A stretch of DNA of 63,967 nucleotides, counting the filler, from Intoshia linei (Eukaryota > Animalia > Orthonectida), in assembly GCA_001642005.1 (NCBI GenBank). It is 8 parts of 8 records of this genome, joined end to end, with 100 filler letters (N's around TTAATTAATTAA, not from the genome) between each part and the next. Parts side by side here need not be neighbours in the genome. Positions count along the whole stretch, not along the records: positions 1 to 11,010 come from LWCA01001217.1; 7 more parts are not named here. The stretch is one strand, 5' to 3'. Made by a program: the position numbers and the translations under genes. The first letter of the stretch is position 1; the number at the start of each line of letters is the position of its first letter. The notes under the pieces are model-generated. The model worked only from the letters and a program-made list of their open reading frames with translations, was not told the DNA's origin and did no database searches. This document shows, in pieces, positions 1-63,967 of this stretch.

Positions 1-1280
1 CATCTTTCTTTCATTTCTCTGATCACGTAAAAAACACAAGTCTTCAGGATGTGTCTTATCAACTCGGCATTTATGTGCTAAATATCGAACAATTTATCAA
101 TTGTATTAATGAAATTATCCTCACGTAATATTTGGAACTTATGTTATATTATATATTATTATTTTATATATTATTATATTATATTATATTATATTAATGT
201 CTATGGCTTTTTTATTAAATTTTATTAATGGTGGGTTAAAGTGGGATTTTTTTAAATTTTTGTATATTTTATTTGAATCTCACGGATCCCAGGCATATAA
301 TTTTAGACCCAATCGAGAACACTGATTTAATTTATACTTATATATTTATAAAAATTACTAATTAATTGCTCGTTAAGGAAATAAAATTTTTTCAGGACCA
401 ATTATTCCCTTAACGAGGAATTAACCTGTATTTTAAGCTAAATCACTTTATACAATGAAATTTTTTTATATATAAGTAAGGATTAATGATTTATTTGTAT
501 GGAAGAATTCAAAAAGCCCCTATTTTCCAGAGCTACCTAGTATCTAGTACCTATTGTTTGTACGAAAAACAGTCAAGCTAGTAAATAAATAAAATAATAA
601 AAATGAATTGCGTAAAACCTAACATTGTAAATTTTACAAAGTGTAGTAACAAATACATGAATTATATTGAACACCTGTAATATACATTGGGTATATGGAA
701 CATGTACTTTATAGTAATTTGGTAATATCAGGTTGTATGTTCTCATTCATGAATAAAATATTTCTTAATACATAATTGTAATTTGTATTTTAAATTTAAT
801 TCGTGTTTTAATTAAACGTGGCGTTAACAAAGTTTTAAAAGGTTATTATACTGAATAAATGAAGTTTGAATTACGTTTAAACTTTAATATCCTCAAAAAA
901 CACGTAAAAAATTGAAAGTATCCTTTATATTAATTAACGTAAGTAAACGGATACAACTTAACAATATATTAATGTCAAAGCCATAGCTACATTTTTTTTA
1001 TATTATTACTGTTAATGAATTAAAATTTTAAAAAATTAAATGCTTCATTGGATTGATGTATTCTTAAAACGGAAACAATGTTTTGAAAGTTTATAATAAT
1101 TACAAAAATAACAGAAGAAGAATCATTCAACTTTCTACAGGTGATTGATTCACGATTGCTAAACACTTTTCGATAAAAATAATTTTTAATTGTATAAAAA
1201 ACTATAAATAGAACATTTTCTAAAAACTATTTGTTTTTCTATTGAATTTTGTTTACTCAGGTGCGATTAAACCAATTTAC

Positions 1281-1286
1281 CACGTG
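1281..1286. promoter_or_regulatory. CACGTG E-box in the ODC 5' leader/intron region
   Basis: Exact CACGTG (CCACGTG) about 200 nt upstream of the ODC ATG. A TATAAATA lies at ~1203. Confidence 0.3.
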
Positions 1287-1332
1287 AAACATATTTTCAT
1301 AGTTAAATTTAGATTATTATATAAAAGGCAAC

Positions 1333-1473
1333 ATTTTGAAACAGTTTGAAAATTTTTGTGAAGGCATTTTGATCACCAACTACTTTTCTCTCCGCTTGAT
1401 CAATCAAAGTCCTGTTGTTTTACATCGTGAAAATATAGATATAAACGCAGAAGTACCTTGGGACCCCAGTTGA
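1333..1473 (+). promoter_or_regulatory. Non-AUG (AUU-initiated) upstream conserved coding region (uCC) of the ODC mRNA, ~46 aa: ILKQFENFCEGILITNYFSLRLINQSPVVLHRENIDINAEVPWDPS*
   Basis: The frame is open from 1303 to TGA 1471-1473 with no ATG. In-frame ATT codons at 1333 (A at -3) and 1366 (G at -3). The C-terminus matches the AZIN1/ODC uCC end as I recall it (VLYREQFDFNAEPPWEPS*). The stop is 8 nt before the ODC ATG at 1482, in a different frame. Confidence 0.88.
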
Positions 1474-1481
1474 TAAAACTA

Positions 1482-4036
1482 ATGGATTGTTCTTATACTT
1501 TTTCAGCTTTGGGAAATTACTTTGATAAAGTAATTCAAGAAAGATCCGACAATGAAAACCATTTTGCTATAATAAACATATCAGAGATTGTAGACAAAAT
1601 TGTACGATGGAAAGCGGTTTTACCACGAGTTCAACCTTTTTATGCGGTGAAATGCAATGACGATCCCGCAATTTTATCTGTAATGGCTTCTGGCGGTGTC
1701 AACTTTGATTGTGCAAGTAAAAATGAAATTATGAGTGTTTTAAATGTTGCAAATTGTAACCGAATTGTGTACGCTAATCCTTGCAAACAAATTTCTCACA
1801 TAAAATACGCCAAAGAAAATGGTGTAACGAAAACCATGTTTGACAATAAGAATGAATTGTACAAAATTAAAAAACATTATTCTGAAGCAGATTTGTTTAT
1901 TCGATTTTGTCCTCCAAAAACTGACAAGGTTATGCTTCCGCTAGGCTTAAAATTTGGATGTTCCATGTCAGAAGTTGAAGAATTATTGCAATGTGCTATT
2001 GATTTGAATCTTAATGTGGTAGGTATTTCCTTCCATGTTGGAAGTGGTTGTTGGGATCTTGATGCTTTTCCGCTGGCTATTCAACAAGCTAGGAAAATAT
2101 TCGATATTGCTCAATCTATAGGGTGTAAAATCGAGTATTTGGATATCGGTGGTGGTTACCCTGGAACAGATGATGGAATTGTGAGTTTTGGACAAGTAAA
2201 TTTATATTTTTTATTTTTTTATACAAATTATACAATTTAATTCAAATCTTTCTAGGTTTCTCAAGGTATTAACGAGTTTTTGGATAAATATTTCCCAGTC
2301 AATATGAATATCAAAATTATAGCTGAACCTGGACGTTATTTTGTTACAACTTGTCTTACGGCTTTTTCTAATATTATTGGAAAACGCACTATTTTTAGAA
2401 CCAATGATGTCACAGATGATCTTATTGTGGATATAGCGGGTAATTATTTTTATAATTACTAAATTTTTTTTGTCAATTCCAAGGAGTCTTTGTTGGTCCA
2501 GTTTTGATCTTTAACCATAATTAAAAAACCAAAAAAGTTAAAACATTTCATAGTTGTTCATTTGATTGAAAAAAATTTTCCGAAACTGAACGACGTGAAA
2601 CGTTTTATGATATTTATATTTACATCTATTTGCACGTATATTTATAAATTTTAGAAACATGAACATTTTTTGAAAAAAAATGTAATATATTTTCATGCTA
2701 AGGGGTGGAATCTTGTTTAATTTTTACTATATATTTTTTATTTTTTATGACTCATTAATAAAGATAATATTATTTCTTGAGTATATTTATCAACCTTATT
2801 GGAAATTTCATCAGGTTTTTTAATGACTATCAATATATGAAATGCTCTTTGAGCATGTCTTATTTGCTAATTTTTTGAAACGATAATTATTTATTAACTA
2901 GGATGCAACAAAAGCGACAAAAGTTTCATGTATTATTTGAACGACGGTGTTTATGGTTTGTTTAATGCAGTATTAACTGAGAATTCCGTTCCAAAATTTT
3001 ATGCTTGTAAATCGGTAATACATTTTATGTACTATATATAGCAAGTACAATGTGTATTAGTAAAAGAAAATGAGTATAAATAAAATCAAATAATAACACT
3101 ATTTTTTGTAAAGTTTACAATCATTTATTAATATAAATACATAAAAAAATAGATTGATGGTAAAGAAAGCGAATTATTTGATTGCAGTATTTGGGGTCCA
3201 ACTTGTGATTGCCTCGATTGTTTAAATAAGCAATGTAAAATGATTGAATGTAATATTGGTGATAAAGTAATGTGTCCTAACATGGGAGCATATTCAACCA
3301 GCATAGCTTGTACTTTTAACGGAATGGAAATACCTGAAATTATGTATTGTATGAAAGACGATTCAAGGTAATTTTTAATAATAATTGTATTAATTTTTAA
3401 ATAATATTTTATGAATAACCAGTTAGTCTTTATTGACCCCTTTTGCGTCATTGTCCAATTTTGTCATTATATTGGAATTAATTTTTTTGGTTTTTGGAAT
3501 AAATTCAAAATTATTGGCGAATAATGGAACCTAGTTTATAGGAAACTGCTAACCAATTTAGTGTTTATAAATTTTACTATTATTTTAAAAAAAAGCAGTA
3601 TTTTATTAACATTTCCTTACATATTTGTTTTATACAATGTATAAATCTGAGCAATAAAACTTAAAACGCTGAGCTGTAAAATGCATATGAAAAATACAAT
3701 TTTTTGACATGCCCTTTATTCAGATCTGAGTACGAGTCCTCGTCGAGGACTGTAGTTTGAAAAAATGTTGGCGAATAACGGACTAGACGAGGTATACTGT
3801 ACAAAATTTTAGAAACACTGATATGCGAGGATTTTATCCAACATAAAAATATTGCATAGTTAGGGTACCCGGAACAAGTTTAATTATTATAATAATTCAA
3901 TTTAATTTTTACTGTACTATATTATTTTAGAAATTACAATACGTACCCATTACAACATTTTACGAATGTTAAAACTCAGACCAAGGTCAGACTAGATGGA
4001 TCAGGCTCTGAAAGTGAACATTATTTTGAATATTAA
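1482..4036 (+). CDS. ODC1: Ornithine decarboxylase family protein, ~443 aa; exons 1482-2195, 2256-2439, 2902-3014, 3153-3367, 3931-4036
   Basis: Motifs PFYAVKCN (PLP lysine), FDCAS, YANPCK, FHVGSG, LDIGGGYPG, AEPGRYF, YYLNDGVYG, WGPTCD, NMGAY, TFNG. All introns are GT-AG with consistent phase. AATAAA follows the stop. The last exon is less certain. Confidence 0.95.
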
Positions 4037-4801
4037 TTTAATTTATAATAAATATAATTTTAAAATTTTCAAGTTTGTTTTCTGGAGTAACTAAAAATTA
4101 ATACATGTTAATTTAAATTAGGTTAATGTGGATTAGGGTCACCAGAATATGACAATATTACGGCACATTCTTGGACAAATTTGAACTTTACTATGGCACA
4201 TTTTTTGGCAGTTTTCTCGAACATTAATAAACATCTCTGTAGCAACAACATTTAAAAAATAAATTGTTGCCTTTGTAGTGATATATCGCTATCATACTAA
4301 TCGAGATTCGAATATATACTTTTGATATAACTTACTTGTGATGCCTAACTGGCAGAGTGGTTATAGTCTGTAAGGATATTAAGTTAATTATTTCAAACAA
4401 TTTATTAAGTTCAAACAAATTTAATTATAGTTAAGGTATAATTTAAGTTTCTTAAATTTTGTTTGTCAATAGAATGGTGTTGCCTGATTGGTTTCCTAGG
4501 ATTAAGTTTATTTACTGGTTCGGCTGTGATGTTGGTAATATTATTACTAGTCATATAATTGTATTCTGTGTGGCTAGGTTCGAATCGAGATTTGGATATC
4601 TTTTTATTTAAGATGAACTTATCAGAGTTCTTATCTGTCAATCGTTACAGCCCTAATGTGGATATCATGTCAACGTCTCGATGTAGCTGTGACATTACAT
4701 TTTCCAGGTCTATAAATCGGCGCACTATCAAAAGATAGTAAATCAAATGATCGTAAAAATATACTAATATTACAGTAGTCAGATAAGTTCATCATTTAGA
4801 G

Positions 4802-6814
4802 CAGTGGTTCTTAACCTTTTCTAAGCTATGCACCCCCAAATATTAACCTTAATGACTGTGCACTCCTGATTAAAAATCAATTAATACAATATTAATTATA
4901 AATAAAGTGTTAACTAGTTACTTAAATTAAACGGATACAATTTAAGAATTAAAGCTGATTTGGTCATAATAATGGTCGTAGAGAGCCAGCAGTAGGCCAA
5001 GGCTCTATGGAAAGTATATGCCCCTATAAAAAATTTTTTAAAAATGGACCTCTATACATTAATTAATTTAACGTTCATTATATGAAAAATAAAAATAACC
5101 ATTGGAAATCGTATTGATTATCGAAATTATGATATACTTAAGGAATTTTTCATCAATATTTATTAATAAATTAAAAAAGTAGGCCCTCATGATTTTAGAC
5201 ACGGGACATATGACCCTCTCCGTGACCCTGTCTGTACTTCAAACCTTTATAAATATGAAAACGTGTCAACTATCATATTCACTAAAAGTTTTGTAAGTAC
5301 TACTGCAATATCCAGTAGATATTATCTATTTTTCTTTGAAAAATATCGGAAAATGTAGTAGCCCTGGTCATACCACCAAATTTATTAATCAAAAATAGAC
5401 TATTCAAATATAATGTTAAAGACTCAGAAAATAGACGAATTAAGTAGTAGCGGAAAACTTTTATATAACAATTAAACAAATTTATTTACATAAATTTTGA
5501 TGGGATCGTTATTGTTGCTTTGAAATGAGAAGTAAGCTAAATCTTCGCATTGTTTTTTATAGGCTCACTCGCATACCGGCACGGACATCTAATTTATTCC
5601 TTTTTCATTTTGTTTAATTTGTTAGAATAGAAAATCCAGCCTCACAAAACTATGTTGTAACAAAAGTAATAATTACTTCAAGGGCAATTTCAGTCACAAA
5701 ACAGATAGATATTAAGCATATTACACCAAAAACTACCAAATATCATATTTTAAGCTATCATAGCCATATATAATATATTTCCAAAAGGGCCACTAGAAAA
5801 ATCAAGGGATTATGTAAATATTTTTCTATTTGGGGCCAATGTAAATTATAGGGCCCATAAAAAATTTTATATATATTTTAATGTATTAATATATAATTTA
5901 TTTCGAATGTATCAATTATCTTGTTTTATTTAATGACTCACAAACAGATATCCTTAATGTTATCATTCACAACATATCTTGCAAATACATCAATAGATTC
6001 GTCCAATTGTAAACTAAATTTTACTAAGCTTTTTCGAAGTTTATCCATAACTTGAAGTTCGATAACTTATGCTAAATTTTTAATTATTTTACAAAGGAAT
6101 TGATTTAAGTGCCCCTTTTTGTTTTTCGTCAAGTAGAAGTTCTGCAATGTTAAGAGTACAGGGTTTGATCAACGTTTCCGATGGTATGATGCTTTTTTTG
6201 TTTAGAAAACAGGTAAGAACATGATATTATGCCTCTACAATTTTGTTACATTGAGAAGAAATGATAAATTGTCAACTGTTTCACCTATATCGAAACGTCT
6301 TCTTTTTCGAGCGATAACTTCAACACTGTCAATGAGGTTTGAGTGTTTATATTCTTGTGATTACGTAGGAGGTTTGTATTTATGCTATTATTGCATAAAA
6401 CGCAGAAAAGTAAATGCACTGAGGTTTTTCGGTTTCATCTCCATCATTACGACAGGTAAAACCAAATTGTACGTAATTTTTATTTCATAATGATAATTTA
6501 TATATTAAAATACATAATTTGTATACCTTAAAAAATTTGATCATACAAAATTAATTTGATTATTAAATGATTGTGAATAAATTCAATGAGCGTTAATTAT
6601 TAACTTACCGTATTAAGTATTACCAAGATGAAATTATGTCTTACATTGAAATCTTTTTGTTGATAATAAAAATATCAACTATGTAAGTTCACTCATTTAA
6701 AAAAATAATTAATTAAATTTTAACTAATTATTATATTAATGTATATAAAAAAAATTGAAAATAGCTCTGTGCATCCCCAAAAATTAATTATGCACCCCCG
6801 GTTAGGAACTACTG
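4802..6814 (-). mobile_element. Buster-type hAT DNA transposon, non-autonomous/decayed, full ends
   Basis: TIRs CAGTGGTTCTTAACC ... GGTTAGGAACTACTG. Perfect 8-bp TSD ATTTAGAG (nnnTAnnn) on both sides. Frameshifted ZBED5/Buster-like transposase remnant on the minus strand (~5930-6480). Confidence 0.92.
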
Positions 6815-6822
6815 ATTTAGAG

Positions 6823-7070
6823 GAATATTCAATTGAATTTATGGTTTTATCAACAATTTGTAAATTCCTAATCCCTTGGCAAGGAAAGCCACCCCATACT
6901 ATTACACTATCAAATCAAAAAATTTTGTAGTTTTGATATTTTTTTGTAATCCTTACAATTTTTTGACAAGGTAATTTTTCCATACCACTATGACGATGTA
7001 ACATTATTTTTGATTCATCCGACCAAATAACCTTTTTCCAAAATTCGACAATATTTCAAATGTTACCTCA
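6823..7070 (-). pseudogene. Tc1/mariner transposase DDE-domain remnant, interrupted by the hAT element
   Basis: Minus-strand translation gives FWKKVIWSDESK and, after a frameshift, VWGGFPCQGIRNLQIVDKTINSIEY. A possible continuation (FDSAPIYR, resembling QDNAPxH) lies at ~4700-4800, on the other side of the hAT. Confidence 0.7.
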
Positions 7071-7187
7071 CGCATACAATGTAGTGTAATAGTGTAGGAA
7101 AACTTATATTTTAGGATTCCAAAAAAAAATAAAGTACAAGTTATAGTTATATATAATGTAGTTATAGATACTACAATCGTTTTCCAA

Positions 7188-9698
7188 ATGAAAAGAGAAT
7201 TACTGGACGGTACGAATATCTCTGAAATTTTAAAGAAACAAGATGAATTTATAAAATCTGGAAAAGAAACGTCATGTCAATTATCAAAACCGACAAATAA
7301 ACCAGATATATCTGAAACGGTACAAGACATTATATTGAAAACGACGACAAAGAAATTTGTTTATGAAAAAAAAAAGACAAATAAACCAAAACCAATGCAA
7401 GACTATAAAAGTGATTTAAATTATAAATCAAGGTTAAAAGATAAACTGTCAAATAAAATGGAAACTAAAAGTGACACGTGCAGTGAATTGAGTTGTTTAA
7501 ATTTGAAAAGACAAAATAAAATTACAGAAAATGAAGTATTTTTTACTATAAATGGATATTTATCAAATAATGATTATGAAGAATCCTATACGCTGGGAAA
7601 TTTGATAATATTGGTTCAAAGTGTGATTAATCAACAAGTCGTATTTGGAATGAAAATTTTGTCAAACATTGTTAGAAATGAAATTGAGGGAGTTTTCATG
7701 CAGGACAATTTTGATAAAATGCCCATTTTTGTTATTTTTAAAGATTTCAAATTTGGTGACATTTTAAATAGGTTATTGAAATCTTTATCGGAATCAATAA
7801 TATATTGTGTCATGTATTTTTTGTCTAATTTGTTTTACAACGAAAGATACGAGGATGAAATAATTACGCAAAATTTTTATAAATGTCATTTTTATACTCT
7901 TCATTGTGATTTTATTTTTGAAACATTATGTCATGTTTATTTGTTGAAAAAGATTGTTGCGTGTTTACCTATCAATGATCAATTTCGGGCGATTTGTACG
8001 AAGGTGCTTGTTGGTATATTTAATGTAAACTCGGAAATTTCGGATCGCATTGTATGTAATACGCAGTTGTTGGAATATTATCATTTAAAACCAGCCTCTT
8101 TTGAATCTCTATTTTTTATTATAAAATGTTTAAACTTTGGTTCAATCGGTTTAAATTGTGAATTGAACCGTTTACATCAGCAATCTGGCGAAATAAACAG
8201 ATTAGACAACTTTGAATCTTTACTTCGTTTGTATAAAGAAACGTTCCAATATAATGATAAAATTATTCCTTATTTGGACGGCACAGGTACAATGTATTTA
8301 AAAAATCTACATAATGTACCAAAACCCATTGATGGTGTATCTTTATCTACGTTATGTAATAATTTGAATAATAACTTGATAAAATTGAAACAATTTAATT
8401 ATAAGAGTCCTAATATTACTGAAAAATACAATACATGGTTGGTTCACATTAGTTACTTGCACCTAGAAAACTACCTCAACGTTAAAACTAAATTTTTAGA
8501 TTCTTTCAATTTAATTTATAATTTTTCTCATCACTTTAAATTGTCAAATATTGTCCTGTTATACAAAACTTTAAGAAATGTACTAAATATTCAACAGATA
8601 CATTTACTACCACAAATATTGGTTAAATGTATATCTATATTCATTTTTACAGTTAATTCTATTGAAATTAAAAACGATCAAAATATAGATGCAATTTTTA
8701 CATTATTGGACCATTTAATGAAAAAAATGATTCAAGGTTCAGAAAAATTGGTCATTATTATCTTATACACGACATTATATAAACTTTCAGGTAAAATCCT
8801 ATCAATTTCCAAAACTGACATTTGTTCTTATATGGAAGGCTACTTTAATAATTTTGATGATGAAACTAAAAATTTTAAAGATTACACCACAATTTCCGAT
8901 TCCAAGTATGAATTGAAAGAAATGATTTACGCGGCTTGTCCAAAATTTTGGACATTAAATTTTATATTTATATCTCAACCTTGGTATTTGATAGAAAATG
9001 AAACATTTATTAAAAAAATACCATTTTTAAATGTATCTATCCTTATTATAACAAAATATATTAAAATGAATGGAATTTCACACGTTGAGACTCATTTAGA
9101 GCATATATCCAATTTTTTTTTGAATGACGAAATTTACAGTGCATGCTTATGTATTAAAGATACTGTAGATTTACTTTTTTTTACCATGTTTGATATTGTT
9201 CACAAACACAATTTTACTGTTAAATCAGTTGATAAATGGATCAAAATTTTTTATGAAAGTATTCACCAATTTGCCGCAATTTCGTATGGTGATCCCATTT
9301 TTGTAAAGTACATTATTCTTCTTTTAACTTGTTTCAATTGGAATCAACGAATCGATTGCTTATTATTCATTGTCAACAAATTTGATTCTCATGTTGTTAA
9401 TTTGCTAAAGATTCAACATTTTCATTTTCTTAAAAATTTGTTTGTTTTAAATACACCAAAAAATCAATTCTTTAATGTTACTCAAGTTTCGAAAGACAGG
9501 AATTGTATTTTCTTTTTTTTTAATTTTTTTGCAAAGAATTATAAACCAGAAAAGTATTTTAATGTCATTTATTCCATTATTATTATTCTGTTGAATACAT
9601 TTATTTATTTAACCAATGTTTCGAATGAATTTGTTCAAATGCAAAATCACATTTATTTATTTATCTCTAAACACAAAAATTCGGTAATCAAATTCTAA
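7188..9698 (+). CDS. RPAP1: RNA polymerase II-associated protein 1-like, 836 aa, single long exon
   Basis: SYTLGNLIILVQSVINQQVVFGMKILSNI resembles the RPAP1_C motif GYTLxEL..RS...QQ. HQFAAISYGDPIF resembles the C-terminal FAAVSFGD motif. The N-terminal EILKKQDEF also fits. Confidence 0.75.
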   Translation: MKRELLDGTNISEILKKQDEFIKSGKETSCQLSKPTNKPDISETVQDIILKTTTKKFVYEKKKTNKPKPMQDYKSDLNYKSRLKDKLSNKMETKSDTCSELSCLNLKRQNKITENEVFFTINGYLSNNDYEESYTLGNLIILVQSVINQQVVFGMKILSNIVRNEIEGVFMQDNFDKMPIFVIFKDFKFGDILNRLLKSLSESIIYCVMYFLSNLFYNERYEDEIITQNFYKCHFYTLHCDFIFETLCHVYLLKKIVACLPINDQFRAICTKVLVGIFNVNSEISDRIVCNTQLLEYYHLKPASFESLFFIIKCLNFGSIGLNCELNRLHQQSGEINRLDNFESLLRLYKETFQYNDKIIPYLDGTGTMYLKNLHNVPKPIDGVSLSTLCNNLNNNLIKLKQFNYKSPNITEKYNTWLVHISYLHLENYLNVKTKFLDSFNLIYNFSHHFKLSNIVLLYKTLRNVLNIQQIHLLPQILVKCISIFIFTVNSIEIKNDQNIDAIFTLLDHLMKKMIQGSEKLVIIILYTTLYKLSGKILSISKTDICSYMEGYFNNFDDETKNFKDYTTISDSKYELKEMIYAACPKFWTLNFIFISQPWYLIENETFIKKIPFLNVSILIITKYIKMNGISHVETHLEHISNFFLNDEIYSACLCIKDTVDLLFFTMFDIVHKHNFTVKSVDKWIKIFYESIHQFAAISYGDPIFVKYIILLLTCFNWNQRIDCLLFIVNKFDSHVVNLLKIQHFHFLKNLFVLNTPKNQFFNVTQVSKDRNCIFFFFNFFAKNYKPEKYFNVIYSIIIILLNTFIYLTNVSNEFVQMQNHIYLFISKHKNSVIKF

Positions 9699-10079
9699 AA
9701 TAAAATCATATTTTACAATGCATTTATTGTATAAATCAGCGGTTTCCAAATGCCGGTCCGTGAAATATTTTTTTGAAATTTCGTATACATATCAACTGGT
9801 ATAAACTATATCGGGATAATCTTTTTTTTAATTGTAGGGCCGTTAATTATTTCAAATTTTTTGTTTTAAAATAGTTTCTAAAAAAAATTAAAATTAATAC
9901 TAAAATGCTTTTTGGACCGCGAAAGCGTCACTTTGTCAGATTGAAATTTTTTTCAAAATTCTAGGACTATTTTCATTTTTTAAAAAAGTGTAATCTGTAG
10001 TTTTATCGATAAAATGCCTTTTTTACGGATTCCATATGATAATGTTTGATTTTAAATACTATTCCAGAATTAATTTTTA

Positions 10080-11010
10080 TCTTAACTTATATAGAAGGCT
10101 ACGGAATTTTTGTTTGTGTGTCTGTCTGTGTGTGTGTTCCACTTTATTGAAATAACTACCACTCATAAATTTTTAAAGGCCACATTTCAATTACAGTTTT
10201 TTCCGAACGTATAAGATAAATGTCAACCTCCCAATTTCTCATCTTACGGGTCAAAAACCCCTTTTTTTGTAAATCAAACGAGTTGGAGAATTTAAAAAAA
10301 ATTTACAGGTGGTACAGTTGTATCATGTTAACACACATAGAAAATTCCAATCCGAATAAGTGACGATTTCACGGTCAAAAAAGCATTTTAGTATTCATAT
10401 ATTTTTTTCTGAAATATTTTATTAAAACAAAAAATGTGCATAATTAATGGTCCGAAAATTAAAAAAAAAATTATTCTGATAGAGAATATTCCAGTTAATA
10501 TAAATACAAAATTTCAACCCCAGAAATCTACGCATTCCCTTTAAAAAATAATTTTTAATATATTATCAACCAAAATATTTCGATTAAAATCAAAAATTGA
10601 AAATGTAAATATTAATCCTACAAATTTCAAAAAAAATGTGCATTGTACGTCTACACATTTCCAATAAAGACATATGGGTGAAAATCTATATAATTCATTC
10701 CTTCGCATTTTTTAATTTTCATTTTCAAAACATTATTATTAAAACATTAAAATTTAAATAAGAAACTAAACAACGAAACTAAAATAACTTTGTTAATATC
10801 ATTTTTATATTACAATCCTTTGCAATAATGGTAAAATTTGACTGAAATGTTTATAAAGTGAAGATTCAGTTAATTATTGATACACAATTAGTATTTTTAA
10901 GTATTTATTAAAACGGTACATAATATATGTCATCACATTGAAATTGACAATATAGATTTTTATAATTTTATTTTTTTCTGGAATTTATGCTATTTGTGAC
11001 AATTTTTAGG
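10080..11010 (+). mobile_element. Helitron-like non-autonomous repeat, copy running into a gap
   Basis: A|TC 5' end (TCTTAACTTATATA) followed by a (GT/GTCT)n microsatellite. The body is shared with other copies in the window. Confidence 0.6.
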
Positions 11011-12313
11011 NNNNNNNNNNNNNNNNNNNNNNNNNNNNNNNNNNNNNNNNNNNNTTAATTAATTAANNNNNNNNNNNNNNNNNNNNNNNNNNNNNNNNNN
11101 NNNNNNNNNNATTTATTTATTAATGTTAAAATGCATGTCTACGAAATAAACGAAACATATTATTACTTTTGATGTGGTATATATTTGCCAAACACTAAAA
11201 AATGTTACTCTATACCTGATAAATGTAAAAATTTGCTAATGGAAATATACAGTATAATATATATTTATTTCTTTTTAATTTAAATGTGATCATGCAATTC
11301 TGCTATCAATTCTATATATATTGGAAAAAAAATTTAAATATCTCATTATATACTATAATTAAATTAAAAATTAAGAAACTAAAATTAATTGAAATAGCTT
11401 AGTTGCTATGATGTTGTCAATCATTATCTTTTGATAGCGAATTGTAAAATTAAAAAGAGAAGTATCATGTTGATGACGAAAATTTCAGCTTTTTATTTGT
11501 ATGGGTCTCATATAGATCCTCGAAAAAAGTTTTCATTTTGTTGTCTAGTGTAATATAAAAGCGCTCCAAATAAAAACTGAGGGTTTTCATTAGTGCTATA
11601 TTTAGTTAACCTGATATAACCCTCGCATTCGACCGAAATTTTAATATTCATTGCTTTGTAAAATTGTAAGTGATTTAATTAATATACCAATAGAAAAAAA
11701 TATAAGAAATTTGGCCTTGACATGTTACTAATTTTAATGCATTTGTTACCGAATAGGATTAAAATAAAATACAAAAAATTTTACAGAATTACCATATGTT
11801 GAGAATATATCCCAAAGTCTTAACAAACACTACATTATTCTTTCAAAAATCCCACTTTTATACGACCATTAATTAAATTTAATAAAAAAGTACAATTTTA
11901 AACCCTTAAAATTGACTTGTACCGATATATTTATAAAAAATCCATTTAATCAAACTCCAAAATAAAAAATACAATTTTACCAACCCTTAACGGAAATATT
12001 CTCTTTTTCCAATATTTTTTTAAAACACGATTATACATAATCTTATGAGAAAAAATTTTTCATTTTTTAATAAATATTTTGAATTGGGAACCATTGTTTT
12101 AATGAAAACGATATTGCTTTACAATAAAAATACAGAATGTATACACCACGGATGTCAGAAATTATTAACAATTAACAGCATAATTGACAATTTAAGAATT
12201 TCAACGATACAATTTCCAAAAAGAAATTTAAAAAGTAACTTTGTAATTATTATAAAAAATAATATAATAAAATGACACTTTACCATTTTTTTATTTTAAA
12301 AAATAAATAGAAA

Positions 12314-15300
12314 TTACTTTGAAAATTCAGATTCTTTAGTTTTATTCGAAATAACTCGATCAATTAATTTATCAATTTTTGTTTTTTTCTTGTCACAATA
12401 AAAAATTAAATCATGATCAGATAAAACTGGGGTATCCTGTAAAACGTTATCATCTTTAAAATTGACATTTGTAGTAGAATTATAATTCTTTTTCATAGGT
12501 GTACTAGTTATTAATGGTTTAAGTTTGACTCTATTGTAAAATTCTTTCTAAAAAATAAAATTGATTTAAAAATAAATATATAAAACCGAAATTCTCAGTT
12601 GACCATCACATTTATCATCTGAACAATTGTTATTTATACTAAAAATAAATAGTTAAATAGTATAAGCGACAATAATCTGATAATACATATTATACGTCAG
12701 GGTCTAAATATTTCCAAATTTATTACCCCCTTAAAGATCAACATTTTCAGATGGCCCAATAATTTTTTTAAATGAAAGGTTTAATATAAACCACCGTTCC
12801 AACTGTTTGATAATAAAGCCGACCCAGTTATTTTATACACTGAACATTAAATATATTAACTACCTAAGATGTTAAATGTATAATTATAAAATTATAACGT
12901 CAAGATGGTTGAAATAGAAAAAATATATTTATAAATATTTTTTGTCATAATTCTTACAACATATATTATAAATCAAAGTTAATGAGATCCATGAGGGTGT
13001 GGGGTTTTACCAAAAATTAAATTGTTCTGTGACCTCAAAATGTAAATTTTTTCCACTGACATCTAGGGCCCAATTGTCCCATGTAAAATCCTGGTATAAA
13101 TACCAATTTGGAAACAGTTGTTGTTTTTTAAAAACTATTTTTAAAAATGTTGACAATTCAATACAAAAATTATTAGAAAACAAAAAACAAAATAATTTAA
13201 ATAAGAAAATACCTCTGTTCATACTTCATTTTTAACTGAGAACGTTTCAAACAAGAACCCTTTTTGATATCATCCAAACTAATTTTTTCATATTCACATG
13301 GTATATTTATTTTACATTCTAAAAATGACAATCTCATTTTTAAATACATAATTTATAAAAGTTCACAGTAACACAGTGGTTCTCAACCCGTGTTCTGCGG
13401 AACCCAGGGGTTCCACGAAATTTTTCAATTTAAAGTTTTTGTAAATTACTGTTGTATTGCAATGAAACAACATCATTTATCAAATTTAAATCAAATAAGT
13501 TTTAATAAAAATATTATACGTTGTGAGTATGGGAACCTGAAAATGATGTTAAAAAGTAATAATAATTCAGATTATCTTTATGAGAAATATTATAAAGAAG
13601 GTGGGTTTTTACTGGTCCAACTCTCTTGAAATAATTTAAATCAGTTACTTACCTTTTTATAATGATATTTAACTAAAAAGGTATCTCTCACGGACCTGGA
13701 TACTTCTTTGTAGTGTGAGGGAGGAAACTGGTTTTACCGGATAAATTCCGTGTTCCTTGCTCCTTGTGGGGAAATGGGATCATGGCAAAAAGTGTTATTA
13801 ACTCTTCAAAAAAGGACTTGTAAAAATTTAAGATGTTACTTATAAGAGTAGCATCCACCACTGATAATCAAACTTCGAGGAATGTATGATTAGGAGGTTT
13901 CCGGGAAATTATGAGTATGTAAATTTTGGTGGCAAAGAAGCTTTCCAAGTATAAATAAAATAGATTTTTTCAATTAGAAAGTTATAAGAAAATTGAAATA
14001 TGGTAACTTAAATCTTGATGAATTTTGGTTATTAGTTGAAAAAAAATATCCCATAATTGCAAATAGAGCCTTAAAGATTCTTATGCAATTTTCAATATCC
14101 TACTTTTGTCAATTGGGATTTTCTGCATTAACTGCAATTAAGCATAAGAAACGGGCAAAGCTGTTGTCGGTAGAAGAACTTCGTGTATGTCTCTCAAAAA
14201 CACGTCCAAGAATTAAAAACCTCTGCAAAAAATATCAGGCCCAAATTTCTCATTGAGAAAGAAAAATAAATTTCTTTATTAAAAAATTTATGTTTTCAAT
14301 ATTAGACGCGTAATTTTTTAATTAAAAATCAAATAGCGTCAGAAACGCATACCTTCATGATCAAAACTACAAATTACCCTTTTTTTTAAAAATGAAACAT
14401 GTACTAAAATTTTATAAAACTTAAATTCTAATATAGTTTTTAAAATCATAAGTATTATCATCAATTGCAACCTCAATAAAGTGGATTTTCACGATCAAAA
14501 TCCCAGATTAACTTTTTTAAAAAATGATAATAATAGATAACCGTCAAGCTAGTTCATATATAAAATATATAATATATATAATATTAATTCATGAACATTT
14601 TAAAATCCAGTTGATTTTACGAGTTCTGAGTCAGAACTTCTGACTTCACTTAAAAAAATTCCAAGAGACTGACTGTATAAAATTAACTAAAAATTATAAA
14701 AATATATTTGTATGTACCTCTTAATAGTTTTTGACTCTTTCGATGTATGGATTTGATCTAAATACGTTTTTAACTTTTTTAATTTTGTAACCTTTTCTTT
14801 ATTTTTTCGTATTTTGCTAAATATATATTTATTCATTAAAAAATCAAATTAATATAAGCATTTCAATTTTCTATTTAAATTAATTTAATTTAACCCAGAT
14901 GTTCCCACACTTTTCTCACGGCAGAACGGTCATAAATGATAAAATTTATCGCAGAGCATTAATGCGAAATTATTAGACACCACTAAAAAAAAATTTGATA
15001 AATAACGTAATAAATTGACTTGTAATTAAAAAAAAAATTTGATAAATTATTTCGGGGAACGGTAAAAAAATTTCGGATATAAAGTACATGTAATGTACTG
15101 CTTTTAGTGTACAGTAATCTTTTTATCCGAATAGTAGAGTATAGGTTCCCAACTGTAGGTGCGCTGACCACTACCGGATCCCAGAAAAAATTTGGTATTA
15201 AACTAAAAAGCAAAAAAATTGTCAAGATTGGAGCCAAATTTTATTAATCTTGCAGGATTATTTATTTCTCAAAAAAGATTGAAGAGAACTGACATACAAT

Positions 15301-15866
15301 TACTGCATGTATTTTGGTTATATTGTTTGAACTTTACATCATATTCGAGAGTTACTCATTGATAATGACTAGTATTTCTTGACCCTGATTTATCTAAAAT
15401 AAAACAATACATTAAATGTTACCTATCTTTATCATGAGTATTCAGGTCACTGATTTGATAATTATGAATGTCACAAGATTCGTCGTTTTCTTGAGGAGAT
15501 TTAAATGCATTAAATTGGTTTTCTGGATTTAATAAACTATTGTCAAGTTTCGAATTGTTCAATAATATTGGCTTCAATTCAGTTTCATGATTGTTGTGGT
15601 CATTGGGTTGTATATTAACAATTTGACAGTTTGTTTGAATGGAATAATCTTTAGATACTTTATTACTCGATTTTTCAGTAAGTTGAAATGTATTTGTGCA
15701 ATTCGACGCATCAATTTGAGTTTTATTTAATTCTTGGGTTTCATTTTTTTGGTCCGATGGTTGGCAATAGATATATTCTTGGTTTTCCTTGAAATAAAAT
15801 TGTTTTTAAAAAAGTTTTTATATAAAATTAAATTTAAAAATTTTAAAATTTTAAAATATACTTGCA
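12314..15866 (-). CDS. Hypothetical multi-exon protein, low-complexity/coiled-coil, no recognised domain
   Basis: Open GT-AG-bounded exons at ~15861-15866, 15423-15787, 14718-14816, 14621-14672, 13213-13318, 12587-12638 and 12314-12547. Phases are mostly consistent; one junction needs an unidentified exon. Confidence 0.5.
13374..14256 (+). mobile_element. hAT (Buster) remnant: left TIR plus C-terminal dimerization-domain fragment
   Basis: CAGTGGTTCTCAACC at 13374. ORF 13993-14256 reads FWLLVEKKYPIIANRALKILMQFSISYFCQLGFS...LRVCLS...QAQISH, typical of the ZBED5/SPIN C-terminus. Confidence 0.8.
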
Positions 15867-16088
15867 TTTCAGATTCAAATACGCGCTAATTATTTGCCAT
15901 GATGATGAAATAAATTTTTGATATTATTACATTTTAAAATTTAAATTTGTGAATGATTTTGTCATCAATTATCTAAAATTTCATTTTATCTAAATACTTA
16001 TGTCATTAAATTAAAAATTATTTGGCGATTTCAACTTGATATTATATACAGGAATTTTAGAATATTAAATGAATATTAATGGTAATAA

Positions 16089-16626
16089 TCATTACTTATA
16101 TAATACTTACGCAATATTTGTTTGTGTGTCTGTGTCTTACCGTTTATTTCAATAACCAACAGTCTTAGAATTTTATAAAGTCCACATTTCAATTAAAGTT
16201 TGTTCCGGGTGTTAGCAAAATAAATTTCAACCTCATAAATTCACATCTTACGGGTCAAAAAACCCAATTATCTAGAATTTATGCTATTTATGACAATTTT
16301 TAGGATATGACTGAATTTGATTTATTTTTAATATTATACATACATTCTGTCTAATAAATTAAAAAAATGGGATAACAATTGTTTTTAAAATTCTTTACGC
16401 AAATGTTAAAAAAAATTAAGATGGAATATTCACTTTAAAGTAAAAAGTAATGTGATATTATGGTTCCACCTGAAACAAGTTTGGAAACCACTTCTTTAAA
16501 GGATTGATAATAGATAATAATAGGGTTTTTTAAGTTATATTTTCAACGTGAATTTATTTTTTTGGTACAATGTGATCTCGGCAGAGCTAGGTGCTGTTTG
16601 TAAGTAGTACATAACATTCAACCTAG
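16089..16626 (+). mobile_element. Helitron-like non-autonomous element with both ends
   Basis: A|TC...CTAG|T termini, no TSD, 5' GT microsatellite. The 3' end GCAGAGCTAGGT...CATAACATTCAACCTAG is shared by the family. Confidence 0.7.
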
Positions 16627-17403
16627 TTTAATATAAAACCTATTACAAAAGAAGAGAGAATAATGACAATAAACAAAATTTGTAATTATATGTTTCACAA
16701 AAATTCGTAACCCAGCTAAATATAATTTAAACTGTGATTTGCTTCTCATACTCTTACGATTCTCTAATTTTTTTTAATTTTAAGTATGTAACTGTTCCGT
16801 GGAAAGTTCTTATTTTGCATTGATAAAAATAGTAACATTCTAAATTTTAATTTCTAATCTATACATTGACTTGTAAAGGTTGTATCTGTGAAAACACAAA
16901 CATGGAAAATATTTAATAAAAAAGGATATTGATTTTTTAATCACTTGCAAGCTATATTTACTAATGTTGACATTGCTTTTATAAATAAATTTTTAACTAA
17001 ATATTAAATTTATTAGACCCTTTAATATACTTTTTAAGTAAAAAATAAAAATTTTAAATTTTATCGAAACATGTATAATATAATAATAAAAATATTTGTT
17101 TTTAAATAGATTTAATTTGTAGTCTACAAATGAAACGAAACTCATGGCTAGGGCGCTTGTAATATTATCTCTATTCCGGTATTCGGATTTAGAACTTTGC
17201 AAGTACAAATCAATATCAGGCCGTGAGGAAACCTAATTTTGGGTTAATTATTGATTGTATTATATGAATAATGTTATGTTTCTGTTTATACAAACATGGT
17301 ATTTTCGGAAGTACCACAACGTGAATTTTAAAAAAAATTCAAATTTACTTTTACAGTCACTCCACGCAATGACGCTACAAACAATTATATAACTTAAAAT
17401 TCA

Positions 17404-18054
17404 ATGTCCCGACATACCAGTATTAACAGTCGCCGTAGTAGTATTCTGATTACAAATTCCCAAAGAAGATGGAGTAGAATATATGATAATATTGACGATC
17501 GTCGTATTAGCAATGTTTCTGTTTTGAGTGCATCCGAAAATGTAATATCCAGCGAACGACGGGGGTCAACATTGTCCGTGGAATCAAGGGTACAAGAAAT
17601 ATTTTAATATAATTAAATATTATACATTGTAGATCGGACAGTCTACCAGTAATATAAATGAACAAATTAACATGCCTGGTTCTGATAGCGAAGTAAATGA
17701 AGAAATTATAGATTCCATAAGAAATGAAAAACTCATGGTCAGAGCGATTCCTTACATGTCTTTACCAATGGCTTCCATTTTTTTTATTTTAAATGTTATT
17801 ATTCCCGGTTCAGGTAATTTTCATTTTAAAAATATTTTTCAAACCTAATTTAGGCACAATTGCTTGTGGAATTAGTTTATTTTGCTGTGGAACCGTTCGA
17901 TTGGGAACAGAGGTACATGGCGGAGAAGGATTAGTTTACGAAGCATTTTTTATAAACATTTCAATTGGCATATTCCAATTTTTAACAGTACCCATGATGG
18001 GTATTGGCTGGTTTTGGAGCTTTGTTTGGGGAATATACTACATTCTCCTAGCAA
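17404..18054 (+). CDS. stum: Protein stum/SPEC3-like membrane protein; exons 17404-17589, 17633-17813, 17854-18054; terminal exon uncertain (~18327 or ~19410)
   Basis: Spliced product contains RAIPYMSLPMASIFFILNVIIPGSGTIACG...QFLTVPMMGIGWFWSFVWG, matching the stum family AIPxMP...LNxxxPGxGT...GWxxSIxWG. Confidence 0.8.
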
Positions 18055-18104
18055 GTATGATTTTTTATATGCGTTTTTGTTTATCCAACTTTGAGTGTCT
18101 ATAG

Positions 18105-18252
18105 CAGTGGTTTTTAACATTTTTGTTTTCGCGACCCTCTTATAAACATTCTTATCAATTCACATAAATGAAAATATTAAAAAATCATATTCAGTTTTAT
18201 TTATATTTTATACTGTGTTCAAATTCTCACGACCCCCGCTTGAAAACCACTG
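18105..18252. mobile_element. 148-bp hAT MITE
   Basis: TIRs CAGTGGTTTTTAA / TTGAAAACCACTG with a perfect 8-bp TSD GTCTATAG. Confidence 0.9.
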
Positions 18253-18814
18253 GTCTATAGCAAACACTGTTTGCAATGGCTTGTATGAATTTCATTAATG
18301 AATTGTTATAAACATCTACATTAGATTCTACAGTAGTACAAAATGGGAAAACAGTACATTTATTCAACCTTTCCAGAGCAATGAGCTTACAATACATTTT
18401 GTTTTATCCAACCATTAATAATTTGTCTTCTATAAATTAGTTCATGTTCAATTAAAATTATAAATTTTTTTTATTTTTGAAGATATTATTTTTTATGATA
18501 ATATTTATTTGAATCTTTGAAAATTTAGAAGAATGGCGCATTGGTTTACTGGGTTTGATAGATTTTTAAGAAAAAATTTACTATTTATACATATAAATAT
18601 TGTTGAATTTCATGATTTATAGCAGTTTTCAAATATATGTGCCTAGAAAAATCTTAACTTTTAATTTTAAATATAAAAATTTAAAAAATAGTGCTTCATA
18701 ATATATTTAAAGTTATTTTCCACCGGAAATGCGTACATTTCTGAGGTTGATATTTTGTATCTAGATCCTTGGTTCCCTATTTAAAAATATTAGAATTAGA
18801 ATTATAATTAGAAT

Positions 18815-19290
18815 AAAAATTGGGTAAAATCGTGTTTTTCAAAAAAATATTGGAAAAAGTGGATTTCTCATTTAAGGGTTGGTAAAATCTGGTTTTTTAA
18901 AAAGATATTGGAAAAAGTGGATTTTTATTTTAATGGTTGTAATAAAAGTTTTTTTTCATCAGATTTTGTAAAATCGGATTTTATAAAAAAATTTTGGAAA
19001 AAGGGGATTTTCCCTTAATCTTTGATAAAATTGGATTTTTTATTTTGGGCTAGAAAGTTGTTGCTCATAAGATTTGGTAAAATCGGATTTTTTAAAAAAA
19101 TTTTGGAAAAGGAGGATATTTCTTTTAATCGTAATTAAATCGTAGGTAAAATTGGATTTTTTCCGGAGCGTTTGAAATGCGATTTTTAATGGTAGGATAA
19201 AATTTACATTTTTGAAATAATAATGTAGCGGTCGTTAAGAATTTGGGATAAATTCCCAACATCTGGCAACTCTGTAATAAATATTAATAA
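18815..19290. repeat. Degenerate tandem-unit repeat (TGGTAAAATCGGATTTT / TTGGAAAAAGTGGATTT units); related segments at ~11780-12030 (reverse) and ~43000-43160
   Basis: Several imperfect units are visible by eye. Confidence 0.55.
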
Positions 19291-20519
19291 ACATGTTGTT
19301 AAATTTTTTTTATATATTATTTGAATCTCACGGACCCCAGGACCCAGGTAACCAAATCGAGAACCAATGAAATAAATTCTATCGGAATAATCTATTTTTT
19401 AAAATATAGGACTATTAGTTTGGCAATTTCATGAGAAAACAGCATATGCTAGTAATTTAACCATCTTCAATTTTCATAAAAATGATGATAAGGCACCTAA
19501 AAATTCCAAAATAATATGGATTTAAAGTTATTTACGAATATATATCTACAATTGGTTGAAAAAATTATAAATCCCAAAGTGCAAGGTTTTTAGGGTGTTT
19601 TTAATTTTTAATACTATTCAATTTTTTTTATGTATAATTGTATATTGTCAAAATCAAAAAGGGCGAGTTACTAATTTTATAAAAATTTGTTTTTTTTGTG
19701 TGAAATTGTTTAGTTATTGAATATTTTTGTTTTAATAAAATAGTTACCAAATAAAAAAATGAATACCAAAATTATTTTTTGACCGTTAAGGTGTCGCTTT
19801 GTGAGATTGAAATTTTTTGTATATATTAACTGATTTTTAATTTTTTTCAAATTCTAAGAAAAAGGTAATATATGTGTTTGACCATGAAGATATACATTTC
19901 TAATATAGATTTACGACAATGTTAATGAATTTAAAACACGTCCCAGAATATATGTTTTTTAAAATTTTAGGGTTGATTTTATTTTAAACAAAGAGTAGTT
20001 TGGGACTTTGACCATGAAAATGTATGTTTCTGAATCTGATATTTGCGACAATGTGAGTAAACGTAAAGCTCGTTTCAGTAGTTATTGACCCTGAAGGACT
20101 AAATTTCTGAAAATGGATGACTTGCATAAAAACATCACTCGAAAAACTGTATGAGAAATTAAGTTTTTTAAATAAACGGTTAAACAGACCAAGAAGTTAA
20201 GAAAAAGTAACTACTTTATTTTGTTTATACCAAAAACCTTTTCTTAAAGGCAAAAAATAAAAAAGTTTGGGGAACCTCTGGGTCACTATCGTAGTTAAAA
20301 ATTAAAAAAATGTAGATTTACTTAAATCTTTTATTTTTAACTTCTATTTTAGAAAAACACAATGAAATCAAACGACATAAACGCGAAAGAGAACTTAAAT
20401 TAAACACCATCGCTGCGCTCAAAAACAGCATTAAAATCCCAATTTAAGGTTGCTAAAAATTTGTAAATATCAAATAAATATTTATTACAAATTGTAATTA
20501 TATTAACAGTAGAAATATA

Positions 20520-21554
20520 TCAACGAATATCTTCAGAACTGAATCTATCCCAATCATCAGTATTTGAACCTATAATATATTAATTATAATTTTAAAATAC
20601 AAACCATCGGGCTCTGGTCTGGGAGATGGGGTATCATTATTGTCGTTATCTTTTAAAGATTGCGTTTTACCTGCATCTTGAATGTTTGGAACTGTAGGTT
20701 GATTTGACTGTATATGAATATCGGGTTTTATTTTTTGTTTTTTGATAGCGATTGCATTTTTCAATTCTTCTCCACCTACGTAGCGTTTATAAAAATAACG
20801 AGTCCAAAAGGTTTCACGGTCCATCACTTTTGGAACTAATTTTATATAATTTTTAGATAATTGTTGTTGAGTAGCTAAAAGTTGTTCGATATTATCTGCG
20901 ACACAGTTAATATCAAAGGTTAACACCCAAGCGTCATATATAGGATTTGAAGGTATATTTTCCAAAAAGGTATTTTGTGATGTTGCCAGATTTATCAAAA
21001 ACTAAAGAATTTACAAAATTATTATTGACAAAAAATAAAAAAGTACTCTTGCATAAATTTGATCGTATTCCATTTCCTGGAAATCTTCATCGTCCTCCGA
21101 GTCTGGTAATATGACAAGCGCTCTCGAAACAGTACCCAAAAACTTTGTAACTCCAGATTTTACAGCATTTCCCGCGGCAGTAGCGTTTTCAGTCTAATTT
21201 TAAACAATTTTCAATGTAAATAATATTTATATACTGTAGCATTTTCTTTGACATATTTTCCAAGAGAATTTGCATCTTCCGAGATTGTTGATTTTATATC
21301 CAAAAAATCTTTTCGAATTATATTTATTGTTTCAGACGACTAAAATTGATATGATGTTGAGTTTAAGAAATGTTGCATACCTTATCACAAGCAGTTTGCC
21401 AAATGTTGGACCAATTCCAAGAATTTTCTTCATTATTCACATTTTTACCTTCAACTTTTGGTTCACCTTCGATTCTATTAAAATTGATGGTAAACTAAAA
21501 TTTTATCAATTACTTATTTTCGTTTCCCTCTTTCAATTCAGTCGTCTCTTTCAT
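20520..21554 (-). CDS. BSDC1: BSD domain-containing protein 1
   Basis: MKETTELK...WSNIWQTACDK...NAVKSGVTKFLGTVSRAL...YDAWVLTF...KLVPKVMDRETFWTRYFYK...DDWDRFSSEDIR*, with short GT-AG introns. Confidence 0.85.
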
Positions 21555-21973
21555 ATAAGACTAATTTATAGATTGAAATTTATTAGGTCACAATATTACT
21601 ACGACAATCAAAGTAAATTTGTTACAGTCGTTCAATTACAATTTCTAAATACAAGTGTATCAAATATGTATAATAAAAATGTTCAAATCATTTAAATCAA
21701 ATGTTTGAAATAATTGATGTCGTTACCGAGTTAACTAATATTTAAACTACTTTATAAATATTTGTCTTTATCAAAATTAAATTTTAGTCATCCACTGGTG
21801 ACTCACCACTATTTACCAATTCTTTTTATTTTTCGATATTTATGATTTACCATAAACCGCATTTTAACTTAACTAAGTAGAGCTAAGGGTCGTTTCTACC
21901 TGTTTAACATTTTTAGTACGTTATTTATTCACATTATTAAAAGAAAATGTTTATTTATTTTTATTTACAAAAA

Positions 21974-23402
21974 TTATAAATACATTAAAAATTTTCTAAA
22001 CACATCCTTTTCAGAATCAGATACATTTAAAATTTGAACAATAACTTTGGAAAATACGGATTTTTGATCAATATTATCAGTGGTAAAGTAAGATAAAATA
22101 AGTTTTTTAAGGTAATTCATTTTTGCTCCTTCCTCAATAATCTCAGTAGATAAGCTGTCCTTTTTTATTAAATTTTTTACAGTGTATTGATCCAATTGTT
22201 TTTTCATTAATTCATTTTTTATTTTTAAATATTTCAATTTATCTTGAAAATCTTGTTGCTTAATATGTAACGTTTTATTAGGTCGATTATTAGACGACTC
22301 AAGGTCTAAATAATTAATTTATACATTTTATATAGAAACCTACATCAACCCACCCAATGGAAAATATCCATTTCTGTTTTCTTATAAGAGGTACAACAAG
22401 GTGGTTGAGAATTAATTAATTTACCATTTAAGTACGAAATTTCATGCTGTTTTTCTAATAATATGTTTTTAAATTTTTGACCAATCCTTTCAATTTCCTT
22501 GTCTTTCATAACAAGTATATTTTGGTATTCTGAAATTAATTTATTTTTATTTCCAATATCTATCTATTACAACTTTTTTAAAATAAAAAAAACGACAAAT
22601 TACCGATAAATCTGCGCACAGGGAACAATATTTTGCTTCAATTTTTTCTTCTTCGTTCGCAACTAAATATAAATAATACAACCAACTAAAATAACATTAT
22701 ATTACTCATTTTATACATTGAATCATCACTATTATCATAATTATTCATGGAAGGATTTGAAGACAAATCTATTTGTGTATCTACCGATTCACTTTTACAT
22801 GCATCACAATTTTGATTAGAACTTGATTTTAATTTATTTTCTAATCTGTTTATCTTTCTTTGCAAAAAAAGGATAGTTTTTTGTAAATTATTAGGTTGAG
22901 GAGACATGAGGTTGCCTTTTGGTTCTGAATATAAAATTAATTTATAAAAATTAAAAAATACATTGGAAAACCCAGGTGTAACCAAACTTTTTTACTACGG
23001 ACCGATAATTATCATTATTTTATTCGTAAACCACGTAAAATTTAATTGCCATGAAACGTGACCAAAATATTACACTAATTTTATATAAGTTTTTAGTCAA
23101 AACTAAATTTTTCAGTTTTTCTGTGAACGCGTAATGGTTCGCGGACCGACATTTGGGTACCGCTGGGATGGACGTACTGGAAATTGATACAACAGTAGAA
23201 TATTTTTCAATTTTTTCAGACAATTCTTTTATAATATTCGTTTGTCTTTGTATAGTTTGTACATGTTTTAAGTTATCTGACTATTATAATATAAAGATAC
23301 AAAATAATCAACAATTACTTCAGATTTAAGTAAATTATTACAAATTATTGAAATTTTATCATTTTGTAAGGCAATTACATCAACGTCACAGCATGGTTTG
23401 GT
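21974..23402 (-). CDS. Coiled-coil golgin with C-terminal GRIP domain; 5' end uncertain
   Basis: C-terminal AKMNYLKKLILSYFT...VIVQILNVSDSEK fits the GRIP consensus EYLKNVxxxF...VIxxxLxFSxEE. Upstream exons are coiled-coil-like. Confidence 0.65.
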
Positions 23403-24242
23403 CTAAAATCTAATTGAAATTGAAACATTTCGTTATAAATTTACAGTAAAATAAAATAGTGCAAAGTAAATAATATCCCAACAAATCAACTATAACATTC
23501 CAAACTTTTAAGATATGTGGGAACAAATTTAATTAAAATACACATGTACAAAATCTGAAATTTACATACTTTAAAAAAATAATTAATTAAAAAGATTAAC
23601 GATTAATGATAACTTATTAAATTTGAATTTTTTAGTAGGATCGGCATTGTAAAATCACTAAGTGTATAATACAAATACTATTTAAATTTCTGGGGACAAA
23701 CCGGTCTTGACATGACACTGTTTATTACATTTAATTTTTCAGTCAAATTTTCAATTTCTTTAGTTTTTTCAATTTTATAGGAATCATATTCTGTCAGTAT
23801 AGCAGTTTTTTCAGCCTAAATACATATTACAATTATATTTGCCACTAAATAAATTTTTTTTAAAAAACTGCGATATAGAAATTTACATTTTCCAAATTAA
23901 ATGTATACTATAATAATTTATATACTCCCTCGTAGCAATTTTGCAATTGATATAAACCAATCTAAATTACATGCTATGTTTTTGCTTTTTTATATATTAA
24001 ACGATTTGGCAAGATTTAATAATTTAATAAGAAACTTTCATTGGTAAAAAAATAAAAAAAAAAAATCTGAAAAAAATCGTAGAAATTGAAGTTTTTAATT
24101 ATTTTGTTACTTTGAACGTCTCACCAATTTTGCAAAACTATCNNNNNNNNNNNNNNNNNNNNNNNNNNNNNNNNNNNNNNNNNNNNTTAATTAATTAANN
24201 NNNNNNNNNNNNNNNNNNNNNNNNNNNNNNNNNNNNNNNNNN

Positions 24243-24925
24243 ATTTCATGGCTAATCGTACAATATTTTCATCTTTAGATCTTACGCATGGATATTTGCA
24301 GATTCCATTACAAAAATGTGATCGTTGGAAAACATCATTTTAGACGTCATTTGGGGAAAATTATATCAATATCGGGTAATGCCCCTGCCACATGCCAAAG
24401 ATTAATGGATCAATTATTTAGAAATGTGAAAAACGTTAAGGTTTATTTAGATGATATTATAATAGCATCTACGTCAGTGAATGAACATAAACGAGATTTG
24501 ACAAAAATTTTTACCATTTTACGTAACGCTGGACTAACGGTCAACCCAAAAAAGTGCAAATTGGGAGTTAGTGAACTCAATATTTTAGGACATGTTGTAA
24601 ATTCGGATGGTATTAAAATATCTAATGAAAGGGTCGTAGCGATTGATAATATAGTAGTACCTAAAAATATAAAAAAATTGCGTAGATTTTTAGGTGTATG
24701 TAATTTTTTCCGACGCTTTATATCTCATTACACAGAGATAACTGAACCCTTATTATTACTATTAAAGAAAAGTGTAGCTTTTGTATGGCAGGAAAACCAA
24801 CACTCGGCTTATATGTCATTAAAAAAGGCTCTTAAGTCTTCACCACTTCTATCATTACCTCAAAAGAATTATGATTTTATATTATAATGTGATGCTTCTA
24901 AAGTTGGAGTTGGTGCTATTATATT
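24243..24925 (+). mobile_element. Ty3/Gypsy pol remnant (RT to RNase H start), frameshifted
   Basis: SSLDLTHGYLQI, NAPATCQR, YLDDII, LGHVV, LRRFLGVCNFFRRFI, then FIL*CDASKVGVGA. Confidence 0.9.
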
Positions 24926-25065
24926 TTTCTAATCTATAATTATATTGGAATGCACTCGAGAACAACACTTACTCTACAAAGGTTAGACTTAAATATTTAT
25001 TAACATGTAAGTAATGCGTATAAAGATGGTACACAATATATTTTCATGAAAAAATAAATACAATA

Positions 25066-28000
25066 CTATATTTCATCTATTTCTTCTGGATAATCTCCAC
25101 ATTTCACAAATGTTGGCTTTACAAACGCTCCACATTTTTCAGGACATGTAAAGTAAGTTTTGTTCTTATATCTAAATGAATATATAAATAATAAGATATA
25201 AACCCCTGCTTTGTAAAATGTAGTCAATAGAATCATTTAAATTTTAAATGATTAATATTTTCATAAAACGATTAACCATTACTATTATTAAATTAATTTT
25301 TAGTATAAAATATAGTATTTTTATCTATTTTTCATGACTGATCAATAATGAAGAACACCGTAAATTACTGGTATATCCCTAGGTGTATATCGGATTATAA
25401 TAAAAGTATGAATGCAGATGACTAGTGGAAATGGTAAGTTTAAGACGTTTGGTAAACGATCACATTGATATGATTGACCCAAAAATGGAGAAACAAAATA
25501 CATACTGGTTTTAAACGTTGAATATTGATTTTGATGAATATTTAGCAGATCGAGAATTTCATGCAGAGTAGCATATCTACCAAAAAGACTACGATTGTTT
25601 GTAGAGAAAAAGTTAATTTGTACGTCTCTCAGTGTGCTTCCGTTAAGAGTAACCTCACAAGGAAAGACATATAAATAGCTCTAGAGTAGGTTTCTTAACA
25701 GGGGGTACTAGCACCCCCAGGGATGCTAGAATTCATTTCAGGAGGTGTTAGAAAAACTATTCTTATTTTTTAATTTAATTTTAATGATTTAATAAAAAAA
25801 ATCTAATTAAACGTATTTTCAAATTGAAATGTATTTTATCACTCAAATAAGTGTATATTAGGCAGTGGAGTAGCGTCACAGTGTGCAACATATGCGCCAC
25901 ATCCCCTAAAAAATTTAAAAAATTATATTTTTAAATAACATTGTAGTGATATAATCACTATGAGAAGTGAACTTTATATATAAGTTGATAATTTAAATAA
26001 TAAATTCTTCGAACTCTTTACTTGTACAATCTTGCAGGTTCCTTCGTACAGGACTTTATCGTTACAATTTATTATTTACAAAAATTTGGTACTCTGAACT
26101 TTACAAATGTTAAAGAAAAGAATTGGAAAAATTTTTGATGGAAAATTGAAACCACGTGATAACACTAGTGAAACCTCAAGTCAATTTATTTATGATACAG
26201 GCTCCCAGGTTAATTGTATTGTATTAAATCCTTATAAGACAGAGAGAAAAGAATAATACAAATTTTACTGTATATTATATACAGTAAGGTGTTAATATAT
26301 TGTCTATATATACTATATAGCGAAATTATTAAATATCAAGATAATATTATGATGTCTGTCAGGGGTGTACCAGCATGTAATCTACCAAAAAGATGCAATT
26401 GTTGTCTATGTTTCTTAAAAAAACATAATTATCCCTCAATACTTCCATTGAATGTTGCTCTAACAAACGAAGTGGCCGAACGTGTAATACACTGAGTCCA
26501 ATACTTCGTGAGAGGGCGTCAGTCAAGTATATTGATGATGAATTATTAAATGACAGTGTTAATTGCCTTAAAAATTATAATAAATTTAATAATTAACACT
26601 TAAAATAAAGTTAATTTCAAATTAAAACGGGTAATTTTAAATCGCTGAATAGTCCGATGTCTTTGAAATAATATAAAAAACTAAAATCATAGATGTTAAT
26701 TTTAACTCATTTCTCATGTCGTACGACCTGGATTTTTTCTTTCAGAAAAATTCTAACACCTTAACCTACAGTGTAATATAAATATTTAATATGTAACTTT
26801 TTTTAAATCAAAAATTACATACGTTCCATTGTGATTTCCGAGTGGTTCGTCGTATTGAATTCCAATTAAATTTTTTGTAGAAAAATCAGTTACACCAGTG
26901 TATTTAACAACTCCTCTCTTGGGTCTTTGTCCATTCAAATTAACTTCGCACCTATTTAAAAAATATAGTTCGATATATTAGGGCTATTCTCTAGCTAATA
27001 AAAAATCATTTGAATTTAAGTGACCTACAGGAAATGGTATCCAAGACAGTTTATCAAATCCTTACGAAAAAATATATTTTTAGTAGTTTTAATTTTTTTA
27101 CTCCTGTATTGTTGGCACTGAAAAAAGGTCTTGCGACCATTGTATAGAAATACATTTTTTTATAGTAGTAAATAACTTTTACCTACTTCCAACTGTAAAT
27201 GATAAGATCTCATCATTTTCGTTATTTTCAGGCTTATCAGGATTAAATCGTCCCAATTTATGCTGTTTTTTAAATGACAATAAGCTATCTATATTACTCT
27301 ATATTTATCATTATATAATCCAGTGATTCTTAACCTGGGCAATAGCGCCCCCCTTGGGGCGTTTTTATGATCAAATGGGGCGAAAATATTTTTATCGTAT
27401 CAGTTGGGATTCCAATATAACATTAGATTATAACCGTTCAATGAGCCTAGTTGGCACAGTCGTTATAGTCACATGATTATTTTGTAGAAAGGGTTTATAT
27501 TCATCTCTGGAATCTTTTTATTTAGGTGTATTTTTTGTATATATTATTTTCATGATCCATCAAATTAAAAAAATAATCTCAAATTTCATTTGCATATTTC
27601 TTAAGATATCAAAAAAACAATTATTAATTGCTTTTTTTATTGTATTCCGTATCAACTCTACTGTTAAAAAAAAATTTCTGCATAACATACACTGCACATT
27701 TATAAACTTCGATTGTCTTTATGGTTTATATCTTTACCTAACTTTAGACTAAGTTTAGTGGAAGTTAAATTGAATTTGGTATAACCCCAAAACATTCGAT
27801 TATAATAATTAATGTAGTGAATATTACTTTCTTTTTTTTCGTAGACATCATATGATAGTTTGAACCCAGAATCTTCAACTGGTTCCATATTAATTGGCTT
27901 TCCCGTAACCTATACAATTTATAATTAAAAGCATCGAAATTAACAGATTCAATTGAATCAACGTACACTAACCAATGAAAAAAATGATATTGATACTATA

Positions 28001-29566
28001 CATTTTATTTTCACAAAAATGAATTACAAAACGGTAGATAGATTTGGATAAATAATTCAAATAAGTATTATAATATAATAATTGTTGTCCAGTATTATAA
28101 TTATAACTAGCTTGGATGTTTTAATACAAATTTTGTTTTAATTTGTTTTAATACAAACAACACCTAGCTTTGCTGAAGGCGGGCTTATCTAATTTTAACA
28201 TTAAAAATACCAATTATGTATCAATAATTAATGGAAGCAGTAGCTTAAAAACATATTTCGGATGAATTTTACCAACATTGCAAAGCATTGTAATAAATAC
28301 AAAAACGATAATAACAAAGTTGTACTTTTAGTTGCTGCTGTTTTAAAATAAATTTCGTTAAATTTTTTGAAAATGAGTATTTGAGAATAAAAAATTGCGT
28401 AGCACTTAACAAAAATCCGAAGGAATGAATTATATAGATTTTCACCCATATTTCTTTATTGAAAATGTGTAGACATTCAAGGCACATTTTTTTGAAATTG
28501 TACGATCAATATTTACATTTTCAATTTTTATTTTAATCGAAATATTTGAAAAATATTGGTTAATAATATATTTAAAATTATTTTTCATCGGGAATGCGTA
28601 GATTTCTGGGGTTAAAATTTTGTATTTATATCAACTGGAATAAGCTCTACTAGATTAATCTTTTTAATTTAGATCTATTTTAATCTAGATTAATTTTCGG
28701 ACCGTTAACTATTTCACATTTTTTGTTTTCATAAAATTGTTTCGAAATATAAAAATGTGAATACTAAAATGCTTTTTTGACCGTTAAGGCGTCACTTATT
28801 CAGATGGAAATTTTTTGTGTGTTAACAGGATACAACTGTACCACCTGTATTTTTTTTTAAATTCTAGGGCTGTTTTCATTTTTAAAAAAATGGTAATTTG
28901 TGGTTTTGGCCCTGAAGATATATTTCTTTATTAAATTAAAATAATGATTATTATGATAATATTTATGATTTTAAAATCTGTATCAGAGTATGTTTTTTTA
29001 AATTCTCGAACTCGTTTGATTTTAAAAAAAAAAGGATAATTGGAGGTTTTAGCCCGTAAGATGTAAGTTTACAAGGTTGAAATTTATCTTACTTTCACCC
29101 GTAAAAAACTGTAATACAAATGTGGACTTTATAATATTCTAAGACTCTTAGTTATTGAAATAAACGATAACACACACATACAAACAAAGCGTTTTATATG
29201 AGTAAGGATTTATTTATTTTCAAAATAAAAAAAAGTAATTTTTGGATAGCAAGGAAAATAGATACTACACAACTAAAATAAATAATAAAAACCTTAACAA
29301 CGACATCATCTGCCAAAGGAATATCGGATAATAAGTTTTCGTCCTTATCAAGAGATATACATTTACCATCAATAAAAGTAGCTTCCAATATCATATTATC
29401 GCTTAAAATACCAACCATCATTTCCAACCGATTCTAAAAAATAAATACCGATATATAAACAAAAACTCACTTTAAGCTTTTTGATGGACAAACTAGATTG
29501 AAATCGTTTGCGCAAATCATAAGAACTATCTTCATTTTTGATATGGAGCATGTAAGATTCAGACAT
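25066..29566 (-). CDS. TBCB: Tubulin-folding cofactor B (Ubl + CAP-Gly), ~6 exons
   Basis: MSESY...LK|NRLEMMVG...SYDVYEKK...[15 protein letters not shown]...RCEV...RGVVKYTG...[14 protein letters not shown]...[14 protein letters not shown]...[10 protein letters not shown]. Confidence 0.92.
27321..27480 (+). mobile_element. hAT MITE left end; a second copy lies inverted at ~30810-30965
   Basis: CAGTGATTCTTAACCTGGGC... about 150 bp, nearly identical to the reverse complement of 30810-30965. Confidence 0.8.
28107..29208 (-). mobile_element. Helitron-like element with both ends, in a TBCB intron
   Basis: On the minus strand: A|TCCTTACTCATATAA + GT microsatellite ... CAAGCTAG|T. Other partial copies at 30970-31411(-), ~34520, 37909, 46350-46435, 51469 and 60400. 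Confidence 0.72.
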
Positions 29567-30439
29567 CTTTAATGTTACTAATATTTGTAGTTACTAATGA
29601 TAAAACTTTATTATTGCCTAGGTATAGCAAATTTTCAATTTAATGTTTACAAAATATATAATTTGAATGATTCACGCAATATTCCTATTTAATAATCAAG
29701 GAAGGCCTCGTTTAACCAAATTTTATAAATATTATGTAATTCAAACCTACAATTCGTTTATTTATAATTTATAACTAGTCCGTTGAAAAACAACAAAAAG
29801 CCATAAAAACCGTTTACAGTCATGTGTCCAAGCGGTCTGACATTTCTTGCAATTTTTTGGAAAATGTAAAGTAACCTATTAATTTTCTACATTATTGTAC
29901 AATGTACACATAGTATGTATTTTATATTAGCATTTTTGAAGACATTGAATCAAAACTAGTTTACCGGCATTATGCTACTCTTTATTTTGTTTTCGTTATT
30001 GATTCATGTGAAAGTGAATTGGGAATTTTGGATTTAATACAGGTTTAGAGTTTAGTATTGTTAAAAAATATTTTATAATAAATTTAGGTTTTTGTGGAGA
30101 TTTTAGATAAAATTTTTGAAAACGTATGCGAATTAGATATTATATACAACTTGGATAAGGTGTTTACAGTGTTTTATAATTATTTTTATTTCTAAAACAG
30201 ATACATTCTATAATTTCCGAAATGATTATTGGTGGTATGGTTATGCAGACAAATATGAGCGAAATTATTTGCCGATTAGACCAGGTTAGATTACTTGAAC
30301 AAAATGATGAAAAAGTATTATCACCTTCGCGTGCCATTTCCTCAATCAAAGATTTAAATATTACTAAAAAAATTAAAACAAAGTTTAATGATCTTTCTCG
30401 TAAATTTTAATATTTTCAATATAAATACAATAAATATTG

Positions 30440-39737
<9,298 letters not shown>

Positions 39738-40018
39738 TGCAACTTGATTCAAATAGATAAGACTTTTAATTAGATTTAGTCTTGTGACAAAATACAAGCA
39801 ATAAATAGGTTAAAATATGTGAAATAACGTGAATAGTTAATTATATGGTATATAGGTAAATGTAACTAAAAATTACAAATTTCTAAAATTTTTTCTAATT
39901 AATGTAAACAGCAATAATGTATTGTAAATCTTATTATATTATATTCATATAAATATTGATCTAATTTATGGAACGTTTACTAATCAATAAGCTAGTACAT
40001 GTAATTGTAATGTTTATT

Positions 40019-43000
40019 TCAACAGTATAAATCACTTGCATTTTTTTGAAGATAGTATCAGTATTTTCGCATATATTTTGTGAGCCAGTTCAGTTTTATT
40101 CATTTTAAATAATATGTCTCCTTTAATTTTATATAGTTTGTAATTGTCTGGTTCCAATTTACAGGCTAATTAGTTTAATTATTATTTTTATTGAAAAATA
40201 AAATTTGATCAAAATAATTTTAATCTATATTTATATATTATGTACATTTAATTAATATATTGTACATGTAGTTATTGTAGGTAATCAAATTACCATAATC
40301 AATGTCCTTGAGACCAGTGGAATAATTTTCTCCATGTATATGTATGATTGCTCTTAATGCAAAGGCTTCGTAGTATTTTTTTGTACAGCTAATAATGTGG
40401 TTCAAATTAGTACACGCCTCAGTCCAATTTAACGAAATCATCTAATTATTGATTTATCTTATTATAATAATTATAATTATAGAAACAGTATGATTTGTAA
40501 GGTTTTCTATTTATTTTTAAATTGTCATCTATAATTAAGGAATGTTTTGTTATTGATTTTTTAATATTCTAAATGATGTAACTCGTCAATTAAGCATTTT
40601 CCAATATTTTAATATCATATTTGTGCTGCGTATTAGATTTAATATAGTGAATTAAATGATTATTCAATTAGGCTAAGTGAATTGAGAATAAACCAAATTA
40701 AGTAACTTGCAAACATATAACATTAATAAGGTAAATTATCATGCGTTTTCAAAGATTTGAAATTATCAATATGTTTGAGATCAACGTTCCCTCAAAGCAT
40801 TTTTCAATTTTTCGTTTTATGAGAAATAATTAAGAGATATTTCCCCAATTATCATATTACATTTACAAGTACTCTACAGAAAAACTACCTATCGCAAAAT
40901 CTTACAAAATGCATTTATGAGAGTATATACAATGCATAATATACCTTGCATATATTATATGTACCTTCGAAATGAAAAATGAATATTATATTTTTAAGAA
41001 ATTTTTAAAATGTTTTTTATTTATTATTTAAAGCATTCTTACATGTATTTCAATGAAAAAGGTTGAGAAGCACTATAAAGTATAATATACGATATTTTCT
41101 TATTTTAGGATAATATATTATCATATTATTAAAAAAAATATCTAAAAATTACTAAACAGCAAGCTCTATTGATGTATGCAGGATAAAAGTGTTCATCATT
41201 CTTTATAATATACGTGTATTTTTCTATGGCCTGAAAATGTTAAAATTAAAGGCTGATCATATGATAAATAAGGTGAATTTTACCTCCTGAAATCGGTGAT
41301 TATGTACAAGTAAATTTGTTGCATTGTAATATCCAATTAGTGATATATTTTTTACTTCGGTATCTTTAAGGTTTGACGCAGTTGCACGCAAAAAGTATTT
41401 ATAAGAGATATGCTTGTTTAACTAAATTTGAATCAATATATGTTATTATTAGTACTATTACTAAAAAAGACTGTTTTATACTTCGTACAAAATGTAGCTG
41501 TTTCTGCGGAGAACGGATTTTTGTAATTTTACTAACCAAAAAAATCAATTCAATCTTATTTTAAAATCTCAGTTATCAAACATGTTATTATCCACTTTTA
41601 TCAACCCTTTAAAGTAGAGCTTCTCAAACTAGGGACTGTCATTTCACAGTAAATTAATAGTGACCACTTTAACTTAATTGCTAAAAATATTATGACTACA
41701 TCACTTTTTTACATTTTTAGTTTAACACTATGGGTGTAGTAAAGCATTAAATATACATGTAGTAGTGTTTAAATATCGGGGACTATTTTAATTTTTTAAG
41801 AAAAGGTAATCTGCGATTTTGATTGTGAAAATGCACTTTTTTGAGGTTGACATTTATGGTAATGTCATTATCTAAAATTTATAACTTATATAATTTTTAA
41901 AACAATTAAAATGGGTTTCTTTAACCCAGTAATCCTAACGGGGTTGATATCCCATGGGACGTTTATGCCCTAGTTGCGATTTTACAATTTTAAATCTACA
42001 AAAAATATTTATGAATACTCAAAATTAAATATATTCAATACAGTATATTATATAGTTTTTAAAATAATAATATGTGTAAATAATATACTAATGAAAAGAT
42101 TCCAAAATTATTGAGTATATATGCATTTTTTGATAGTTCTAGGGCTTTGGTCATGTCAGATAAGGCCGTTTCACGTTGGAATCTGTAATCATATAAAATT
42201 CCTCTAATATGATAAGCCTCAGCAGAATCTAAACATAAAATTAAATATATTTTACAAATACAATTGTTATTGCTATTAAAATGTACTGCAATGCAATATA
42301 ATAAAATCATTTAATATTAATTATAAATATATTTAATAAATTATAATGAAGCTTTTTCAACCTAAACCACGGCGCGGACTAGGAATTTTTTGGTCTGTGT
42401 TAATCCTAAATTAGTAAATACCTGGAAAGGTATGTATTATGTCGTTGCAATGTTCAATCGATTTTTCAATTTTCCCCTCAATTTTGTAGGCTAATGCAAT
42501 GTTAATCATGGCTTCAAAACATTTCGGATTTATTTTTAAAACTTTATTATAATCATCTCTAAATGTATTCAAATATACTTAAAATAATCTTCTGTAACAT
42601 ATAATACTCTTTAATTTAAAACCACTATCTAATATACAGATACCTTCATTGCAGTGGTATTTAAATGAAATTTTTTATAGAGAAGATTCTTAAATCCAAA
42701 CATTTTTACAAAAATCAACTTTTACCAACCCTATAGGAAAATTCCAGTTTTATCAACACTATAAAAATACTTAGAAAGCGAGGAAAACTATTAAGAACAT
42801 ATAATAAAGCAAATATCAAATATTTCAAGGACAGAAAAATCCTTAATGAATACATTTTTTTTGCTTTAAAAAGTTTTATTTGTTTTATCATCAGTTTAAG
42901 TAAGTATTAAAGTCGTTATAATATCCGTTTATCGATAATCCCTCTAATTAAGAACTTTACGTTGTTTTTTTTGCGATACTGAATTTTTATGGGATACTCT

Positions 43001-45672
43001 GCAATTCGGTAAAATTGGATTTTTCCTTTTAGGATGGGTAAAACTGAAATTTTCCTAAATGGTTGTTAAAATTTCATTTTTTCTTTAAGAGTTGGTAAAA
43101 GTGGAATTTTCCGAAAGGGTTAGTAAATTTTCATTTTTATAAAAATGGTTGGATTTAAGTAGACACCCTTTTTTAATTATCTTTTTTAAATTGATATGTA
43201 CATTGTACAATGTACGAAATGAAAAATTTTTTTTACCATTTTATTCAGCATAGCAAAAAAACCAGATGCTGAAATATACTTTTTTTTTAATAGACAAAAG
43301 TAATAAAAGTTAACACCCTAATGTACATGTAAAAATCATTTGGAGCGTTATAAAATTTAATAAAAGTTATACAAATCAATGAATTTAAAGAATAAATATG
43401 ACTATTACTCAAATATATTACCTCGCCAAGTGAATAGAACCTTTCAAATTTGTATAAACATTTCCGCGTGCAATTAACAACTTTATATTACGTGGATTAT
43501 TTTTTAATTCAATATTGAGACAACTCAAACATTTATCATATTGTTTAAGTCTAAAAAAATAATTAATATTGTATAATACACTGCAGTATTTATTTATTTT
43601 ATAGAAAAGGTTATTACCTAAAATATGATCTAGCGATTATGTTTACAACTTCACTCCTAAACTTTTTAGTAAGGGGTGATTTTATTGCATTTAAACAATC
43701 CGCAACTACATTTCTGTATTGTAACAATTTATAGTAAATAATGGCTCTATTTAACAGAGATTTAAAATAAATTAAACTTTTTTCACTTGATAGAATTATG
43801 GCAATACTGTAATCAGACAACCCCTATTAATTTAACGTTATTCAATTTAAATTTTATAAAGTTTACCCTAATATACTTTTCAGCCTTATGATACAAAACA
43901 CCTCTATTAAAATACAAAAGAGCAGATTCAGAGTTGAGTGATACACATACATTCAAATCATCTAACGCGTATTCAAGGGCATTTATCTTAGTTTTTAAAC
44001 AGCCTCTAAAAATTAAAATAATAGTGTTCATATAGATAAAAATAATTATTTTACCGATACATGTGAGCTCTAATACTTTTCGGTGAAATGGAAATAGCCT
44101 TATTACAATTCATTATTGCTTTACCATAATTTTTAACATGCGCATAACAACAAGATCTAGCCAGATAAGCCTACGTTACATTATAATATTTATTATTCAA
44201 TTATAGCGCTTTTTTAAATACATTTAAGTATGTACAGTAGGGTGTCACATTTTTTCGAAAATTTTAGAATTTGATGGATGGTTAGCACTAACTGTGTGTA
44301 TTTTTAAAAAAAAACTCTATAACATAATCAAAAACTACTAACGATAGATATTCACTGTGCGTTTAACATTTTAATTAAACCATTAAAAATCTTATAGTAA
44401 AATTAAAATATAACTTCTTAAATTGATAAACAATTTCTTAAATTTAGGGCATAAATGTAAAGTGAAAAAAATTTTGTATTAAAAATTCAATCGTTGATAA
44501 AAATCGAACTAAGACAGCTAGAATGAAAATTAAAATCATATGTTTAGTTATAAACGGTGATTAACATAATAATCTGTAAACCATAAAAATTCACTATAAC
44601 ACTGTTTTTAAAAAAAATAAAGTTATTTTTTAATTTTACTATAAGATTTGTAATGGTTTATTTAAAATGTTAAACGCATAGCGGGTAGACATCTTTGTCA
44701 AATAAAATTCTATAATAATTGGTTTTTCCCTAAAATACACCATTTTCACGCTAACCATCCTTGATTCTTTGATGGGTGTGACACCCCAATGTACATTTTT
44801 TTAAATAAAAAAAATACTTTAAATAAATTTCGGTCGATTTTTAGAGCCTTATTGAAGCATAGTAGAGCAGAATGGAAATAATTTTTTTGTTTTGTGTCAA
44901 ATATTAATTTTCCTAATAAATATAGTGTATAATAATTTATAAACATTTAGATACCAAGATAAATTATAATATTCGGTTGTTTAAAGTTGATTTTTAATGA
45001 ATTTTCTAAAGCAGTTATCGCTAGAGCAGGTTCTTTTAAAACATAATGGCAAAATCCTATTGAATTAAATATACTGATTGCTTCATGTGGCCACACCATT
45101 TCATCAGATTTCTTAAATTTATTTTAATTGCATTTATAATTATAAGATACCAAATATTGAGTATTATTTTGTTTCTAAAAAATTTATTTACAAGTTAAAA
45201 TTAAAAATTAAAAATCCAACATTTACAATTAACAATTTTATTTGATTTTATGCAAATTTAAATAAAAATATCCTTTTTCAAATGTCTTGGAAAATACGCT
45301 TTATTTTACGATATGTTTTTTTCTGTACTGTTGTTAAAATTGGATTTAAACGGTATTTAAAAAATCAAATTATACAATTTATGTACCATTATATCCAATG
45401 AAGTGTTATACACTTCTATTGCTTTTCTATAATTTTTAGATTTTTTATAGGCGTATGCCAATAAAGCTATCGATTCAGACGTTGGATAGCGATTAGAATA
45501 ATTTTTAAGAATGTTTATTGCAGCTTCATGTTTTTTTAAAAATGTTAAAACTATTGCAGTTTGACATTTTTCTATTGAAGGCATATTATCATTCAATATG
45601 TTTATATCTGCTGCTATTTTTACACAATTAAATGCCTTTTTATAATCTTTCATTTGTAATAATAAGAACCCC
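40019..45672 (-). CDS. TTC6: Multi-TPR protein, TTC6-like; 5' end probably beyond the gap at 46250
   Basis: Many short exons with TPR signatures (ALLYFNRGVLY, SLLNRAIIY, AYHIRGILY, AYINRA, LYKIKGDIL). Assignment to TTC6 is from remembered similarity only. Confidence 0.6.
44238..44788. mobile_element. hAT MITE with TAGGGTGTCACA TIRs; partial second copy from 48777
   Basis: TAGGGTGTCACA ... TGTGACACCCCA, flanked by ATGTACAG / ATGTACAT (7/8 TSD). Confidence 0.8.
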
Positions 45673-46810
45673 TAAAATATTAATATTAATTATACAATTG
45701 AAATGTTTATTAATTAGTAATTACAATAAATTGTCACAATTAATATATTTTATTTAAAAAAATTTAAAAATAAACTAGTTTGGTTGTATTGTACTTGGTA
45801 CAAGAGCACCTATCATGTCTAGGGTGGACTTTTCTAATTCTACCAAAACAATAAAATCTTATATAAAAATACCACCATTTACTATCCAATCTTTTAAACG
45901 TGTCAAGACAATTTATTATTTTTAAATTCTAGGACTATTAATTATATCAAAAATATTGGTTTTGTTAATAAAATAATTTCCAAAAAAAAGGGTAAACAGT
46001 AAATTGTTTTTTTGAACTAAACTTTCAAGGGGTTTTTAAAATTTTTTTTAAATAAACTTGCATTAGGAGTTTCTTAGAAAATTTTTTTAAACCAATCTTT
46101 AAGGGGGGGTTTTTAGGAATTTTTTTGAAAACTTTCAAAAGGGTTTTTAATATTTAAGATTTAAGAACTGGAAAAACACACAACATACAAGAAACTTTGA
46201 TTGGCCCGGCTTGCAAAGACATTTTATTTCTTATTATTGGAGAAGATGCNNNNNNNNNNNNNNNNNNNNNNNNNNNNNNNNNNNNNNNNNNNNTTAATTA
46301 ATTAANNNNNNNNNNNNNNNNNNNNNNNNNNNNNNNNNNNNNNNNNNNNTTCAATGTGAATTTATTTTTTTGGTAGAATAAAAATGTGCCCTCGGCAGAG
46401 CTAGTTTGTACGTAATACATAACTTTCAATCTAGTAGTAAGAATATAAAGTAAAAGTACAAGTTGCTAAAAATATGTGTATTTATGTAACCATTTATAGG
46501 AAAAACTAAGAGTTTCAAAAATTTCAAAATAATAGTTCAAAGTCATTTTTTTCCGACGTCGAAAGTAAGATAAATTTCAAATTCAAAAATTGGCACCATT
46601 ACTTCCAAAACACAAATGACCTTTTTTTGTTTAAAATGAATTGCCAAAGTCTTAGAATTTTAAAAAACACAAATTTTGGAATATTTTTTAAATAATGAGA
46701 TTATATCTTTTCGGTTTATTAGATTAGTGAGTCATGCCTCGAAAAACTATTCAAAGTTTTACACAATGCGCGCAACGGTATAAAATAATCTTCAATTCAA
46801 TAAAATTACC

Positions 46811-49800
46811 ACACAATTTGATCCATTAAGATAATTTAATAGAGTTTGTCGAATTCGGATCCATTCACCACTTGATTTACGAATATAGGACTAAAAACAT
46901 TAATCATCAAGCTGAATGTTTACATTATTTTTGTTAATAATTATGATGATGTAACCAGATTATTGAATTAGTGTTATTAATTCATTTAATCTGTAGAACA
47001 AAATGGCGATTTTAGTGTATAATCCGATATAAGCGATAGTATGTCAGAATCCGCGTATAAAAGCGCTCAGGAAGGTTGTCTGATTGAATTCTACTATGTC
47101 CACTAAGGCTATTCCATTTTTCTAATATAAAAATGAAATATATAGAAAATGAGTGCCGCTTAATTTGCTACAGAATGATATTAATATTTTTAATTTTTAT
47201 ATAAAAAAACCACCCCATCTTGAAGTTTAAAGTTTTTATTTTATGATTTCTCAGTTAGTTTATTATTATTATTAAATTTTAATAATACGTTGTCGTGTTA
47301 ATAAATTTAAATAATACCAAGTTTCAATTTATTATAAATTTACTTACAATTAATAATAATGATATTAATACGTATTTTATTTTACCTAGTAACCGTATTT
47401 CTCTTATTTAATATTTCTCTCATATTTCTGTCTCTTACAGTAAATTTGGATTTATTTTTAAAATGTATTGAGTTACAAAACAAAGTTATGTCATTTATAC
47501 ATTTACATGTATATTGGTAGTTTGCCAAATACATAGATTATCAAAAATACGTATTTATGAGAACACTAGATGAGAGGCCAATTATAAGGATTATTTGGTC
47601 ATGTTACATTTTTGAACCTCCCATATATATACTATACCAGTGGTTCCCAAATGGGGGCCTACAGAGTTTGAGGGACCCGCAGATTTAAGAAAGCTAGAAC
47701 TCATTCTAGAAAATTAGAACTATTCTAAAATTTAAAATTAAATTAGAAACGTTAACATATATTAATATATATTGATTTAGTATTTGATATTGAATGAATA
47801 TATTCTTGAAATTCGGATTAATTTTGAAGTATAATAAATTTAAATGTTATTAACCCTTACGAGACAATAACAAATATATATAAAAAATAACAATCATACA
47901 TTTACAATTTTTTGTCTACTAGGGTATATATAGGTTTATATACATATTAAAGAATGATTTATAACGAAAATAAAACCAGTAATATTAAAAGTAAACATTT
48001 TTTTAATCGCTTATATAATAATATAATAAACATATTCACTATTTTGGACTAATTGATCTTTTCTAAAAATAATTGTATACTGTTAGGGGGGTCGACAATA
48101 TATTTTTTTGGGAACCACTGTACTGTACTATACTTATATATATAAAATATGTATATATGTATTACATATAAATATACGGGTATTAAATATTTATGTTTAA
48201 GCATAATTTACTTGGTTAATTAATCTTGTGACATTCGTTAAACACTGTATTGCATTTCTTTTATTTGTAAAATTTCGATTTTCAAAAAGATTAATTAAAT
48301 TTTTAATATGAGTATGAGTTAAATATAATAATTCTTTCGCCACTAGTACACTTTTTATTTGTTGTTTAAAAGACATTATCATTATATCGTACAACTAAAT
48401 GTGAACATATAATATATTTAAATATATCCGACTTACAATTTAAGTTTTGCATTATAATATTACATTCAACATTATAATTATCCACCAACCGGTGTCAACT
48501 TTTTTATATTGTGAAATTTTATTAATATTTTTTTGACTATTATGAATCCCTTACTCAGACGTAAGGACTTTAATCAAAAAAATGGCATTCATTATTGTTA
48601 AATTAATTTAAATCTTTAAATTTACATTTTAAATGTCAATTTAGTAAATTTGAATTTTAACTTGTACATTGAATATTTTAGTCAAAATTTAATTTCCATT
48701 TTACATTCATGAATAAAGTGTATAATTTTTTAATTATATCCTTACTCATATAAAGTAACTAGGTTGACTGTTATGTAGGGTGTGACATCTTTTTGAAATT
48801 TTTAGAATTTAATGGGCGATGAGTAATCAATGTGTGTATTTTTAAAATAGAAGCACTATGTCGCAATTAAAAATATCTAATGATACTTATCCGAGTTGCG
48901 CCCATCATTTTAAATATCCTTTTGAAAATCGTATAGAAAAATTTAACTTTATTTTTTTGCAAAAACAACATTATGGTAAGTTATCATGATTTATATTTTA
49001 TGGTCTCAACACCCACGCTTAACTATAAATTTTTAATATTATACACACATATTGTCTAATAAATAAAAAAAATATGATAAAAATTGTTTTTAAAATTCTT
49101 TACGCAAATGTTAACAAAAAAAATTCAGATAGAATAATTCACTTTAAAGTAAAAAGTAATGTGATATGATGGTTCCGAATATAGGTATAAACGGCACATA
49201 CAAAAACGGCACAATACCAAAATGGTACACTACAAAAATGGCACACTACAAATACGGCACAGTACAAAAATGGCACAACTTAAATAATTATAATTACATA
49301 ACAATGAAAATACAATTGTATTAATATGATCAATATTTATAATTAAATAAGATAAAAAAATATTCTCTGGTGTGAACACCAGAGAATATATTTACTTTTT
49401 TTGTAATATGGTATGTAGGTAAAAAATTAATCTTAATATTTCAGTTTTAACGTATGTCTGTAGTGGATGAATTCTATAAAATCTAATAATAATATAAATC
49501 GTATTAACCCGTATATGAGTGCAGAATAGTATTTATATCAGTGCACATTGTGCATTACACAACACTGTATATTTATAATTGACAAATAAAAATTAACATT
49601 CTCAAATCTGAAGTGTGATATTTTGTTGATATGTATTTCATAAATACATAATTATAAATGTGTGCCGTTTTTGTAGAGTACCGATGGTTCCACCTGACAC
49701 AAATTTGGGAACCACTCCTTTAAAGGATTGATAATAGTGAATAGTAGGATTTTTAAGTTAGATTTTCAACGTGAATTTATTTTTTAAGTATAATAAAAAT

Positions 49801-52323
49801 GTGCCCTCGGCAGAGCTAGGTCCTGTTTGTACATAACAGTCAACCTAGTATTATATAAGTAAGGATTTAGTTAAAAATTTGTCTGTTTATTTATTTGTTT
49901 GTTCCAGTTTATCTAAGAAAGTAAGAAGAGTCGAGTTTTAAAAATTCCATATTGTTATTAAAATTTTTCGAGGGTGATGTTTTATCTCCAATTTCATTTG
50001 CAGAAATTGAGTCCTGCAAGGTCAAAAACAGCAATTATCCTTTTTTTAAAATTCAAACGAGTCCTATAATTATAAAAATACACAATCTAATAAAGATTTT
50101 AAATCATCAACATTTTGATAAATTTCAACTTCAAAATCTTATATCTTTACGATCAAAACCACAAATTAACCTTTTTTGTAGAAATGAAAAAAGGCATAGT
50201 ATATATGTTGTATTTGATACAACATAATTGTGAGATAGGTTTTAAAATAATCAACATTATCATATATCGCAAACCCAAAAAAGCTCATTTTCACAATCTA
50301 TACCCCAGATTACCCTTTATTTAAAAAATTATATAATTTTTTTTAATCTCACCGTGCTTTAGCGGAAATTCCATTTTAACGAAATTTTAAATTATTTTTT
50401 TTTCTTAACGAATTTGTATGAACCAAATATTCCGTTAATAAATATGTTATCTCTGATGCTCTAGAATCCATTTTTAATCATTATCATAAATATAAACTAA
50501 TTTTTTTACTAATTAAAAGTCACTTTGTTACATTTTTTATCAAATTTTTAATAGATATTAAATAAATGGCGTTAATTAGAAATAATTACTATCATTGTGA
50601 AAATATCATTTTTAACTTTATTTAATATCTTTAAATAATTGAAAATTGATAAATTTTTTATGGACTCCAAAAAACTGATGTGGACACCTTGATAAAGTTT
50701 TGTGTATATTAATTCGTCTTGTATTATTCAAAAACTTATAATAACAAGAAATATGACCATTTAATGGTTTTTATTTACAAAAATTAAATTCCGTTATCAA
50801 GGGTGTTAATATGGGAAAAATTCTATATTAACGATTTCAATTTCAATTGCGTTAATAAGGATTTAGACTGTATAATAAAATTGAAAGCAGTTACTAAATC
50901 AATTTAAACCCTTTATGAAATTACTGCAAGTATTAAAAATATTATTTTTACTGGGATTCATATTATTTATTTATTTTGACCATTTTGTTAGATTAGTAAC
51001 TATAATTTAATATCATACACTGATTGTCTATAATAAATTCAAAAATTCAAATGTCTGTATAGACTGACTTAATGGTTCCATTTAATTGAAAGTTCAATAA
51101 TTAAAAATAGTAGAGATTTCAGGGAAGCCTGGTAGATTATACTATTATTTTTTTGTATTTTGATTAAATTTTCTAAAAGTACGCGTTCCATGCTATCATT
51201 CTTTAGTGTCATTTCGGAAGCTTCAATAAATTTGTAAAATACATTTTTCAAATCCTTAACAGAAATTAACTCCTGAGGTTGAAATAGAGAACTTGTGGCA
51301 CGATGATTAAACATGGCTATTATGATGTCTCCAATAGCTAATAAAAGTATAAATATAAAATTAGTACAGTACTTTGAACGGTCTCAATAATGAAAACTTT
51401 TTTGTAGATTCGATTTCATTGTTTATTTAATTGATAAGTTATCAATTATAATATATATTATGTATATATCCTTATTTATATTGAATAATTTACTTAATGT
51501 TCGTTAAAAATGTATATCTATTTGTCTCTTTGTCTGTTTCAATTTGTTTAAGAAAGTAAGTGGAGTCAAGTTTTAAAAATTCCATATATCTATCACAGTT
51601 TTTTTAAAGGGTGATGTTTAATCAAAAATTTAATTTTTAGAAATTGAGTCATTCAAGGTCAAACCCAATTCACTTTTTTAAAAAATGAAAAATGTCCTAG
51701 ATTTTTATACAACATAAATGGTGGATAGTTTTTAGAATCATAAACATTATCATAAAACGAAAATTCAAAAAAGTTAATTTTCACGACAGATTTAGATTTT
51801 TCGATCAAAACCACAGATTACCCTTTTTTTAAAAAATAAAATAATCCTATATTTTAAAAAAACTTACAGTTTATACAGTTATATCCAGTTAACAATCCCA
51901 ATAAGTTTCACTCTGACAAAGCGACGCCTTCACGGTCAAAAAAGCACTTTATTATTAATTTTCGAAACTATTTTATTAAAACAAAAAAATTTGAAATGAT
52001 TAACGGTCTACAATTAAATAAAGTGATTATTCTGATTAATTAATTAATGTTTAATCCTGAGCTTATTCTATTTTCATTTACACATTTTCAAAAAGTAGAA
52101 ATTATTAAAAAAATTAAAATTCAGCAATTTTTCATTTAGAAATGTTACCCTACGCTAGTGGTGGATACTTAAGAAAACAAAAATGAAAATTAATTTAAAT
52201 CTGTAACTTACTTGTATTCGCAATATCGTGACTTAAACTATCGTCGTGTAAGCGTTCATCCAAAACATATAACATTTCAGTTCCCATATTGCAAACTAAT
52301 AATGGTAATAATCTACTGGCCAT
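46811..52323 (-). CDS. OSCP1: OSCP1 (organic solute carrier partner 1), 3' partial at the gap
   Basis: MASRLLPLLVCNMGTEMLYVLDERL...DIIIAMFN...LFQPQEL...ASEMTLKNDSMER|LYDIMIMSFKQQ...SSGEWIRIRQTLL. Confidence 0.9.
47638..48120. mobile_element. hAT MITE
   Basis: CAGTGGTTCCCAAA ... TTTGGGAACCACTG, flanked by TACTATAC / TACTGTAC. Confidence 0.85.
49177..49682. mobile_element. 506-bp non-autonomous element with 9-bp TSD (Mutator-like) and subterminal ~17-bp tandem repeats
   Basis: GATGGTTCC is duplicated at 49168-49176 and 49683-49691. The empty site is visible in the sibling repeat at ~16458. There are 6 copies of AAA(C/T)GG(C/T)ACA at the left end and an inverted copy at the right end. Confidence 0.75.
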
Positions 52324-52899
52324 TTTATATGGTGAAATTTATATTGTTTTTATTTGCATATCAACACGCAAATAATTTAGTGTTGTACTGATTTTCGTTT
52401 TTATCGTAATTTTAGCTTTAATTTGTGTAACCAGCTTGACTGTTATGTACTTTGTACAAACAGTACCTAGCTCTGCTGACGGTAAAGTTTTCAATTTTAT
52501 CAAAAAAATAAATTAAATCATAACATTGTCGGTTAAAATGCGTATCGAGGCTTACCTAATAAATCCATACAATTAAGGTATGATTAGAATAGATAATTCT
52601 CAACATTTACAATATTTCCAGACATAAATACATTACAGTCTGAGTGCTCATTAACGGAATTGAAAATTTTACCATTTTTACGATTCCAATTCTTTACAAC
52701 TTTTTCAAAATAAAATAAAAATGAATTGCCAAAAACAGGAGCTTTTTTAACTTTTAATTAATTAAATATAGATTATCGCTCAATAAAATAAATCAATCAA
52801 ATTTTCCAAATGATGGTTTACTTGTAAAATAATATTTGTCGGCGCCTCCTTTTTCAATTGAAAGTTTAATAGATTTCCGGGTTGGAGGTTTTATCTGTT

Positions 52900-54014
52900 C
52901 TCCAAAACCAAATATACGATGAGTATCATTATGACGATGGGACACCTTCGTAGTTATAATAGCGTTTGCCTCTCGTACACTATCAAAAGCAAAGCAACAC
53001 AATTCAGCATCTGAAAAAGAGGCATTAGCAATCGTGGTATGCATATTAAAGTGGCAGCCTTATGTATTATGTAGGAAATTTATATTACGCACTGATCATA
53101 AAAAAATTAATTACTCTATTAAATTCTTATAAAAATGGCCACACTGCTGCTTGAATTGCACGTTGGTGTATTCTTATTCGACTATATCAATATTCACTGG
53201 AATATATCGCCGGTACTCAGAATATCATAGCTGATACATTATCGAGATTACTTTCATATGATGCAGAATTAGATAACAACGAAATATTATATGTACAACG
53301 ACATTGTATAGAAAATCACGAAGCAAGAACACATCTTGATACGATTCGAACATTGCCACATACAGATCCAGAAATTACAAATGTGGTGAATTCTCTCAAT
53401 AACTCTCATCTTGTTGGAGTTTTATACAGAGGTGAAAATCAAGTAGTAGTTCCAAAAGACTTTCGATTGAAAATTGTAGAAATAGCTTCCAAATGGCATG
53501 CAGTAATTGAATCCTGTAAAAGGTAAATCAAAATGTATTATTGGTTTCTGGAATGAACGCAGTAGTGGAAGATTATGTAAAATGCTGTATATATTGTCAA
53601 TCAAGTGATAAAAAGATTAAATTGCAAGAGTCATCAATACATCCTATTGAATTACCTGAATCGAGATGGAACGTACTTGGAGTTGTTTTTATTGGACCGT
53701 CGGAATTTTCAAATATTGAAGAAAAGCACGCCATCGTGGTAGATCTATTTTCTAAGTGGCCGGAAGTTAAATTCATCAAAGCTCAAACAAGCGAAAATGC
53801 AATTAAATTTTTACGTGAAATCTTCGCTCGTGAAGGACTTCCACACAATTTAATAACGGATAACGGTGTTCAATTCACATCAAGTGAATTTGAAATTTTC
53901 TTAAAAAAATTACAAATAAAACATGCTAGAACAGCAAACTATCACCCGCAATCTAATGGCCAAACTGAGCGATTTAACAAGACACTGAAACAAAGATTAA
54001 AAATCGCTGTAAAG
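52900..54014 (+). mobile_element. Ty3/Gypsy RNase H-integrase remnant, truncated by a hAT insertion
   Basis: IAFASRTLS...EKEALAIV...LRTDHK, NIIADTLSR, VDLFSKWPEV, LITDNGVQFTS, YHPQSNGQTERFNKTLK. Confidence 0.92.
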
Positions 54015-55319
54015 CAGTGGTTCTTAAACTTTTTTGACCTATGCATCCCTGATTAAAAATCAATTATACACTATTAATTATAAATGAAGTGTTAACTAGT
54101 TACTTAAATTAAACGGAAAAAATTTTTAAAAATGGACCTCTATACATTAATTAATCGAACGTTCATTATCTAAAAATTAAAAATAACCATTGGAAATCGC
54201 ATTAATTATCGAAATTATGATATAATTAAGAAATTTTTCATCAATACCTATTAATAAATTAAAAAAAGTAGGCCCTCATGATTGTAGACACGGGAAATAT
54301 GACCCTCTCCACGACCCTGTCTGTACTTACTTCAAACCTTTATAAAAATGAAAACTTGTCAACTATCATATCAACTAAAAGCTTTGTAAGTACAATTGTA
54401 TGTTGTACTACTGCAATATTCAGTAGATACATTAGCTATTTTCCATTGAAAAATATCGGAAAAAGTAGTAGCCCTGGTCATACCACCAAATTCATTAATT
54501 AAAAGTAGTCTATTCAAATATTATTAAAGACTCAGAAAATAGACGAATTAAATAGTTTAAAAACTTTTACATAACAATTGAACAAATTTATTTACATACA
54601 TTTTAATGGGATCGTTAATGTTGTTTGAAATGAAAAGTAAGCTAAATCTTCGCATTATTTTTGATAAGCTCATATCATATTGGCACGGACATCTAATTTA
54701 TATATTTTTTTTTTTAATTTGTTAGAATAGAAAATTCAGCTTCACAAAACTATGTTGTGAAAAAAGTAATAATTACTTCAAGAGCAATTTCAGTCACCAA
54801 TGGATAGATATTAAGCATACTACACTAAAAACCACCAAATATCACATTTAAAGCTATCATAGTCATATATAATATATTTCCCAAAGGGCCACTAGAAAAA
54901 TCAAGGGATCATAAAAATCAAATCAAAAATCAAGAAAATTTCTATTTGGGGCCAAAGTAAATTATACATTGTAAGGCCCATAAAAAATTTTATATATAAT
55001 TTATTTCGAATACATCAATTCTTTTGTAGTTTTATTTAATGACTCACAAAACAGATATTCTTCCTTAATGTTATTATTCACAACATATCTTGCAAATACA
55101 TCAGTAATTTCATCCAATTGTAAACTAAATTTTACTAGGCTTTTTCGAAGTTCATCTATAACTTGAAGTTCAATAACTTCGGCTAAATTATTAATCCTTT
55201 TACGAAGGAATTGATTTAAGTGCCCCTTTTTGTTTATCGCCAAGTAGAAGTTCAGCAATGTTAACAGTACAGGGTTTGATCAACGTTTCCGATGGTATGA
55301 TGCTTTTTTTGTTTAGAAA
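54015..55319 (-). mobile_element. Second copy of the Buster hAT element at 4802-6814, running into a gap
   Basis: Same TIR, preceded by CTGTAAAG (nnnTAnnn). Collinear with 4802-6210. Transposase fragment FSLQLDEITD...IKEEYLFC. Confidence 0.9.
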
Positions 55320-55546
55320 NNNNNNNNNNNNNNNNNNNNNNNNNNNNNNNNNNNNNNNNNNNNTTAATTAATTAANNNNNNNNNNNNNNNNNNNNNNNNN
55401 NNNNNNNNNNNNNNNNNNNGTTTACTATAGATGAAGATGGGATTAATTAAATAAATTACAAAATTTTATGTAAATTAGCAAATTAATAATAATATATTAT
55501 TTATTTAAGGGTTACATTTTTAATACAAGAAATGACCACGTATGGT

Positions 55547-57625
55547 TTATTCTTTTGTTTCTGGTATATCTTCATTATTATTTGTTTTACCTAGATTTTC
55601 AATTTCAGCATTAGGTTCTTCTGTTGGAATGTCAGTAGTTTTTTCAATATTATCAGTTGATGTTTCATTTTTAATTTCTGTTATATTTTCATCAGGATTA
55701 TCTTGATTGTCAGTTTTATCTAAACTTTCTATAATAGTTTCATCGAAATTTTCCTTGTCATTTTCAGTGGTTTCGTTATTCGTTTCTTTAACGTTTAGTT
55801 CTTTTTCTGTTACTGGTATTTCAGTTTTTTCATAATTTGGTGGTAATTCTTCTGTGGTAGCCTCATGTTCATTTTCTCTTTCATCTACATTCGTTTTAAT
55901 ATCTTCATTTTCTTCTTCAGTTTTTTCAGTTAAATATGTATCATCATTCTTTGTATCAATCTCAACGTCCTTTTCAGCAGTTTCAAAATCTTCCAATTCT
56001 TTGTTTTCTATTGTTTCAAGGTTTTCTTTAGAATCTTCAACGTTTTCAATAGATTTTTCTTTTTTTTGTGCATTTGATATTTCAGTCTTTTCCACTGATT
56101 CAGTAATTTCATTAGCATTACCGGTTTCTTCAGATTCAACATTTTCATTGACCTCGGTCACTTCGTTTTCTGATTCAATTTCTTTTAAAGCATCTTCGTA
56201 AGTTTTACCTGCCTCATCTGCTTTAACTTCATTGGGTTGAACAACTTTTAATTCTAATGGTTCAATAACTTCTTTAGTGTCTGTTTTTAATTTTTCTATA
56301 TTTTCATCATCTTTTTTTTCAATTATTTCAGGACTTTCTTCTTCAATATTTGTAACATTTTCATCAGCTGAACTTTTTTCTTCTGTTTTGGTAATCTCTA
56401 CAAAATTATCTTGAATTTCTTTACTTTCTTTTTCTATTGGAGTATCATTTACTGTAACATTTTTACTATCTTCTTTTTCTTTTGGCTCCGTTACCTCTTT
56501 AGTAAGTTCAGAATTATTTGTAATTTCTTTTGATTTATCTTGTTGTTTATCAGGTGCACTATTCTCGACAATATTAGTAGTCGGTTCAATTTCTTTATGT
56601 TTTATTGGTTCCTTTATTTTATCGCTAGAAACTTGTGATATTTCAGTCGTTTCTTTCTCTATCATTTTTTCTTCTATTTTCGCATCTCCTTCTTCAGCTT
56701 TAACATCATCTTTATCAGCAAATTTGTTGATGTGCTTGGATTTATCGGACCTAACTTTCATACCTTTAAACCCTGCCTGTATTTTTATCGCGGCTTCATC
56801 TTCTGTCATACTAGGTCGTTTTTCTTGTGAAATTTCTTTATTGATATTTTCTTCGCTTTTAGTTTCAATTTCCTTGTTTTCGTCATCACTAATTTTCTCT
56901 AATGTTTCTTTTTCATCAGTTTTCACTTCAACGTCGTTTGGTTCATCTTGTGATGTATTTTCTAATAGATTTTTTTTTTTTTCCTTCACTTCTTTACGTG
57001 CTTTCATTCCTCTGAAACTAGATTGTATTTTTATTGCAGCTTCATTTTCATCCATTTCAGATTTTTGATTTGATTTATCTTCATCATCCTCAACCTTGTC
57101 AATATTTTCAAATTTTTTAGATTCTTCTAAATCCTCTTTTTTTGTTGAATCATCACTTTTAAGAGTTTCAGTTTCAGTTTCATTCAGTTTGTTTTTTTTG
57201 ATATTGTCCACTTTTGTTTTTGCTTTATAGTTTTCATCATTGGTTTGAATATCAATTGCAGTCTCTTTTTCAATATTATCATTTTTATCTTCAGACGATG
57301 TCGACACTTGTTCATTTTCCGATTTGGAGTTTTTTTTATATTTTACTTTCATATTCAAATTGTTGTAAAAGTTGTCTTCCTTTTTTGCAGCTTCAATGCA
57401 ATAGTCGACACCTGTTTCGTCTCTATATTTAATTAAATTTTCAAAATATACTGCTGAAAAAGCTATAACGTCTTTTGGTTGTTCTCTCAGAACCTATTTA
57501 AATTAGAAATAATCAAAACATTTTAAAAACGTTAAAAAATATTATACCTCGCGTGATAATCCTTCCAATAAACTTCTAAATCCCATTGGGACACGGAGTG
57601 TCGTGTTTGAAAACGGTACAGACAT
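55547..57625 (-). CDS. SPA17: Sperm surface protein Sp17-like, ~674 aa (RIIa D/D domain, 2 IQ motifs, long acidic tail); exons 57548-57625 and 55547-57493
   Basis: MSVPFSNTTLRVPMGFRSLLEGLSRE|VLREQPKDVIAFSAVYFENL...EDNFYNN. IQ motifs AAIKIQSSFRGMKARK and AAIKIQAGFKGMKVR. Confidence 0.9.
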
Positions 57626-58147
57626 TGAAAAGTATTAATAATAGAAACAAATGTAAATGTTGTTTATTGTTGCGTGGTTTACTTAATTGAGGATTTTGTA
57701 CACAAAAGTAAACTTAATAATTATAATCAACAAAAATTTAAGTCATTCTACTTTTTTATTTTTTTATTTGCTTTTATATTTGATTTTGGTAAACCAGTTG
57801 TGTATTTAGGAAAATCACAATATATACCCTAAATAAATGGAGTTTAAAAACAAATTTTAACCGATTTTCTAAGATTCAAATTAATTTCAGACCAAATTTA
57901 TACTTAAAATTTTTTCAAAATAAAATTAAAATTCAAGGTCAAAACCAGGATTTATTTAAGTGTGTAGTTGTAAACGTAAAATGAGTAATTGCAAATTTGA
58001 TTTATGTTTGTTATTACTATGAAAATATGATTATATTATAATATTTANNNNNNNNNNNNNNNNNNNNNNNNNNNNNNNNNNNNNNNNNNNNTTAATTAAT
58101 TAANNNNNNNNNNNNNNNNNNNNNNNNNNNNNNNNNNNNNNNNNNNN

Positions 58148-59144
58148 GTTAAAAATTAATTATTAATTAATTTTTTTTTAAATGAGTGAAATTGCATAAT
58201 TGATATTATATTTATCAACAAAAAAATTAGATATAAAACATAATTTCATTTTGTTAATACTTATTAAGTTAAATTAATAATTAACGCTCATTGAATTTAT
58301 TTACAATCATTAATAAATAATCAAATTAATTTTGTATGTTCAAATTTTTTAAGGTATACAAATTATGTATTTTAATACATAAATTATCATAAACTTGTTA
58401 ATTTTTTTTAAGGATGTCTAAAAGAAGATAATGAAATAAAAATTATGTAGAGTTTGGTTTTACCTGTCGTAATGATGCAGATGAAACCGAAAAACCTCAG
58501 TACATTTACTTTTCGGGGTTTTATGCAATAATAGCATAAAGCCAAACTTCCTACGTAATCATGAGAATATAAAACATTGAAACCTCATTGACAGTGTTGA
58601 CGTTATCTCTCGAAAAAGAAGACGTTTCGATATAGGTTGAATAGTTGACAATTTATCATTTCTTCTCAATGTAACAAAATTTTAGAGGCATAATATCGTG
58701 TTGCTTACATGTTTTCTAAACAAAAAAAGCATTATAGGTCATGGAAAGGGATATATGTATCGTGTCTACAATCATGAGGGCCTACTTTTTTAATTTATTA
58801 GTAGGTATTGATGAAAAATTTACTAAGTATATCAATGCGATTTCCAATGGTTATTTTTAATTTTTAGATAATGAACGTTCGATTAATTAATGTATAGAGG
58901 TCCATTTTTAAAAATTTTTTTATAGGGCCTATACTTTCCATCGAGCCCGGGCCTACTGCTGGCTCTCCACGACGATTATTATGACCAAATAAGCTTTAAT
59001 TCTTAAATTGTATCGTTTAATTTAAGTAACTAGTTAATACTTTATTTATAATTAATATTGTATTAATTGATTTTTAATCAGGGGTGCACAGTCATTAAGA
59101 TCAATATTTGGGGTGCATAGGTCAAAAAAGGTTAAGAACCACTG
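58148..59144 (+). mobile_element. Third, inverted and internally deleted copy of the Buster hAT element
   Basis: Reverse complement of ~6190-6725 joined to ~4802-5210. TIR ends at 59144, followed by GGTTAAGG. Confidence 0.88.
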
Positions 59145-59672
59145 GGTTAAGGGTTGGTAAAATTTTGGTTTTTTCTTATAATATTATATTAAATTGAATG
59201 ATTTAAAGAAATATGTTGAAAATTGTAGCTTTGCTTACAATCACCTAAATTTTCGTATTCACCCCCATGAGAAGCACTGCATTAATCCTACTATTGCTAT
59301 TTATTCCGATTCAGATAAATGACAAATATGGTGTTAATTTATATGAGTAAATTAAGGATTAATTTTAATTTAAAATTATTAATTAAAACTTGCTGATATT
59401 AAAATTTAAAGAAAGCTTTCAATGAGAAAAGTAGCATTTTGGCTGAATTGGTGGAAATGTTGTGCACCCCCGATATAGACTGATAGATTAATATTTAATA
59501 CTTTTATTATAATGCATCTACAGTAACGTATATTAAATTAGAAAAATGTAAGAACTTAGAAGTAGCGTTTTCATACCGGTTTACTGGTTTCCGGTAAATT
59601 TAACACTATTCTGAAGTAACGATGTAAAAACAGAATCCCCATTTGTAAAATAGGGTTGTTTATTTTATTTTA

Positions 59673-59819
59673 GAATATAGTGACCATGGAGATATTTTGA
59701 CTGGTGTGATTCGATTGTTGTCCAAAATTTGTGTTAGATCAGATATTTGTAAAAAAGTTTCTAACGTTGTTGAACCAGAATCGATATTGTTTATATCTCA
59801 GAAAAATTTGGAAAATGAG
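59673..59819 (+). other. Isolated exon-like segment with armadillo-repeat (ARMC6-like) character
   Basis: AG..GT-bounded open frame YSDHGDILTGVIRLLSKICVRSDICKKVSNV. I found no flanking exons. Confidence 0.3.
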
Positions 59820-61077
59820 GTTTATTTATATTAATATGTATTAATTAAGTTGACATTTTAAGTCTTGTTTGGTGTATGATATTGTGTGCTTGGTATTATT
59901 TGAAAATTATTATTATTTTTATATTTTGCATCTAATGTATATTCAATGCATATTATGCAGTAGATAACGCACATAGTTTCAAGTCAATTATAGACTAGGT
60001 TCTAGTGACTAGGGCAATGCTTTTCAGTTGCGTGTAAAAAAATGTTTTGCTATATTCTTTTCTAGTTGTGTGTTACTTTTAAATCATAAATAATTTTAGG
60101 TATGTATACTATTGTATATCTATTATTACACACTTTTGAGTAAATTCTTCCACATCATATTAAAAATTCCAAATAAGCTTTTTACCAGCATGCCATGCAG
60201 AATCCCTGTGCGTGTCGTATTTTTAACATCACTGCAATAGGGTATCCTTTGTTTTATTATAATTACTCATTTTACACGTGAATGCCTTTATTGATTTTAA
60301 GCATTTACCCAAAAAAAAATAAAATCAGTTAGTATTTACCCCCTTCAAATGTAATTATTGAATTTCATACAAAAATGTTGAGATTAATTTAAAATATAAT
60401 CCTAACTTATATAATATGCTACGTGATTTTTGTTTGTGTGTCTGTGAGTGTGTGACTTTATTGAAATAACTACTACTCTTAGAATTTTTTAAAGACCACA
60501 TTTCAATTACAGTTTTTTNNNNNNNNNNNNNNNNNNNNNNNNNNNNNNNNNNNNNNNNNNNNTTAATTAATTAANNNNNNNNNNNNNNNNNNNNNNNNNN
60601 NNNNNNNNNNNNNNNNNNCATTTAAAATAAAAAAAATAGCACTATCAACGCAACTTATTGACTTAAAAACTAATTTCTAGCATTTATAATTTCGTGCAAA
60701 ATTACAGGCTCACAATTGTATAAATTTAATAAAATTAGCATTATCATCAAATTTTTAGTTCTATAAAATGTCGACTCTAATTATAAGGAACTGCAGCATA
60801 CTATCTCACAAAATTGATTAGTATATTAAATTTCAGTGTCATTTGATTCTATTACACAGTACAAAAGTTAAAAAAAGTGATTAATCAAATCTATATAATT
60901 ATGCTCTCATAATGATAATATAATGATTGATAAAATATTAATAGATAATTAGATCCGTAATAATAACGTTTACGAGATATAGGCCAAATACAATTAATTA
61001 ATCACAATTGAGTTGCTAATTTGATGAAATAAGTTTAAATTAAGTGCATTGCAACTGTCAATCAAAAAATTCAAATA

Positions 61078-61310
61078 CAGTCAATTCTGTTCTATTATAT
61101 ATATGATATATATTATAATATATGAACATCCTAGAATATGAACTCTCAGCTCAATATGAAAACGACAATTTTGTTTGAACTAACATTGATTGGACATTTC
61201 GAAACTTTTAATTATATTATTATCGCCATTCATATATGTTCATATTACAGTATAGTATGAACATGACCAAAGTCTGGTCCCCTCATGTTCATATAGCACA
61301 GAATTGACTG
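61078..61310. mobile_element. Tc1/pogo-type MITE
   Basis: TA|CAGTCAATTCTG ... CAGAATTGACTG|TA, with internal ATATGAAC repeats. Confidence 0.88.
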
Positions 61311-61344
61311 TAAATTTTGTTTACTTTTCGGATCTTTTTTATTC

Positions 61345-61707
61345 AAGACAAAGAAAAAATATTTTATTAATGATACAAACAAATGTGGCGAATTTTATGA
61401 TCGAATACCAGATGGAAAATGGATTGATAAATATATTTGCAATTTTTGTTATAGGAATTTGATAAAAAGTAAAAAATATTTCAATACTCCCAGAATATGG
61501 ACTGTACCAAATTGTAAAGGCGATTGTTATTATTGCTACGCATATGAAAATAGTAATTTAAAAAAGATGAACAACTGGAAGATTTACCCTACATTGCCAT
61601 CATCAACAATCCCATATATTAATGAATCTAAAGAAAAAGCGAGAAAAGATTTCAAAAAAATGGTCAGAGGCCCACCGCTTATTAAAGTCAATATTGTCTT
61701 GATTTAA
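61345..61707 (+). other. Cys-rich zinc-binding fragment resembling the N-terminus of a DNA-transposon protein family
   Basis: KWIDKYICNFCYRNL...FNTPRIWTVPNCKGDCYYC...KIYPTLPS resembles the WAPHxxCxxC...P(M)xWREP..DCYFC...YPxLPS pattern I recall from invertebrate TE-derived ORFs. Confidence 0.45.
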
Positions 61708-62204
61708 TGACTATATTATTGAAATATATATCCAAAATAATATTTGAATTAATTAATAATTGTAGATTTTTAAAAATGTAATCGACTTTGTTAAATACAC
61801 AATAAAAATAATTAGAATCAAATTTTTAAAATGTATATTTAAATGATTTCAAATGCTCCATCAAATTAATTTACGGTTGATGATTTTTTTGTTAAAGTGC
61901 CAAAACATGTTAACTTATGTTTCGATTACAGTAAATTGACATTAAATTTTATTTAAATCGTTTTTCCACAAATATAATTCTTTCGTCTAAAATGTAGAAT
62001 TAAATTTTTTATATGAATAATAAAAGAGGCATTTCCGCACTAGACCACACATACCGTGTCCAAAATAAAATATAACTTTTATAAGAACTAGGAATTGGAA
62101 TTAATTGATTACATAAAAAAATTTAAATGTATCAGTTCATGCAATAATTCGTCGTAAATTTTAATTTTTTCAATTAACTGAAAAAACTAATTAATTGAAA
62201 AATA

Positions 62205-62823
62205 CAGTGCCGGTCAAAAGTCTTGGACCCCCCAACAGAATTATAGATTTTGCTGAATAGCACAAAAACTAGTAAATCGTTTTTAGAAATTTAAAAACCA
62301 TTATGTAAACAAATAAATATTCTATTGAAAAATATATCACTATTTTCACGGTTACTTTCAATATTTATCTAGTTATATTATAAAGTTAATATTCAAATAT
62401 ATCATCGGTCAAAAGTCTTGAACCCCTTAACAATTTTTATAAAAATAAGAATAAATACAATTGTAAATCACAAGGTTTTTTAGTTTAAATGTACATATTC
62501 TGATTTTTTAATGTTATTCATTATAAATTGTATTTTATTTTAAACATTAGACATCATGACTAGGATATCATTAACAATTAGAAAGAAAATAGTTCAGCTT
62601 CACAAAGGAGGGATTTCCAAACACAAAATTGCTAGATATCTTAAAATTTTAATGCATTCTGTTATCGAAATAATAAAAAAATACAATAGTATACAATATG
62701 TTGAAGATAAGCCAAGATCGGGCCGTCCTGCTATACTATCTATAAGAGATGAACGTCTTTTGTGAAATAAGTCTCGAAAGTTTCCTAGTAAAACTGCTTC
62801 TAATGTGAAAAGAGATTCATTGG
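62205..62823 (+). mobile_element. Tc1-like transposon left end (IR/DR type) with a disrupted transposase N-terminus
   Basis: TA|CAGTGCCGGTCAAAAGTCTTGGACCCC, with the inner direct repeat at ~62406. HTH ORF 62556 has PRSGRP and a premature TGA at 62763. Confidence 0.88.
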
Positions 62824-62922
62824 NNNNNNNNNNNNNNNNNNNNNNNNNNNNNNNNNNNNNNNNNNNNTTAATTAATTAANNNNNNNNNNNNNNNNNNNNN
62901 NNNNNNNNNNNNNNNNNNNNNN

Positions 62923-63822
62923 NTTTACTTGAATTAACTTGTAGTTGAGGGCGTCTTTGCAACCTATAATATTTATAATATCCATAACAAAAAATTCAAT
63001 ATAACGGTCACTACATCTAAGCTCAATTTTATCATAAACTTTCATTCTAGAACCATCGGCTGAATTAATAACTACATCCGACTTAGCTAATTTAATTAAA
63101 CCAAACCGCTTTAATGTATCAAAGTTTATACAATTGATATTTGAGCCCGTATCCACAATAAATTTACACATAATTATTATATCATTATAAGAAACCTTCA
63201 TATTAACATTAATTTCAGAAGATGGATCAACAGATATTGTCCTGACCATTGGTTTAACATCGAATTGATTACAATTTTTTATAATATGACCAGATTTAAC
63301 GCACTTAAAACACTTGACATTACTTTTTTCAATAAATAGTTTCAAATATGATTTTTCGTTCAATTTTAATGAATTCAATACTAATAAAATCTCGTTCAGA
63401 TCATTTGATTTCCAATATTGCATTGGAATTTTTTTTGCTTTACGGCTGTTTACTTTGAATACATTACACAAATGTCTATTTGCTTTTGCTGTAACCCAAT
63501 GAGTTTTAATTATAGCCTGTTCTAACCTTTCGTAAAATGAATCCACACTTTCCAAAGCTTCTTGTCGAATATTAAAAAATTTAACTTCATTGATATAAGG
63601 ATATTCAACTGAGTTTTTTATGATCAATAATTCAATAGCTTCAATAGGCTTCATTGAATCATTTTTTTCTTTTATTAAATATTTAAAATCATGAGAAGGT
63701 AACAATTCCTTTAACATCACCCATTTTTGAATATTATTTGCAGCTAGTGTATTAATTTCCGTTATTATCAACTTGTAATTTATCATAATTGTATTTTGTA
63801 ATATTTGATAAGAATTTATCAA
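62923..63822 (-). mobile_element. LTR retrotransposon gag-protease ORF, running into a gap
   Basis: CCHC knuckle CFKCVKSGHIIKNC and aspartic protease FIVDTGSNIN. Confidence 0.88.
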
Positions 63823-63967
63823 GATTTGTATTCAGATTTAATAGTAAAATACAATTAATTATCGATAATAGATTACAGATATAATTGAATTATAAAATAA
63901 GAAAAAATATTTCAAGAGTAAAATTTTAGTTAACAGAATTTTTGGTTTGTCAAAAATTTGAAATTCC

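Follow-up and report, generated by a model that had tools for sequence, protein, structure and literature searches.

The upstream conserved coding region (uCC) in the AZIN1 leader was reportedly described by Ivanov, Loughran and Atkins in 2008 and by Ivanov et al. in 2018. Animal uCCs are defined by a start codon other than AUG (AUU in most cases) in a favourable context, by a pair of neighbouring prolines close to the C-terminus of the encoded peptide and by a final Pro-Ser, the end motif being PPWxxPS-stop (PMC2811004, PMC10855120). The two adjacent prolines are found in "almost all examples" (PMC2811004), and PPW was called crucial to control by polyamines (PMC8705083). In AZIN1, the weak AUU is passed by most scanning ribosomes; high polyamines interfere with eIF5A, ribosomes on the uCC then pause at its conserved end, and a queue of scanning ribosomes builds up as far as the AUU, so that more initiation takes place there (PMC2811004, PMC8705083, PMC9082881, PMC10855120). 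[quoted passage not shown] The last 18 residues of the AZIN1 uORF peptide, VLYREQFDFNAEPPWEPS, are printed in a figure legend of PMC9648851, and the vertebrate C-terminus quoted in the original prediction for the present locus is the same sequence. In six animal phyla, uCCs have already been reported for ODC homologs (PMC2811004).

Two shorter systems are also pertinent. Termination at the Pro-Ser-stop of the yeast HOL1 uORF, MLLLPS-stop, is sensitive to eIF5A and polyamines, according to the HOL1 passage of PMC10855120, and the short uORF of plant AdoMetDC is a polyamine-sensing Pro-Ser-stop element (PMC2811004). Both resemble the element described here in having Pro-Ser-stop upstream of a polyamine-pathway gene. 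They are short, AUG-started and non-homologous to the uCC, and thus serve as a model for how an end reading VPWDPS-stop might sense polyamines, not as members of its family.

The element studied here comes from Intoshia linei, an orthonectid that parasitises ribbon worms; our literature search found no mention of Intoshia together with ODC. The window, by which we mean the whole stretch of DNA that was analysed (63,967 nucleotides, filler included), is AT-rich, with a GC content of about 25% outside genes, and carries an intron-containing ODC gene with its ATG at 1482-1484. The features of this gene and its leader are listed below in order of position.

1023-1140, plus strand: 5' non-coding ODC exon; in spliced contigs of X5 and X1, 1140 is followed directly by 1313, and contigs begin at 1023 and 1057
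1040-1096 (18 codons), 1056-1067 (3 codons) and 1078-1086 (2 codons), plus strand: AUG-started uORFs in the 5' exon, from a scan of the spliced leader
1141-1312, plus strand: leader intron of 172 nt, GT..AG; joint 1138>1311 with the cut shifted by +2, in two runs
1333-1473, plus strand: probable uCC, from ATT 1333 to TGA 1471-1473; 46 sense codons, no ATG
1364-1385, plus strand: 22-nt stretch around ATT 1366, of which 19 bases match the leader of metatranscriptome contig L016
1417-1470, plus strand: conserved C-terminal core, VLHRENIDINAEVPWDPS; the only profile match in the genome (alignment A3)
1471-1481, plus strand: tandem in-frame stops TGA TAA (1471-1476) and spacer, the 8 nt 1474-1481 leading to the ODC ATG
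1482-2195, plus strand: ODC coding exon 1, 238 codons, sharing its exon with the uCC; Pfam match to Orn_Arg_deC_N, E 1e-63
2256-2439, 2902-3014 and 3153-3367, plus strand: later ODC coding exons, from GT..AG joints in four runs, exon translations and tblastn with homologs
3813-3846 or 3931-4036, plus strand: last ODC exon, two alternatives with alternative acceptors

Orn_Arg_deC_N, the domain matched by coding exon 1, is the pyridoxal-binding domain of ornithine/arginine decarboxylases. The exon shares about 50% identity with ODCs of animals and fungi, and a protein search with it returned no close relative, the best identity being 50%. The predicted ODC is 419 or 443 aa long, depending on the last exon, as calculated from exon arithmetic and per-exon translations; the exons were handled singly, and no joined protein served as a query in any search. 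This is the only ODC homolog in the Intoshia linei genome, which has no separate AZIN.

Transcript evidence was provided by contigs of four runs from two studies, compared over positions 600-4000. None of the runs containing this stretch is labelled RNA, and we take their contigs to be transcript assemblies because they are spliced at GT..AG sites within the ODC gene; such contigs give neither a transcription start, nor an expression level, nor ribosome positions. After correction for cut shifts, the exon order is 1023-1140 (preceded by further sequence), 1313-2195, 2256-2439, 2902-3014 and 3153-3367, followed by an exon beginning at 3813 or 3931. In every contig (all four runs, both studies), 1313-1481 is joined to the ODC coding sequence. 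The proposed element from 1333 to 1481 is therefore present in the mature mRNA, as had been anticipated, and the leader neither begins nor is spliced downstream of about 1400 in the transcript contigs, a result that had been named in advance as evidence against the element. The start of the element at 1303, as given in the original prediction, has to be corrected, since it falls within the leader intron and 1303-1312 are absent from the mRNA.

When read from 1303, the upstream frame runs through SPVVLHRENIDINAEVPWDPS, and its end reads NAEVPWDPS before the stop codon TGA at 1471-1473. Both this end and the 8 nt gap to the ODC ATG agree with what was originally described. In the spliced leader, the frame is open through the 5' exon back to 1068 (a stop is at 1065-1067), which amounts to 77 codons with no ATG. 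Positions 1081-1481 contain no ATG and the closest one 5' of them is at 1078, so the proposed AUG-less character of the frame holds. The two in-frame ATT codons proposed as starts were likewise found with a purine at -3: ATT 1333 (aacATTt) has A at this position and lies 46 codons ahead of the stop, and ATT 1366 (ggcATTt) lies 35 codons ahead of it. Further in-frame near-cognate codons are ATT 1125, ATC 1122 and TTG 1083. The uCC and the ODC ATG are on one exon in different frames (1333 mod 3 = 1; 1482 mod 3 = 0). Near the end of the uCC, the codons GTA CCT TGG (1453-1461) specify Val-Pro-Trp, with GTA (1453-1455) replacing the first proline of PPW, and CCC AGT TGA at 1465-1473 places Pro-Ser (1465-1470) directly before the stop.

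An ODC-alignment scan of metagenome and metatranscriptome contigs yielded 80 ODC loci, 13 of which carry a same-strand upstream frame ending in (L/F)(D/N)(F/V)NAEPPWDPS-stop or close variants. These frames contain no ATG, with the exception of L005, which has an in-frame ATG near the contig start. In these relatives the ODC ATG follows the uCC stop after a spacer of 48-143 nt, and their ODCs are animal-type, most similar to those of molluscs, tunicates and placozoans. In eleven of the relatives, 46-50 codons separate an ATT from the stop; the context of this ATT is (a/c)(a/c)aATTc or nearly so, and the base at -3 is a purine. ATT 1333 of the window, 46 codons from its stop and with A at -3, has the spacing typical of the family.

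A profile was built from alignment A2 of the 13 frames, with the window sequence left out. Searched against all six frames of the whole 41.6 Mb genome (41,603,068 bases in 3520 contigs), it gave a single match, to 1417-1470 on the plus strand, with 18.1 bits and an E value of 0.16. In a comparison with every six-frame ORF of the window, it gave 18.9 bits (E 4.3e-5), the runner-up ORF reaching 3.7 bits. The genome-wide E value alone is weak, and the weight of the match comes from its position by the ODC start: the chance of a sole match falling there (about 300 nt in 83 Mb of strand) is a few in a million. The original prediction had also held that the peptide would align with known uCC peptides. 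Besides the profile match, VLHRENIDINAEVPWDPS of the window and VLYREQFDFNAEPPWEPS of AZIN1 are identical in 12 of 18 residues without a gap. Among the last 15 residues of the window frame, 13 occur at the same positions in the relatives, and these include residues encoded by GC-rich Pro codons. The last 18 codons of the uCC have a GC content of 39%, as opposed to 28% for the leader, an excess that is compatible with constraint.

Taken together, these results indicate that the window element is probably truly homologous to the uCC through which ODC and antizyme-inhibitor mRNAs are autoregulated; it is located on the only ODC gene of the genome. The element is of the expected kind in a new lineage, with an unusual motif variant. 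Like the AZIN1 uCC, it is part of the leader of an mRNA of the ODC family, has no AUG and ends with Pro-Ser-stop, and its ATT, with a purine at -3, corresponds to the AUU found about 46-52 codons before the stop in uCCs of the AZIN1 type. In contrast to AZIN1, it sits on ODC itself in a genome without a separate AZIN, has Val for the first Pro of PPW and a spacer of 8 nt, and its N-terminal part is unrelated, with no IPP.. start. The invertebrate ODC uCCs recovered in the scan (for example L003-L012, L029, L033, L037 and L077, all metatranscriptome contigs) are closer in arrangement, being on ODC mRNAs with the same end, (D/N)xNAE.PWDPS-stop, an ATT 46-50 codons from the stop and no in-frame ATG. 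They differ from the window element in their invariant PPW, their QGGF and SPEG motifs and their longer spacers; in the window, VPW is combined with a spacer of 8 nt and tandem stops, and the upstream motifs are absent. The alignment shows none of the family motifs IP.., QGGF and SPEG in the N-terminal two thirds of the window frame. PPW is found in 13 of 13 relatives, and Val-Pro-Trp in the window is a rare exception to the two-proline definition and no ground for excluding the element from the uCC family.

No uCC-like frame was seen in the 10 kb upstream of the ODC loci of Nematostella (P0004) and Mytilus (P0010); these loci may represent paralogs that lack a uCC, or their leader exon may lie farther off. 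The ODC contig of Gigantopelta ends 586 nt upstream of the gene.

One other natural variant without Pro-Pro was found. The upstream frame of metatranscriptome ODC contig L016, whose C-terminal part reads KVDCNAELEWEPS, ends in NAELEWEPS-stop, with LEW replacing PPW. Its leader shares with the window the stretch around ATT 1366 (1364-1385); the local alignment score is 29, and 6 of 2000 shuffles reach this value (mean 17.4, sd 2.6). Unlike in the window, the shared ATT of L016 is not in the frame of the conserved end, and an in-frame ATG is located 7 nt upstream. The L016 ODC is 50% identical to the window ODC and no closer to it than the ODCs of other animals. On the basis of this shared sequence, ATT 1366 is a possible second start for the uCC beside ATT 1333.

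The genome was also searched for other components of polyamine control. An antizyme homolog was identified with 31 bits, above the Pfam cut-off. At this locus TAT TTT TGA closes the first frame, and the conserved domain is read further in the +1 frame; UUU-UGA is a known antizyme frameshift site. Genes for eIF5A and deoxyhypusine synthase are present. Neither AdoMetDC nor spermidine synthase was detected in the genome search.

The element could instead be a decaying relic, that is, a descendant of a uCC that lost its Pro-Pro stall site, no longer senses polyamines and acts at most as a weak constitutive upstream frame; we regard this as a possible but less probable state of affairs. VPW in place of an otherwise invariant PPW and the unrecognisable N-terminal part of the frame would be expected of such a relic, as would its occurrence in a highly reduced, AT-biased genome. 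The usual feedback loop may moreover be rewired, given that AdoMetDC and spermidine synthase were undetected, and L016 demonstrates that a second variant without PPW exists. Against decay, however, stands a stop-free frame of 46-77 codons kept in a leader of 28% GC; an open frame of such length ending within 30 nt of the ATG occurs in only about 0.5% of Markov shuffles of this leader. The agreement of the last residues with the relatives, GC-rich Pro codons included, the retained ATT spacing, the retained Pro-Ser-stop, which is a known eIF5A-sensitive site, and the retained antizyme with its frameshift site also speak against it.

It is very improbable that a chance open frame in an AT-rich leader acquired a uCC-like end by accident. 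The genome-wide E value of only 0.16 leaves some room for this, as does the frequency of open stretches of at least 46 codons in the non-coding DNA elsewhere in the window (31 of 1095). Against it stand the ungapped AZIN1 identity, an ATT at the family spacing and the results for 63 kb of control loci from Nematostella and Mytilus, where the profile found nothing above 7 bits. We reject a chance ORF on the position of the sole profile match, which falls on the coding strand 8 nt from the only ODC start of the genome.

It is hardly credible that the frame closes the coding sequence of some other, upstream gene or that it serves to extend ODC at the N-terminus in an alternative form: the open frame would allow it and nothing else speaks for it, the frame shares the exon of the ODC ATG in another reading frame and closes with two stops, a Pfam search of the 56-aa upstream frame gave no match, as expected for a uCC, and the transcript contigs show only short non-coding sequence upstream. 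The wrong frame and the two stops rule out the N-terminal extension.

For the preferred reading, a uCC homolog on the ODC mRNA, polyamine sensing can be proposed by analogy from membership in the family. Most scanning ribosomes would skip the weak ATT and initiate at the ODC AUG. The few ribosomes that translate the uCC would slow down or stall at its C-terminus once polyamines hinder eIF5A, and a queue behind the stalled ribosome would reach the ATT, giving more initiation on the uCC and less ODC synthesis. With Val-Pro-Trp in place of Pro-Pro-Trp, the elongation stall may be weaker, and the retained Pro-Ser-stop might then, by analogy, take a larger share of the sensing. By the usual dimensions of a ribosome footprint, a ribosome whose P site holds the Ser codon (1468-1470) extends about 16 nt downstream. 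A ribosome terminating on the uCC would thus cover the ODC AUG at 1482-1484. With a spacer of only 8 nt and the AUG covered by the terminating ribosome, reinitiation would be poor, and each event of uCC translation should therefore strongly inhibit ODC synthesis.

A more specific scheme is put forward here as speculative and doubtful. The uCC would have exchanged a stall during elongation, at Pro-Pro-Trp, for one at termination, on a Pro-Ser-stop so near the ODC AUG (8 nt) that the terminating ribosome covers the AUG. If AdoMetDC and spermidine synthase are truly absent, such a switch would tune putrescine synthesis to host spermidine, and L016, with LEW, would be a second, independent uCC without Pro-Pro.

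If the element is indeed a uCC, a non-AUG, peptide-dependent feedback element of ODC survives in an animal genome that ranks among the smallest and most derived, beside antizyme frameshifting. The retention of both in a derived genome suggests that translational feedback by polyamines is not easily lost. VPW, and LEW in L016, are natural variants of the stall motif that could be used to separate elongation stalls at Pro-Pro from termination stalls at Pro-Ser-stop. The uCC, the leader intron and the two 3' ends of ODC are all features that standard gene calls usually miss.

The 5' exon deserves separate mention. Of its AUG-started uORFs, only 1056-1067 shares the frame of the uCC, and its stop at 1065-1067 is the 5' limit of the uCC frame. 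The presence of the ATGs at 1040, 1056 and 1078 in the mRNA depends on where transcription starts; if they are included, these uORFs, up to three in number, could dominate the control of ODC. One run, labelled as another organism of the same study, has 76 different letters before 1306, which may be due to the use of another first exon or to chimeric assembly. The transcript runs are dated 2016 and 2024, and the other-organism label on one of them would fit host tissue.

The genome of Intoshia linei (assembly of 41.6 Mb) contains ODC, antizyme, deoxyhypusine synthase and eIF5A, and a six-frame search of the whole genome for AdoMetDC (PF01536, TIGR00535) and for spermidine synthase (PF01564, TIGR00417) gave no match to either. 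The genome may lack the spermidine branch, with spermidine obtained from the host; alternatively, AdoMetDC and spermidine synthase may have been overlooked by an exon-by-exon search. The antizyme homolog is as follows.

Contig C261, 13540–13794, minus strand: antizyme homolog (ODC_AZ), 31 bits

The upstream frame of this locus terminates in ...CAG TAT TTT TGA C, and the +1 frame carries on the conserved domain past its TGA. From the sequence, TTT TGA appears to be a +1 frameshift site of the UUU-UGA type, which is known in nematodes, flatworms and fungi as a variant (PMC1874602).

One metatranscriptome ODC contig (L016), in which an intron within the region for the ODC N-terminus is still present, has an upstream frame in its leader.

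L016, 68–199: ATG-started upstream frame of the ODC leader (contig Ga0307385_10030411)

This frame ends in ...NAELEWEPS* and, like the uCC of the window, is a natural uCC without Pro-Pro, the second such case.

The transcript contigs show that the last exon of the ODC mRNA is alternative, with two forms (joints 3367/3813 and 3367/3931) that extend the protein by 10 or 34 residues beyond ...KDDSR; in one contig the intron is kept (window 3368–3840), leading to a TAA immediately 3' of the donor site. In vertebrate ODC, the C-terminus is a degradation tag. At the 5' end, one contig of run X3, which is labelled with another organism, has 76 unrelated letters ahead of window position 1306, and a second joins at 1353. 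These joints could reflect an alternative first exon, trans-splicing or assembly chimeras. An imperfect (TATTA)n-like simple repeat lies 5' of the ODC gene, at 120–200.

Elsewhere in the window lies a long open reading frame.

Window 7188–9698, plus strand: intron-less ORF of 836 codons

It is rich in Leu, Ile, Asn and Lys, and its only match, to RPAP1_C, is faint (E 0.005, under the cut-off).

What the first reader, a model, noticed from the sequence alone, without database searches (positions are those of the whole stretch)
1444..1473. The uCC stall motif is a natural variant: VPW instead of PPW, with PS-stop retained
Seen in sequence: AAC GCA GAA GTA CCT TGG GAC CCC AGT TGA = N-A-E-V-P-W-D-P-S-*. 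Established: the PPW diprolyl motif is the eIF5A-dependent elongation pause in the AZIN1 uCC. Pro-Ser-stop is a separate polyamine/eIF5A-sensitive termination motif (yeast HOL1 uORF MLLLPS*, plant AdoMetDC uORF). Inference: CCN->GTA needs two base changes, so it is unlikely to be a sequencing error. Sensing here may have shifted to the PS* termination step or have a different threshold, making this a natural test that separates the two mechanisms.
Basis: partly seen in the sequence, partly recalled or inferred. Interest (0 to 1): 0.78.

Follow-up and report, generated by a model that had tools for sequence, protein, structure and literature searches.

The report
Parasite's polyamine sensor swaps stall motif
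The leader of this tiny parasitic worm's ornithine decarboxylase gene carries a known start-codon-less upstream reading frame in which the usual Pro-Pro-Trp ribosome-pause motif has become Val-Pro-Trp, a swap that likely keeps the pause working, because published E. coli data rank Val-Pro-Trp as the strongest pause of all twenty X-Pro-Trp motifs.

Summary
1444-1473 reads NAEVPWDPS*, the end of an animal-type uCC on the leader of an ornithine decarboxylase gene (identical to an Intoshia linei protein). GTA at 1453-1455 is in 6 of 6 runs laid, two studies (contigs, not reads). VPW is rare: 0 of 21 other uCCs found (19 PPW, 1 RPW, 1 APW). In E. coli lacking EF-P, VPW is the 5th strongest factor-dependent pause of about 7,900 tripeptides, above PPW, while APW and RPW score about 0. 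Yeast eIF5A lists include IPW, WDP and DPS, but not VPW. So Pro-to-Val likely keeps the eIF5A-dependent elongation pause; nothing was measured here. Side result: 9 invertebrate uCCs carry a conserved 17-19 codon coding extension after their UGA stop, likely readthrough; Intoshia blocks it with tandem stops and has the ODC AUG 8 nt after the uCC stop. The scan noted uCCs before in two other genomes, not VPW. Three key uCC papers were unreadable.

The parts
1023..1140 (+). Leader exon, isoform A (5' end is only where a contig stops); holds three short AUG uORFs starting at 1040, 1056 and 1078 and a second in-frame AUU candidate at 1125 (58 codons)
   Evidence: Joint 1140>1313, GT..AG, in contigs of X3 and X5; uORFs and starts
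1111..1260 (+). Leader exon, isoform B (later donor at 1261); no upstream AUG in this isoform as far as the contig reaches
   Evidence: Joint 1260>1313 in X2
1333..1473 (+). uCC, 46 codons from the candidate AUU (A at -3) to TGA; lies wholly in the exon shared by all isoforms; the frame is open further upstream and has no in-frame AUG
   Evidence: 14 of 17 ODC-linked transcript loci start at AUU-CCR 44-49 codons from the stop. Initiation itself is inferred
1453..1461 (+). Val-Pro-Trp, replacing Pro-Pro-Trp; predicted eIF5A-dependent elongation pause
   Evidence: pause strength borrowed from E. coli EF-P data
1459..1473 (+). Trp-Asp-Pro-Ser-stop: holds WDP, DPS and the Pro-Ser-stop termination motif
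   Evidence: yeast eIF5A motif list; Pro-Ser-stop in HOL1 from review passages
1474..1482 (+). 8-nt spacer with two further in-frame stops (TAA at 1474 and at 1480, the second sharing its last base with the ODC AUG)
   Evidence: spacers are 63-165 nt in 17 other loci
1501..1533 (+). Possible relic of the post-stop extension seen in other invertebrates, in the uCC frame, overlapping the ODC start in another frame; weak
   Evidence: PSSM rank 134 of 127,864 positions; p about 0.007-0.06 by number of offsets allowed
1482..2195 (+). ODC coding exon 1 (continuous with the leader exon from 1313); only in-frame AUG upstream of the PLP lysine
   Evidence: PF02784 E 1e-63; P0001 100% identity
2256..2439 (+). 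ODC coding exon 2
   Evidence: Joints in 5 spliced contigs
2902..3014 (+). ODC coding exon 3
   Evidence: Joints in 5 spliced contigs
3153..3367 (+). ODC coding exon 4 with the catalytic WGPTCD motif
   Evidence: PF00278; spliced frame open over 408 codons with all catalytic motifs
3931..4036 (+). Last ODC coding exon of the 443-aa form; alternatives are an acceptor at 3813 (419 aa) or intron retention (409 aa)
   Evidence: Joints 3367>3931 (X2, X5, X6), 3367>3813 (X5), retained (X3)

Best explanation
This is the Intoshia copy of the animal uCC on an ornithine decarboxylase leader, and its Val-Pro-Trp likely still works as the eIF5A-dependent elongation pause that Pro-Pro-Trp provides elsewhere. 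Shown: the sequence, its place in spliced transcripts-derived contigs, homology to other uCCs, and conservation of the peptide. Inferred, by analogy with AZIN1: most scanning ribosomes skip the weak AUU at 1333 and start ODC at 1482. When polyamines are high, eIF5A works poorly, and the few uCC ribosomes would stall with Pro in the P site and Trp in the A site, probably helped by the retained WDP, DPS and Pro-Ser-stop steps. Scanning ribosomes would queue back over the same 46 codons as in other animals, more would start at the AUU, and ODC synthesis would fall. With only 8 nt between the uCC stop and the ODC AUG, re-initiation is predicted to be negligible.
For: (1) Purifying selection on the peptide: against 13 other uCCs, 9-11 of the last 16 residues are identical while synonymous sites are at or near saturation (pN 0.18-0.31, pS 0.57-1.36). 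The upstream Pro that is invariant in the alignment is kept too. (2) Geometry kept: AUU with A at -3 at 46 codons, inside the 44-49 range of 14 loci; no AUG in the 169 nt of shared leader and an open frame, together in 0 of 3,000 shuffles (1.3% and 2.0% singly). (3) All 20 X-Pro-Trp motifs in E. coli EF-P knockout minus wild type: V 24, P 17, I 13, H 3, K 1.2, D/E/N 1, L/R/S/T 0.5, A/C/F/G/M/Q/W/Y 0; VPW ranks 5th of about 7,900 tripeptides (PMC11611912 Suppl. Data 3A). Only 2 of 19 replacements keep a strong pause, and Intoshia has one of them. Ala, Asp, Glu and Gly codons also start with G yet score 0-1, so EF-P's liking for G in the E-site codon does not explain it. (4) Yeast eIF5A-dependent motifs include PPW and IPW in the same column, plus WDP and DPS (PMC5499558 Fig. 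S4). (5) The main gene keeps all catalytic motifs, so polyamine feedback on it makes sense.
Against: No pause, initiation or polyamine response was measured for this mRNA. The VPW ranking is bacterial; eIF5A lacks EF-P's E-site-codon domain (PMC13602936), and VPW is absent from the yeast list (0 hits; the full yeast dataset was not held). In that E. coli table WDP and DPS show no dependence. Landing on V or I by chance has odds near 2 in 19, so this is suggestive only. The AUU-CCR start signature of other animals is lost (AUU-UUG here), and other near-cognate starts exist. RPW and APW uCCs exist, so the first Pro can apparently be lost without a pause-keeping residue. Mouse disome data put the strongest Azin1 uCC signal upstream of PPW (10.1101/710061). 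Whether Intoshia has eIF5A, hypusination and antizyme could not be checked (no genome held).
Confidence: 0.6

Rival explanations
1. One reading: VPW no longer pauses, and polyamine sensing now rests on slow, eIF5A-dependent termination at Pro-Ser-stop, as in yeast HOL1.
For: Pro-Ser-stop is intact and invariant in the 19-row alignment (fixed in part by the search pattern). HOL1 shows the motif can act alone (review passages). VPW is not on the yeast eIF5A list. A ribosome held at the stop would cover the ODC AUG 8 nt away (inference). RPW and APW uCCs suggest the first Pro is dispensable.
Against: VPW outranks PPW in EF-P-dependent pausing and IPW is eIF5A-dependent in yeast. WDP and DPS offer further elongation pauses, so the split would not be clean.
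Confidence: 0.17
2. The uCC is still translated and conserved but acts as a fixed damper on ODC, or is decaying, with little polyamine response in a parasite that can draw on host polyamines.
For: Several erosions coincide: Pro to Val, loss of AUU-CCR, loss of the post-stop extension, spacer cut to 8 nt. Isoform A adds three AUG uORFs.
Against: Strong peptide conservation with saturated synonymous sites, kept length and AUG avoidance; the changed residue is the one that best keeps a factor-dependent pause.
Confidence: 0.17
3. The frame is the N-terminal part of ODC itself, joined by a 38-nt intron at 1469-1506 as in the public gene model P0001.
For: GT..AG ends and a frame-keeping join exist; P0001 is annotated that way.
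Against: 5 of 5 spliced contigs run through 1311-2195 without that joint; the peptide matches uCCs that end in a stop in other animals. Contigs drop rare forms, so a minor isoform is not excluded.
Confidence: 0.04
4. GTA is an assembly or sequencing error, or the motif is a chance match.
For: Only contigs were available, no raw reads.
Against: Same letters in 6 of 6 runs from two studies; HMM and shuffle tests.
Confidence: 0.02

Closest known systems
Animal uCC of ODC homologues, including vertebrate AZIN1 (Ivanov et al. 2008 and 2018, seen only through PMC2811004 section 6 and review passages)
   Same: In the leader of an ODC homologue; about 46-52 codons; no in-frame AUG, AUU candidate with purine at -3; tail N-A-E-x-P-W-[DE]-P-S-stop; 10 of last 16 residues identical to human.
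   Different: Val for the first Pro; no Pro after the AUU; main AUG 8 nt after the stop (63-165 nt in 17 other loci); the regulated gene is a predicted active ODC, as in most of the invertebrate loci, not an antizyme inhibitor.
Single-proline EF-P/eIF5A-dependent pause motifs (VPW, IPW, IPI; PMC11611912, PMC5499558)
   Same: Identical tripeptide VPW, with Pro in the P site and Trp next.
   Different: Described inside ordinary bacterial and yeast coding sequences, not as the sensor of a regulatory uORF; VPW itself is on record only for E. coli in what I could read.
Pro-Ser-stop uORFs of yeast HOL1 and plant AdoMetDC
   Same: Ends in Pro-Ser-stop ahead of a polyamine-pathway gene.
   Different: HOL1's is a 6-codon AUG uORF; this one is long, non-AUG, homologous to the AZIN1 uCC and still has an X-Pro-Trp motif.
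AMD1 stop-codon readthrough tail (PMC13025110, abstract start in a search listing; 10.1101/710061 passage)
   Same: A conserved in-frame extension beyond a stop in a polyamine-pathway mRNA, like the extension found here after invertebrate uCC stops.
   Different: AMD1's follows the main ORF and is 384 nt; the uCC extension is 17-19 codons in the leader, and is blocked in this window.

Membership tests
Animal uCC of ODC homologues (by descent) | Lies in the 5' leader of an ODC-homologue mRNA | tested here: met
   Spliced contigs carry it in one exon with the ODC start; PF02784
Animal uCC of ODC homologues (by descent) | Conserved C-terminal residues | tested here: met
   HMM 30.8 bits without the window row; 9-11 of 16 identical to 13 loci; 10 of 16 to human
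Animal uCC of ODC homologues (by descent) | Ends in Pro-Ser-stop | tested here: met
   feature from PMC2811004
Animal uCC of ODC homologues (by descent) | About 50 codons, no in-frame AUG, in-frame AUU in good context | tested here: met
   AUU at 1333, A at -3, 46 codons; no in-frame AUG. Use of this codon is not shown
Canonical PPW-stall uCC (AZIN1 type) | Two adjacent prolines before Trp | tested here: not met
   Val-Pro-Trp in window and 6 of 6 runs; so filed as a variant, not a canonical member
Canonical PPW-stall uCC (AZIN1 type) | AUU followed by a Pro codon | tested here: not met
   AUU-UUG here; AUU-CCR in 14 of 17 transcript loci and Ile-Pro in human
Canonical PPW-stall uCC (AZIN1 type) | Polyamine- and eIF5A-dependent stall, queuing and repression of the main ORF | not testable with these tools
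   Needs reporters, toeprints or profiling; only proxy data from E. coli and yeast
HOL1-type Pro-Ser-stop uORF | Short AUG-initiated uORF | tested here: not met
   No in-frame AUG; at least 46 codons by the best start
HOL1-type Pro-Ser-stop uORF | Polyamine-inhibited termination at Pro-Ser-stop | not testable with these tools
   Motif present; activity unmeasured
Active ornithine decarboxylase (versus antizyme inhibitor) | PLP lysine, HVGSG, DIGGG, EPGR and catalytic WGPTCD motifs in one open spliced frame | tested here: met
   activity itself not assayed

The most novel reading that the evidence does not exclude
The ancestral animal uCC has a second, unreported layer: leaky termination at Pro-Ser-UGA lets ribosomes read through into a conserved 17-19 residue tail, kept across several invertebrate lineages. 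Intoshia shut that readthrough with tandem stops, pulled the ODC start to 8 nt from the stop, and kept polyamine sensing through a Val-Pro-Trp pause, showing that selection preserves eIF5A dependence rather than diproline.
Probability: 0.3. Interest if true: 0.7.

Novelty: new variant of a known kind. Interest (0 to 1): 0.45.

Why it matters
The uCC is the model case of eIF5A acting as a polyamine sensor, and its diproline is treated as the core. A natural uCC that swapped Pro for the residue that best keeps a factor-dependent pause would show that the selected property is eIF5A dependence, and that bacterial pause rules carry over to animal ribosomes. It gives a cheap, ordered allelic series (PPW, VPW, IPW, RPW, APW, each with or without Pro-Ser-stop) with a prior prediction. 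It also corrects a public gene model that fuses the uCC to ODC. The post-stop extension in other invertebrates may be the larger lead, since it bears directly on whether termination at Pro-Ser-stop is a regulated step.

Tried and rejected
No genome is held, so paralogues, eIF5A, hypusination enzymes and antizyme were not checked. No RNA holder is listed as such; transcript origin of X2-X6 is inferred from their lacking GT-AG introns. Protein searches for other uCC peptides failed: no candidates with the window peptide, only P0001 among 1.84 billion representatives, none of 30 candidates with alignment A1, Atlas hits under 0.8. Pattern scans of viral contigs (2 hits) and prokaryote genomes (1 hit) gave chance matches only. 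Of 28 metagenome hits, 7 were dropped as chance (L005, L009, L018, L022, L023, L026, L028: no ODC nearby; at most 15 bits or too short to score). The pattern fixed N-A-E, the second Pro, Trp, Asp/Glu and Pro, so variation there is invisible. An RNA structure for the post-stop extension was rejected (consensus -0.37 kcal/mol, 0 compensated pairs). A conserved splice acceptor there was rejected because its end alternates TAG and TAA and the branch-like word is not kept. The other 5' exon of X6 was not found in the window. Not readable here: Ivanov 2008, Ivanov 2018, Dever and Ivanov 2018, Vindu 2021, Schuller 2017, Woolstenhulme 2015; their alignments, alanine scans and supplements may already show non-PPW uCCs, single-Pro mutants or the extension. 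Paper searches listed nothing on a VPW uCC, an Intoshia uCC or uCC readthrough; for only 20 of 6,052 papers were listed, none naming Intoshia.

Full report
Observation. The window reads N-A-E-V-P-W-D-P-S-stop at 1444-1473, with GTA at 1453-1455, followed by TAA AAC TA and an ATG at 1482. The ORF from 1482 is an ornithine decarboxylase (PF02784, E 1e-63), 100% identical to a protein labelled Intoshia linei, an orthonectid (that it is a parasite of marine worms is recalled). The spliced frame is open over 408 codons and keeps the PLP lysine and the catalytic Cys motif. Six public runs hold the stretch. All six were laid: one unspliced and five spliced contigs cover 1453-1455 with no other letter listed there. 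They come from two studies, one of which may be the assembly's source. These are contigs, so rare variants would be missed.

Anatomy. Spliced contigs put the uCC and the ODC start in one exon from 1313. It is joined to a donor at 1140 (X3, X5), at 1260 (X2), or to a 5' piece not found in the window (X6). The uCC frame has no in-frame AUG. The best candidate start is AUU at 1333 (A at -3), giving 46 codons; isoform A offers another at 1125 and has three short AUG uORFs. An open frame and no AUG over the shared 169 nt occurred together in 0 of 3,000 shuffles (the frame's end was chosen after seeing it). The public model P0001 splices the uCC onto ODC through 1469-1506, but 5 of 5 spliced contigs keep that stretch.

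Survey. A scan of JGI metagenome contigs for N-A-E-x-P-W-[DE]-P-S-stop gave 28 loci. 19 have an ODC downstream in the locus. L010 resembles the human AZIN1 uCC, and L007 scores 27.4 bits and looks like a uCC exon ending at a donor inside the Ser codon. 7 were dropped as chance. Among these 21 (19 after merging two near-duplicate pairs) there are 19 PPW, 1 RPW and 1 APW, and no VPW. The RPW copy (L008) sits on an ODC paralogue whose PLP lysine is Gln. RPW and APW are each one base from a Pro codon and rest on one contig. In 14 of 17 transcript-like loci the uCC starts AUU-CCR, 44-49 codons from the stop, and the ODC AUG is 63-165 nt after the stop in all 17. Intoshia keeps the length but not the Pro after AUU, and its spacer is 8 nt. 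Its tail is under purifying selection: 9-11 of 16 residues identical to 13 loci with synonymous sites near saturation.

Does VPW still pause? A passage in PMC13055313 led to PMC11611912, where I read section 8, passages and rows of Supplementary Data 3A. In E. coli lacking EF-P, VPW is 5th of about 7,900 tripeptides (25 versus 1 in wild type), above PPW (18 versus 1, 11th). Over all 20 X-Pro-Trp motifs the gain is V 24, P 17, I 13, H 3, and 1.2 or less for the other 16. The paper confirmed IPW in vitro. In yeast (PMC5499558, passages and part 1 of 2 of the supplement, whole file searched) the eIF5A-dependent lists include PPW, IPW, GPW, NPW, WDP and DPS, but not VPW; these were read from a figure's text layer. 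Against transfer: eIF5A lacks the EF-P domain that reads the E-site codon (PMC13602936, passages), and WDP and DPS show no EF-P dependence in E. coli. For transfer: other G-starting codons (Ala, Asp, Glu, Gly) score 0-1, so the side chain matters more than the base. Two of 19 replacements keep a strong pause, so a chance landing has odds near 1 in 10.

Mechanism. The AZIN1 model (seen through PMC2811004 section 6 and passages of PMC11058473, PMC10855120, PMC9788402, PMC11550727, PMC4458265, PMC11818727) is leaky AUU initiation, polyamine-inhibited eIF5A, a stall at PPW, queuing, and repression of the main ORF. Every part has a counterpart here, with VPW as the likely stall. All functional steps are inferred. 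I give this 0.6, the shift to Pro-Ser-stop 0.17, and a fixed or decaying damper 0.17. One paper places the strongest mouse disome peak upstream of PPW (10.1101/710061, passages), a caution on the stall site in general.

Side result. In 9 loci (8 distinct) the uCC's UGA is followed by 17-19 open codons of conserved peptide and a second stop; two genomic loci show its first 11 codons before a donor. In the 7 gap-free distinct copies, third positions vary in 16 of 17 codons and second positions in 6 of 17 (Fisher p 0.0008; related sequences are not independent). pN/pS is 0.25, against 0.19 for the uCC tail itself, though one other frame also falls below 1 (0.46, with 8 stops). There is no RNA structure. 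It is broken in all 5 UAG-ending loci and in 4 UGA-ending ones, including the vertebrate-like L010. Readthrough is the simplest reading; it is untested. Intoshia has two more in-frame stops at once, and only a weak possible relic (p 0.007-0.06). Searches listed no paper on it, but the primary uCC papers could not be read.

Earlier scan notes describe uCCs in a chytrid and in another animal; neither has VPW, and I did not test them. Look-ups by sequence and by place found nothing.

Verdict. A real, new variant of a known regulatory element. Interest 0.45; higher if the readthrough tail proves real and unreported.

Noticed in passing
L001, L002, L003, L006, L008, L015, L017, L020, L027 (just after each uCC stop); first part in L011, L019: A conserved in-frame 17-19 codon extension follows the uCC's UGA and ends at a second stop, with codon-type variation and no RNA structure; likely stop-codon readthrough. 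Broken in all five UAG-ending loci.
   Followed up: partly
L008:211-240 and its ODC homologue: RPW uCC with intact start and extension, on an ODC paralogue with Gln for the PLP lysine: a candidate invertebrate antizyme inhibitor. One contig only.
   Followed up: partly
L007:548-577 (- strand): Probable uCC exon with APW, ending at a GT donor inside the Ser codon; no ODC in the 550 nt held.
   Followed up: partly
window 1469-1506: Public gene model P0001 splices out 38 nt and fuses the uCC to ODC; no spliced contig shows this, so it is likely a mis-annotation.
   Followed up: yes
window 1023-1312: At least three leader forms: donor 1140, donor 1260 and an unplaced 5' piece in X6; only the first has AUG uORFs.
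   Followed up: partly
window 3368-4036: Three ODC 3' ends (409, 419, 443 aa) from intron retention or two acceptors; may matter for degradation signals in the C-terminus.
   Followed up: no
window 7098-9698 (+): 866-codon open frame with no Pfam match.
   Followed up: no
window 24279-24887 and 53520-54056 (+): Retroelement fragments: reverse transcriptase and integrase domains.
   Followed up: no
window 55547-57493 (-) and 20570-21001 (-): An IQ-motif protein with a weak RIIa match, and a BSD-domain exon.
   Followed up: no
window 230-430: Many short partial contig matches with differing flanks, suggesting a dispersed repeat upstream of the ODC gene.
   Followed up: no
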